This document shows, in pieces, positions 1-41,345 of a DNA stretch of 41,345 nt. The notes under the pieces are model-generated. The model had not been told where the DNA came from and made no database searches. It was given only the letters and a program-made list of their open reading frames with translations. The stretch's first letter is position 1; the number at the start of each line of letters is the position of its first letter. The stretch comes from a virus. Taxonomy: Duplodnaviria > Caudoviricetes. The translations under genes were made by a program, and so were the position numbers. The stretch is from positions 1 to 41,345 of the IMG/VR virus record IMGVR_UViG_3300012943_000044. One strand, given 5' to 3'.

Positions 1-75
1 GTCCTTTGACCAGTCGATCTAGATTTTTTCGGACATCGCCCAGTGCTCGATAGCCCTGCGTAATCTCACGCTGTG

Positions 76-342
76 TCACCATGCGCGGCTGTGCTTGAGT
101 CCCTTGCGCACCGCGTGGCTGTTGGCAGCGCCGGCTCGGCGGTTACATCCCACATGCTCAGGTCCGCTCCATGCGGTGCGGTCGTCGGTATGCCCGAGGT
201 CCCACTGCTCGTGTGGTCCTATGCGCAGCTTGCATCGGGCGCAGTCGACCTCGCCTCGCCTGACCCTGGGTGCCCACGCCTTGCGCTGCTTCTCGTGGGC
301 TGGGCCGTAGCCGCGGTCCTGGCGGCTGCCTGTGCCTGGCAT
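76..342 (-). CDS. Terminal HNH endonuclease (packaging-associated)
   Basis: RGYGPAHEKQR...CARC...WDLGHTDDR...GPEHVGCNR; last gene before the genome end. Confidence 0.85.
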   Translation of the reverse strand: MPGTGSRQDRGYGPAHEKQRKAWAPRVRRGEVDCARCKLRIGPHEQWDLGHTDDRTAWSGPEHVGCNRRAGAANSHAVRKGLKHSRAW

Positions 343-435
343 GGCTCACCGCCTCGGGCCGTGCGGCAGGGCAGGCCGCGCATTGCCCACCCTGCCGCTT
401 CCCCCTGGCCCGTTACCCGGGTCTGGATACGACGA

Positions 436-460
436 AGGCCCCCGCTAGTAACGGGGGCCT
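436..460 (-). terminator. GC stem-loop in probable late-promoter leader (terminator/attenuator-like)
   Basis: AGGCCCCCG-7 nt-CGGGGGCCT, 9-bp perfect stem followed by TCGTCGTAT on the - strand. Confidence 0.5.
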
Positions 461-563
461 GGGTCGTGGTCTGGGTCTTGGGCACACCTTCGGCCACAAG
501 ATCCGCATTGCACCATGCGCGCCGAGGCCCGGTCAAGCAGCCGCGCCGCAGGTCACACGCTGG

Positions 564-788
564 CTATCGCCCGCACGTCGGGCAGGCCGGACGGTCGGTG
601 CGCACGATGGCGAGCAGCTGCCCGTCGGGGGCCAGCAGCAGGTGCGCGCCGGGGTCCGTGGCGTCCTTGGTCATCTGCTCGGGCGCGGGCAGGCCGTGCG
701 CCGCGGCGATGGGCGCCAGGTGCTCGAACCAGAACCGGTCGGTGGCCAGCTCGGCCTCGGTGGTGTGGATGACGGGGATGTCGCTCAT
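564..788 (-). CDS. Hypothetical protein (C-terminal CPTC)
   Basis: ATGA overlap with upstream gene; GAGGA RBS. Confidence 0.7.
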   Translation of the reverse strand: MSDIPVIHTTEAELATDRFWFEHLAPIAAAHGLPAPEQMTKDATDPGAHLLLAPDGQLLAIVRTDRPACPTCGR

Positions 789-1693
789 GCTGCGTCCTCG
801 CTCTCTGCGGCCCGGTTGGCCGCTCGTCGTGCCCGCTTGGCCTGCTCGCCAGCCAGTCGCGCCTTGTCGGCGGCGGCCAGGTCGAGGACGTCCCCGACGT
901 TGTACAGCGGCTTGTCGTCGCGGTCGCGTCCGTGTTCGGCGAGCTGGCCGCGCGTGGCCCAGCTGCGGATGGTGTTGACGTTGACCCCGTAGGCCTGGGC
1001 GATCTCGTAGGCGCGGAAGGCGTGGGCGCGTACCTCGCCGTCGAGCCAGGCCTGCCGGTCGTCCTGTGCCACCTCGGCCCCGCAGGTCCGGCAGCGGCCA
1101 CGTGAGGCCCCACGCGCCCCATAGATGTCCCCGTCACAGGTGTCGAGCTGCGCCATCCGGAACTCCTCGCCGGGGACGGGGGCCAGCACTTCCGCCCCAC
1201 AGGGGCCCAGATACTTCTGCTCGCTCGGCCCGTTGACCAGACCGCGCAGCCGCCCGGCGCAGTGGGCGATCTCCGCGAACGCAGCCACCGCGTACGGCTG
1301 GCCCTGCGCATCGGTGGCATGACGCAACCACTCCAGCTGGCCGCTGAGCGCCTTGGCGGCACTGACGAGGGGGTCGGGCTGGATACGCGATCTCGATCGC
1401 TTAGAAACGCTCCCAGGCCCCCGCGTCTCAGCGATGTCCCGCGCCAGCGTCGTCAGCGCGTTCTGCACGGCGTCGACCACGTCGGTAGCGCCGTCGTTGA
1501 GCGGCGGCCGCGATCCGGGCTTGCCGCCCGCGCCTCCCCGGCCGCGTCGCACCAGCCCGGCGGCGACGGCCCTCGCGTCGGGTGCCAGTTCGATGATCGC
1601 GGCGAGCTGGCCGGCGGCCCGGTTGCAGCACGGCATGTCGACGTAGCCGTCCGGCGTCGGCCGCCCACAGATCACGCAGGTGTTGGCGGTCAT
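785..1693 (-). CDS. Zn-finger plus C-terminal HTH protein, probable late transcription regulator
   Basis: CVICGRP, LGPC..., CRTCG, and AYEIAQAYGVNVNTIRSWATRG...LYNVGDV (MerR/Xis-like HTH); start moved to ATG 1693 (ATGA overlap). Confidence 0.75.
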   Translation of the reverse strand: MTANTCVICGRPTPDGYVDMPCCNRAAGQLAAIIELAPDARAVAAGLVRRGRGGAGGKPGSRPPLNDGATDVVDAVQNALTTLARDIAETRGPGSVSKRSRSRIQPDPLVSAAKALSGQLEWLRHATDAQGQPYAVAAFAEIAHCAGRLRGLVNGPSEQKYLGPCGAEVLAPVPGEEFRMAQLDTCDGDIYGARGASRGRCRTCGAEVAQDDRQAWLDGEVRAHAFRAYEIAQAYGVNVNTIRSWATRGQLAEHGRDRDDKPLYNVGDVLDLAAADKARLAGEQAKRARRAANRAAESEDAA

Positions 1694-1884
1694 GGGCCGA
1701 CCACCCGACCGTCGGGCGCCACGCACAGGAAGTGTCCGTGTCCGGTCTTCACGGGCCGGGCGCCGAGGCGTTCACAGGCCTCCCGCTGGGAGTCGCCGAG
1801 GACGGATGCGCCCCACCAGACGATGCCGAAGATCACCGCCACTGCGACCGCCAGGATCAGCAGGAACTTGAGTGCGGTCTTCAC
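1690..1884 (-). CDS. Small membrane/secreted protein
   Basis: MKTALKFLLILAVAVAVIFGIVWWG hydrophobic N-terminus; GTGA overlap. Confidence 0.7.
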   Translation of the reverse strand: MKTALKFLLILAVAVAVIFGIVWWGASVLGDSQREACERLGARPVKTGHGHFLCVAPDGRVVGP

Positions 1885-2126
1885 GCGTCCTCCCGGGGGA
1901 TGAGGGCCAGGTCGTAGCCGAGGGCGGCGAGGTAGTGGCCGAGGCTGTGGGTGTCGGGGTGGCTGCGGCCGGTGTCCCAGCGCCACAGGTTGAGCAGGGC
2001 GGTCTCGTGGGTGCTGCCGTTGCGTCCGGCGAGGTCGCGGGCGAGGGCGGCGCGTGTCCAGCCGTTGGTGATGCGCAGGGTGCCGAGGGTCTGGCCGAGC
2101 TTGGCCGGGTCACTGATCCGGATCAT
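1881..2126 (-). CDS. XRE-family HTH protein
   Basis: LGTLRITNGWTRAALA...LWRWDTGRSHP. Confidence 0.8.
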   Translation of the reverse strand: MIRISDPAKLGQTLGTLRITNGWTRAALARDLAGRNGSTHETALLNLWRWDTGRSHPDTHSLGHYLAALGYDLALIPREDA

Positions 2127-2287
2127 CGGTCCCTCCGCTCACGGAGCCACATCCGGACGCGAGTGGGCCACGGGATGTGGTGCAGGCAGTAGTGGCGCTT
2201 GCCGCCGCCACCCACGCCGAAGGTCAGCCAGTCCGGGTTGTTGGCACCGCACCGGTGGCAGGCGAAGAACTGCACGCGTCGGTTCAC
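2123..2287 (-). CDS. 54-aa Zn-binding microprotein (not in ORF track)
   Basis: MNRRVQFFACHRCGANNPDW...HYCLHH; fills the gap exactly with 4-nt overlaps at both ends. Confidence 0.65.
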   Translation of the reverse strand: MNRRVQFFACHRCGANNPDWLTFGVGGGGKRHYCLHHIPWPTRVRMWLRERRDR

Positions 2288-2535
2288 GCCGGCCACCCCG
2301 TTCCGGTGTCGCGGGCGCCGGGGTGGCGCTGCGGGACCAGGGCGACGGCGAAGCCGAGGACGCCGACGTGCTGGGCGAGCATCGTCAGGTATCCGGCGCG
2401 GCAGGCCTCGCGCTTGTGGACGCCGTTGGGCGAGATGTGCGCGCGGCGGGCGAGCTGGCGGATGGTGAGTCCGGCGTCGAGCCGGAGGCGGCGCAGGGTG
2501 GGTCCGAGCTCGCGATCGGGGGGCAGGGGGATCAC
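2284..2535 (-). CDS. XRE-family HTH protein
   Basis: LGPTLRRLRLDAGLTIRQLARRAHISPNGVHKRE; GTG 2535 overlaps the rep stop. Confidence 0.8.
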   Translation of the reverse strand: MIPLPPDRELGPTLRRLRLDAGLTIRQLARRAHISPNGVHKREACRAGYLTMLAQHVGVLGFAVALVPQRHPGARDTGTGWPA

Positions 2536-3218
2536 TGGGCCTCCAGGGCTTCGGATCGGCAGAGGGCGCAGTTGTCTGCGGGCTGGCCGCGGTGGCTGCG
2601 GCACTTCGGTGCGTTGCGCCGGCGTTCGGAGTCGGCGAGGTCCCAGCGCTCCCGGGATCGGCGCGCGTCGGCGCATCGGCCGCACGGGTCGGAGCTGGGT
2701 CGGTCTTCGTGTTCGGGGCATCTCGGGGGAGGGGGCTCTGCTGCTGCGGGCGTGCGGTCGTTAGTAGCGCTGTTAGAGCGCCCCCTAGAAGTACTTAGGT
2801 CGGGTCGGGTCGGGGGTTGCGAACTTCGCCCGAACGTTCGCCCATCGTTCGGGGAACGTTCGGGCGAACCATCTACGGCTCGACCTGCTGCTTTACGTTG
2901 CTCGCGCAGCTTTTGCATGCGAACACGTGCCGCTTTTCGTTCGGCTTCGACCTGATCTTTGTTCGGTTGGTAGTCGTGCCAGTCGTGGTACCGGTATCCA
3001 CCCTTCGCTCGCTTCCACAGCCCGCGGTCTAGAAGCTCCTTGACTGCTCGCTCCGGGTCGTCGCAGAGGCGTGCGGGCATTCCGGGGGGCACGAGACCGT
3101 CGGTGAGGTTTCGGGCTGACCAGGTGCCGGCGCGCAACCACAGCGCCAGGGCGCAGTCGGGGGCGTCAAAGACCTTGGGGTGGTCGTAGAACGAATCGTC
3201 GATCTTGAACCATGTCAT
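2532..3218 (-). CDS. Phage replication initiator (actinophage type)
   Basis: MTWFKIDDSFYDHPKV...LWLRAGTWS...TDG...YRYHDWHDYQP, PTRPD linker, C-terminal Cys/His motifs. Confidence 0.8.
   Translation of the reverse strand: MTWFKIDDSFYDHPKVFDAPDCALALWLRAGTWSARNLTDGLVPPGMPARLCDDPERAVKELLDRGLWKRAKGGYRYHDWHDYQPNKDQVEAERKAARVRMQKLREQRKAAGRAVDGSPERSPNDGRTFGRSSQPPTRPDLSTSRGRSNSATNDRTPAAAEPPPPRCPEHEDRPSSDPCGRCADARRSRERWDLADSERRRNAPKCRSHRGQPADNCALCRSEALEAQ
2819..2870. repeat. Iteron-like GAACGTTCG repeats inside rep (candidate origin)
   Basis: CGAACTTCG, CGAACGTTCG, ATCGTTCG, GGAACGTTCG and GCGAAC within about 50 bp. Confidence 0.6.
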
Positions 3219-3835
3219 CGGCCGGCCCGCCGATTCAGTGGCGGGCAGTGCTGCCTCAGGAGCTGATCTTCCAGCCGGAAGGCGTCCTCACGGCTACGGC
3301 AGGGGACTGCCCGCCACGCCACGAAGACCTTGCCGTCGCGGTGATGAGCCTTGAGTCGGACGAGGAACTGCTCGCTGCTCCCGCAGTAGACCGGTGAGGC
3401 GTCAGCGCCATAGAGCACGTACACCACGGGCATGCCGCGGCCGGGGTAATTGCCCTCGATCCGCCCGGGCCAACCATGGCCGTCCACGGTCCATTCGCCA
3501 ACCCATCCGCCGGACGAAGGATCGTTCGGCCGGTGTCGCGCGATGGCCGCTACGTCGGCGCGCATTCGCTGAGGATGAGGCAGGCCGTTCCGGACCCAGG
3601 CGGTCGTGAAGCCGGGACAGTTCAGCGATTCGTACAGGGCCAGCAGCGCAACGGCGTCCCGACGGTTGGCGTGCCGTGTGGCAGCTGTGGCGATTTGCTC
3701 GACCGTGTCGAGACGGGCGGCATCGACACGATCCATCTTCGCCCGCAGGCTGGTGATCGAGGCTTCGAGGTTCCGGAGGTGCTGCACCGAGGCGGCCAGC
3801 TCTTCGGGGATGACGACCGTTCGAACGTCGGTCAT
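3215..3835 (-). CDS. GIY-YIG nuclease with coiled-coil-like N-terminal region
   Basis: VVYVLY-x7-VYCGSS...RLKAH...E-DQLL...PPLN matches the GIY-YIG core; start taken at ATG 3835. Confidence 0.8.
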   Translation of the reverse strand: MTDVRTVVIPEELAASVQHLRNLEASITSLRAKMDRVDAARLDTVEQIATAATRHANRRDAVALLALYESLNCPGFTTAWVRNGLPHPQRMRADVAAIARHRPNDPSSGGWVGEWTVDGHGWPGRIEGNYPGRGMPVVYVLYGADASPVYCGSSEQFLVRLKAHHRDGKVFVAWRAVPCRSREDAFRLEDQLLRQHCPPLNRRAGR

Positions 3836-4172
3836 CGGACACTCGCCTGAGTGACGGTGGGCGACACGAGGTACTTGGCACGCGACAGCGTGCGATGCCA
3901 TGGCAACATGGAGCCAGGGCTCCTTCCGCTAGCTCGGATGGGGGCCTTAGTCCCGGGACTTGGCGTCGCAAGCGCCATTTCTCGGGCACCCAATCCTCCC
4001 AGCTCACGCGGCGTGTGGATCACCGCCGCGCCGGAATGCTGTGTCTTATGGATCACTATTCACCTCGTGCTCATAATCACGTTCTGCGCCCCATTCCTGC
4101 GAGTGACAGGAATGCAACGGAATGGCGTTGTCGGTCAGTTCTCCACGTCGTCCCTTTCGCCGACCCGGGCCG

Positions 4173-4355
4173 TCATGACGGCACCTTGATCTCGACGTGC
4201 AGGGTCGCGCCGCAGTCGCACGTCCAGTCGGTGGAGTTCAGCTCGAACCCGTGGCCGGGTTTGCCCTCCCATGAGGTGGAGGTGCCCTTCCAGCGCATCG
4301 GCCTGCCGCAGTGCTCGACGGGCGCGGCGGGCCCGGTCAGGGTGTCGATGTCCAC
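4173..4355 (-). CDS. Zn-ribbon microprotein
   Basis: HCGRPM...WTCDCGA; AGGAGG RBS. Confidence 0.7.
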   Translation of the reverse strand: MDIDTLTGPAAPVEHCGRPMRWKGTSTSWEGKPGHGFELNSTDWTCDCGATLHVEIKVPS

Positions 4356-4541
4356 TTAGCTGTCCTCCTTTTCGCCGGCGGCTCGGCGCTGGGCGTCGTC
4401 GTGCGGCACGTCCGGCATCGCGTGGTGGGCGTCGTCAGGCCGGCCGAGCAGGTGGCAGCGGGCGCACACCTGCACGCCGTTCAGGTCGGCGGGCAGCTCC
4501 GGGTCGGCCACGAACGGGTGCGGCGCGGGCCGGGTCTTCAC
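4356..4541 (-). CDS. Small Cys/His protein
   Basis: PHPFVADP...CARCHL...HH; GTGA overlap. Confidence 0.65.
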   Translation of the reverse strand: MKTRPAPHPFVADPELPADLNGVQVCARCHLLGRPDDAHHAMPDVPHDDAQRRAAGEKEDS

Positions 4542-5014
4542 GTCAGCCCGCCGGTGTCGACGGTGACGATGGGCGGGCCGATGTAGACGTCCTCGACGTG
4601 CTCGCCCTGGCCCCAGCAGTCCGGGCACGAGCCGGAGCCGTCGCACTCGCTGCAGCCGAGGTCGTCCTCACCGCCGCAGTACGGGCACCGTCCGGCGCCG
4701 TAGCAGCCTGTGCAGGTGGTGACGCACGGGCCAGGGTGGTCGTCATCGCCTGCGTCGCAGCAGCGGTAGTCGTCAGGGCTGGTGCAGTCGAAGCAGTCGC
4801 AGGGCCCGTCGTCCATCCCGGGGCCGTACAGGGTGTGGCACTGGCGCCGCTCGCGTTCCTTCTCGCGAGCATCCCAGGCGCGGCGGTGCCCGAAGGCGAT
4901 GGAGGCACGGCGACCTTGCCACGTCGGCGGCGTGACGCGTGGGCTCCAGTAGGTCCGCCGGGCGTACCGGTACCAGCGCGCCAGCCGCCGGTTGAGCTTG
5001 CGCAGGCTAGCCAC
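4538..5014 (-). CDS. Cys-rich protein with four DnaJ-type CxxCxGx(G) repeats
   Basis: CTGCYGAG, CPYCGGED, CSECDGSG, CPDCWGQG; 15 Cys in total. Confidence 0.75.
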   Translation of the reverse strand: MASLRKLNRRLARWYRYARRTYWSPRVTPPTWQGRRASIAFGHRRAWDAREKERERRQCHTLYGPGMDDGPCDCFDCTSPDDYRCCDAGDDDHPGPCVTTCTGCYGAGRCPYCGGEDDLGCSECDGSGSCPDCWGQGEHVEDVYIGPPIVTVDTGGLT

Positions 5015-5192
5015 GGCTCACCTCGCAGCGGGTGCAGCGGCAGACGTGCGGCCAGCCGGTCCAGGTCCAGCAGCGGTGGACGGCGCTGCGGGGGTGGCAC
5101 CGGCCGGGCCATGCCCGGTCGCAGGGCGGCAGGTCCAGCTCGCTGTCCCGGTCGGTGCGGGTGGGCCTGGGCAGCGCGATGACGTCAGCCAC
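5007..5192 (-). CDS. Small Cys/His-rich protein
   Basis: CDRAW...HRC...HVCRCTRC; coupled to neighbours. Confidence 0.65.
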   Translation of the reverse strand: MADVIALPRPTRTDRDSELDLPPCDRAWPGRCHPRSAVHRCWTWTGWPHVCRCTRCEVSRG

Positions 5193-5313
5193 GGCGGCGC
5201 TCCCGCCAGGTGGCCCAGCCGTGCCGGGCGAGGGCGTAGGGCATCAGCAGGATCGCCAGCGGCACCAGCTCGCCGCAGCGCCTGCCCAGCGGGTGACGGT
5301 CACGGTCAGGCAC
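5185..5313 (-). CDS. 42-aa hydrophobic microprotein (not in ORF track)
   Basis: MPDRDRHPLGRRCGELVPLAILLMPYALARHGW...; 8-nt overlaps on both sides. Confidence 0.55.
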   Translation of the reverse strand: MPDRDRHPLGRRCGELVPLAILLMPYALARHGWATWRERRRG

Positions 5314-5554
5314 GGCGGGCCGCCTTGCGCACCTCAGGCGACATGAGCTTGCCGCAGTAGCAGGCCCCGGTGCGGGCGAGATCCTTGCGGCAGCCCTGCG
5401 GGATCGGCCGCCATGGCAGGCGGGCCTTCAGCCCTTCGTCGCGGGTCCGTTCGGAGTCCAGCACCCAGCTGACGAGGTCGGCCCAGCACTGGCCACGCAG
5501 GCGGTTGACGGTGAAAGCGATACGCCACTTCAGACGCTTGATGCGGTCAGCCAC
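5306..5554 (-). CDS. Hypothetical protein
   Basis: GAAGGGAG RBS, GTG 5554; CWADLVSW...GACYCGK. Confidence 0.7.
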   Translation of the reverse strand: MADRIKRLKWRIAFTVNRLRGQCWADLVSWVLDSERTRDEGLKARLPWRPIPQGCRKDLARTGACYCGKLMSPEVRKAARRA

Positions 5555-5696
5555 GGTGGGCTCCCTTCTTGGCGGCCCTGAGCCGGGCCTTGCGCTCACA
5601 CCGGCTCAGGGCGAGGTATTCGGTCAGCGGGAGGCCGCACAGCGCGGCGTTGGCCCGCTGCTTGGCGCTGAGGCGGTAACTGTGCCGGGGCTTCAC
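5547..5696 (-). CDS. Small basic protein
   Basis: GTGA overlap; MKPRHSYRLSAKQRANAA... Confidence 0.55.
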   Translation of the reverse strand: MKPRHSYRLSAKQRANAALCGLPLTEYLALSRCERKARLRAAKKGAHRG

Positions 5697-5812
5697 CGGA
5701 TGCCTGCCCCGGCCAGCCAGGAGAGCGCGCACAGCCCGCCGACGATGAGCAGCCAGCCGAGCCACCACGGCGTCTGCGCCACCAGCAGCATCAGGTCCAG
5801 CAGGTCGATCAC
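5693..5812 (-). CDS. 39-aa membrane microprotein
   Basis: MIDLLDLMLLVAQTPWWLGWLLIVGGLCALSWLAG; GTGA overlaps. Confidence 0.6.
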   Translation of the reverse strand: MIDLLDLMLLVAQTPWWLGWLLIVGGLCALSWLAGAGIR

Positions 5813-6045
5813 GTCAGCACCGCCTTGCGTGCCGTGGTAGCCCGGACCACCGTGCAGCCGCCGAGGCAGACGAAGCGGCCCTCCAGCAGGTCCCAGCGCG
5901 GGTTGCCGGCGGCGTCGGCCAACGGCGCCTTGCACACCCGGTTGGCGCACAGCGGGATGTAGAACGGCTGGCAGTCGATGCCGAGCCGCAGCGGCCGGTC
6001 GGCGGCCTGCCTGCGCCGGGCGACGGTCCCGGCCCGGCTGCTCAC
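5809..6045 (-). CDS. Small Cys-containing protein
   Basis: CANRVC...CLGGC; GTGA overlap. Confidence 0.6.
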   Translation of the reverse strand: MSSRAGTVARRRQAADRPLRLGIDCQPFYIPLCANRVCKAPLADAAGNPRWDLLEGRFVCLGGCTVVRATTARKAVLT

Positions 6046-6293
6046 AGCGCACCTCGGTCCAGGACTTCGCGGCCGCGGTCGGTGAGGTGCCAGACGAGGG
6101 TGTCCGGCGGCAGCCAGCACCACGGCGGGCGTTCGTTCGCCATCGCCCAGACGGCCCGGCTGACGTCGGCACGACCCTCCTCGCCGACGAGGTCCAGGTA
6201 CGGGGCGCAGGTCTCCGGGTCTTCGAGCACGTGCCGGTCGCGGATGTCGGCGAGCAGCGCGATCAGGGCCTCGGTCGCGGTCAGCTCAGCCAT
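6042..6293 (-). CDS. Hypothetical protein with winged-helix-like C-terminus
   Basis: Ends WHLTDRGREVL; ATG 6293. Confidence 0.65.
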   Translation of the reverse strand: MAELTATEALIALLADIRDRHVLEDPETCAPYLDLVGEEGRADVSRAVWAMANERPPWCWLPPDTLVWHLTDRGREVLDRGAL

Positions 6294-6522
6294 CGGCGGC
6301 CGCCAGCCCGTCGGCGCGCTCACGGACCAGCGCGGAGATCACGGAGGGCGGCAGCGGGAACGTCGGCCCACGATCGATCTCGTCGGCCATGACCCGCAGC
6401 GCAGCGGCCACTCCGGCGCTCACGATGGCGTCGCGGTGGATGGTGCCGAGGTCGCGCCCGATGCGCGGGACGGCTTCGTCCTCTATGGCCTCTGCGGCAG
6501 CGGTGATCATCGGGTCAGGCAT
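6286..6522 (-). CDS. Hypothetical protein
   Basis: GAAGGAG RBS; coupled to neighbours. Confidence 0.7.
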   Translation of the reverse strand: MPDPMITAAAEAIEDEAVPRIGRDLGTIHRDAIVSAGVAAALRVMADEIDRGPTFPLPPSVISALVRERADGLAAADG

Positions 6523-7207
6523 CGGTGGCTCCTTCTCTGCAGTGCACGTGGGTCAGCTCGTCGGTGGTGGCGTTGACGGTGTAGGCCTCGCCGCGCCGGA
6601 TCTCCTGGCCGCAGCTGCCGCAGGTCCGGCCGCCGTCGCGGGCGACGATCCAGCCGCTGTAGCGCAGCCGCTCCAGCTCGGCGGTAGCGGACGCCAGCTC
6701 GGCCTCGGCGAGGTCTGCCCGGCGAGCGTCGTCGGCCGCGTCGTTGCGCTCGGCCCGCAGCCAGGCGGGGATCTCGCACCCCTCCGGGCACGGTGCTTCC
6801 TCGTCGCGCTCCGGAGCGCCGTCGGCGTCGCAGCCAAACGCCTCGGCGGGGATGACGCCGAGTCCCCAGCAGTCGCCGCACGGCAGGTTGTCGAGCGCGG
6901 CCCGCAGCTCGTCGCGCTCCTGCTCGACGCGTGCCGTCTCTGCGGTGGCGCTGTCGTACAGGGCGGCCAGCTCGGTCAACGATCCCCGCACCACGTCCAT
7001 CTCCTGCTCGGCGTGGCGCACCTCGGCCGAGGTGGACCCGGTCGGCATCGTCCCGGCCTTGACGAGGATCGCGGCGGTGTCCTCGTCCAGCGCCGCCGCC
7101 TGGAGGTTCGGCTCGTAGCGGCGGCACTCGCAGTCCCGGCAGGCGTACGTCTCGCCCGCGTGCCGGGGCTTCAGGTGCGCGCAGACGCACGGCAGGGCGG
7201 CGGTCAC
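6515..7207 (-). CDS. Multi-Zn-motif coiled-coil protein
   Basis: CVCAH...H...CRDCEC, CGDCWGLG, CGSCGQEIRRGE...HVHC; GTG 7207. Confidence 0.7.
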   Translation of the reverse strand: MTAALPCVCAHLKPRHAGETYACRDCECRRYEPNLQAAALDEDTAAILVKAGTMPTGSTSAEVRHAEQEMDVVRGSLTELAALYDSATAETARVEQERDELRAALDNLPCGDCWGLGVIPAEAFGCDADGAPERDEEAPCPEGCEIPAWLRAERNDAADDARRADLAEAELASATAELERLRYSGWIVARDGGRTCGSCGQEIRRGEAYTVNATTDELTHVHCREGATDA

Positions 7208-7410
7208 AACAGGCCGTCCCGGTCCGTGGCCGACAGGACCATGAAGGCGTCCCGGTTGTCGGTCCAGCTGACGTCGTCCAGCTGGCCGCTGAGGATCACC
7301 ATGTCGTCGGCCTCGTCGGCGTCGACCGTGACGTGGAGAAACACCTCGTCCCGGCCGCGCCCGTGCAGGACGTGCTTCACCAGCTGCCACAGCAGCGCGT
7401 AGGCGGTCAC
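7204..7410 (-). CDS. Hypothetical protein
   Basis: GTGA overlaps, typical codon bias. Confidence 0.65.
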   Translation of the reverse strand: MTAYALLWQLVKHVLHGRGRDEVFLHVTVDADEADDMVILSGQLDDVSWTDNRDAFMVLSATDRDGLL

Positions 7411-7751
7411 GGCGTCCGCCCCGGGATGACCGGTGCCTTGTAGCGGATGCCGACCGGCGGCACCTCGCGCAGGACCTCCGAGCCGGGCACCGACGGCTGC
7501 AACGTCGACCGCAGCTCCAGGCAGAAGTCCACCAGCGCCGTGCAGCGCAGGCCCGGGTCCTTCAGCGACTCGGCGAGCAGGGTGCGGTGGATGTGCCGCA
7601 GGGCGGCCGTGTGGCGGGCCTGGTGCTCCAGCCCGACGGCGGCCGGGGTGTCCTCCAGCTGGAAGCCGGGCACGATGTCGGCGGGCGGGGTGATGAACTC
7701 GACGTGGATCGGGCCGGCGAACCAGTGGACCGCCCGGCGCAGGATGCTCAT
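7407..7751 (-). CDS. Hypothetical protein
   Basis: ATGA overlap, GGAG RBS. Confidence 0.7.
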   Translation of the reverse strand: MSILRRAVHWFAGPIHVEFITPPADIVPGFQLEDTPAAVGLEHQARHTAALRHIHRTLLAESLKDPGLRCTALVDFCLELRSTLQPSVPGSEVLREVPPVGIRYKAPVIPGRTP

Positions 7752-8014
7752 GAGGTTGCTCCGTTCAGGGCGGGCTCGACGAGTCCGAGCTGCTCGACGA
7801 TGTGGCGGTGGTAACGGCAGCCGCAGGTCACGCAGATCCGCATCAGCGACCAGCTCGTGTAGCCCATGTCGCCGCCGGGCGGCAGCTTCAGCTCGATGTA
7901 GCGCTCGCCCGGCTCGATGCGGTGCTCGCAGACGTAGTCCTCGCAGCGGTGCTGCTTGCGGGCGGTCCGGGCGCGCCAGTACTCCTCGCGGTTGCGGATC
8001 GACTTGGCGGCCAT
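7748..8014 (-). CDS. Zn-finger protein
   Basis: RTARKQHRCEDYVC...IEPGERY...RICVTC; GGAGG RBS, ATG 8014. Confidence 0.75.
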   Translation of the reverse strand: MAAKSIRNREEYWRARTARKQHRCEDYVCEHRIEPGERYIELKLPPGGDMGYTSWSLMRICVTCGCRYHRHIVEQLGLVEPALNGATS

Positions 8015-8187
8015 CAGTCGCTCACCTCCTCGGTGAAGGTGCGGCAGGGGCAGTTGGAGTTGGAGCACGCCCCGCGCACGCCGGTGACGTCGTGGGGCTT
8101 GTGCAGCGACGACAGGCAGCCGCAGGTGCAGCGGGCCAGGTCGTACGGCGTCTGCCCGGTCGCAGCACCCGGGTCCTGGCGGCTCAC
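8014..8187 (-). CDS. Cys-rich microprotein
   Basis: CTCGC...H...GACSNSNCPCRTF. Confidence 0.65.
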   Translation of the reverse strand: MSRQDPGAATGQTPYDLARCTCGCLSSLHKPHDVTGVRGACSNSNCPCRTFTEEVSD

Positions 8188-8333
8188 CGGCGGCCTGCCC
8201 ATCGGGCGTGCTCGGCACGCGGGCGGCGGCAGTTCATGAACTCGCACGGCCGCTCAGCCGCCGGCGCCGAGGTGCCCGCGCGCACGCACTTGTGCGGTGG
8301 CCGCCAGGCGTGGTCGAGAATCGGCTCAGGCAT
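8184..8333 (-). CDS. Cys/His microprotein
   Basis: MPEPILDHAW...CEFMNCRRPRAEH; overlaps the RecT-like stop. Confidence 0.6.
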   Translation of the reverse strand: MPEPILDHAWRPPHKCVRAGTSAPAAERPCEFMNCRRPRAEHARWAGRR

Positions 8334-9117
8334 CGTCGCCACCGTTCGGCACCACGTCGTGGCCGTCGTAGCCGTCCAGCTCCGGCCCGGTAGCGTGGCC
8401 GTCGGGCCGGTTGCATTTGCCGTCAGGCGTTTCGAACCCGCACAGGTAGATGCCCGGCGGCGGCTCGTCGACCGGCGCGGGATCATCCAGGTCGGCCGGG
8501 CTGAGCCGACGCGTTGCCGGAGCCGGCGCAACCGGCCCGGTCAGCTCCGGCTGGTCCTGCAACTCCTCGGCGCTGTACGGCATCCCCATCAGGGCGTCCG
8601 ACGCCACCCACCGGCTGCCCTCGGACGTGGCCCGGGCAACCAGCATGGCGGCCGGGTTGGTCTTCCAGTTCGGATTCTTGCCGCCGACGAGGCCGGCCAG
8701 CTTGGCCCGCTCGATCGTCCACACCGAGATCTGCCACTCACTGTCGCCGCGGCGGCGGACGGCCACCTCGGCGCGGGTGTCGTCGCTGTGGACGATCCGC
8801 AGCTCGTGGCCGTGGGACTGGACGATGGCGCGCATCGCCAGGGCGGACAGCGTGGGTGTGCCGTTGATCGGGTGGAAGGCCCGCAGCGCAGCCATCGGGC
8901 CGGGGATGCCCATCTCGGCACCGGCGAGGATGGCAGCCGCGGCCTCATGCGGCTTGTCGCGGTATTGCGCCGGGACGAAGCTGGTCTTGACCAGGCTGGT
9001 GGCGATCTGGTGGGCGGCGCGGGCAGTCTCGGCCCAGCCGGCCAGCCGGGCCACGGCGTCGTGGCCGGGGTGGGCTTCCATGGCGGTCTGATCGGGGCGT
9101 AGGGCAAGCTCGGTCAT
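8326..9117 (-). CDS. recT: RecT-like ssDNA-annealing protein
   Basis: TSFVPAQYRDKP...AILAGAEMG...INGTPTLSA...WTIERAKLAGL...NWKTNPAAMLVARA...YSAEEL; directly downstream of RecE-like gene. Confidence 0.8.
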   Translation of the reverse strand: MTELALRPDQTAMEAHPGHDAVARLAGWAETARAAHQIATSLVKTSFVPAQYRDKPHEAAAAILAGAEMGIPGPMAALRAFHPINGTPTLSALAMRAIVQSHGHELRIVHSDDTRAEVAVRRRGDSEWQISVWTIERAKLAGLVGGKNPNWKTNPAAMLVARATSEGSRWVASDALMGMPYSAEELQDQPELTGPVAPAPATRRLSPADLDDPAPVDEPPPGIYLCGFETPDGKCNRPDGHATGPELDGYDGHDVVPNGGDDA

Positions 9118-9953
9118 CAGTACTCCTCGTCCCGCACCCAGGCGGGCGGCTCGATCTCGTGGATGTCGTCACTGGGGTAGCCCGGCCAGATGTCAGCGGC
9201 AGCGCAGTCGCGGTAGATCTCCAGCGCCTCGGCGCACCGCCGGTCGCCGATGGCCAGGTACCGCTCGGGCAGCTGAAAGGTCTGCACCAGGTACGGCGCG
9301 TCCTTTTCTTGGGCCGTGAACGCGAAGAACGGCTCGATGACGGGGAAGCAGGCGCGGAAGCCACGCAGGTAGAACGCGGCCTGGACGAAGTAGCCGAGGT
9401 TCCACACCGTCTTGCGCAGGCTGGTCAGGCTGGCGTCGGCGGCCGACTTGTAGTCGACGATCCCGTCCGGTCGCAGCCAGTCGGCCTTGGCCCGGCACGG
9501 CACGCCGGTGACCTCGTCGACCCAGACGAGCGTCTTCTCCGGCTCGCCGCGGCTGAGCAGCTTCGGCGCGTGCGGGTGCCGGAGCAGTGCCTCGGCCATG
9601 GCGTGCACGGCGTCCCAGTCGGAGCGCCGCAGCGGCACCTTGCCCTCGGCGCGCAGGGCGGCGACGGCGGCGATGTCGTCCTTCTTCTGCCACGCCTCCG
9701 GGTTGGCGCCGGTGCCGGGGAACAGCACCAGCTCCGGCCCGGCACCGAGGACCAGCTGGTGCGCGGCGTGGCCGACGTCGAAGGTGCGCTTCGGCGGCTG
9801 CGGGTGCTGCTGGTTCCAGCGGAACTTGGCCGGCGCGACGAGTAGCTCCCGCACGCCGGTGCTGGACAGGCTGACCCGGGCGAGCTCGCCGGTGAAGTAC
9901 TCATCGTCGGTGAGGTCGTGAACTCCGGGCGCCGGGATGGTCGTCAGGTCCAT
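9117..9953 (-). CDS. recE: RecE-like PD-(D/E)XK exonuclease (exonuclease VIII family)
   Basis: SLSSTGVRELL, GHAAH, E-KTLVW, CRAKADWL, IVDYKS, GYFVQAAFY, WPGY. Confidence 0.9.
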   Translation of the reverse strand: MDLTTIPAPGVHDLTDDEYFTGELARVSLSSTGVRELLVAPAKFRWNQQHPQPPKRTFDVGHAAHQLVLGAGPELVLFPGTGANPEAWQKKDDIAAVAALRAEGKVPLRRSDWDAVHAMAEALLRHPHAPKLLSRGEPEKTLVWVDEVTGVPCRAKADWLRPDGIVDYKSAADASLTSLRKTVWNLGYFVQAAFYLRGFRACFPVIEPFFAFTAQEKDAPYLVQTFQLPERYLAIGDRRCAEALEIYRDCAAADIWPGYPSDDIHEIEPPAWVRDEEY

Positions 9954-10168
9954 CACGCCACCGCCTCATGCCAGGCCACTCGGGCGTCGGTCCAGGCGAG
10001 GACGGCTGCCAGCACGGTGACTTCCTCGCGGGTGGTGACGGTCCGCTGGGCCCAGATGTGCACGGTCTCGGCCTCGTCGACGGCGACCCGGACGGGGATG
10101 TGCTGGCGTTCCAGGCTGCGGCAGATCGTGGCCGCCTCGGCCCCGGACAGCGCGTGCCGGGCGCTCAT
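9953..10168 (-). CDS. Hypothetical protein
   Basis: ATGA overlap, typical codon bias. Confidence 0.7.
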   Translation of the reverse strand: MSARHALSGAEAATICRSLERQHIPVRVAVDEAETVHIWAQRTVTTREEVTVLAAVLAWTDARVAWHEAVA

Positions 10169-10533
10169 ATCGACCCCGTCCCCTCGGTGAAGTCGGGCAG
10201 GGCGGGCTTGCCGTCGAGGCGGCCAAAGAGGTGCAGCGCGTGCTCGTGGATGTTCACGTGGTCCGAAGGCGGCGCGAACACCTGGTACGCCCAGCCGTTG
10301 CCGAAAACGGCGCCGTGCAGCAGCTTCAGGTCGTCATAGGTAGGCATCCGCGACAGGCGCGCGATGGAGGCGTGCACCCACTGCTCGCCGTCGTGATCGG
10401 CGACCGTCAGGATCACCGAGGCGCTGCCGTCGAGCGCCTTGAAGGCCCACCCGTCCGGGCCGAACGGGATTGGCGCTGACCAGTTCGTGCGGCCGAGGAT
10501 GCGGCGGACATGGAGCGCATTGACACTGCTCAC
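10165..10533 (-). CDS. Conserved His-rich phage protein
   Basis: WVHASIA...PTYDDL...YQVFAP...HVNIHEHALHL, a pattern recalled from phage early proteins; GTG 10533. Confidence 0.75.
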   Translation of the reverse strand: MSSVNALHVRRILGRTNWSAPIPFGPDGWAFKALDGSASVILTVADHDGEQWVHASIARLSRMPTYDDLKLLHGAVFGNGWAYQVFAPPSDHVNIHEHALHLFGRLDGKPALPDFTEGTGSI

Positions 10534-10838
10534 GCGTCGGCCCTCCGCACGGTGTAGTGGCCGCCAGCCTCGTGGGCGTGCTGGCGCTCGCGGTGGTGGG
10601 CCCACAGCTGGGCGACCCACGCGAACCGGTGGCCGGAGACCGGCACGTCGACGACCTCACCGAGGCCCTTGACGTGCACCTGCCGAACCACGATGAACGT
10701 GCCGGTGATGTGCTTCGCACCCGACTTCACACCGGGCTTCGCAGCTTCACAGGCGAGGGCGGCGAGGAGCTTGGTGCGGTCCTGGGCGGCGTCGGCCAGC
10801 TGCCCGGCCAGCGCGGACTGCTGCGCGTCGGCGGTCAC
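10530..10838 (-). CDS. Hypothetical protein
   Basis: GTGA overlaps at both ends. Confidence 0.65.
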   Translation of the reverse strand: MTADAQQSALAGQLADAAQDRTKLLAALACEAAKPGVKSGAKHITGTFIVVRQVHVKGLGEVVDVPVSGHRFAWVAQLWAHHRERQHAHEAGGHYTVRRADA

Positions 10839-11308
10839 TTCGACCACTCCGCGATGGCGTGGTACTCGGCCTCCAGGTCGGCCCACACCGCGTCCAGGCC
10901 GTCGCTGATGAACCGCTGCATCACCGGGTCGGCGCGAAGGCCGGAGCCGTCGTAGTAGCAGCCGTCGGCGAAGAAGTCGCACTCGTCCATCCGGCCGAAA
11001 CCGTCGTACTCGCCGTTGTGCGGGTCGGTCTTCCAGTGGTAGCCGAGGTCGGCCGCCATCGGGAAGCTGCCGCTCGACCGGCGAGGCTCGCCGAAAGGCC
11101 GCCCAACCCTGCCGGGGACCCAGTCGGTGAACATGAGGAACTGGGTCGCACCCAGCTCGCCGACGAGCGCGAAACGCAGGTCCATGCCGTGCTGGCCATA
11201 GCCGGGCGTCATCGGGAATCCGGGGTGGGTGATGAGGATGCGCTCGAACTCGCCGACCTTTTCGGCCATGCGGCTCGACGGCTTTCGGGTGATCTCCGGG
11301 GCGGTCAT
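10835..11308 (-). CDS. Hypothetical protein
   Basis: ATG 11308; AADLGYH...C...CYYDGSGL. Confidence 0.75.
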   Translation of the reverse strand: MTAPEITRKPSSRMAEKVGEFERILITHPGFPMTPGYGQHGMDLRFALVGELGATQFLMFTDWVPGRVGRPFGEPRRSSGSFPMAADLGYHWKTDPHNGEYDGFGRMDECDFFADGCYYDGSGLRADPVMQRFISDGLDAVWADLEAEYHAIAEWSK

Positions 11309-11424
11309 CGGGCGTACCGCCCCACGGTCAGCAGTGCGACAACGGCGGTCAGGGCGGCCAGCAGCGGGCGCTGACGGCGGGCGCGGTGACGGCCCCGGTA
11401 GCGGGACGGGAACAGGGAGGTCAT
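11305..11424 (-). CDS. 39-aa GRHR-motif membrane microprotein (not in ORF track)
   Basis: MTSLFPSRYRGRHRAPRQRPLLAALTAVVALLTVGRYAR; GAAAGG RBS; ATGA overlap. Confidence 0.65.
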   Translation of the reverse strand: MTSLFPSRYRGRHRARRQRPLLAALTAVVALLTVGRYAR

Positions 11425-11598
11425 GACTATGTGGACCTTTCGGGAGTGAAGTCAGGGAGGTGGCCCGGGGCCGCGCGATGGCGGTCCCACGACCCCGGGC
11501 CGGGGGTGCCGTCCGCCTTCTTCCGCCGAAGCGGGTGGCCGGAGTCGGACGGCAGGGGCGGGGATCGGCGACCAGGGAGGTAGCCGCCGAGCCCCGGG
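11425..11598 (-). ncRNA. Candidate structured intercistronic RNA (three hairpins, ACCUCCCUG repeats)
   Basis: About 175-nt gap in an otherwise overlapping operon; stems GGGGCTCGGCGGC/GTCGCCGATCCCC, TGCCGTCCG/CGGACGGCA (inner CCGC-TTCG-GCGG) and GGCCCGGGGTCG/CGGCCCCGGGCC. Confidence 0.45.
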
Positions 11599-11850
11599 TC
11601 ACATGGCCGGGCTGACCCTCGGGCGGCTGAGCTTCACCGAGCGGTTGCCGTAGCCCGGCAGACCGTGGGCGGCCTCGTCGTGGGCGTCACACAGCGCCGT
11701 CCAGACCTCGACCTCCTGGCCCGGCCGCTTACGCACGATCGGGGTGGAGTAGGTGGCGGGCTCGGGGCAGTACAGCGTCGGCTCCGGCGTAGTCCGGTCC
11801 AGCGCGGCGAGAACGTCGACGAGCCAGCTGTAGCGACACGGCTCGGCCAT
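11599..11850 (-). CDS. Small Cys/His protein
   Basis: MAEPCRY...CPEPAT...LCDAH; TGATG overlap. Confidence 0.65.
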   Translation of the reverse strand: MAEPCRYSWLVDVLAALDRTTPEPTLYCPEPATYSTPIVRKRPGQEVEVWTALCDAHDEAAHGLPGYGNRSVKLSRPRVSPAM

Positions 11851-12377
11851 CACTGCGCCGCCTTGTCGGTGATCAGCTCGCCGCCGTCGACGACCGAGCC
11901 GGTGTGCAGCGGCACCCGGGCCGGCGAAACCGGCGTCGGGTCGTCGGCCTCGGAGTCGGTGCGGGAGTAGGCCAGCCCGGTCGCGTCGGGGTCGGTGGTG
12001 GCCTCCAGCTCGGCGACCCGGGCGCGTAGCCGCTTCAGCTCGGCCTCCCGCTCGCCACCCTCGACCGGACGGCCGGACCTGTGCCACGTGATGACCTTGT
12101 ACTCGATGACGCCGAACCGGTGCATCACGGAAGTCCGGTCGTCAGTGTGCTCGTCGGGCTTCTCGCCGAAGTTGGCGGCGATTTGCCGGAGCCTCGCGAG
12201 TCCGGCCAGGCCGCCGTCCCAGACGTCCGGAGCTTCGAGGTCAACCTGCACCTGCGGGTAGTGGGGCAGTGGCGCCCAGGAGTTGCGGTCTAGGAAGTCG
12301 GCGAAGGTACGCAGGTCGGCGATGTACGCAGCCCGCTTGGTGGCGTCCTCCGGCGACGGTACTTTCAGAGCCATCAC
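11850..12377 (-). CDS. Hypothetical early protein
   Basis: GAAAGG RBS; RAAYIADLRTFADFL...PLP; coiled segment ELKRLRARVAELEA. Confidence 0.75.
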   Translation of the reverse strand: MMALKVPSPEDATKRAAYIADLRTFADFLDRNSWAPLPHYPQVQVDLEAPDVWDGGLAGLARLRQIAANFGEKPDEHTDDRTSVMHRFGVIEYKVITWHRSGRPVEGGEREAELKRLRARVAELEATTDPDATGLAYSRTDSEADDPTPVSPARVPLHTGSVVDGGELITDKAAQ

Positions 12378-12457
12378 GTCGTTCGACCTTTCGTAGGGTG
12401 TGGTCGGGCGGTGTGAGCGGGCCGCACCGGAGTCGAGCCGGGGCGGCCCGTCTTACG

Positions 12458-12556
12458 TCAGCGGCCGGAGATCGGCGGCTTGCCGATCGGCCGGGTGTTG
12501 ATCGGCTTGCGCGGCGGCTTCGACGGCGGCGGGGCGCCCTTCTTGTTGCCGCTCAT
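12458..12556 (-). CDS. 32-aa Pro/Lys/Arg-rich peptide (not in ORF track)
   Basis: MSGNKKGAPPPSKPPRKPINTRPIGKPPISGR; TGATG overlap; all sense codons end in G or C. Confidence 0.65.
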   Translation of the reverse strand: MSGNKKGAPPPSKPPRKPINTRPIGKPPISGR

Positions 12557-13194
12557 CAGCTCGTCCCGCGAGGTCGAGCCCTCGCGTGCTCGCGGGCCAG
12601 CGCGTCTTTGACGGCCTTCGCGAAGTCGGGCTGAGCGGCGGTGGGGTCGACGCCGACGTGGACGATGTCGACCCGCACCTCGCCCCGCTCGGGCCCGACC
12701 CCTCGCGCCGGCGGCGACACGGGGGCACCGCTGCCGGGCGAGGGGTCGGAGCTAGTGCCTGCACCGGGGGCGGTCAGTCCCTCGGTGCTTTCGCGCGCCG
12801 CTCTGCCAAGCGCGGCGGCAGAGCCGGGCGTCGGCTCCTTCCCGGCTACCGCCGGGGGTCTGACGGCCGAGCCCACCGGCGGCAGCGAGACGTCGGCCAG
12901 GCTGGCCAGGTCACGCAGGGCCGCCTCGATGTGGAAGCCCGCGGAGTCCCGCCAGAAGGAGACCAGGTCGGCGTTGCCGTGCGGGATCGACGCCGGGTCG
13001 ACACCGCGCTCCAGCACGGCGAGGGCCTGGGCGAGGAGACGCTCGCTGTCGCGGATGATCTCGCCGATGCGGGGCACGGGCGGGGTCGAGTGCTGGTGTG
13101 GCTCGCCGGTCGCGTAGTGGTCGACCTCGTCGAACTCCGGCAGGCGGCCGGGGCCGGTCGGGCCGTCGGGCTGGCCGGGCGGGTGCGTGGTCAT
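12556..13194 (-). CDS. Hypothetical protein, first gene after cro
   Basis: ATGA overlap with cro stop; helical N-half, low-complexity C-half. Confidence 0.6.
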   Translation of the reverse strand: MTTHPPGQPDGPTGPGRLPEFDEVDHYATGEPHQHSTPPVPRIGEIIRDSERLLAQALAVLERGVDPASIPHGNADLVSFWRDSAGFHIEAALRDLASLADVSLPPVGSAVRPPAVAGKEPTPGSAAALGRAARESTEGLTAPGAGTSSDPSPGSGAPVSPPARGVGPERGEVRVDIVHVGVDPTAAQPDFAKAVKDALAREHARARPRGTS

Positions 13195-13445
13195 GCTGCA
13201 CCGGCCGTGGCTGGCGTGGCCGCGCCCACCAACTCGGTGAGCGGGCAGTCGAGTGCGGCGGCGATCTGGGCAAGTTCGTCGATGGTGAATGCGACGTCGC
13301 CGCACATGCGGCGGGAGAACACGGACTGCGGCATGCCGATCCGCTCGGAGAGCGCGCGGCCCGACATCTTCTCTCGGGCCATCGCGATGCGAACGGCGCC
13401 AGCCACCGCTTCACGTGTCCCGCTGAGCGGGTTGTTTTCTGGCAT
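13191..13445 (-). CDS. cro: Cro-like HTH regulator
   Basis: VRIAMAREKMSGRALSERIGMPQSVFSRRMCGDVAFTIDEL; divergent from repressor. Confidence 0.85.
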   Translation of the reverse strand: MPENNPLSGTREAVAGAVRIAMAREKMSGRALSERIGMPQSVFSRRMCGDVAFTIDELAQIAAALDCPLTELVGAATPATAGAA

Positions 13446-13566
13446 GGGACAGTTCTACCCGCCCACCGGGCGGGCCGTCAACCCGCTAGGCGGGTAAACA
13501 TGTCGGGAATCGGTCTGGCATATCCAGGGGTTGCGCCTGACCCGCTGGGCGGGTCATCATCTCTCC
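13418..13566. promoter_or_regulatory. Lysis/lysogeny switch: divergent leaderless promoters and four ACCCGC-N3-GCGGGT operators
   Basis: Operators 13418-13432 (1 mismatch), 13457-13471 (2 mismatches), 13481-13495 and 13540-13554 (perfect). P(cro): TTGACG-18-TAGAAC-6-ATG. P(rep): TTGCGC-18-CATCAT-6-ATG. Confidence 0.8.
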
Positions 13567-14058
13567 ATGAGTACGGAAGCTAACGGTGCGTCGGGATGGC
13601 TCCGACAGGGCACCGCAGAGGAGATCCGCGTTCTCCTTGCTCGCCGTCGCATGAGCGCAGCCGAGTTGGCACGCCGCACGGGGATCAAGCAGAGCACCAT
13701 CAGCCGACGAATGACGGGGGAGACCGCCTTTGACCTGGACGATCTGGAGGCGATCGCGCGAGTCCTGGAGGTCGAGGCCATCGACCTACTGCCCAGGCCG
13801 ATCGGCTCGTCCCAGGGCGCGGGAAGGAGCAGCGCGCGTTCTGCGCTGAACGATAGTTCCTGCCCACCGGCACCTTCGACCGACCGCTTCCGAGTGACGA
13901 CCCCCAGGCCGAACGTCCGCGCCCACCGCCACGTGGCCACCAGCGGCAGCCCGTTCGGAGGAGGGCGCCGCGACGCCGTCCGGCCGGTATCGGCCGTCCC
14001 GTTCAACAAGCGGCGCCCGACACCGACAGGGCCAGGAGTTCGACCGATTCCCGCGTGA
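13567..14058 (+). CDS. Immunity repressor (XRE HTH) with long disordered C-terminal tail
   Basis: EIRVLLARRRMSAAELARRTGIKQSTISRRMTGETAFDLDDL; ATG 13567 lies 6 nt after a -10-like hexamer. Confidence 0.85.
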   Translation: MSTEANGASGWLRQGTAEEIRVLLARRRMSAAELARRTGIKQSTISRRMTGETAFDLDDLEAIARVLEVEAIDLLPRPIGSSQGAGRSSARSALNDSSCPPAPSTDRFRVTTPRPNVRAHRHVATSGSPFGGGRRDAVRPVSAVPFNKRRPTPTGPGVRPIPA

Positions 14059-14156
14059 GTGAACCTACGACCACGATCGAGTGACCACCGTTAAGCGGAC
14101 CCCGGGCCAGTGCGGACACACCACCCAGGGTCCTTGATCGCCCCAGGAGGCGACCC

Positions 14157-14384
14157 ATGAGCACCGTACCCACCACCGCACCGGCGCGACGCACCCACGG
14201 CAGCGTCGCCTACTACGCCGACCTCATCGGTGGCGCCTACCCCAGCGACAGCCTGATCCTGACGCTCGTCGACGATGTGGCGAACGATCGAATCCACGAC
14301 GTCACCGGCGAGGACCGGCTCGCCAACATCCGCAACCTGCTGGCCGCCGCCAAGCAGGTCCGCGCCGAGATGGCGGCCCGATGA
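14157..14384 (+). CDS. Hypothetical protein translationally coupled to integrase
   Basis: AGGAGG RBS; ATGA overlap with int. Confidence 0.8.
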   Translation: MSTVPTTAPARRTHGSVAYYADLIGGAYPSDSLILTLVDDVANDRIHDVTGEDRLANIRNLLAAAKQVRAEMAAR

Positions 14385-15187
14385 CCGACCTGATTGCCGC
14401 CTACCTCGGCCACCTCGCCGACCTCGGCCGCGCGGAGAGCACCCGCGACACCTACGCCGACATCCTGCGGCGGATGGACCGGCAGCTGCCCTACGGCCTG
14501 GTCTCGGCCTGCCAAGAGGAGCTGCACGCCTGGATCTTCTCCGACAGCCACGGCAAGGCCCACCGCAAGCTGTGCCGCATCGCCGCGAACGGCTTCTACG
14601 ACTGGGCCTGCAACCCCGCCGACCCGCGGCTGGACTTCAATCCGGCCGCCGCGCTGCCGCACGTCTCGGCGCCGCGCGGCAGGCCGAACCCGGTCACCGA
14701 GCAGCAGAAGCTGGAGATGCTGGCCCGGGCCGCCCGCCCGTACCGGGACTGGTTCCTGACGTCGTGCTTCACCGGTGCCCGCTGCACCGAGCTCGCCAAC
14801 CTGGACCGCGAGCACATCACCGAGCGGCGGGTGCTGCTGCACGGCAAGGGCGACAAGCCCCGGTACGTGCCCACCCACCCGCTGGTGTGGGCGCTCGCCC
14901 AGGACCTGCCGCCGGGGCCGCTGACCCTGGACCGGCGCGGGCAGCGGCTGACGCGGCAGCAGGTCAGCCACCGCGGCAACTACCAGCTGCAGAAGGTCCT
15001 CGGCCTGGTCGGTGTCCACATGCACCGGCTGCGGTCGACGTTCGGCACCGAGGCGTACGAGGCCACCCGGGACATCCTGGCGGTGCAGCGTCTCCTCGGC
15101 CACGCCTCGCCGTCGACCACCCAGATCTACGTCGAGGTCGGCGACGCGGCGCTGGAGCGCGCCGTGGCCGGGTTGCGTGCGGCCTAG
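14381..15187 (+). CDS. int: Tyrosine integrase/recombinase, short form without arm-binding domain
   Basis: TGARCTEL, HGKGDK, HRLR, LLGH and TTQIY catalytic motifs; 268 aa. Confidence 0.92.
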   Translation: MTDLIAAYLGHLADLGRAESTRDTYADILRRMDRQLPYGLVSACQEELHAWIFSDSHGKAHRKLCRIAANGFYDWACNPADPRLDFNPAAALPHVSAPRGRPNPVTEQQKLEMLARAARPYRDWFLTSCFTGARCTELANLDREHITERRVLLHGKGDKPRYVPTHPLVWALAQDLPPGPLTLDRRGQRLTRQQVSHRGNYQLQKVLGLVGVHMHRLRSTFGTEAYEATRDILAVQRLLGHASPSTTQIYVEVGDAALERAVAGLRAA

Positions 15188-15486
15188 ATCTGGTTCGGCC
15201 TGCGCTGCCGGTGCGGGACGGGCCCGGCGTTGCGTGGCGGTGCGACCGGGGTGGTGCTGTGATCGACCACCTCGGTCCGGGGCTCGCGGTCGGGGTCGAG
15301 GTGGTCGGGGCGGGCGACGACCAGGACGCCGGCGCCGTGGGACATGACGATCCCGGCGGCAGCGGCCCAGTCGCTGGTGACGACTCCGGCCACCTGATAG
15401 CCGCGCTCGGCGCAGTACTCGAGGCACTGCGACGCGTAGGTGGCCAGGTGGGCGGCGGCCGGGATGAATATAACGGCGAGAGTCAT
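15184..15486 (-). CDS. Degenerate serine-resolvase-like mini-domain protein
   Basis: AVIF...QCLEYCAERGYQVAGVV...GAGVLVVARPDHL follows the resolvase N-terminal pattern but lacks Y-x-R-V-S; GAAGGAAG RBS. Confidence 0.65.
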   Translation of the reverse strand: MTLAVIFIPAAAHLATYASQCLEYCAERGYQVAGVVTSDWAAAAGIVMSHGAGVLVVARPDHLDPDREPRTEVVDHSTTPVAPPRNAGPVPHRQRRPNQI

Positions 15487-15754
15487 GGGCTTCCTTCACG
15501 TTTCCGCAGGTGGGAGTGGCCGCGAGATGTCTGAGTTAACCCGCCTGTAACCGCAGCATGCATCCACCGTGACGACTGCCGAATCGGACTAGGAGTGCGT
15601 GAACCGCACTCATCAGACGTTCGGTCATCCGCCGACCGGATCCGGTCATCACCCATACGGACAGATCAGTGACACACCGTTGCTAGATCACTATCCATCG
15701 CCCACACTTCGGTCCTCGCGGCCGAAAACCCCCTGCTCACACGAAGGACGGACC

Positions 15755-16273
15755 ATGACCCACCCCGAGAACCAGCCGCCGGCCCAGCCCAACCAGTACT
15801 GGCCGCCGCAGCACCAGCCCGCCCAGCCGTACACCCCGCCGGTCGCGTACCCGCCCGCCGGTCCGCCGGCTAAGCCGCCGAACTCGAAGCTGGTCTTCTG
15901 GACGTCCGGCACCGGCGTGGTGCTGATGCTGCTCATTGCCTTCATCGGCGTGCTGATCCTCGTCGGCATCATCAACCGCATCGAGGGCCCCGCGTCGGCG
16001 AGCTTCGACACCACGGTGACCAGCTGCGAGGCGACCGGCACCAGCTCACTGGCGACGGCGACCGTCGGCCTGTCGGTGAAGAACGTCAGCAAGTCCACGA
16101 AGAGCGCCACGGTGAAGATCGAGTACCGCGACGGATCCGGGAGCCGGCTCGACACCGACACCGCCTATGTCCGCAACATCGCACCCGGTGACACCGCCCG
16201 GACCGAGGAGTCCACCATCCTCGACGCCGCACCGGCCGGGTCGATCGAGTGCGCCGTGATCGGGGTCAGCTAG
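15755..16273 (+). CDS. Membrane protein: Pro-rich N-terminus, one TM, extracellular FxLYD-like domain
   Basis: GAAGGA RBS, ATG 15755; VKN...KIEYRDGSGSRLDT...NIAPGDTA; Cys pair. Confidence 0.8.
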   Translation: MTHPENQPPAQPNQYWPPQHQPAQPYTPPVAYPPAGPPAKPPNSKLVFWTSGTGVVLMLLIAFIGVLILVGIINRIEGPASASFDTTVTSCEATGTSSLATATVGLSVKNVSKSTKSATVKIEYRDGSGSRLDTDTAYVRNIAPGDTARTEESTILDAAPAGSIECAVIGVS

Positions 16274-16590
16274 CTCTGCGGCCGGTAGGCCGCGACCTGA
16301 TCCCACGGCCAGGTCTCGATGGCGACGGCCAGCTCCAGCATGTCGGCGCCGTAGGCGGCCGGCTCGTTGGACCGCCGGTGCCAGCGGGAGGCGTAGAACC
16401 CGGCGGGCTTCTCGAACCCGGCGATCGTCGACTCCGGCTGCCAGCCGGGGATCCAGTCCGGGTAGGCGTCCTGGAGCCAGTCGCACGCCTGGACCGCACC
16501 GTCCGGCCAGCCGATGCGCTCGGCCATGACCCGGCGGTTGTGCCGCAGCAGGTCGGGGCCGATGGGGTGCAGGTCTCCGGTGCCGGTCAT
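16270..16590 (-). CDS. Trp-rich hypothetical protein
   Basis: GGGAGG RBS, ATG 16590; stop overlaps the convergent gene (CTAG). Confidence 0.7.
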   Translation of the reverse strand: MTGTGDLHPIGPDLLRHNRRVMAERIGWPDGAVQACDWLQDAYPDWIPGWQPESTIAGFEKPAGFYASRWHRRSNEPAAYGADMLELAVAIETWPWDQVAAYRPQS

Positions 16591-16748
16591 GGGCGTCCTC
16601 CCGCGAGTTGGAAGGGAGGCGACGGCCACAGTCTCTCGCGGCCCTAGCCGCCGCCTCCAGCCCGGGACTATACGCGCGGATACGGCGTGCGGATAGACTA
16701 TGCGTGTATACACATGCGCTTAGCGTGATCATCTCTAGCGTGCGGGCT

Positions 16749-16958
16749 ATGCCAGCGCGTAGGGACATCAGGCTCATGGGCCCGGCCGAGATCGGCCGCC
16801 GCCTGGGCGGGATCGGCCGGGCGCGGGTCTACCAGATCACCCAGCGGCGCAACTTCCCCGAGCCGATCGCGCAGCTGGAGATGGGCAACGTCTGGCTGGC
16901 CGAGGACGTCGAGGCCTGGGTCCGCCAGCACCGCCCGGAGCTGATCGACGAGGAGTGA
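16749..16958 (+). CDS. AlpA/excisionase-like DNA-binding protein
   Basis: LMGPAEIGRRLGGIGRARVYQI...FPEPIAQL..GNVWLAEDVEAW. Confidence 0.85.
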   Translation: MPARRDIRLMGPAEIGRRLGGIGRARVYQITQRRNFPEPIAQLEMGNVWLAEDVEAWVRQHRPELIDEE

Positions 16959-16983
16959 CCGGGGCGGCGAGGCGACCGATACG

Positions 16984-17511
16984 ATGCCCCGCATGACTCC
17001 CCGAACTCTCGCCGCTGCCGCCGTGGGCGCGCTCGCCGCGCTGGCCCTCGCGGCGCCCGCACAGGCCGCAGCCGCAGCACCGTGCGCCGCCTACCGCTAC
17101 ACCGGCGGGCAGGTCACCCTCTGCGTCGATCACCCCGGGGCGGCCGACGTCGACTGCCCGGACGTCGACTGGCAGGTCACCCTGTTCGACAAGACCGTCG
17201 ACCCGTGGCAGCTCGACGCGGACGGCGACGGGTTCGGCTGCGACGGCGAGGGCACGGTCGTACGGCCGGCGGATCCGAAGCCGAGCACGTCGCCGTCGGT
17301 GAAGCCGAAGCCGTCGACCAGCAGCAAGCCGAAGCCGAAGCCCTCGAAGACCAGCAGCACCCCGGTCCCGGTCGCCGAGCAGGTCGACGCCGGGCCGCAG
17401 CTGCCGGTGACCGGGCCGGGCGTGCCGCTGGCCGCCGGTGGACTGCTGCTGCTGGCCGGAGCGGTGGGCGTCGTCGTGGCCCGTCGGCGCCGGGCCAGGT
17501 TTGAAGCCTGA
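16984..17511 (+). CDS. Secreted, sortase-anchored surface protein with Excalibur-like Ca-binding motif
   Basis: Signal peptide (AQA); DVDC...DPWQLDADGDGFGCD; PKPS linker; LPVTG plus TM plus RRRRAR tail. Confidence 0.85.
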   Translation: MPRMTPRTLAAAAVGALAALALAAPAQAAAAAPCAAYRYTGGQVTLCVDHPGAADVDCPDVDWQVTLFDKTVDPWQLDADGDGFGCDGEGTVVRPADPKPSTSPSVKPKPSTSSKPKPKPSKTSSTPVPVAEQVDAGPQLPVTGPGVPLAAGGLLLLAGAVGVVVARRRRARFEA

Positions 17512-17538
17512 GCCATCTGCAATGTGCAGACAGCAAGA

Positions 17539-17576
17539 AACAGGCCCACCCTGCCCGAAGGCAAGGTGGGCCTGTT
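17539..17576. terminator. Bidirectional intrinsic terminator between convergent operons
   Basis: AACAGGCCCACC...GGTGGGCCTGTT 12-bp stem with inner TGCC-CGAA-GGCA; A/T-rich flanks. Confidence 0.85.
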
Positions 17577-17669
17577 CTGTTGGCGCGAGACGGTGCACCC
17601 CGTCAGGGCCTGGGCGTCTCACTCACGGGACACGGCGCCGTTTCCCGCGTTCATGGTGGTTTGACCTAG

Positions 17670-18050
17670 TCAGAGCCAGACGACGGCGGCAGTGTTGATC
17701 AGCAGGTGCAGGGTGTTGTCCGCGACGATCAGCAGCCAGACGGCCAGCCAGTCGGGCGTCCCGGCCGGGTAGCCGGTTGGCGTGTGATCGGCGCGGAACA
17801 CCTTCGGGCCGATGAGGTTCTTGGCCCACACGACGTGCCGGGCGAGCCGGTACCGGTCGATGACGATGTGCGTCCCGCCGATGACCAGCAGCGCCCACGG
17901 CGACTGGGTGACGAGCAGGTAGGGCAGGGTGTATGTCAGGCCGTGCGCGATCGCTGGCCACCAGCGCTTAGTCTTCTCACAGGCCATCCAGTGCGACTGG
18001 AGCAGGTAGTCCCCGACGAGGTGAGCGAGGACGATGCCGAGCGCGATCAT
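17670..18050 (-). CDS. DUF3307-like membrane protein
   Basis: AHLVGDYLLQSHWMA..K, HGLTY, THIVID, DNTLH. Confidence 0.8.
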   Translation of the reverse strand: MIALGIVLAHLVGDYLLQSHWMACEKTKRWWPAIAHGLTYTLPYLLVTQSPWALLVIGGTHIVIDRYRLARHVVWAKNLIGPKVFRADHTPTGYPAGTPDWLAVWLLIVADNTLHLLINTAAVVWL

Positions 18051-18373
18051 CCGAGGTAGTGCGTCTTCGGCGCCTCAGCCCACGTGATCGCGGGCTGGCC
18101 GAAGTCCTGGGCGATCGTCGCCAGCTCCTGCTGCAGCCGGTCGATGACGCCGACCTTGACCTCGATGCAGAAGCAGTGGCCCTGCCAGCCGGCCAGCGGC
18201 GACGAGTACCAGTCGGCCATGATCCGCGTGCCGGACAGCGCGATCATCTCCACCACGTTGTCGTGGTAGGAGATCCAGCGGCCCTGCGACAGCCTGTCGC
18301 CGTCGTTGCCGATGGCCACGTAGACCGTGATCGGTGGCTCGGAGGTCGCCATGATCGGCAGCTCGCGGGTCAC
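18047..18373 (-). CDS. Hypothetical protein
   Basis: TVYVAIGNDGDRLSQ..W; start could be ATG 18352. Confidence 0.7.
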   Translation of the reverse strand: MTRELPIMATSEPPITVYVAIGNDGDRLSQGRWISYHDNVVEMIALSGTRIMADWYSSPLAGWQGHCFCIEVKVGVIDRLQQELATIAQDFGQPAITWAEAPKTHYLG

Positions 18374-18377
18374 CGGA

Positions 18378-18749
18378 TCAGACCCGCGTCGAGGTGTCAG
18401 CGCCCCAGCCGACCGCGACGGCCGTGCGCGGCGACAGTGCCGGGGCCAGCGTGATGCCCAGCGCCGACAGGATCGCGAAGGCGATCAGCAGCACGTCGTT
18501 GGAGTCCACACCGCCGACGATGACCGTGGTGGCGACCTGGAGCCCGGCCAGCACCGCGCCGATCGCGGTCTTGGTCCACGGCGCGGACGGGGCCAGCGGG
18601 ACGAGGTAGGTCAGGGCGGCGGTGCACACGGCGATGCCGATGGCGACACCCTCGGACGGGTCGATGTGCTTGTCGCCGGAGAACAGCGGCACGGCCACGA
18701 CGGCGACCGCGTAGAAGAAGCTGACGATGAACTTCCCGTAGACCTGCAT
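18378..18749 (-). CDS. Holin-like multi-TM protein
   Basis: Four hydrophobic segments; GGAG RBS, ATG 18749; in lysis cassette. Confidence 0.7.
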   Translation of the reverse strand: MQVYGKFIVSFFYAVAVVAVPLFSGDKHIDPSEGVAIGIAVCTAALTYLVPLAPSAPWTKTAIGAVLAGLQVATTVIVGGVDSNDVLLIAFAILSALGITLAPALSPRTAVAVGWGADTSTRV

Positions 18750-18821
18750 GGGAACTCCGATCTTGGAATGCAAGGGAAACGGCCGCGACTATAAATCGGG
18801 GCCGGAGATGTGAAGCGGGCG

Positions 18822-19115
18822 TTAGGTGATGAGCCCCTGCGGATAGGGCGGTGGTGGTGGTGGGCGGCCGTCGGCGATGTGCCGGCGCAGCTCGCCGATG
18901 TAGTCGCCCTGGACCCGCTGCACCCGTTCCAGGGCTGCGATCCTCGCCCGGTCGCTGGCCCGGTCGGCGCGCAACTCCTTGATGTCTTCCTGGTGCTGGT
19001 CGATCATCTGCTGGCCGGAGTCGGTCTTCAGCTTGCGGTTCGACACCCGGTAGGTGAAATAGGCTGCGGCGACGACACCGACCAGGGTCAGGAGGGGACC
19101 GAGGAGCGGGTCCAC
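18822..19115 (-). CDS. Single-TM coiled-coil lysis accessory protein
   Basis: GTG 19115; TM, then QEDIKELR...IAALER, ending PPPPPPYP. Confidence 0.75.
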   Translation of the reverse strand: MDPLLGPLLTLVGVVAAAYFTYRVSNRKLKTDSGQQMIDQHQEDIKELRADRASDRARIAALERVQRVQGDYIGELRRHIADGRPPPPPPYPQGLIT

Positions 19116-19513
19116 AGCCACCGCCTCTCCGATCGGGTCGCAGGCGGTATCCCTCCCGCGATCAGGTAGACGAACGCGGCGAAGGCCAGCCAGATGACAG
19201 CGGAGATGTACCCGAGCGGGACGTGCCCACTCGTCCAGCCGAAGAACGCGGGCAGCCCCCAGCCGACCTTCAGCGCCACCGCCGCCATGAACGCCGCGGT
19301 GTCGCGGATGGCGAACGCGAAGACCAGGCAGATCAGGCCGACGGCGGCCCAGCAGCCCGCCCACCATGCCAGCGGCATGATCTGGTCCATCCAGGCGTAG
19401 AACGGCGTCAGCGGCCGGGGCGCGGTGAACAGGGCGTAGGCGTACACGAAGTCCAGCAGGGTGAAGAACAGCAGCGCCGCCCCGCGGCGGCCGACCCGTC
19501 GGAGCAGCGCCAC
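19088..19513 (-). CDS. 4-TM membrane protein in lysis cassette
   Basis: GRRGAALL... and four hydrophobic helices, directly after the endolysin. Confidence 0.8.
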   Translation of the reverse strand: MALLRRVGRRGAALLFFTLLDFVYAYALFTAPRPLTPFYAWMDQIMPLAWWAGCWAAVGLICLVFAFAIRDTAAFMAAVALKVGWGLPAFFGWTSGHVPLGYISAVIWLAFAAFVYLIAGGIPPATRSERRWLWTRSSVPS

Positions 19514-19518
19514 CGGGG

Positions 19519-20451
19519 TCAGCTCGCGAACGCGTTGCGGAACGCGGTCGTGACGGCGGTGTTGACCTCTTCCTGAGTCACCTGATCCGAGCCGGCAGGC
19601 AGCCCGGCGAGGACCTGCGCGGTGACGGCCGGAGCGAGCACGGCCGCCAGGGCCTGCTCGTCGACGGCATCCTTCGCGGCCAGCCGGGCCACGGCGGCCA
19701 CCGCCGCGTTAGCTGCCACCAGTGCTGCGGCGGAGTCGTCGGCGGCGCGGGCCGCGTAGATCAACATCAGGTTCAGGGCGGTCTCGCCGGTGATCTCGGT
19801 GCCGGCCTTGTAGTCGCCGCCGAGCTCCTTCGCGGAGCCGGTAGTCAGCTTGATCTTGTCGGTCGCGAGCGCCACTTCGTCCTCCTGCTGTGCTGGCTTG
19901 CCGGCCAGCTCGGCCCGGACCATGTCCAGGAACTGCGACCACGGGAAGTTCGTGCCCGGGTCGGTGTGGGTGCCGCCGTCGGCGGGGAACGCGCGGGTGA
20001 TGTCGTGGTGGCCGCAGAAGCCCTTCACGCCTGCCCGGACCTGGGCGACGGTCAGGTGCAGCACCGGGATGTTCCACTTCCGGGCGTCGCGCGCGGCCTG
20101 CTTCGCGGCCCGGGCGAGCATCGCCTGGCTGTAGGCGGACTTCCAGTCCTGCGAACCGGCGCGGCCGCACAGCTCGTACTGGATGCCGCGGCGGTTGCCC
20201 TGCGCCCGGGCGGTGTGGGCCTGGTCGTTGGTGCGGACGCACTGCACGACGCTGGTGCTGTCGACGAAGTAGTGCGCGCTGGTTCCGTCGGTGCGACGGG
20301 CGTCGTAGGCCGCGCCGTCCTCGGCCGACTGGCCGTGCGCGCTGCCCTCGGTGGTGTGGATGACGATCAGCTGGACGGAGCTGCGGTTCGCGTTCGTCCA
20401 CGAGCGCGGCACGACCCACTTCAGGTCGGGATACTCGGGCGACTGGGCCAC
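19519..20451 (-). CDS. Endolysin, N-acetylmuramoyl-L-alanine amidase (Amidase_2)
   Basis: IVIHTTEG, SAHYFVD, GIQYELCG, GHHDI, HTDPG. Confidence 0.92.
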   Translation of the reverse strand: MAQSPEYPDLKWVVPRSWTNANRSSVQLIVIHTTEGSAHGQSAEDGAAYDARRTDGTSAHYFVDSTSVVQCVRTNDQAHTARAQGNRRGIQYELCGRAGSQDWKSAYSQAMLARAAKQAARDARKWNIPVLHLTVAQVRAGVKGFCGHHDITRAFPADGGTHTDPGTNFPWSQFLDMVRAELAGKPAQQEDEVALATDKIKLTTGSAKELGGDYKAGTEITGETALNLMLIYAARAADDSAAALVAANAAVAAVARLAAKDAVDEQALAAVLAPAVTAQVLAGLPAGSDQVTQEEVNTAVTTAFRNAFAS

Positions 20452-20463
20452 GGGGGTGTCCCT

Positions 20464-20727
20464 TCAGGGATTGGGGATCTGCTGCTGGGTGATCCAGGCC
20501 GGCCAGTCGCCGGCGAGCGCGACGTCCAGGCGGGCCAGCCACTCGGCGTCGGTGACGACGCCCTTGTCGTTCAGCGCCTTCATGAGCACGCCGATGATGG
20601 CGAGCAGGCTGACGTTGATGGCGTACGCCTGCGGGTCGGCGGTCATCACGTCGGAGCCGAGTATCTGGGCGGCGTACCGCTGGCGGCGCAGCAGCGGGTC
20701 CACGTACTCGGGAATGGTGGCGGCCAT
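20464..20727 (-). CDS. Hypothetical protein
   Basis: GAGGAG RBS, ATG 20727. Confidence 0.7.
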   Translation of the reverse strand: MAATIPEYVDPLLRRQRYAAQILGSDVMTADPQAYAINVSLLAIIGVLMKALNDKGVVTDAEWLARLDVALAGDWPAWITQQQIPNP

Positions 20728-20738
20728 TGGGCATCTCC

Positions 20739-21278
20739 TCAGAGCGCGACGACGGTCAGTTCCCGGTCCTGGTAGGTGGTGGTGCCGGCTGAGACGCGGT
20801 ACTGCATGGTGAAGGTGTTCGACCCGGCGTTCAGCGCCTTGAACAGGGTGGCGAACCCGCCTCGGTACTCGGCGTTGGAGCCGTACGCCTGGAACTCGCC
20901 GGAGATGATGTCGCTGGCCGCGAGGGTGGTGGCGCCGGACACCGCGCAGGAGATCCAACTCTTCTGCCCGATGGAGTTGCTCGACATGAACGCGTTGCCG
21001 AACACCAGCGCCCGGGTGCCGGTGGTGACGGTGACGACCGGCCCGGTCGTGGCGAGGTTGGTGTAGGACGTGTTCGTGGTGGTCTGAGACGTCGACACGG
21101 TGGTGGACTCGATGGCCCGCTCGGCGCCCGCGTTCGCGCCGGTGCTGACGAAGATGCGGCCTGCGGTGGTGAACTTCGCTGCCGGCGTCTCCAGGATGTT
21201 GTCGCGCACCGAGGCGTTCCACTGCGCCGCGGTCAGGGCGGTGGAGCTGACCGCGGTCAGCGGGGTGCTGTAGGCCAT
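20739..21278 (-). CDS. Minor tail/tip protein
   Basis: MAYSTPLTAV...LTAAQWNASVRDN tail-fibre-type N-terminus; Thr/Ser-rich beta domain. Confidence 0.75.
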   Translation of the reverse strand: MAYSTPLTAVSSTALTAAQWNASVRDNILETPAAKFTTAGRIFVSTGANAGAERAIESTTVSTSQTTTNTSYTNLATTGPVVTVTTGTRALVFGNAFMSSNSIGQKSWISCAVSGATTLAASDIISGEFQAYGSNAEYRGGFATLFKALNAGSNTFTMQYRVSAGTTTYQDRELTVVAL

Positions 21279-21697
21279 CAGATCTTCCCCTTGAAGTTGC
21301 CGTCGTCGTCGACCTCAATGCCGTGGTCGACGAGCAGCTGCGCCAGCTGGTCGCGGCGGGCTACGTCCTGGGCGGCGCGGTAGCGGGCCACCTCGTCGTT
21401 CTCGGCGACGAGATCAGAAACGGACTGCCCGGTCGGGAGCCCGGCCAGCGCGGCACGGACGTGGCCCTTCGGGTACCAGGACTTGTCGGCGTCGTCGGCC
21501 CGGTCGGCGACCGCGGCGACGATCTGTGCCTCGACCTGAGCCGGGGGCATGACGATCTCGAACGGGTGGCCCTTGGCGCACACGTCCTCGGTGAGCCGGC
21601 GGCCGGCCTCGTCGTGGGCGAGGCGGGCGTCGGTGCAGCCCGGGGTGGGGCAATCAACCACCCATCTCGAATGGTTCAGGTACGCGAGCGCCTTCAT
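21278..21697 (-). CDS. Tail-module protein with Cys motif
   Basis: AYLNHSRWVVDCP..GC...C..GH; AGGAG RBS. Confidence 0.7.
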   Translation of the reverse strand: MKALAYLNHSRWVVDCPTPGCTDARLAHDEAGRRLTEDVCAKGHPFEIVMPPAQVEAQIVAAVADRADDADKSWYPKGHVRAALAGLPTGQSVSDLVAENDEVARYRAAQDVARRDQLAQLLVDHGIEVDDDGNFKGKI

Positions 21698-21705
21698 GTG
21701 ATCTC

Positions 21706-23301
21706 CTAGGCCCCGAATCGACCCTGATTGAAGCCGACCCCAGCGGTATCAAATCGGAACAGCGTGGTGGGCTTGTCGAGACCATCGGCCGCGAAGGTGC
21801 CGAGGTTGAACCCCTGCAGCGCCACGTCGAAGGTGAACGGATTGGCACTGCCGACCGGGGCGACGGGCTCGGCGACGATGGTCAGCAGGCTGCTGCTGGC
21901 GCCGAGGCCCTTGACCGTGCGGGTGATCTTCTCGATGGTGTAGTCGCCGTTCACGCCGAGGATGTCGTCGCGGATCGTGATCCGGTCCGAGATCCGCCGG
22001 GCGGCGAACTGCTGCAGGTAGGCGGTGCTGATGACCCCGTCGATGGTGAACGTGATCAACGGCCTTGCTGTCGCGTACGTCGACACGATCCGCTGCGCGA
22101 TCGCCTGCGCGTCGTACTGGTTCGCCCACGGCAGGCTCCCCGGCCAGGTCAAGATCCCCTTGGTCAGCTGCGACGACGTGTCCGCGGCGGAGACCTGCAC
22201 GGTCTGCGCCACCGACAGCAGATTCCCGCGGACCTGGAGGTTCGTCAGCAGGGCGTCGGTGCCGCCGCCGACAATCGTCAGCAGCGCCGACTGGCCGGAG
22301 GTCCGCGACAGGCTCATCGACGCGATCGACCCGTAGGCCAGCAGGTAGTCGCCGTCCGGCTCGGCGTCCTCGATCGCGTCGTTCGTGGTCCGCACCGGCA
22401 CCAGCGCGCCGATGAATCCGTCACCGGCCTCGATGTCGATGACCACCGTCTGCCCGGCCGGGACCGACAGCGGCGTGCTCTGCGACCAGATCGCGCCCAG
22501 CGGCGCCGGCTGCCGGACGTCGACCGAGAAGTTGGCGGTGTTGACGATGTTCGCCAGGCCGTGGTTGTAGCTGATCGACCCGGCGGCGATCTTCAGGTCG
22601 CCGCCCGGGCCGGTGCCCTCCGGGTAGATCCGGGTGAACAGGCCCTGACTGACCAGGCTGGCCGTGTCGGTGATGCGGTGGAACCGGTCCTTGAAGACGA
22701 AGACGCCGGCCTGCACGTAGGCGATCGCCGGCGGGCCCTCGGAGTCGACGAGCTTCTGCACCGCGGTGGCCGCGTCGGTGCCTTCCTCCCACCAGAACGG
22801 CACCACGGTGGACCCGGCGTCCAGCTGGCGCTTGTCGGCCGGCCAGCCGATCGCGTCCAGGATGACGCCGATCAGGTCGCCGGTGCGCCGGCCCTGGTAG
22901 ACGGTCGTGGACAGTTTCTGCTGGGACGGCTTGCCCCACGCGTCGGTGACCTCGACGGTCATCCGCCGGTCGGTGGAGTCGTACTGCAGGTCGGACAGCA
23001 CGCCGGAGTAAAGGGTGGTGGTGGCGGCGGAGACGGTCAGGTCGAACTTGAACGGCACGCCCGGCACGACCTTGCCGTACAGCGGCGAGGTCGACCGCTC
23101 GGGGGCGAGGATCAGGTCGCTGTCGTCGAGCTCCATGTCCAGCGTGCTCGCCGGGATGTTGCTGGCGGCGGAGCTGGTGCCGCGGCCGACCTCGATGACG
23201 ACGTCGTCCCACGTCACCAGCGACGACACGTCCTCGTTCGCGCCGGCGAACGTGCCGCCGCGGGACCAGTCGAACGCGGCCGTCCATCCGCGGACCGTCA
23301 T
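21706..23301 (-). CDS. Minor tail (hub/baseplate) protein
   Basis: Follows tape measure; beta-rich; C-terminal F-x-FD...GFN-x-G-x-F repeated twice. Confidence 0.8.
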   Translation of the reverse strand: MTVRGWTAAFDWSRGGTFAGANEDVSSLVTWDDVVIEVGRGTSSAASNIPASTLDMELDDSDLILAPERSTSPLYGKVVPGVPFKFDLTVSAATTTLYSGVLSDLQYDSTDRRMTVEVTDAWGKPSQQKLSTTVYQGRRTGDLIGVILDAIGWPADKRQLDAGSTVVPFWWEEGTDAATAVQKLVDSEGPPAIAYVQAGVFVFKDRFHRITDTASLVSQGLFTRIYPEGTGPGGDLKIAAGSISYNHGLANIVNTANFSVDVRQPAPLGAIWSQSTPLSVPAGQTVVIDIEAGDGFIGALVPVRTTNDAIEDAEPDGDYLLAYGSIASMSLSRTSGQSALLTIVGGGTDALLTNLQVRGNLLSVAQTVQVSAADTSSQLTKGILTWPGSLPWANQYDAQAIAQRIVSTYATARPLITFTIDGVISTAYLQQFAARRISDRITIRDDILGVNGDYTIEKITRTVKGLGASSSLLTIVAEPVAPVGSANPFTFDVALQGFNLGTFAADGLDKPTTLFRFDTAGVGFNQGRFGA

Positions 23302-25913
23302 CGGCCCGGGATCTTCCGTGCCTGGACGAGGCCCTGGTACGCCTCGAGCACCATGGTCTGCGCCGCCTTCTTCGACGCGACCGGGCCGTGGAAGTGGAAG
23401 TGCACGGGCCCGCCACCGACGCCGGGCGTCACCGTCTCCGGGCCGCGCTCACCGAAGGAGTAGCTGCGGCCGGACCGGCCGATGCCCATGACCGGCTCGC
23501 CGATGACGCCGCCGTTGGCCATGGCGATGTGGTCGTGGGCGTTGCCGCCGGCGAAGTTGTGCTGGTTCCACACCGCACCGGTCCAGGTCCGCCGCTGGCC
23601 GTTGTGGATGTTGTACTGCTGGTACGGGCTGATGAACTCCTTGGTGCGGGCTTTGTAGCGCTCGTTCCACAGCCGGGCCAGCTTCTCCGACGGCTCGAAG
23701 TCCACCGCTCGACCCCGGGCGTGGTAGCTGACGTTGCCGGACAGGGTGCGGGCGCCGGGCCGGTCCTTGCTGATGACTCGAATGCCGGGCACCATCGCCT
23801 TGGCCGCGGCGACGATGAAGTCCGAGGTGCGGCCGCCGGACGGGATCGCCGGGGTCACGCGGGACTTCGCGTCGGCCAGGCTCATCACGAACGCCTTCGA
23901 CACGTCCGTCCGGAACGGGATCCGCGTCGATGTGTCCACCGGCGGGAAGTAGCCGCCGGCGGCGAACCCGTCCTCACCGGCGTTGATCCGCTCCAGCACG
24001 GTGCGGTGCTTGGCCGTCTGGGTGGCGTTGACGATGAACTCGCCGCCGGCCAGGCCGAACGGCTTGCCATCCGGGCCGGCACCGCGCAGGTTGTCGACCT
24101 TCGACGGGGCGCCGGGCAGCCGCCCGTCGAACAGGCCGCCCTGTGCGTACCCGCCGAACATTTTCGCGGGGCCGCCCTTTTCCTTCACGGCTGCCCGCGC
24201 GGACGCCAGGGGGATGCCCTCGGCGATGGCCCGCTGCGTGATGTACAGGTTCTCGAGCGCCTTGACGATCCCGCCGACCTTGCCGAGGATCAGGTCGGTC
24301 TGCTTCTTCTTCGGGATCTGGCCGTAGGTGCCGATCAGCTCCTTTGTGGCCTTCTCGTTCAGGCCGAGCCGGCGCGACTCTTCCTTGATCGCCTTGATGC
24401 GGTTCTCGTGCTTGGTGCGGGCCTTGTCGATGGCCACACCGGCGTTGATGTCCGCCAGGTACGCCTCGTTGGTGCTGCCGATCAACGCCTTGAGCGACTC
24501 GCGGTTCGCCCGGCCCGACTCGGTGTGTACATCCAGCGAGCGCTTGTTGGCCTTCACGGACGCGCTGAGCCCGTCCCACGACGCCTCGTAGGAGACGTTC
24601 GCGTCGGCCTGTCGCTGGGTGGCGCCGTACAGGTTGTCCATCGCCGTACGCAGCGCGTCGGCGTTGCGGGCCGCGGTGGTGTTCTTGCCGCCCAAGCTGT
24701 CAAGGCTGCGGGACAGCGCGTCCTGCGCGGACGTCAGCGCCGTCTGGACGTTCTTGAGCTGGTCCTGCTCCTCCTTGAGCTGCTCGGCGCTCTTCTCCGC
24801 GACGATCTGGGCACCGCTCAGGTCGAGGGTCGCGGTCTTGGTGCGCTGGGCGGAGAACGTGTTGGCGTCCATGCTGGCGCCGGTCAGCTTCAGCGCGGCC
24901 TGCAGCGCCATGTCGGCGCCGATCTTCTGACCGATGCCATACAGCTCGGTCAAGACGTTGACCAGATTGAACGTGGTCTGGATGCCGGAGGCCATCAGGT
25001 CGAAGACGGTCGCGAGCGCGTCCGCGCCTTCCTTGCTGTTGTCCGCCAGACTCCCCAGGCCCTCCGAGGCCGCAGCGCCGATCTGAGCGATGCCGTCGGC
25101 GATTTCGTCCACCGGGCCGTCGCCGACAGCAATGAGGTCGTCGAACGCGCCACCGAGGTCAACCGCCAGCGATGAAACTGCTGTTGCCAGAGGGTCCACA
25201 AACTTCGCCGAGTTCGCGAAGATGCCCTCGATGTCGATGTCGTCCAGTGCCCGCTCGACCCGGTCGATTCCCTGGATGGCTGGGCCGACGAACGCCCCAC
25301 CAGCGCGGTAGAGCCGCCGCTCCAGCCGGTCGCCCAGCTCGTTCGCGGCGGCCTTGACCCGGGTGTCCTTCGCGGCCAGGGTGATGCCACCGACGACACC
25401 GCCGATGCCGACACCGCCGATGATCCCGCCCGCGACGGCCGCGCCCAGCAGCGGTGCGGCCGCAACGCCGGCACCGACCAGCGCGGTCGACATCGGCCCA
25501 CCGATCGGCATGGACGCCAGCAGCGGGCCCAGCCTGGCGGAGAAGCGCGCGGCGAATCCCTTGGCCGCATCGGGGGCCTCGTCCTCGCCGATGTCACCGA
25601 GGGTCTTCCGGAACCGGCCGATCTCTTTCAGCGCCTGCTCGGCACGAACCTTGATCTCGACGGTGGAGGCGTTGCGGGACAGTGCCTGGAGCTTTGCCTC
25701 GGTGACGGCGATCGCGGCGAGGGCCTTCTTCGGGTCGCCCTTGATGTCGATGGCGTCGATGTCGACGCGCTTCAGCGCGCGGTTGAGCTGGCCGCCGAGC
25801 TGCTTACCGGCCTTGCCTCCCGGGTCGGAGCGCTGGAACTTTTCGCGGAGCTTCTCGTCGAAGCCGGTGATGTCCGGCTCGACCGGGACGTAGCCGCGCC
25901 GCAGGACGCTCAC
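23298..25913 (-). CDS. Tape measure protein with C-terminal peptidase M15-like motif
   Basis: Longest ORF; Ala/Gly helical; YAQGG/FAAGG/MANGG motifs; SYHARGRAVD...HDHIAM; GERGPETV. Confidence 0.9.
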   Translation of the reverse strand: MSVLRRGYVPVEPDITGFDEKLREKFQRSDPGGKAGKQLGGQLNRALKRVDIDAIDIKGDPKKALAAIAVTEAKLQALSRNASTVEIKVRAEQALKEIGRFRKTLGDIGEDEAPDAAKGFAARFSARLGPLLASMPIGGPMSTALVGAGVAAAPLLGAAVAGGIIGGVGIGGVVGGITLAAKDTRVKAAANELGDRLERRLYRAGGAFVGPAIQGIDRVERALDDIDIEGIFANSAKFVDPLATAVSSLAVDLGGAFDDLIAVGDGPVDEIADGIAQIGAAASEGLGSLADNSKEGADALATVFDLMASGIQTTFNLVNVLTELYGIGQKIGADMALQAALKLTGASMDANTFSAQRTKTATLDLSGAQIVAEKSAEQLKEEQDQLKNVQTALTSAQDALSRSLDSLGGKNTTAARNADALRTAMDNLYGATQRQADANVSYEASWDGLSASVKANKRSLDVHTESGRANRESLKALIGSTNEAYLADINAGVAIDKARTKHENRIKAIKEESRRLGLNEKATKELIGTYGQIPKKKQTDLILGKVGGIVKALENLYITQRAIAEGIPLASARAAVKEKGGPAKMFGGYAQGGLFDGRLPGAPSKVDNLRGAGPDGKPFGLAGGEFIVNATQTAKHRTVLERINAGEDGFAAGGYFPPVDTSTRIPFRTDVSKAFVMSLADAKSRVTPAIPSGGRTSDFIVAAAKAMVPGIRVISKDRPGARTLSGNVSYHARGRAVDFEPSEKLARLWNERYKARTKEFISPYQQYNIHNGQRRTWTGAVWNQHNFAGGNAHDHIAMANGGVIGEPVMGIGRSGRSYSFGERGPETVTPGVGGGPVHFHFHGPVASKKAAQTMVLEAYQGLVQARKIPGR

Positions 25914-26251
25914 AGCGCACCGCCCCGGCCGGTCACGCCATTCTTGATCGCGGCCGGGACCAGGTGCGGCTGCGCGCGGGTGTCCTCGGTGCCTACCTCG
26001 ACAAGCCAGCCGTACCAGCCCCGGTCGGACCAGCCGACGGCGAAGCCCTCGATACCGGTCTCGAGGTCGGTGATCTCCTCGACGACGATGTTGCGGCGCA
26101 GCGCACCGGTTCGCTTCGGGGCCAGTCGGCGCGCGTCGCGCTGGATGTCCTTGGCCAGGGCCTCGCAGACGGCCTGGACCTGCGGGCTGTTGGCGAGGTC
26201 GCGCAGGGCCCGCGGGTCGCTGGGCTTGTTGTCGAGCTTCACCGTCACCAC
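25910..26251 (-). CDS. HK97 gp10-like tail completion protein
   Basis: ARRLAPKRTGALRRNI...YGWLVEVGT....AQPHLVPA. Confidence 0.85.
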   Translation of the reverse strand: MVTVKLDNKPSDPRALRDLANSPQVQAVCEALAKDIQRDARRLAPKRTGALRRNIVVEEITDLETGIEGFAVGWSDRGWYGWLVEVGTEDTRAQPHLVPAAIKNGVTGRGGAL

Positions 26252-26258
26252 CTCCTGG

Positions 26259-26899
26259 TCAGGACCGGATGCGGCCGGCGAAGGTCTTCTGGATGGCGGC
26301 CTCGCGGCGGCGGTCGCCTGCGGTGATGGGGCCTTCGAGCCACTGCCCGAAGTCCTCGACCCGTTCGGCGAGGTGGCCGTGGACGATGTTGAGCAGCAGC
26401 CGGGCGGAGATCAGCTCAGGCCAGCAATGCGATCTTCGACCGACACCAGCCCCGACGAGTCCGGGGTATCCGAGGCAGAGGAGCTCGAGCTCGTCGAAGT
26501 GGGATGCGGCCCAGGCGGCGAGGTGGGCGGCTGCTCGGCGGCTTTTCCCACTTGTGCGCCGACCAGGGTCCAGACCAGGTCGATGATGCTGTCGTCGTCG
26601 AGCTTCTTGGCCACGGCCAGCTTGTAGAACTTCCGGAACTGCGATGGGTCCGCCGGGACGGTCTCGCCGTCCGGGCCCTCGTGCTCCGGCTTGGTGAGGG
26701 CGGAGGTGAGGGCCTGCCACATCGCGGCGTTGCCCTCCATCTGCCCGGCCTTGCCGGCCATGGCCGCACCGAGGTGGACCATCAGCATCGGCGGGATGAC
26801 GCCCTCGACGGTGAACTCCTCGTCGAACAGGTCAAAGGTGTCGCGCTCGACGTCCGGGTCGAACTCCTTGACGGCGGCGCTGAAACTGCCCAGCTTCAC
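26259..26899 (-). CDS. Tail assembly chaperone, extended form via -1 frameshift
   Basis: GGGAAAA at 26549-26543; shifted frame stays open to 26259 (SRRAAAHLAAWAASHFDELE...). Confidence 0.8.
26411..26899 (-). CDS. Tail assembly chaperone, short form
   Basis: AGGAG RBS, GTG 26899; follows major tail; Ser/Pro-rich tail after the slippery site. Confidence 0.85.
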   Translation of the reverse strand: MKLGSFSAAVKEFDPDVERDTFDLFDEEFTVEGVIPPMLMVHLGAAMAGKAGQMEGNAAMWQALTSALTKPEHEGPDGETVPADPSQFRKFYKLAVAKKLDDDSIIDLVWTLVGAQVGKAAEQPPTSPPGPHPTSTSSSSSASDTPDSSGLVSVEDRIAGLS

Positions 26900-26986
26900 G
26901 GTGGTGCTCCTGCTCTTGGCGGCTCTGGCGGCTGGAGTGCGGGACCGGCCGCCGCCAGGAAGCACGGCCCCGCACGATCAGAAGAG

Positions 26987-27580
26987 CTACACGCCCAGCG
27001 ACAGCGCGCCGGTGGTGAACCGCTTGTACGGAACCGTGTAGCCGGACGACGGGATCTCGGCGTTGAACTCCATCGGGAGTCCGGCCTTGGTCTCGAAGTC
27101 ACCGCGGACGAACTCCACCGCGCCGACCTGGAAGACCTGGGGGAAGACGAGGATCTCCAGGTTGTCGTTCGACACGAACGACAACATGACCCGGACCTCG
27201 GCGTCGGCCAGCGGCGGCGAGAACTCCGTCTGCTTGGTACCGGTGGTGCCGGAGGCGGTCAGGGTGCCGCCGTTCATGGCCAGCTTCCAGATCAGGTCGG
27301 AGACCTCCTGGGCGGTGAACGCGATCCGCGACGACTTGCTGGTCGTGACCGTGCGGACCGGGTACTTCGACTCGGCCACCCGAATGTCGGCGGTCTCGGT
27401 CGCCTCGGTGTAGGTCATACCCGCGTCGGTCGAGCCGAGGTCCAGCCAGTTCGTCCAGGTGATGGCGGAGTAGCTCGACGAGGTCGGGGTGATCGTCGGG
27501 ATGGCGGTGGCCAGCGGCGCGTACCGAATACGGCCCGGGCCGGTCTGGATCAGCGCCGAGGTGATGGGTGCGATGGCCAC
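26987..27580 (-). CDS. Major tail protein
   Basis: GPGRIRYAPL...WLDLGSTDAG...; size and position. Confidence 0.85.
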   Translation of the reverse strand: MAIAPITSALIQTGPGRIRYAPLATAIPTITPTSSSYSAITWTNWLDLGSTDAGMTYTEATETADIRVAESKYPVRTVTTSKSSRIAFTAQEVSDLIWKLAMNGGTLTASGTTGTKQTEFSPPLADAEVRVMLSFVSNDNLEILVFPQVFQVGAVEFVRGDFETKAGLPMEFNAEIPSSGYTVPYKRFTTGALSLGV

Positions 27581-27583
27581 GGG

Positions 27584-27829
27584 TCAGCTCACCTTCTCGC
27601 TGGTGCCCGTCGAGCCGGAGCTCCGCGAGGCGGTGGTCTGGAACTCACTGGCGTCGCGGCCGGTGATCTCGGCCTGGACCTCCGCGGCGGCTTTGGTGCC
27701 GGCCACGGCGACGTGGTCCTGCCAGCCGTTGTCATTGACGGCCTGCTCGGTGATGGTCTGGCCTCGGGTGTAGGCGAGGACGCCCCCCACGGGGATGTCT
27801 TCGACCACCACGAATTGGCGTTCGGCCAC
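27584..27829 (-). CDS. Hypothetical protein
   Basis: AGGAAGGA RBS, GTG 27829. Confidence 0.7.
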   Translation of the reverse strand: MAERQFVVVEDIPVGGVLAYTRGQTITEQAVNDNGWQDHVAVAGTKAAAEVQAEITGRDASEFQTTASRSSGSTGTSEKVS

Positions 27830-27846
27830 GGAGGTGTCCTTCCTTG

Positions 27847-28236
27847 TCAGGGCATGACGACGAACGCGACATCGGTGCGATATCGCGGACGGTTGGTTTC
27901 TTCGTCGGGCGACCACAGCGGCGCCAGACGCACGTCGGCGCCGATCACGCGGCCGCCGGTGACGGCCTGGCCGACGAGGTCGTAGGCGGCCACGGCTGCG
28001 GTCCGGGCGAGCAGGTTGGCCTCGCCCTTGTCGCCGCCCCACGCGGACAGCGAGAACTCGACGGTGGCCTCCCACGGCCACGGCTGCGTCCCGCCCAGGG
28101 CGGTCACCTGCAGGCAGGCGTCGTCGGTGGCCAACTCAGTAGAGACGCGGTCGCCGATCAGCGGGGTCAGGCTGGCGTGGGCGGCGAGGAAGGTGACCAG
28201 TTCCTGCTCCATGTCGGGCAGCACGGCGTACGCCAT
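27847..28236 (-). CDS. Tail terminator-like protein
   Basis: LPDMEQELVTFL...RVSTEL...LGG...P.W.PDEETNRPRY. Confidence 0.8.
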   Translation of the reverse strand: MAYAVLPDMEQELVTFLAAHASLTPLIGDRVSTELATDDACLQVTALGGTQPWPWEATVEFSLSAWGGDKGEANLLARTAAVAAYDLVGQAVTGGRVIGADVRLAPLWSPDEETNRPRYRTDVAFVVMP

Positions 28237-28568
28237 CACGCCCCCGTGGTGGTGATGCGGCGCAGCATCGCGCGGACGTGGTGGAGCTGGCCCATCCGCG
28301 GGGACTTCATGACGTCCCCGTCGACTTCGTAGAGGTCGCCGTCGTACAGCACCCGGTCCGTGGCTTCCAGGTCCAGGTCCGGGCCGCCGAGGACCTTGCC
28401 GCGGGTGACCGTGCGGGCCTCGTCACCGACGACCTCGGTCACCGACTTCGTCGACCAGTGCACGACGAACTCGGTGCTGGTCGCGGCCGCCCAGTTCCGC
28501 TTGGTGTTGCCGTACCCGGCGGAGACCAGCGGGGCGCGCAGGCGGGTGATCGTGTCGTACAGCCGCAC
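28236..28568 (-). CDS. Head-tail adaptor/stopper
   Basis: GYGN...W...DLEATDRVLYDGDLYEVDGD...HH. Confidence 0.85.
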   Translation of the reverse strand: MRLYDTITRLRAPLVSAGYGNTKRNWAAATSTEFVVHWSTKSVTEVVGDEARTVTRGKVLGGPDLDLEATDRVLYDGDLYEVDGDVMKSPRMGQLHHVRAMLRRITTTGA

Positions 28569-28580
28569 GGCGTGCCCTCC

Positions 28581-30740
28581 CTACGGTCTGAGCGTGACTC
28601 CGGCGTAAGGGCGGGCAGTGGCCCCGGTGAACGGGCGCGGGATCCGCTTACTGGGCCGAACCGAGAACGCGGCACCGGCGCCGTGCGCCGTACCGGCGTT
28701 CGCCGAGCCGGGCCCGCCGATCAGCACGCTCGGGTCGAGCGCCGTACCGGTGGCGGCGGCGACTCCCGCGAAGGCCTGCACCGCGGCAGCCGGGTCGGCT
28801 GCCGTACCGGTGCCCGCAGCTTCGACGGCGGGGGCGTTGGTGGCGGTCGAGGTGGAGACGGTGGCGCCGGAAGCGACACCGACGGCGGCGGCCGCGCTGG
28901 CCGCTGCCGTGAGTGCCGTTGCCGGGCCGTACCCGACGCCCGCCGCGGCGGCCTCGGTGGCCGGGGCGCTCGCGGACGAGCTGGTCGACACGGTGGCGTT
29001 CGCGGCGACACCGGCAGCGGTGGCCTCGGTGGCGTTCGCCGTGGTGGCGGAGGTGGTCGAAACCGTCGCGGCGTAGGCGACGCCGGTTGCCTCGACCGGG
29101 TTGTCGGCGATCAGGTCCAGGCTGATGCTCGACCCGGCGTCCCATTCGGCCGTACCGGCCGCCGTGGCCAGACCGCCTGCGGCGGCCGCCGCGACGGTCG
29201 GGCTCTGGGCCGCGCCGGAGCCGGACGGCACCGACGGCAGCCCGGCCACGGTGGCCGCCGGACCCAACGCCGAGCCCGACCCTGGAGCCTCCGCCGCGGC
29301 GGTCGTGGCAGTGGTGGAGACGCCGAGCGCCGTACCGGTGCCCGCGGCCTCGGTGGCGGGGGCGTTGGTGCCCGCGCCGACCGTTGCGAACACGACGTCG
29401 ACGAAGTAGCAGGAGCCGCCGCCGGCTGAGTTCGGGTAGCCGAGCGTCGAGTCGATCCGGTACGTGCCCTGGAAGATGGTGAAGCCGCCGACCGTGTCGC
29501 CGTTGGCGTCGGCGGTGATGTCCCCGTTGACAAGGTCGGAGCTGAAGAACGACGACGTGGTGACGTAACGGCCGTCGCCGGAGAAGATGACCGCCCGATA
29601 CGGGACACCGGCGGTGACCGGGACCGGGGTGATCGGCACCGTGTTCCACGCGCTCGGTGTCGGCGCTACGCCCATCGTCGCGCTGCCGAGCAGCGTGCCC
29701 GTTCCCGGGTCGGACGCGTCGACCGAGTACAGGGCCACGGTGTACGTACCGGAGACGCTGCTGCTGGCGTAGAACGCGACAGCGGTGACCTCGCCGTCCT
29801 GCGCGAAACGGACCGTCGTGGCGGTGGTGATGCCGGGCGCACCGTCGGAGAAGCTCCCCGCCGGGGTCTCGCTGGTGAACAGCGACTGCTCGCCGCCGCC
29901 ACCGCCGGGCGTGCTCACCGTCGCGTCGTACGCCGCTCCGGCCGCCGCAGCTTCACCGGCCGAGGCTGTCGCGGCCGATGACGTCGTGGCGTTGTTCGCC
30001 ACACCCGCAGCCGCGGCCGTGGCGGCATTGCCCGCCGGCGACGCCGCGGGAGACTGGGCCGCGCCCGCGGCGGTGGCCTCGGTGGCGTTCGCGTCCGTGC
30101 CCGACGGGGCGGTGCCGAGGACCTCGACGGCGGCGACGGTGAACGCCGTGCCGGCCAGGCCGGTGGTGCCGTAGGCGGTGGTGCCGGTGGCGCCCTGGTC
30201 GTCCCACCGTCCGACGACCGCGGTGGCGCCGGTGTTCGTCTGGGCGATCAGCTGCGTCTGCCCGGCCGGGGTCCAGCCGATACCGCCGGTGCCGGACGCC
30301 GACCAGTCCGCCGACCAGAACACGATCGCCGAGTTCGCCAGCGTGCGGGTGACGCTGACCGTCTCGGTCGCGTTCACCCCGGCCTTGTTGGTCCGCACGA
30401 AGCCGGTGGAGCCGCCGTACGCGAACGCGTAGATGCCGCGCATCGCCACACCGGTCCCGCCGGAGCGGGTCGCGGTCACCGCCGACGAGCCGGAACCCGC
30501 AGCGGTCGCCTCCCACGCGTGCAGCCAGCACGAGTTGCTGGGCGTGACAGCGGAGCCGAGCGCGGTGAACGTGAGCCCGGTCGCAGTCGGGGTGGCCAGG
30601 GTGAAGCTCTGATCCTCGGTCATCGCCACGACCAGGATCCGGTCGCCCGAATTCCATGTCAGGGTGCCGGTTACCTCGCTGACCGCGGCGTTGTCCGTGT
30701 AGTCCGAACTCGTACTGGAGGTCAGCGTCGGAGCCGCCAC
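28581..30740 (-). CDS. Virion appendage/fibre protein with DUF4082-like domain and Ala/Thr repeats
   Basis: SLF...VRFAQDGEVTAVAFY...WN.VP...YP......YFVDVVF, flanked by repeats like ANATEATAAGxAxxATVST. Confidence 0.75.
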   Translation of the reverse strand: MAAPTLTSSTSSDYTDNAAVSEVTGTLTWNSGDRILVVAMTEDQSFTLATPTATGLTFTALGSAVTPSNSCWLHAWEATAAGSGSSAVTATRSGGTGVAMRGIYAFAYGGSTGFVRTNKAGVNATETVSVTRTLANSAIVFWSADWSASGTGGIGWTPAGQTQLIAQTNTGATAVVGRWDDQGATGTTAYGTTGLAGTAFTVAAVEVLGTAPSGTDANATEATAAGAAQSPAASPAGNAATAAAAGVANNATTSSAATASAGEAAAAGAAYDATVSTPGGGGGEQSLFTSETPAGSFSDGAPGITTATTVRFAQDGEVTAVAFYASSSVSGTYTVALYSVDASDPGTGTLLGSATMGVAPTPSAWNTVPITPVPVTAGVPYRAVIFSGDGRYVTTSSFFSSDLVNGDITADANGDTVGGFTIFQGTYRIDSTLGYPNSAGGGSCYFVDVVFATVGAGTNAPATEAAGTGTALGVSTTATTAAAEAPGSGSALGPAATVAGLPSVPSGSGAAQSPTVAAAAAGGLATAAGTAEWDAGSSISLDLIADNPVEATGVAYAATVSTTSATTANATEATAAGVAANATVSTSSSASAPATEAAAAGVGYGPATALTAAASAAAAVGVASGATVSTSTATNAPAVEAAGTGTAADPAAAVQAFAGVAAATGTALDPSVLIGGPGSANAGTAHGAGAAFSVRPSKRIPRPFTGATARPYAGVTLRP

Positions 30741-30749
30741 GCAGGCCTC

Positions 30750-31622
30750 CTACGGCGAGGGGATCGACTCACCGTCGACGTAGGCGTTGTCGGTCCAGGT
30801 GATACCGGTCGTCTGCTCGACGTCGATCGGGCCGAACGCGTGCTCACGGGTCCACCGGCACCCGAGCACGGTGACGTTGGTGATGTCACCGGCGCCCGAG
30901 TCGCCGCGGAACTGCATGGCGTACCCGCCCCGGTCGAGGCCGCAGTACCGCACGTCGATGTCCTGCGCCGCCCCGGCCTCGGTGCCCACACGGAACGCCT
31001 GAGACGCGCCCGGGCCCGTGCCGGCGGAGATCCAGCAGCCGTAGAACGTCGACCGGCCGATGTCGGTGCACTGCACACCGTCGGAGTGCAGATCCTCGGT
31101 GGCGCCGTACGCGACGAAGTTGGAGCGCAGCCCGACGTTGTAGTACCAGCCGGACCAGCCGTCCTCCGCGCCGCGCATGTCCGAGTCGATCACCCAGCAG
31201 TAGCCGCCGAGCAGGCACTTGTCGGTGGCGCCTGCACTGCCGCCGTCGAAGTTGCACCGGTTGAACACCACCAGCGGCGCCATGACGTCCGCCGTCGCGC
31301 CGGCGCCGTCGACCTCGACGCACCAGTTCCCGACGCCCTCGAACGAGCATTCTTCGAACAGGTAGGTCACACCGGAACCCGGCGCTGGGGTGATGGTGTC
31401 GGTGAAGCGGATGTGCCGCCACACGCTGACGTCCAGCTCGGCGCTGGCCCCGGCGACCGGGTGGGTGACGGTGAACGTCTCGGTCGCCGTCGGGGAGCCG
31501 AGAGTGGACCGGCTGGCGAGCGAGGTGCCGGTCGGGACACCGACCTGCGAGCCGCGGGTGAACGCGGCCGTCGGCGCACCCGACTGGTTGAAGCGGACGA
31601 AGTTCTTGACCGCGATGGGCAC
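30750..31622 (-). CDS. Right-handed beta-helix (pectate-lyase-like) protein
   Basis: Stacked FEECSF/FNRCNF/IDSDM strands; AEDG and HSDGVQ motifs; GGAGG RBS, GTG 31622. Confidence 0.7.
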   Translation of the reverse strand: MPIAVKNFVRFNQSGAPTAAFTRGSQVGVPTGTSLASRSTLGSPTATETFTVTHPVAGASAELDVSVWRHIRFTDTITPAPGSGVTYLFEECSFEGVGNWCVEVDGAGATADVMAPLVVFNRCNFDGGSAGATDKCLLGGYCWVIDSDMRGAEDGWSGWYYNVGLRSNFVAYGATEDLHSDGVQCTDIGRSTFYGCWISAGTGPGASQAFRVGTEAGAAQDIDVRYCGLDRGGYAMQFRGDSGAGDITNVTVLGCRWTREHAFGPIDVEQTTGITWTDNAYVDGESIPSP

Positions 31623-31630
31623 CGAGCCTC

Positions 31631-32263
31631 CTAGGCGCGAGGCTTTCCCGGCCCCCATGGTCGAAGCGGGGTGGTCAGCGCCTGCTCGACGCTCCATCCC
31701 GCCTTGTTGATCCGGTGCCAGACCGTCCGGTGCGGCAGGCCGACCTGGCGGCACCACTGCGGAAGCGTCTGCTTCATGCCGCGCCACTCGACCAGCACGG
31801 TCGATCGGCGGTTGTTGCACTGTTCGATGCGCGTCGCCCACCGGCAGTTGTCCGGCGAGTAGGGACCGGCGTTGTTGGTCCGCTCGATTTGATGGTTCTT
31901 CGATGGGCGCTGACCCATGTCGGCGTAGAAATTCTCGAACGACTGTTCCCAGCGGCTACAGACCCGGATGCCTCGGCCGCCATAGTCCGCATAGCTGTGG
32001 TCGTTCGGGTCGTTGCAGCGGCCTCGCATGTTGACCCAGACCGTGTACTCAGGGGATTTGCGGAGGCGGTGCTTGGCTTTGATGGCTGAGCCGCATCCGC
32101 AGCTTTTCGTGTGGCCATTGCGGAGTACCGCTCCGCGAACCTCGGTTACCTTGCCGCAGTCGCACGTGCACTTCCACCATGCGACGCCGTTGCGATTCTC
32201 AGCACGCTCCGTGACGGTCAGTCTGCCGAACCTCTGGCCTGTAATGTCGTCGAACGTCGCCAT
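31631..32263 (-). CDS. Free-standing HNH-type homing endonuclease
   Basis: DITGQRFGRLTV, WKCTCDCG, TKSCGC, YGGRGIRVC, IERTNN.GPYSPDNCRWAT...NN; ATG 32263. Confidence 0.88.
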   Translation of the reverse strand: MATFDDITGQRFGRLTVTERAENRNGVAWWKCTCDCGKVTEVRGAVLRNGHTKSCGCGSAIKAKHRLRKSPEYTVWVNMRGRCNDPNDHSYADYGGRGIRVCSRWEQSFENFYADMGQRPSKNHQIERTNNAGPYSPDNCRWATRIEQCNNRRSTVLVEWRGMKQTLPQWCRQVGLPHRTVWHRINKAGWSVEQALTTPLRPWGPGKPRA

Positions 32264-32310
32264 GCTTCTAGTGTACGACAACGCATGAACAGGTACCAGG
32301 TACTGCCAGC

Positions 32311-32793
32311 TTAAACCGTCACCCTCATGATGCCGTTGGCGGCAAAGATCACCGTGAATGTCCCTGCGGTGACGCTCTGTGATCCACCATAGGCCAGGTA
32401 GCAGACGCCCTGGTCGGCGACGGAGCCTCCGGAGATCGTGTCGTCGTAGACCAGACCGCCGTACACACCGGACAGGGTGACGTTGCCGGACCCGGCACGG
32501 TCGGCCGCGTCGAACATCGCGACACCGGTCGCCGGGGTGGTGAACGTCTTCGACGCCAGCGCCAGGCCGGTGGTCGGCCAGTTCGTCGCGTCCACGACCT
32601 CGTTGCCCGTCACCCAGGCGCCGGTGTTGAACCCGGTGCTGCCGACTGCGGCATCTTTGTCGGGCGTTCCCGTGTTCCCGAAGTTGGCGAGCTTCACCGT
32701 GTCGGAGTCCAGCCCGGTGTACCCGGTGCCGGACACCTGCAGCATCTGGATGATCCACTCGCGGAAGATTGCGCTCGAGCTGCCGAAGGCCAT
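32311..32793 (-). CDS. Virion structural (collar/appendage base) protein
   Basis: LDSDTVKLA...NEV...FDAAD...VYDDT...GTFTVIF..NGI pattern. Confidence 0.7.
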   Translation of the reverse strand: MAFGSSSAIFREWIIQMLQVSGTGYTGLDSDTVKLANFGNTGTPDKDAAVGSTGFNTGAWVTGNEVVDATNWPTTGLALASKTFTTPATGVAMFDAADRAGSGNVTLSGVYGGLVYDDTISGGSVADQGVCYLAYGGSQSVTAGTFTVIFAANGIMRVTV

Positions 32794-32939
32794 TACGACC
32801 CGTCCTCTCCGGTGGTCTGGCCGTCATCGGCCTCGTTGCTGGTGTCGCACTGTTCGTCGTCCGGCTCGGGGGCCGGGGCGTTGTCCTCGGTGCGGACGGC
32901 CGGGTTGAACGCGGCCCCGCCCGAAGTCGGCGTGCTCAT
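32793..32939 (-). CDS. 48-aa acidic microprotein
   Basis: GGGAGG RBS; overlaps at both ends. Confidence 0.6.
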   Translation of the reverse strand: MSTPTSGGAAFNPAVRTEDNAPAPEPDDEQCDTSNEADDGQTTGEDGS

Positions 32940-33250
32940 CCGAGCCTCCCGTGCGCTGTAGGCGCAAGGACGGCGACGTCGTTGCTGCCGTCCCAGCGTT
33001 CGGTGACCACCGACATGATCGGGCGGCCGTTTCCGTCGTACTGCACGTCCTCGGCGCCGATGTAGTCCTCGCGCTCGACCGCCTCGACCTTCGCCTTCGT
33101 GCCCGCAGGCACCATCGGCGCACTGAGGCCCGCCAGGCCGGGGCAGTTGTGGAAGCGGCTGTGCGGTTGCGCCTCGCGGGTGACGTCCTCTGCCGGGCAG
33201 TTGGGGCATTCCCAGCGGCGCTCGGGCGCGGCGAGCACGGGGACGCCCAT
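32936..33250 (-). CDS. Zn-ribbon hypothetical protein in head module
   Basis: RWECPNC...HSRFHNC; GGAGG RBS, ATG 33250. Confidence 0.75.
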   Translation of the reverse strand: MGVPVLAAPERRWECPNCPAEDVTREAQPHSRFHNCPGLAGLSAPMVPAGTKAKVEAVEREDYIGAEDVQYDGNGRPIMSVVTERWDGSNDVAVLAPTAHGRLG

Positions 33251-33636
33251 CACGCCTCCAGCGTCGAGGTCGTGGTGGACGTCCACGACCAGTCCGGCTC
33301 CGGGAACGAATACTGCGGCTGGCCGGCCGTGCTGTACGCGCGACGGGCAGCGGTGAGGATCTCGCGGCGACGCCCCTGGGGGCCGCGGTCGAAAGTCACG
33401 CTCGTGTCGTCGATCGTCTCCGACCACTTCGCCGTCGGGTTGTCGATGACGATCCCGGCGAGCTCGATCGCCCACGCCCACAGCCGGTCAGGGATCGGAT
33501 CCGGCCACGTGTCCAGGCCGGCCGCGTCCTGCAGCCAGCCGTTGACGTAGCGCCGCACCCGGGTCGCCGTCTCGGTGTCGACCTCGGGGACCTGCAGCCA
33601 GGACGGCAGGTCCCCGAGGTCGAACAGGTCCGCCAC
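33250..33636 (-). CDS. Head-tail connector
   Basis: LFDLGDLPSWLQ...NP...SETIDD.SVT. Confidence 0.8.
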   Translation of the reverse strand: MADLFDLGDLPSWLQVPEVDTETATRVRRYVNGWLQDAAGLDTWPDPIPDRLWAWAIELAGIVIDNPTAKWSETIDDTSVTFDRGPQGRRREILTAARRAYSTAGQPQYSFPEPDWSWTSTTTSTLEA

Positions 33637-33638
33637 GG

Positions 33639-33947
33639 TCAGGCCTTCGGGTCAGCCGACTGGGCCTTCGGTCCCGGCTTGGGTGCCGGCTTCCTGCTGT
33701 CGGCCGGCGCGTCGGCCTTCGGCATGCCGGCGCTGTCGAACTGCACCGGCTTGCCGACCGGCGAGGCCGCGTCAGCCTCGGCCGAACCCTGCTCGGCGAT
33801 CATGCCCTTGCGGGTCAGCCTGTCGATGTCGTCGGAGTGGGTCTGCTTCGGCAGCACACCGCCGGCGTAGAACTCCCGGACGACGTCCGAACCGAAGTCG
33901 TCCTTCACTCGGGCCGTCACGTACGGCGCCGTCACCACGTGGCTCAT
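33639..33947 (-). CDS. Post-capsid hypothetical protein
   Basis: TGATG overlap with capsid stop. Confidence 0.75.
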   Translation of the reverse strand: MSHVVTAPYVTARVKDDFGSDVVREFYAGGVLPKQTHSDDIDRLTRKGMIAEQGSAEADAASPVGKPVQFDSAGMPKADAPADSRKPAPKPGPKAQSADPKA

Positions 33948-34873
33948 CAGCTCACCACTCCCGTGATCTCCTCGCCGGCGCCGGCTTCCTGCACGATCGG
34001 CACCGTCTTGCGGCGGCCCTGCAGGTCCCAGGCGTCGATGTCGTCCTTGCGGATGGACTTGATCTGCACGGCCAGGTCCGCGACCCCGTAGCCGGGCGCG
34101 CCGTCGACCTCGTCGGCCATGCCGCCGAGCATGTTCGAGTCGAGCACCAGCGCGGTGGTCGTCAGTGCCGGCGTCTTCAGCACGGTCAGACCGGCGACGG
34201 TCTCGATCATGCCGGTGTAGACCGGGTTGTCCGTGGCCTCACGCCGCCGCAGCGTCGCGATGGTGTCGTTCAGCATCAGGTACGTGTACGCCTTCGGCGA
34301 CACGACCAGGGTGTCCGGGCGGTAGCCCTGGTTGCGGTCCTCGATGCGCTGCACGGCGAGCAGGATGTCGTCGAGCGGCTTGCGGGTCGCGAGCGTCGCC
34401 GAGTCCCAGATGCCGGTGGTGGCGGTGTCCGCGAGGTTCGACTGGATCGCCGACATCGAGATGGCGTCGACCTGCCGGATGATCGAGTTGACGACCTTCT
34501 GCATGCTGCGCGAGATCGCCTGGCCGGCGTAGACCGAGCGGGCGATCTCCTCGTCGGTGAGCCGGGTCTTCTGGCCCCACTTGACGATCGCGGCGACCGC
34601 GGCCGTTCCGGTCGGCAGCGACGCGAACGGGTACTCGGACCCGGGCGCCACGGCCTCGACGGTGCGGTCCGAGACGAACGGCTCGGACTGCTCGTAGGTG
34701 ACCGCGCCGCCGCTCGAGCGGAATCGCTGGGTGAGGATCTGGTCGGAGACGAACCGCAGGTTCGTGAAGGTCCGCAGGATCCGGCCGATGGCGGTCGGGT
34801 TCTGCAGGAAGCGGCTGATCGACAGCGTGTCGCCCGAAAGGGTGGGCGCAGCTGCCGGGTAGGTAGTGGGCAC
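33947..34873 (-). CDS. Major capsid protein (HK97 fold)
   Basis: VAPGSEYP, KWG, Y.PDTLVV; GAGAGGAG RBS; position. Confidence 0.92.
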   Translation of the reverse strand: MPTTYPAAAPTLSGDTLSISRFLQNPTAIGRILRTFTNLRFVSDQILTQRFRSSGGAVTYEQSEPFVSDRTVEAVAPGSEYPFASLPTGTAAVAAIVKWGQKTRLTDEEIARSVYAGQAISRSMQKVVNSIIRQVDAISMSAIQSNLADTATTGIWDSATLATRKPLDDILLAVQRIEDRNQGYRPDTLVVSPKAYTYLMLNDTIATLRRREATDNPVYTGMIETVAGLTVLKTPALTTTALVLDSNMLGGMADEVDGAPGYGVADLAVQIKSIRKDDIDAWDLQGRRKTVPIVQEAGAGEEITGVVS

Positions 34874-34894
34874 TGCTTATCTCCTCTCGGGGAA

Positions 34895-35122
34895 TCAGAC
34901 CGGGTAGCCGTCGTTGCTGCTGGAACCTGCAGCGACTTCGGCGTCACCGAGGGCGTCGAGCGCGTCGGCGATCTTGCCCGTCAGGGTGGCGAAGGTGGTG
35001 GGCTCGTAGGACTCCTCGTGAGCCTCGACGCCCGCCTGAAGGACTGTGAGGCGACGGACAATGTGGCCCCACTCAGGACCCACGACAGTGTTGCGCCAGG
35101 TGCTTCCCTGAGGACTTGGCAT
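34895..35122 (-). CDS. Small protein between decoration and capsid genes
   Basis: TGATG overlap; fills the gap. Confidence 0.6.
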   Translation of the reverse strand: MPSPQGSTWRNTVVGPEWGHIVRRLTVLQAGVEAHEESYEPTTFATLTGKIADALDALGDAEVAAGSSSNDGYPV

Positions 35123-35514
35123 CAGCGGCGGCCCTGCACTCGAAGCTTGAGTGGCGATCCTGCAGCCGTCGTGAGCGCGGTTCCGATGAGCGTGCCCGCG
35201 GCGGAACCCGCAGCGATCGACGTGGTGACGGTAGCCACCTGACCGTTGGCGTCACTCTGCACGCCAGCGCCGGTCGTGACCGCGCCGGACGCCTCCAGCT
35301 CGTGCACAACGCCATCGAGCGGCCACACGGTCACCTTTGCGCCGGAGCCCGCGTCGTGTGCGGCGACACCGACACACACGGCCGAGGCGCCAGCGGCGTG
35401 GGCGACGGTGCCGTTCCCGGACGAAACGAGCACGCGCCCACCGGTGACGGCACCGGAGGTGGTCGCCGTCCACGGCTTCGCGCCGCCGGAGACGATCGGC
35501 TGGTAGTCAGCCAT
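35122..35514 (-). CDS. Capsid decoration/cement protein (DUF2190-like)
   Basis: VGVAAHDA.SG.KVTV...ASGAVTTGAGVQSDANG...IGTALT.A. Confidence 0.85.
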   Translation of the reverse strand: MADYQPIVSGGAKPWTATTSGAVTGGRVLVSSGNGTVAHAAGASAVCVGVAAHDAGSGAKVTVWPLDGVVHELEASGAVTTGAGVQSDANGQVATVTTSIAAGSAAGTLIGTALTTAAGSPLKLRVQGRR

Positions 35515-35517
35515 GGG

Positions 35518-36042
35518 TCAGACCCCCTTGGTCATGGAGCCGGGCGGGAACATGCCCGCGAACTCGCGGTCGAATTCCTTGTCGTCCAGGTCGGCATAGC
35601 CCGACGCGGCGATGGCCAGCGCCGAGTTCGGCGTCAGGCCCTCGATGAGCGCCTTCGTGCCCTCCGGGTCGGCGGCCCACAGCTTCGCGAAGTGCTTCTT
35701 CTGAGCCGGGGTGAACTTGCCCTGCTCGACCGCCGACGCGATGACCTTGTCGGCCTCGTCGCGCTTGGCCTGGTCGACGTGGGCGGCGAGACGCTTGATC
35801 GTGTTCTGCGTCTCCTCCCACACCGACGAGGCGATCAGGACGGTGCCGGGAGTGTTGGCCGACGAGGCCGACACGAGCTGCGGTTCCGGCACCGGGTTGG
35901 GCTCCGGGGTCGGGTTGGGAGCCGGCTGCGGCTCGGGCTGGGACGCGACGAGTCCGGCAGTCGCGAGCGCTGCCTTGACCTCATCGTCGGAGGCCTCGGC
36001 CGGCAGGCCGACCGCCTCGCGGAGCTTGGCTGCGTCAGGCAT
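35518..36042 (-). CDS. Nested in-frame scaffolding protein (Mu gpZ-like)
   Basis: GAAAGGGAG RBS upstream of in-frame ATG 36042 (MPDAAKLREAVGLP). Confidence 0.7.
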   Translation of the reverse strand: MPDAAKLREAVGLPAEASDDEVKAALATAGLVASQPEPQPAPNPTPEPNPVPEPQLVSASSANTPGTVLIASSVWEETQNTIKRLAAHVDQAKRDEADKVIASAVEQGKFTPAQKKHFAKLWAADPEGTKALIEGLTPNSALAIAASGYADLDDKEFDREFAGMFPPGSMTKGV

Positions 36043-37305
36043 GCCCGGGGCTCCCTTTCTGTCGGACGGATGGTCAGCCCCCGGAGGGGGTGATTCTGGT
36101 GCGCTGGCCGCGATCCACTCGGCGCCGGATTCGGCGGCAGCGGCGGACACGAGCTGGCGCAGATCGGTGAGCGACTTCAGCACCGGCATCCCGGGTGGGG
36201 TCGAGCCGAGAAGGCCGAGCCGGGTGAGGACGAGGCCGTACTCGCGGCCCTGGAACTTCACGCCGGTAACACCCTCGATGGAGCGCTTCGGCCAGCGGGC
36301 CGGGGCGGCGGCGTGCACCCAGTCGTCCAGGTCGACCAGGTCGCCGAGGAGCACCGGGCCGCGGCCGTCGACCTGGTAGCGGATGTTCGACACCCAGCCG
36401 AACGCCGGCTCGCCGTCGAACCGGGAGTCGAGGTGCCCGAAGCCGAGCGGCACCCGCTCACTGCCCGACGCCGCGTAGAACTCGGCGGCGTCACGGAGCA
36501 TGTCGGGGGTGAACTCGCGCTCGCCGGAAGACAGCTGCCAGGTTCCGGGACGGGCCAGTTCGACGCCGAGGAGCTCGGCCATGTGCCCTCCATGGGTCGT
36601 GCGCATGGTGGATGCGGTGACCGGGTCGGTGGCGATCAGATTCGAGATCGCCTTGTCGAACTTGCTGATCGCTGACGCCTGGGTGATCTGGAAGTTGTCG
36701 CGCCCTTCCGTGCTGCCGCGGGGGGCAGGGTCGAGCTGCAGCAGCCATTCGCCGCCGGGGCCGAGACTCTCGCCGCCGGACGCATAGTCGCCGCCCTCTT
36801 CGCGGGTGAGCGTCCAGGTCACGTCACCCCACGCGGCGCCGCGAATGACGCCTGATGCGATGTCCGTTTCCGGGTCGGGCCATTCGGATTGCGGAAGTCC
36901 GTTCTTGTGGGCCTGCCGGAGCTGGGCCCGGAAGTCGGAGACGCTCTTCTTGCCGTCCGCGAGTGCGTCGCTGAGCACCTGCTGCAGTTGCCGGGCGCCC
37001 GCGGCGTCGAGCTCGACTGTGCGGCCCTTGTCGCCGGCCTGCCATCTCCTGGCGTCTTCCGGGTGAACCACTCCGAGGCGGAGCCGGGTGCCGGCCGGGC
37101 CGGAGACGCTCGCAAGTACGGCTGTCGTGTCGCCGTGGGCGTCGCTGATTCTGGCGCTGCCGCCGAACGTCTCGCCGGGTCCCAGCTTGATGCGTCCCGC
37201 CAGCTTCAGCGGGTCGGCGGCCGGGCCCGGGATCCCGTCGGACCACTGCCCGTCCGGGTCGCGCTTCTGGCCCGGGCTCCACTTGGCGACGACGGAATCG
37301 CTCAT
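35518..37305 (-). CDS. Mu gpI-like capsid maturation protease/scaffold with 241-aa N-terminal extension
   Basis: GVELARPGTW, LGFGH.D...PAFGWV, RSIEG, LLGSTPP; helical scaffold C-terminus; internal RBS+ATG at 36582 and 36042. Confidence 0.85.
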   Translation of the reverse strand: MSDSVVAKWSPGQKRDPDGQWSDGIPGPAADPLKLAGRIKLGPGETFGGSARISDAHGDTTAVLASVSGPAGTRLRLGVVHPEDARRWQAGDKGRTVELDAAGARQLQQVLSDALADGKKSVSDFRAQLRQAHKNGLPQSEWPDPETDIASGVIRGAAWGDVTWTLTREEGGDYASGGESLGPGGEWLLQLDPAPRGSTEGRDNFQITQASAISKFDKAISNLIATDPVTASTMRTTHGGHMAELLGVELARPGTWQLSSGEREFTPDMLRDAAEFYAASGSERVPLGFGHLDSRFDGEPAFGWVSNIRYQVDGRGPVLLGDLVDLDDWVHAAAPARWPKRSIEGVTGVKFQGREYGLVLTRLGLLGSTPPGMPVLKSLTDLRQLVSAAAAESGAEWIAASAPESPPPGADHPSDRKGAPGMPDAAKLREAVGLPAEASDDEVKAALATAGLVASQPEPQPAPNPTPEPNPVPEPQLVSASSANTPGTVLIASSVWEETQNTIKRLAAHVDQAKRDEADKVIASAVEQGKFTPAQKKHFAKLWAADPEGTKALIEGLTPNSALAIAASGYADLDDKEFDREFAGMFPPGSMTKGV

Positions 37306-38570
37306 GGCGTCGCGTTCGGGTCCAGGCCCGGAATCGTGGGCTGGACCGGCGGGGCCGGGGGCGGGGCGTTCGGGTCGACGGCGGGCAGGCCGTATTGCTG
37401 GCGCACCGACTGCTTCAGCACCTCGTCGGGGCTGATCAGGCCCGCGTCGGCGAGCGCCTTCAGCGCCTGCGCGGTGGCGGCCTGCCGGGAGCCGATCTCG
37501 TCGAAGACGACGCGCGGCGCGGGCTCGGACTCACCGAAGTTGACGTCGACGAGATCCTCGACGATGTGCTGCGTCGCGGTGTCGGCGATCTGCTGGGCGA
37601 GGGTCTGCAGCGACAGGGTGAAGAAGTCGGCGAACGTGGTGCCCAGCGCCCAGCTGCCCGTCTGGGTGCCAAGGTTCAGGAAGTGGGCCAGGACGGCCCG
37701 GCCGATCTGCTCGTCGTGATATCGGATCGACGGCAGCGCCTGCGGCAGGGTGCCCTCGACGCCGCGCAGCACCATGTCGGCGCCGTTCGGGACCGCCGAG
37801 CCGGCGGTCTCGCCGGCCCGCCATGCCTTCGCCATGGCCAGGCCCTTGCTCAGGTCCTGCTCGTCCTCGCCGGCCTTGTACAGCGGGACGCCCATGCCGT
37901 TGCGCTCGATCGTCTGCGCGTCGACGCGCAGCAGCCGGTCCTTGATGAGCCAGTTCTTGTAGGCGGGGCGCAGCAGCGAGCGCCCCTTCCAGTTGCCGCC
38001 CTCGCGCTGGTGCACGTAGCCGACGAGGCGTGTCACAGGGATGGGGCGCTGCCGGGCCGAGGTCATCGTCGAGTACTGCGTGATGGAGACCAGGCCGCCG
38101 TCGGGCGCGACCTTGATCTCCTCGATGGTCCGCGGCATCCGCGGCGCCAGCTTGCGCAGGTGCGCGCGGCCGCCGCCCGGATCGACCCGGTAGACCTGCT
38201 CGAAGAACATGTGCCCGAACGGCAGCATCAGCAGCGCCTGTTCGAGGTGCTCCGCCCAGGAGAACCGGTCGCGGGTCCGCGGCACCGGCTTCGGCTCCTT
38301 ACCGACCACCGGCAGGCCGAGCTCGTCCGCGACGAACTGCGCGACCCGTGCCTTCGAGCCGGCGGGGTCGATGCGCCAGGGGGTCCGCTGCACCGGCAGT
38401 GAGACGGCACGGAGCACCGAGACGATCTGGGCGTCTTGTGTCCTCATTTGGTCGTAGACGTTCACCGACTGCGGCCACTGCAGCTCGGGGGTCGTCTCGT
38501 TCTCGTCGTACGACCAGAACAACGAGCCGGAGGTCGCGTAGCCGATCTCATTCACGGGGGCAGTTGCCAT
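37302..38570 (-). CDS. Portal protein (Mu gp29/DUF935-like)
   Basis: YDQMRTQDAQI, MLPFGH.FFEQVY, G.SLLRPAYKNW..K, ERNGMGVP, GSWALG. Confidence 0.92.
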   Translation of the reverse strand: MATAPVNEIGYATSGSLFWSYDENETTPELQWPQSVNVYDQMRTQDAQIVSVLRAVSLPVQRTPWRIDPAGSKARVAQFVADELGLPVVGKEPKPVPRTRDRFSWAEHLEQALLMLPFGHMFFEQVYRVDPGGGRAHLRKLAPRMPRTIEEIKVAPDGGLVSITQYSTMTSARQRPIPVTRLVGYVHQREGGNWKGRSLLRPAYKNWLIKDRLLRVDAQTIERNGMGVPLYKAGEDEQDLSKGLAMAKAWRAGETAGSAVPNGADMVLRGVEGTLPQALPSIRYHDEQIGRAVLAHFLNLGTQTGSWALGTTFADFFTLSLQTLAQQIADTATQHIVEDLVDVNFGESEPAPRVVFDEIGSRQAATAQALKALADAGLISPDEVLKQSVRQQYGLPAVDPNAPPPAPPVQPTIPGLDPNATP

Positions 38571-38624
38571 TGTTGCGCCCCCGATCTGTAGTATGCGTGT
38601 GCATCTAGCTGCTAGGATTCAGGG

Positions 38625-39107
38625 ATGGCCCCACCGCGTCACATCCGCGATGTCAACTGGCTTCTACTGCGAGTCCAGATCGATCCAGCGACCGGCTGCT
38701 GGATCTGGCAGGGCACCTGCAACCACAAGGGCTATGGCCTTTATCGCGGAACTGACTACGGGGGCGTCTACACGAGAAGCGCGCACCGGCTCGCGCTGGA
38801 ACTCAAGCTCGGGCGGCCCATTCGCCTCGGCCTGCACGTATTGCACTCGTGCGACAACCCGCCCTGCTGCAACGGTGAGCACCTCCGCGAGGGCACCGTC
38901 TCGGACAACCAGCGCGAGTCGTACGACAAGGGTCGTCACATTCCGACTCGCGGAGAGTTGAGCGGCCACGCAAAGCTCACGCGGGCGGAGGTCGCCGAAA
39001 TACTCGCGGCACTCGAACGAGGCACCTACCAGCGCGTTCTCGCACGTCAGTACGGCGTCGACCAGGCGCAGATCAGCCGAATTAAAAACGGAAAGGCGTG
39101 GCTATGA
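38625..39107 (+). CDS. HNH homing endonuclease with C-terminal HTH, antisense to late operon
   Basis: GCWIWQG...GYG...AHR...HVLHSCDNPPCCNGEHLREGT..DN; KLT...LARQYGVDQAQISRIKNGKAW. Confidence 0.92.
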   Translation: MAPPRHIRDVNWLLLRVQIDPATGCWIWQGTCNHKGYGLYRGTDYGGVYTRSAHRLALELKLGRPIRLGLHVLHSCDNPPCCNGEHLREGTVSDNQRESYDKGRHIPTRGELSGHAKLTRAEVAEILAALERGTYQRVLARQYGVDQAQISRIKNGKAWL

Positions 39108-39331
39108 AAGAAGCGCCTGCGATGTACGCGATCGCCATCGAGCACCTCGTCGATGGCGGCTGGCGGCCGTTCACGGAGCCCTGGAGTCAGGCATTCGACT
39201 GCAGCCCCGACGAGATCGCCGAGCAGGTCGCCGGGAACTGGGATCTGGACGAGCTGGGCCACCCGTGGGCAGTCGGCGTATTCAGGGGCGTCCGCTTCGA
39301 CGAGAAGCTCGCCGACCTGCGAGGCGCCTAG
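39104..39331 (+). CDS. Small acidic hypothetical protein coupled to HNH
   Basis: ATGA overlap at 39104; stop overlaps terminase stop (CTAG). Confidence 0.65.
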   Translation: MKEAPAMYAIAIEHLVDGGWRPFTEPWSQAFDCSPDEIAEQVAGNWDLDELGHPWAVGVFRGVRFDEKLADLRGA

Positions 39332-40845
39332 AATCCGGCCGTCGCCAGCCCGGCGGTCTCAGAAGTGGATGACGTGCCGCCACCGGCCACCTGCGGCTCC
39401 GGGGCCGGGGGCTTGGGCGGCGGTGACACCGACAGGCCCCAATAGGCGCCGGTCGCGCCGACCAGCGGGCTGATGTCGGAGTCGGACTTCCGCCGGGACC
39501 ACGCCCACAGCCCGTCGCCGATGTCGCGGCGGCCGGCTCCCGCGATCGCGCGGTTCAGCGCCGGGTCGTCCAAGTGGCGCAGGCCCTTGTCGCCGACGGT
39601 CGCGGCGAACGCCTCGCACGCCTGGCCCAGGTCGCGCGAGGACATCTGCCGCGGTTCGATGCCGTGCGCCAGCAGGTCCGGCAGCAGTGCGCCCGCCGGG
39701 CCACCCGGGTCGATGACCCAGTCGAGCGGGTTGTGGCGCTGCAGCTGCACGGCCCTTGGCGCCGCCCAGTCGAAGCCGGAGCCGTGCGCGACGACCTCGA
39801 GGTGCGGGAAGCCGTCGGAGCGGTACATGGCGGCGACGATCGCTACCGACCGCAGACCGGGCGACGCGTCGATCATGAAGACCGGTCGGCCGGCCGGCTT
39901 GGAGTCCTCGTCGGCGCAGGCCGACCACTGCTCGAGCGGCACACCGCCGCCGGCCGGGTCCGAGTGCCAGCCCAGCCGCTCGCGGCCGAACTCCTCCGGA
40001 GGTAGCGCGCGGCGCTCGGAGCGCACGTACTCGTAGCTGATCCGGCGACCCAGGGCGTGGTTCGCCTTGGGCCACAGCGTCTCGTCGTCCAGGGCGCAGC
40101 CGTCGGTGCCGACCGTGTGCGGACACTCCGCACCGAGGTCGCAGCCCGGCTCGTCCCACGATCCGGGGGCACACCACTCCAGGTACACCAGCGACGGATC
40201 GTTGCCTTTGCGGCCACGGTCTCGCAGGCCGCGCAGGTGGTCGGAGCCGAGGACGCCCGCCGACGAGCCGTACATGATCTGCGGGTCCCCGGTCATCGAC
40301 CGGGCGGCCAGCGTCGGCATCAGCGCGCCCATCGACTCCGCCGACAGGAACAGCGCCTCGTCCATCACGATGCGCTTGCCGCCGAGGCCACGACCACCGC
40401 CCTTACTGCGGGCGAGGAACTCGAGCTTCGCCCCGTTGTGCAGCTCGACGGCCTCTTCGCCGTTCGCGTAGACGATCTTCTTGACCCGCTTCGACAGCGT
40501 GTCGGAGTTCTCGACCAGCAGCACGACGTCGTTGAACGCGTCCCGGGCCGTGCGGAACAGGTGCGCCGTCCACACGATGCGGTCCGGCGGCATCAGGAAC
40601 AGGTCGAACAGCACGCACGGCAGCAGCACGCCGCCGGTCTTGCCGTTCTGCCGGGCCTCGATGATCGCCGACTCGAGCGCCACCCATCGGCCGCCGGGCC
40701 GATAACTCAGGGCCGCGTCGACCGCCAGGCGCTGCTCGTCGTCGAGCGGCCGGCCCGCGATCTCCATCAGCTGCGCGGCACCTTCGCCGTAGGAGCCTTC
40801 CCGCGGCGGGATGCTCAGGTGCGCCGGCGCGACGACGTCAGGCAC
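39328..40845 (-). CDS. terL: Terminase large subunit
   Basis: ARQNGKT (Walker A), IVMDEA (Walker B), SSAG, FGRERLG, DISPLV; start likely GTG 40845. Confidence 0.95.
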   Translation of the reverse strand: MPDVVAPAHLSIPPREGSYGEGAAQLMEIAGRPLDDEQRLAVDAALSYRPGGRWVALESAIIEARQNGKTGGVLLPCVLFDLFLMPPDRIVWTAHLFRTARDAFNDVVLLVENSDTLSKRVKKIVYANGEEAVELHNGAKLEFLARSKGGGRGLGGKRIVMDEALFLSAESMGALMPTLAARSMTGDPQIMYGSSAGVLGSDHLRGLRDRGRKGNDPSLVYLEWCAPGSWDEPGCDLGAECPHTVGTDGCALDDETLWPKANHALGRRISYEYVRSERRALPPEEFGRERLGWHSDPAGGGVPLEQWSACADEDSKPAGRPVFMIDASPGLRSVAIVAAMYRSDGFPHLEVVAHGSGFDWAAPRAVQLQRHNPLDWVIDPGGPAGALLPDLLAHGIEPRQMSSRDLGQACEAFAATVGDKGLRHLDDPALNRAIAGAGRRDIGDGLWAWSRRKSDSDISPLVGATGAYWGLSVSPPPKPPAPEPQVAGGGTSSTSETAGLATAGF

Positions 40846-41263
40846 CGGACGCCTTTCGGTCGCGCCACGCGGCCAGCTCGTCGAGAGCATCGGCCTTCTT
40901 CGTGCCGCCGGCCAGCGCCTCGGACATCGCCGCGGACAGCTGCCGGGCCAGCGACGCCATCGCTGAGCCGGTGTCGCCGGGCTGGGAGAGCTTCAGTGCC
41001 AGCCTGAGCGCGATCTGGCCGTGGACGGTGTCCGCAACGCCCGCCTCGGCGAGTTCGCGGCGCGTGGTGGCAACCAGGGCGGCTTCGGGGGGTGAATCGG
41101 CGGTTTCCGGCGACGAAATCGAGGAAACGGGGGCCAATTCGCCCTCTGCGCGGGCTTCTCGATCACGCCGAGAGGCGGCCTGACGGCACTTGACGCCGCA
41201 GAACGTGGCCGATCGAGTCTTGGCGTCGAACAGCGTCCGGCATTCCGCGCAGGAGACCTTCAC
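40838..41263 (-). CDS. terS: Terminase small subunit
   Basis: N-terminal CxxC...FCGVKCR; ALRLALKL; DALDELAAWRDRK; overlaps terL. Confidence 0.85.
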   Translation of the reverse strand: MKVSCAECRTLFDAKTRSATFCGVKCRQAASRRDREARAEGELAPVSSISSPETADSPPEAALVATTRRELAEAGVADTVHGQIALRLALKLSQPGDTGSAMASLARQLSAAMSEALAGGTKKADALDELAAWRDRKASGA

Positions 41264-41345
41264 TCTCGGTCACCTCACTCAGGGCGGCAAGCAGCACCCA
41301 TGACTACGGAATGTGACGTGAGCGTCCGGGGAGAGGAACGCCGCA

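Follow-up and report, generated by a model that had tools for sequence, protein, structure and literature searches.

The Genomic Locus

The DNA analysed here (the window, 41,345 bases) is the entire virus record IMGVR_UViG_3300012943_000044, which originates from a soil metagenome, is approximately 90% complete and has a G+C content of 70%; its minus strand carries the structural and lysis genes. The locus under study encodes a short tyrosine integrase and, convergent with it, a protein of 100 amino acids (hereafter the mini protein). As the named relatives of the mini protein belong to Actinoplanes, Paractinoplanes and Micromonospora, genera of the Micromonosporaceae, the phage host is probably a member of this family.

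At one side of the locus a Cro-like HTH gene (13191..13445, minus strand; Pfam HTH_26/HTH_3) is divergent from a repressor gene (13567..14058, plus strand; Pfam and PHROG repressor), a pair that is also found in related phages and at prophage ends. The repressor, present here in its phage (unintegrated) form, consists of an HTH and a tail of about 85 residues with the pattern RRDxxRPVSAVP..RRP, and this tail is conserved in related phages. Four clustered CCCGCTNRGCGGG palindromes at 13419..13553 are likely operators: seven of the eight strand-matches to the pattern in the window fall within these 135 bp, a count that is partly circular because the pattern was derived from this very segment. 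Between the repressor and the integrase lies an ORF of 75 amino acids (14157..14384, plus strand) with homologues at three related loci (L002, L006, and L131) and no match in Pfam or PHROG.

The integrase gene (14381..15187, plus strand) encodes 268 amino acids ending in an ssrA-like C-terminus (..GLRAA). Its assignment to the tyrosine integrases, made in an earlier note on this DNA, was borne out by a match to PF00589 (E 1e-16) and an intact active site (R134/K156/H215/R218/H241/Y250); the best phage matches include gp32 of mycobacteriophages of ~42 kb and Gordonia phages (~30%). The mini gene occupies 15184..15486 on the minus strand. As already described in that note, its stop codon overlaps that of the integrase (CTAG at 15184-15187) and it has its own ribosome binding site, GAAGGA, located 4-5 nt ahead of the ATG. 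The GC3 of both reading frames (0.91-0.97) matches that of real genes, and no terminator was found between them.

The intergenic region beyond the mini gene (15487..15754) likely contains divergent promoters for this gene and for a membrane protein gene, as suggested by conserved blocks: it is 70-76% identical to the corresponding DNA of L002 and L003, and shorter blocks occur in L004, L005, L017, L074, and L096. A sigma-70 consensus site was not detected in this region, and a comparison of the DNA upstream of the mini gene at 84 loci revealed no universal motif. The membrane gene (15755..16273, plus strand) encodes a single-pass protein and is a variable neighbour, present at 5 of the 32 loci mapped (the window, L003, L005, L017, and L130). 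An AlpA/excisionase-like winged-helix gene (16776..16958, plus strand), situated 1.6 kb from int and found at 12 of the 32 mapped loci, is a candidate for a conventional directionality factor (RDF). It matches phrog_2790 (E 9e-5) and phrog_66 (E 5e-4), described as "excisionase and transcriptional regulator," and is labelled AlpA-like (0.95) by Atlas.

An Integration-Dependent Immunity Cassette

Integration-dependent immunity has been described as a switch in which attP lies inside the repressor gene and both the integrase (Int) and the repressor (Rep) are under proteolytic control (PMC9262239, PMC3694055, PMC9934374). The organization of the window is that of such a switch, with rep and int co-oriented and cro divergent, and at least one of the two upstream HTH genes was recognized by profile in the window and in 9 of the 11 related phage loci mapped. 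In integrated relatives only a remnant of the repressor tail is left upstream of int, and a truncated rep together with cro was located at the far end, 27-46 kb away, in 6 of 10 prophages followed for ~50 kb. Because related prophages show split repressors, the integrase can be assigned by gene arrangement to an integration-dependent immunity cassette. The same arrangement places attP inside the repressor gene in these relatives.

For the window itself, the DNA offers a candidate attP core, AACGATAGTT, at 13849..13858 within the repressor gene. This putative core is invariant in 5 of 5 phages with an Int at least 68% identical and absent in two more distant ones. It sits 17-20 codons past an LLP motif, and six prophage repressors end 11-18 residues past the same motif. 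An attB matching AACGATAGTT was not found in a DNA search of 301 genomes nor in a 17-mer search with one mismatch in 61 genomes, and a 10-mer search in 5 genomes returned chance-level matches only. Junction repeats were mapped in two prophages, one of 15 bp where the truncated rep ends (G227) and one of 16 bp (G365), with no tRNA gene at either junction. Among 20 int-end regions, four have a tRNA 0.3-1.2 kb upstream that points away, and no tRNA was detected in the 10 phage loci scanned.

With regard to proteolytic control, the window Int ends in LRAA and the window Rep in RPIPA; an AA end occurs in 9 of 37 linked integrases and some Rep tails terminate in VAA or YAA. Integrases of this class have been described as RDF-independent, including for excision (PMC3694055, PMC9262239), and the stability and excision of prophages with integration-dependent switches are stated to be an open question (PMC3694055).

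A Family of Small Proteins Under Purifying Selection

The mini protein has a four-part alpha/beta core of ~72 residues followed by a flexible linker and a basic C-terminal motif, and profile, structure and conservation together identify it as a pseudo-enzyme derived from serine recombinases. Relatives were recognized in 19 of 68 candidates and, with a profile, in 81 of 7,993. Among 1.84 billion representatives the family comprises 664 clusters at 50% identity, and nearly all matches listed (150 of the 664 clusters) are 88-140 amino acids long. The dN/dS of the core ranges from 0.09 to 0.84 and is below 1 in 10 of 10 pairs; in most of them it exceeds that of Int. The mini gene is thus a real gene under purifying selection and not debris. 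The view that its homologues are not random, decaying fragments is corroborated by these values together with the number of clusters and a conserved terminal motif.

Searches in annotated collections returned little. The window protein has no PHROG match, no relative was found among INPHARED phages, and 148 family members compared with PADLOC and NCBIfam gave stray single matches only (one in PADLOC). In a class-wide sample matches occurred in just 3 of 401 genomes, all three already in the family set, and a literature search confined to the main text of papers available without subscription found none on this family. The mini protein family appears to be undescribed.

Ancestry and Loss of Catalytic Features

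The mini protein derives from the catalytic domain of serine recombinases. Aligned by hhalign to 22 domains gathered with a serine-recombinase seed, its profile reached a probability of 90 and a score of 38, compared with 12.8 for the reversed profile and at most 12.5 for 30 column shuffles. Two AlphaFold models (pLDDT 76.5 and 87.1) show a strand-helix-strand-helix-strand arrangement over ~70 residues, followed by an extended tail. VIA was run twice against 48,161 chains, and serine recombinases took the first four places each time (Z 7.2-8.4 in the first and 6.9-8.1 in the second, the latter with rmsd 2.1-2.6 over 70-71 residues). Structure alone is suggestive rather than decisive, since unrelated alpha/beta folds come next at Z 6.6-6.8. 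Among the genome sequences the family HMM also detects one genuine large serine recombinase (L057), and rows for PF00239 appear in Atlas among the evidence for homology to the catalytic domain. Three of nine weak HMM-to-PDB matches are serine recombinases, at non-significant values (E 0.19-0.6), and Pfam called Resolvase on 0 of 79 family members. The Foldseek comparison proposed in the earlier note (PDB and viral structures) also ranked serine recombinases high, with nothing at E <= 0.001. The resemblance to the resolvase fold proposed there thus exceeds chance by hhalign and by VIA ranks 1-4.

The motifs on which this proposal was based, AVIFIPA, QCLEYCAERGYQV and VLVVARPDHL, are present in the mini protein; the spacing quoted for G-x-x-x ahead of VLVV is off by one residue, the VLVV motif itself being correct. 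The core arrangement is common to the serine recombinases (PF00239; TP901-1, Bxb1, phiC31, IS607-type TnpA, and Tn3 resolvase), as are the patterns C-x3-[YC]-x3-G-[YW]-x-V and VVV-x3-D-x-L. A metal site formed by the two cysteines was considered and rejected because C-x3-C also occurs in the helix of true recombinases (Bxb1 and L057).

The catalytic set of serine recombinases comprises Y6, R8, S10, D36, R68, and R71 (PMC2794168). In the mini family R8, S10, R68, and R71 are all gone: the nucleophile motif Y6-x-R8-x-S10 is absent (YxRxS in 0 of 201 members), with the loop that carries it deleted in the alignment to ISC1926 TnpA, while H replaces the R68 equivalent in 82% of members and P the R71 equivalent in 71%. 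Near D36, 57% of members keep an Asp. The SG..RP loop and helix D/E are also missing. The structural match to recombinase targets stops at residue ~94-106, ahead of helix E, and the mini model has no helix of four or more residues after residue 50. Helix E connects the catalytic domain with the HTH and repacks during dimer/tetramer assembly (PMC9943657). The statement that the mini protein has no DNA-binding domain holds for the HTH, seen only in one relative (L189), and leaves out the conserved basic motif of the tail.

These losses are accompanied by gains. C21, Y30, W40, P69, R70, E72, and R96 are near-invariant, with R70 and E72 conserved at 99%, and W40, H62, P69, R70, and E72 are specific to the family rather than part of the recombinase consensus; W40, the PRxE motif and the terminal basic motif were gained relative to serine recombinases. 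To judge from its residues, the mini protein is a catalytically dead serine-recombinase domain without nucleophile loop, catalytic arginines, helix E, or HTH. This, the hhalign result and a core dN/dS below 1 agree with the earlier proposal of a repurposed recombinase fold.

Linkage to the Tyrosine Integrase

At viral loci retrieved with the mini protein a convergent short tyrosine integrase was present in 8 of 8 cases. Conversely, loci retrieved with the integrase contained the mini gene in 7 of 7 cases at identities of at least 40% (four of these loci were already in the former set and one has an intervening ORF) and in 0 of 5 at 26-27%. In the taxonomic family of the Actinoplanes genome, 89 mini matches were obtained in 78 of 401 genomes and 88 were re-detected. 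An integrase occurs in the fetched flank of 1.5-2 kb at 26 of these 88, convergent in 26 of 26. The linkage to short tyrosine integrases, for which the earlier note proposed a neighbourhood analysis, is conserved. The other 62 matches, whose fetched flanks of 1.5-2 kb lack an integrase, include solo chromosomal copies, among them one clade preserved intact in diverse surroundings, as well as copies within other mobile-element operons (e.g., after DUF6907), ParB-linked degenerate domains in a few cases, and the true recombinase. Convergence is the default here because the mini gene is oriented like the late genes, so that orientation alone says little.

In the reverse test, 42 integrase matches were found in 30 of the 401 genomes; 25 of them are the known linked ones, from which the profile was built, and are circular. 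Among the 17 further integrases, 14 have no mini gene (two being duplicates), one has an HTH-bearing relative and two are cut by contig ends, leaving 14 of 15 testable cases without the mini gene. The HTH-bearing case (L189) is a diverged relative that occupies the same position and carries a C-terminal HTH; it is convergent with an integrase of the same clade. One false match (L011, no HMM match) and two loci that end within 200 bp of int (L191 and L194) were left out; L004, L010, and L025 are one sequence, and L179 and L182 duplicate L178 and L181.

On a quick Int tree, presence of the mini gene requires 4 changes compared with 10.8 after shuffling, i.e., it is clustered. The pairwise identities of mini and Int are weakly correlated (Spearman 0.28, permutation maximum 0.276), and their nearest neighbours agree in 17 of 36 pairs with clear swaps, as in L114 and L115, whose mini proteins are 81% identical while the L115 Int shares no more than 55% identity with any other. 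Across Int identities of 30-86% the mini gene directly adjoins int, whereas other genes of the slot vary. The mini gene is hence an old and usually retained companion of the integrase. It is dispensable and not strictly cognate, considering the 14 of 15 integrases without it, the solo copies, the weak correlation of identities and the swaps.

A C-Terminal Tail Resembling a Protease Tag

The mini protein ends in RRPNQI (15187..15204, minus strand), an instance of the form RRxxx-hydrophobic-COOH preceded in the family by a variable linker, mostly of 13-33 residues. The pattern RR[PT]xx-hydrophobic is present in 105 of 201 mini members and in none of 336 control ORFs (at most 17 after shuffling), and RRxxx-hydrophobic at the exact C-terminus in 60 of 201 members and 2 of 601 control ORFs (shuffle maximum 7); as the 201 sequences are related, these counts are not independent events. 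A looser version of the motif occurs in 22 of 26 integrase-linked genome copies versus 17 of 52 solo copies, and it is gone from one large solo clade.

A related signature marks the neighbouring gene. RRPxx-hydrophobic was found near the end of the ORF upstream of int at 21 of 45 loci, whereas the reverse strand has it at 2 of 45, and the ORF carrying it is the repressor tail, the part removed by integration. In the window itself the repressor tail (RRPTPT) departs from the strict pattern. The C-terminus of MuA, RRKKAI, is a ClpX degron (PMC8138137, Table 1), and the mini tail has the same form, basic residues followed by a hydrophobic C-terminus. By this likeness and the motif counts, it is likely a protease-recognition tag, predicted to be of the ClpX type. 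The degron pattern is six residues long and comes from E. coli ClpX, the host here being actinobacterial.

Possible Functions of the Mini Protein

Several explanations were weighed against that of a protease-linked tuner of the switch, which is taken up below. Nearly as likely as the tuner is a gene that belongs to the lysogen rather than to the switch, i.e., an accessory function (defence, exclusion, or host regulator) expressed from the slot between lysis genes and integrase with no link to Int, the tail being a signal for its own turnover. Cluster N mycobacteriophages, as described in PMC9262239, carry 3-9 lysogenically expressed genes beside the immunity/integration region, and the 62 of 88 genome matches without a nearby integrase, the intact solo chromosomal clade and the copies in mobile-element operons such as those after DUF6907 would all fit such a role. 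An independent cargo gene would not readily account for the persistence of the mini gene beside int over 30-86% Int identity, when the membrane gene is found at only 5 and the excisionase-like gene at 12 of 32 loci. PADLOC gave no defence family beyond one stray match in 148 members, and recombinase ancestry together with the HTH-bearing relative in the same position suggests a historic tie to recombination. Rather unlikely is a factor that binds the short integrase through protein-protein contact, as directionality factor or inhibitor, and that the tail makes unstable. Adjacency to int is tight, co-divergence is modest (just above the permutation maximum), the conserved PRxE patch needs a partner, and an RDF acting by protein contact has been proposed as an evolutionary intermediate (PMC3694055); nevertheless, the class excises without an RDF according to the same source, the phage has a separate excisionase-like gene at 16776-16958, and mini and Int reassort (L114/L115), with the gene absent beside 14 of 15 further integrases. 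The directionality-factor and inhibitor roles put forward in the earlier note fit these last facts, and the agreement of neighbours in 17 of 36 pairs, poorly. Prediction of an Int-mini complex gave a score of 0.00 ("no answer"), which counts neither for nor against binding.

Two further proposals invoke the recombinase past of the protein more directly. An improbable one is a small DNA-architecture protein whose basic tail, a leftover of the resolvase AT-hook arm once helix E and the HTH were lost, would bind the minor groove near att sites or promoters: in small resolvases the segment joining helix E to the HTH contains an AT-hook motif (PMC9943657), one relative (L196) has GGRP in that place, and the relative with a C-terminal HTH (L189) is convergent with the same integrase clade. 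The position of the motif at the extreme C-terminus with a hydrophobic last residue is more degron-like, however, the same motif occurs in repressor tails removed on integration, and the mini protein has no sequence-specific DNA-binding domain. The idea that it acts as a decoy, poisoning serine recombinases of the host or of competitors by joining their oligomers, could draw on the homologous core, on the regulatory dimer-dimer interface that small resolvases have in their catalytic domain (PMC9943657) and on the presence of serine recombinases in 5 of 5 family genomes tested. It is very improbable and proved weak as put forward earlier: the structural match ends before helix E, the residues conserved in the mini family (W40, H62, P69, R70, and E72) are not those of the recombinase consensus, none of 20 integrase-free loci has a serine recombinase within ~6 kb, and the linkage to a tyrosine integrase would be left unexplained. 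Hardly credible at all is a decaying resolvase fragment without function; dN/dS values above those of Int in most pairs, up to 0.84, might suggest it, but conservation largely refutes it, with new invariant residues, a conserved terminal motif, values below 1 in every pair and a family of 664 clusters, nearly all of the 150 listed being 88-140 amino acids long.

As the best explanation, advanced tentatively and with the chances against it, the mini protein would be a protease-linked tuner of Int and Rep stability, its tail serving as a ClpX-type tag. Since the outcome of a switch of this kind depends on proteolysis of Int and Rep, a small companion whose free C-terminus bears the tag-like motif of the repressor would most simply act at the protease. 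According to this tuner model the mini gene may have a promoter of its own, and the tail of its product would engage the protease responsible for degrading tagged Int and the phage form of Rep. The mini protein could then compete as a substrate, raising Int and Rep levels in the manner of a cIII-like decoy, or alternatively be a short-lived regulator whose level tracks the same protease, while the core with its near-invariant PRxE would supply oligomerization or partner binding. In the absence of a terminator, convergent transcription may also dampen int in the prophage, an antisense effect that would not explain conservation of the protein. Counted against the tuner are the different tag of the window Int (LRAA), the off-pattern repressor tail RRPTPT, and the AA end in 9 of 37 integrases, as well as the 62 of 88 genome matches without a nearby integrase and the 14 of 15 further integrases without a mini gene. 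Overall, the interpretation in the earlier note is supported in part; the immunity context and the degron-like tail had escaped it.

Comparison With Known Systems and Perspectives

The closest described switches are those of BPs, Brujita, and Charlie (mycobacteriophage clusters G, N, and P; PMC3694055, PMC9262239, PMC9934374). They share with the window phage and its relatives a divergent cro/rep pair, a rep co-oriented with a short tyrosine integrase, and an attP (in the window a candidate) inside rep, whose tail is lost on integration, as well as the ssrA-like Int end seen in the window phage; these sources present them as three-gene switches without xis, cII, and cIII, and with tRNA attB sites. 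The cassette differs from them in its conserved fourth gene, the convergent pseudo-recombinase, in the small ORF that often separates rep from int, in an excisionase-like gene, in repressor tails marked by RRPxx-hydrophobic with or without AA, and in two mapped junctions that are not at tRNA genes. The type of switch is known, this form of it new.

Other small phage proteins offer functional parallels. Lambda cIII is a competitive inhibitor of FtsH. The mini protein would resemble cIII and the degrons of MuA and the Mu repressor in being a small phage product whose terminus is directed at a protease, setting lysogeny by way of proteolysis; fold, host and protease are unrelated and the likeness would be functional. 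CIII is also listed as an FtsH substrate (PMC10584840), and the ends of MuA (RRKKAI; PMC8138137) and of the mini protein (RRPNQI) can be compared directly. Xis/AlpA-type RDFs are likewise small accessory genes adjoining an integrase, but they are winged-helix DNA binders, as is the product of 16776-16958, whereas the alpha/beta fold of the mini protein derives from a recombinase. A stripped serine recombinase may be the missing cIII- or RDF-like element of these switches, mimicking the removable RRPxx-hydrophobic tag of the repressor, titrating the protease or contacting Int, and so setting lysogeny and prophage stability, a proposal whose chances we place not far short of even.

Integration-dependent switches have been described as minimal three-gene circuits, and the mini gene is a conserved and selected fourth gene. 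If the proposal is true, the fold of one recombinase superfamily would have been reused to regulate the other, and an unrecognized class of degron in actinomycetes would be indicated. In that case the locus would also show, in a present-day phage, the fourth component whose evolution out of three-gene switches has been predicted, with the HTH-bearing intermediate extant. Short integrases with small, non-tRNA cores could serve as tools for antibiotic producers such as Micromonospora and Actinoplanes.

Integration Sites and the Switch Region

In the integration-dependent immunity switches described so far, in which attP lies inside the repressor gene and integration removes the repressor tail, attB is a tRNA site in all cases, whereas the prophages of genomes G227 (loci L126/L234) and G365 (loci L118/L216) are bounded by junction repeats of just 15-16 bp, with no tRNA gene at either junction. 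Host genes occur downstream of several integrase-end junctions, and in loci L117, L124, L128 and L132 tRNA genes are located 0.3-1.2 kb 5' of the integrase gene, their 5' ends pointing towards the element, which is opposite to the usual arrangement. Although this type of switch reputedly operates without an excisionase, the window phage encodes an AlpA/excisionase-like protein (16776-16958, plus strand). The att-adjacent region also includes a gene (16984-17511, plus strand) for a secreted protein with an anchor-like C-terminus and a weak Excalibur-like stretch.

The tails of the window repressor (13567-14058) and of those from related loci have in common the motifs RRDxxRPVSAVP and RRPxx-hydrophobic, the latter not strictly matched by the window tail (RRPTPT). 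These motifs occur with or without a terminal AA and are a candidate new degron. The leader preceding the 75-aa ORF (~14092-14175) has matches in many genomes of the family (best E 2.5e-13), three of them within ~0.6-0.9 kb of integrase-free copies of the mini-protein gene, and may be a promoter or RNA element.

Diversification of the Mini-Protein Family

Natural tandem duplication of the mini domain within single chains (P0082, P0100, P0170, P0183) hints that it acts as a dimer. Another kind of degenerate serine-recombinase domain, with LFSRA at the YxRxS position and a weak match to PF00239 (E 2e-4), is found in loci L058, L059, L060 and L067, in the last immediately preceded by a ParB-family gene.

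A dead resolvase-like core followed by a C-terminal HTH-like region is encoded in L189 (genome G177; 3505-3957, minus strand) and L064 (1709-2467, plus strand). The L189 gene is convergent with an integrase of the same clade as the mini-linked integrases, and its architecture likely represents an evolutionary intermediate. A solo chromosomal clade (L042-L053 and part of L075-L087), which shares upstream sequence with the integrase-linked loci L030/L032, has lost the basic tail and possibly reflects domestication.

What the first reader, a model, noticed from the sequence alone, without database searches (positions are those of the whole stretch)
35518..37305. Three-tier 'cargo-protease-scaffold' ORF: unknown 241-aa domain fused in frame to the capsid protease
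Seen: one 595-aa ORF has three in-frame starts, at 37305 (ATGA-coupled to portal), 36582 (GGAGG RBS, at the start of the Mu-gpI-like protease) and 36042 (GAAAGGGAG RBS, scaffold). The first 241 aa resemble nothing I recognise, begin with KWSPGQKRDPDGQW, contain several A/T-ending codons, and occupy the slot where a MuF minor head gene often sits (none is present). [VI]-x-A-S motifs fall near the domain borders: VTAS (aa 229-232), IAAS after the protease, VSAS, and IAAS near the C-terminus. Established: Mu gpI/gpZ nested protease-scaffold, and MuF proteins carrying variable cargo. From memory, R-D-x-x-G-x-[WF] motifs recur in head-associated phage proteins. Inference: the phage loads a swappable effector into the prohead by fusing it to the protease, releases it by self-cleavage, and may inject it (e.g. 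anti-defence).
Basis: partly seen in the sequence, partly recalled or inferred. Interest (0 to 1): 0.8.

Follow-up and report, generated by a model that had tools for sequence, protein, structure and literature searches.

The report
Cut-out PUR-fold cargo on capsid protease
A soil phage has fused a mobile, tagged protein domain, predicted to fold like Pur-alpha, to the front of its capsid-maturation protease, between short motifs that the protease likely cuts, so the domain is likely packed into the virus head and may be delivered into the next host cell.

Summary
Observation confirmed: one open 595-aa frame with three plausible starts; a second study's contig shows the same fusion. Residues 31-225 form a mobile domain with a predicted Pur-alpha/Whirly (PC4-like) fold (pLDDT 87.5; Z 11.2), acidic across its family. 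Its 155 relatives ride on portals, MuF, and Mu-, S78- and Clp-type proteases, and, untagged, on a helical carrier in integrative-element-like loci. The residue two before the RDxxGxW tag tracks protease type: Ala 32/36 (Mu), Arg 10/10 (HK97/S78), Gly 4/4 (Clp). Hence predicted cuts at VVA|K8 and VTA|S232. Of 116 related proteases, 45 carry an N-terminal extension of varied kinds. Packaging, cutting, ejection and anti-defence activity are all untested. Cargo-protease fusions are already predicted in print (Iyer 2017, 2022), and this scan noted similar protease-cut cargo on other DNA. I found no report of this domain, its fold or this tag. New variant of a known kind.

The parts
37302..38570 (-). 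Mu-type portal gene; its TGA overlaps the ATG of the fused ORF (ATGA)
   Evidence: PF06074 E 2e-61; same ATGA coupling in L001, L006, L030
35518..37305 (-). 595-aa ORF: cargo cassette + prohead protease + scaffold
   Evidence: identical across the joint in run X2
37282..37293 (-). V5-V6-A7|K8, predicted N-terminal cut site (P1 = Ala)
   Evidence: Ala at this position in 32 of 36 tags from Mu-type phages, Arg in 10 of 10 HK97/S78, Gly in 4 of 4 Clp; cleavage inferred
37243..37281 (-). Tag, aa 9-21, [FYW]-[NDS]-P-x3-R-D-x2-G-x-[WF]; function unknown, small low-confidence hairpin in the model
   Evidence: broad pattern in 106 of 150 relatives, shuffled mean 5.5; also heads unrelated cargos; only copy among 20 window genes scanned
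36631..37215 (-). Cargo domain aa 31-225: conserved N-terminal segment plus two beta4-alpha repeats, predicted PC4-like type I (Pur-alpha/Whirly) fold, acidic family
36610..36621 (-). V229-T-A|S232, predicted release site between cargo and protease
   Evidence: [VI]xA[AS] at this joint in 37 of 45 extended proteases and downstream of 14 of 15 domain copies in Mu-type loci
36580..36591 (-). GGAGG ribosome-binding site and internal ATG (M242): protease can be made without cargo
   Evidence: same site in cargo-free L005, L007, L027 and in fused L001, L006, L030
36136..36582 (-). Mu gpI-type prohead protease domain aa 242-390; H291, R341, S342 invariant
   Evidence: phrog_3894 E 1.7e-56; 100% in 116 cores; catalytic role of His/Ser recalled
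36103..36114 (-). I398-A-A|S401, predicted protease/scaffold cut
   Evidence: A400 in 100%, S401 in 73% of 116 cores
35518..36059 (-). Scaffold (aa 422-595) with its own RBS and start; further candidate cuts at VSA|S481 and IAA|S568
   Evidence: PF10123 aa 404-564; Met plus purine-rich site in 8 loci listed; A567 97%, S568 80%, but A480 only 65%

Best explanation
Residues 8-231 are a mobile tag-plus-domain cassette, predicted to have a Pur-alpha/Whirly fold, that is likely carried into the prohead by its fusion to the protease-scaffold, likely cut free there by the phage's own protease at V-x-A sites on both sides, and would then be ejected with the DNA to act in the newly infected cell. Shown: the open fusion, the nested starts, the domain's mobility among head proteins, the bracketing motifs and their covariation with protease type. 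Predicted: the fold. Inferred: ribosomes re-initiating after the portal make a minority full-length form while the internal RBS makes plain protease, which would limit cargo copy number; the scaffold tail recruits it; cuts at A7|K8 and A231|S232 leave a 224-aa folded product, too large to leave as propeptide fragments do. Least certain: the target. Because the family is acidic and non-enzymatic in appearance, I favour binding or decoying a host nucleic-acid-binding or defence protein over binding DNA itself. Odds by step: packaged and cut about 0.75; ejected and acting in the host about 0.5; anti-defence in particular about 0.3.
For: Relatives sit on every kind of head chassis: of 144 scanned (of 150 listed), 35 carry a head-protein Pfam (PF04860 portal 6, Portal_Mu 4, Mu-like_Pro 11, S78 5, Clp 4, MuF 5), with co-cargo such as ADP-ribosyltransferase (4), Nudix (3), 2H (5) and PG-binding (16) domains. 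Of 30 distinct loci showing both a Mu-type portal and protease, 11 carry the domain: 5 on the portal tail, 3 before the protease, 2 after it, 1 as a separate gene. P1 code: Ala 32/36 Mu, Arg 10/10 HK97/S78, Gly 4/4 Clp, Glu 2/3 in a fourth type; proteins with several tags use one residue in 15 of 22, permutation mean 4.3, 0 of 10,000. P0272 is a 63%-identical cassette on an HK97-type portal with Arg in place of Ala. A second, unrelated module is preceded by [VI]-x-A in 21 of 22 Mu-type cases and by Arg in the one HK97-type case. Purifying selection against L001: dN/dS 0.40; dS 0.66 against 0.20-0.46 in flanking head genes, suggesting separate exchange. The domain also occurs untagged behind a ~100-aa helical carrier in three bacterial genomes, in one directly after an FtsK translocase near an integrase, which points to a job in a recipient cell rather than in the capsid shell. 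Precedent: T4 internal proteins are cut by the prohead protease and ejected (PMC9026906, passages).
Against: No experiment shows expression, packaging, cleavage or ejection. Prohead-protease propeptides generally leave the head (PMC10052503, passages). The record looks like a siphovirus (tape measure and tail tube by recalled resemblance), and Iyer 2022 reports head-packaged NAD systems mostly in myoviruses. The P1 counts are small outside the Mu class, are not phylogenetically independent, and use the portal type as a stand-in for the protease in several rows; Ala-rich linkers are common in high-GC proteins. The protease model was poor (pLDDT 52) and matched a herpes protease only weakly (E 0.28). 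No PADLOC or anti-defence family match. Repeat 1 of this copy is slightly basic (+4), which fits nucleic-acid binding. Transfer of the carrier-fused forms is inferred from context in one locus only.
Confidence: 0.55

Rival explanations
1. The cassette is packaged and cut as above but works as a nucleic-acid-binding internal head protein (like Pur-alpha, PC4 or SPP1 gp7): it organises or leads the packaged DNA, or coats single-stranded DNA just after entry, with no host protein target.
For: All 8 Foldseek hits at E <= 0.001 are Pur-alpha/PURA; Z 10.2-11.2. PC4-like domains bind ssDNA/RNA on their beta-sheets (PMC7549692, passages). Conserved R38, R76, W88, W159. Presence in conjugative-type elements, which move DNA, also fits.
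Against: Median pI 4.8, net -5.5 per 100 aa, 5% above pI 7 among 135 family stretches; the paralogue in P0033/P0048 is more acidic still. A shared fold shows no function: SsgB shares it (Z 6.0) and recruits FtsZ (PMC8061694). Many close relatives lack the domain.
Confidence: 0.22
2. The extension is a disposable propeptide or assembly aid: it is cut off and lost or degraded during maturation, or acts in the producing cell late in infection, and never reaches the next host.
For: Propeptides of 111-254 residues are removed from SPN3US head proteins (PMC10052503). 39 of 150 relatives are 340 aa or shorter, so many may be stand-alone genes. 71 of 116 protease records have no extension.
Against: It is a compact domain (pLDDT mostly above 90) whose only internal V-x-A-S is in a core strand. 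It recurs beside known effector-type enzymes and is confined to head modules or carrier fusions in the loci resolved.
Confidence: 0.13
3. The domain is a mimic of the host's SsgA/SsgB-like proteins and interferes with FtsZ recruitment or sporulation in filamentous actinomycetes.
For: SsgA-like 3cm1 aligns at Z 6.0, rmsd 6.0, 119 residues. Nearest named relatives are prophages in records titled Paractinoplanes and Dactylosporangium; Micromonospora has SsgB. PG-binding domains are the commonest co-cargo.
Against: The fit is much worse than to Pur-alpha and within the range the tool calls a common arrangement. No SsgA family among Pfam families matching two or more of 50 members. The profile finds no chromosomal SsgB in G001 or G002.
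Confidence: 0.07
4. The fusion is an accident: a sequencing error or a recently lost stop codon joined a separate gene to the protease.
For: The internal RBS and Met are intact, so the protease does not need the fusion; L026 has the domain as a separate gene in this slot.
Against: Same sequence in an independent study; same fusion in L001 (66% identical cargo), L006 and L030, all ending in V-x-A-S before the protease; 18 of 45 extended proteases have no Met near the protease start, so they exist only as fusions.
Confidence: 0.03

Closest known systems
Phage-type polyvalent proteins and effector fusions to head proteins (Iyer et al. 2017, PMC5512222; 2022, PMC9503650; passages read)
   Same: Variable domains joined to MuF, portal or the capsid-processing serine peptidase; assemblin-like peptidase C-terminal to the cargo, predicted to process it; co-cargo ART, Nudix, 2H; a shared pool between phages and conjugative elements.
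   Different: This cargo has no recognised enzyme fold. 'Whirly' and 'PC4' do not occur in the 2017 main text; its FTP supplements listing LPD1-40 were not seen. I saw no tag or protease-matched P1 code in the passages read.
T4 internal proteins IPI-III and Alt with capsid targeting sequence (PMC9026906, passages)
   Same: Non-essential, variable head cargo cut by the prohead protease; ejected; IPI is anti-restriction.
   Different: T4 IPs are separate, basic proteins and the targeting propeptide is removed. Here the cargo is fused to the protease, acidic, and the conserved tag lies on the predicted mature side of the cut.
Mu gpI/gpZ protease with nested scaffold (nesting and portal gpH cleavage recalled, not read; gp32 named as protease in PMC3447690)
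   Same: PF10123/phrog_3894 match, Mu-type portal, nested scaffold start with RBS.
   Different: A third, upstream tier carrying cargo; no MuF gene; integrase-bearing phage of high-GC actinobacteria.
PC4-like type I domains: Pur-alpha repeats I-II, Whirly, MRP1/2 (PMC7549692, passages)
   Same: beta4-alpha-linker-beta4-alpha in one chain; Z 11.2, rmsd 3.3 A over 135 residues with human PURA.
   Different: 9-15% identity, no Pfam match, extra conserved N-terminal segment (aa 31-45), long helix insert, acidic family; the phage members named in the passages read are type II (T5 PC4 homologue, PP7 coat).
MuF polymorphic toxins (Jamet et al. 2017, PMC5576092, passages)
   Same: Variable cargo encoded right after the portal in temperate phages; five relatives of this domain are MuF fusions.
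   Different: No MuF domain, no toxin domain recognised, no small immunity ORF after the cargo.

Membership tests
Mu gpI/gpZ-type protease-scaffold | Profile match to the family | tested here: met
   phrog_3894 aa 242-390, E 1.7e-56; PF10123 37.6 bits over cut-off 25.2
Mu gpI/gpZ-type protease-scaffold | Conserved His and Ser (catalytic role recalled) | tested here: met
   H291 and S342 invariant in 116 cores
Mu gpI/gpZ-type protease-scaffold | Nested in-frame scaffold start | tested here: met
   Met plus purine-rich site in the window and 8 loci printed, of 15 examined with a strict pattern; translation not shown
Mu gpI/gpZ-type protease-scaffold | Assemblin (herpes/HK97) fold | tested here: inconclusive
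   model pLDDT 52; KSHV protease among top rows at E 0.28
Mu gpI/gpZ-type protease-scaffold | Self-cleavage during head maturation | not testable with these tools
   motif evidence only
Phage-type polyvalent proteins | Mobile domains joined to head proteins, peptidase C-terminal to cargo, head-module context | tested here: met
   definition from passages of PMC5512222
Phage-type polyvalent proteins | Cargo is a catalogued effector or LPD domain | tested here: inconclusive
   no Pfam, PHROG, NCBIfam or PADLOC match; the paper's LPD alignments were not seen
Phage-type polyvalent proteins | Delivery into the host with the DNA | not testable with these tools
   no virion or infection data
PC4-like type I (PUR/Whirly) fold | beta4-alpha twice in one chain, superposable on solved members | tested here: met
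   independent Atlas model of P0044 ranks PurA clusters first, TM 0.53-0.55, under that tool's bar for naming a family
PC4-like type I (PUR/Whirly) fold | Single-stranded nucleic-acid binding on the beta-sheets | tested here: inconclusive
   only bulk charge tested: family acidic, repeat 1 of this copy +4; no coordinates for surface mapping
MuF polymorphic toxins | MuF domain | tested here: not met
   no PF04233 in the record; none on P0001
MuF polymorphic toxins | Small immunity ORF directly after the toxin | tested here: not met
   cargo runs into the protease; next gene is PF09956 cement protein
T4 internal proteins with CTS | Targeting sequence is the removed N-terminal propeptide | tested here: inconclusive
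   the conserved tag follows the predicted cut; what it binds is unknown
SsgA-like proteins | Sequence family match and close structural fit | tested here: inconclusive
   no such family among the 25 of 58 shown; Z 6.0, rmsd 6.0

The most novel reading that the evidence does not exclude
Actinobacterial phages run a modular capsid-loading system in which a universal tag is retuned at one residue to whichever head protease the phage owns (Ala for Mu-type, Arg for HK97-type, Gly for Clp-type, Glu for a fourth), and one of its commonest payloads is an acidic Pur/PC4-fold protein that is delivered into new host cells both by virions and by integrative conjugative elements, where it decoys a host single-stranded-nucleic-acid sensor or defence protein. 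This would give a new anti-defence family, the cleavage specificity of Mu gpI-type and phage Clp proteases, and a portable loading tag.
Probability: 0.25. Interest if true: 0.82.

Novelty: new variant of a known kind. Interest (0 to 1): 0.58.

Why it matters
It makes three open points directly testable. (1) Which bond Mu gpI-type prohead proteases cut: the comparison predicts V/I-x-A|small, like herpesvirus assemblin (recalled), and Gly for Clp-type. (2) Whether domains fused to head proteins are really released and ejected, which the polyvalent-protein papers predict but, in the passages I read, do not show for protease fusions. (3) What a widespread, unannotated PUR-fold cargo does on entry. 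Cultured hosts exist: a record titled Dactylosporangium carries the cassette on a prophage portal and one titled Paractinoplanes carries a related prophage without it. The score is held down because the architecture is predicted in print, the scan has noted similar cases elsewhere, and function rests on context.

Tried and rejected
tblastn of aa 1-241 against 50,697 phage records: no match. Profile search of PDB sequences: nothing significant. BFVD fold search: one weak hit at E 3e-4, TM 0.31; not used. Complex prediction of aa 2-40 with capsid protein and protease domain: no answer, score 0.00; no evidence either way. Repeat 1 against repeat 2 by HHalign: probability 41%, E 3e-4, so the internal repeat is weak at sequence level. 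The extension of P0108 looks like an ADP-ribosyltransferase by eye but has no Pfam or NCBIfam hit. The P0033/P0048 cargo first looked unrelated; it is a distant paralogue (probability 93%, E 3e-7), so it is weaker evidence of swapping than it seemed. P0119, P0120 (portal read-through, probably frameshift artefacts) and P0121 (weak) were dropped before the 116-protein counts; 16 duplicate or near-duplicate loci and L008 were dropped. 'No extension' in protein records may reflect gene callers starting at the internal ATG or short contigs; only L005, L007 and L027 show an empty slot in DNA, and L002, L004 and L053 have cargo on the portal instead (output partly cut). The scaffold row failed, and its protease row was aligned with end gaps. 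The order-level genome search found only the seed genome (1 of 401) but scored 7 candidates per genome. A WXG100-like identity for the helical carrier is recalled only; Pfam and PDB gave no support, and its profile hit 3 of 150 relatives. Codon-bias argument rejected. Papers on Mu gpI/gpZ and on prohead/herpes protease homology were not found or not held.

Full report
Setting. The window is a whole 41,345-base virus record, 70% G+C, about 90% complete, with a tyrosine recombinase gene. Its closest named relatives are prophages in records titled Paractinoplanes and Dactylosporangium, so the host is probably a Micromonosporaceae-type actinomycete (inference). The head module reads terminase, HNH gene on the other strand, Mu-type portal, the 595-aa ORF, cement protein, capsid protein. 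No MuF was found.

Observation. The frame, the three starts and the motifs are as described. A contig from an independent study spans the cargo and the joint with two substitutions and no gap (run X1 may be the source and is not counted). Six [VI]xAS motifs exceed chance (none of 10,000 shuffles reached six). The codon argument is weak: the cargo differs from the portal but not from the protease.

The slot is variable. A search with the protease domain gave 119 proteins. After dropping three, 45 of 116 have an N-terminal extension of 40 aa or more: the same domain (P0044), a distant acidic paralogue (P0033, P0048), DUF6582, PG_binding_1 or others. On a quick tree the eight labels need 25 changes (minimum 7, shuffled mean 41.5), and the window's protease is not sister to P0044's; labels came from patterns, and 'none' may be a gene-calling effect. 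In DNA, L005, L007 and L027 have the portal stop overlapping the same GGAGG-ATG with nothing between, so the internal start looks ancestral and the cassette was inserted upstream of it (inference). Against L001, the cargo shows dN/dS 0.40 and higher dS (0.66) than portal (0.45), protease (0.46) or capsid (0.20).

The cargo is a mobile family. phmmer found 155 relatives among 1.84 billion representatives. Of 144 scanned, 35 carry a portal, MuF or head-protease Pfam, of six kinds, and many carry effector-type co-cargo. The 14 viral loci found with the domain's profile show it on or beside head genes wherever neighbours could be recognised (by eye, for some). Among 30 loci with Mu-type portal and protease, 11 have it, most often on the portal tail. 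In 301 genomes of G001's family, 10 matched. Besides G001, three are head-protease fusions (Mu-type by HMM; Clp- and S78-like by eye), three weak hits were unresolved or probably spurious, and three have the domain, untagged, behind a ~100-aa helical carrier. One of these follows an FtsK translocase near an integrase and an SNF2 helicase; another is one of three tandem carrier genes with different tails.

Fold. AlphaFold2 with 50 sequences gives mean pLDDT 87.5 and two beta4-alpha units. All 8 Foldseek hits at E <= 0.001 are Pur-alpha. The wide search has one chain at Z >= 8 among 48,161, Pur-alpha (Z 10.2, rmsd 4.1, 138 aligned), then Whirly, MRP, DUF proteins and an SsgA-like protein; human PURA gives Z 11.2, rmsd 3.3, 135 aligned. 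The Atlas's own model of P0044 agrees. This is the type I PC4-like topology of PMC7549692 (passages). The family is acidic (median pI 4.8, 135 stretches), and its conserved residues are mostly hydrophobic or Gly with a few Arg, Asp and Trp, so I see no enzyme signature. Fold does not give function; nucleic-acid binding stays a live rival.

Cut-site code. [VI]xA[AS] lies at the cargo/protease joint in 37 of 45 extended proteases, against 177 of 4,029 background windows, and follows 14 of 15 domain copies in Mu-type loci. The tag occurs in 106 of 150 relatives (shuffled mean 5.5); a second, His-rich tag occurs in 19. The residue two before the tag is Ala in 32 of 36 distinct Mu-type cases (Val or Ile two further back in 25), Arg in 10 of 10 HK97/S78, Gly in 4 of 4 Clp and Glu in 2 of 3 of a fourth type (first seen, later rows added). 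Fisher p = 2.5e-7 for Mu against HK97, but the rows are related and the class is sometimes taken from the portal. Multi-tag proteins are consistent in 15 of 22 (permutation mean 4.3). An unrelated module shows the same switch. The simplest reading is that this residue is P1 for each phage's own protease. That herpes assemblin cuts V/L-x-A|S and HK97 gp4 cuts after Lys is recalled, not read. Predicted sites here: A7|K8, A231|S232, A400|S401, A567|S568, perhaps A480|S481.

Mechanism (inferred). Coupling to the portal stop makes some full-length protein, the internal RBS makes plain protease-scaffold, and the third start makes scaffold. In 18 of 45 extended relatives no Met lies near the protease start, so the fusion is obligatory there. 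The scaffold tail would draw the fusion into the prohead; cutting would leave a 224-aa tagged domain inside. Its spread over unrelated head chassis and onto integrative-element carriers argues for a role in the recipient cell. What the tag binds is unknown.

Comparison with print. Passages of PMC5512222 place assemblin-like peptidases at the C-termini of polyvalent proteins and describe effector fusions to MuF and portal. Passages of PMC9503650 name Nudix fusions to the capsid-processing peptidase as probably packaged and injected. Passages of PMC7302621 report MuF-protease and MuF-VIP2 fusions in Microbacterium phages. Passages of PMC5576092, PMC9026906, PMC10052503, PMC8061694 and PMC3447690 were read as cited; PMC4406740 held none of my terms. 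No whole paper or supplement was read; the LPD files of Iyer 2017 could bear on novelty. Ten searches of the held library showed no paper on this domain, on a PUR-fold head cargo or, among 25 of 36 listed, on DUF6582; none could search the tag itself, and subscription journals are mostly missing. Earlier AI notes of this scan describe protease-cut cargo and tags in other phages; none matched this sequence or fold. They are leads, not support.

Verdict. It works like polyvalent or T4-type head cargo; it is not a MuF toxin. New here, as far as I could search: the domain family, its fold, the tag with a protease-matched P1, and its second route on integrative elements. New variant of a known kind; interest 0.58.

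Noticed in passing
L106:9372-11132, L107:8176-12722, L108:9372-10871; P0204, P0211, P0253: A ~100-aa helical N-terminal carrier with variable C-terminal cargo, including the PUR-like domain; three tandem paralogues in L107; next to FtsK and integrase in L106. Possibly a polymorphic delivery system of actinomycete integrative elements. No Pfam or PDB match.
   Followed up: partly
portal tails of L002, L004, L053, L054, L069, L075 and others: A ~70-aa Trp/His-rich module with no Pfam hit ends many portal proteins and is preceded by the same predicted cut motif.
   Followed up: partly
19 of 150 relatives: A second, His-rich tag, H-L-P-G-x-H-x-Q-x-x-H, stands in for the RDxxGxW tag before the same domain.
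   Followed up: partly
P0122, P0127, P0136, P0139, P0145: A short H-x-L-x-x-G-x-C-x-x-C motif, sometimes repeated, lies before the tag or at protein ends; possible metal site.
   Followed up: no
P0054, P0085, P0074 and others: DUF6582 is the commonest N-terminal cargo of this protease family (27 alone and 2 with PG_binding by pattern, of 116); PG_binding_1 inside head proteins is unexplained.
   Followed up: partly
P0283; L011:5533-8367; L013:5147-7960: Cargo-protease-capsid single-gene fusions with Glu before the tags; P0283 carries both paralogues of the PUR-like domain.
   Followed up: partly
window 38625-39107 (+): HNH endonuclease with C-terminal HTH on the opposite strand between terminase and portal.
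   Followed up: partly
window about 31631-32270 (-): A second homing-endonuclease-like ORF among the head-tail genes (resemblance recalled; no NCBIfam hit).
   Followed up: no
window 28581-31841 (-): Two long genes (719 and 363 aa, Ala/Thr-rich) sit between head-completion and tail genes; no NCBIfam hit.
   Followed up: no
L107:16390-19152: Lsr2 DNA-binding, Pycsar-effector-like and Nudix domains near the carrier genes.
   Followed up: no
P0119, P0120: Portal-protease 'fusions' in the protein set whose middle reads out of frame; probably assembly frameshifts.
   Followed up: no
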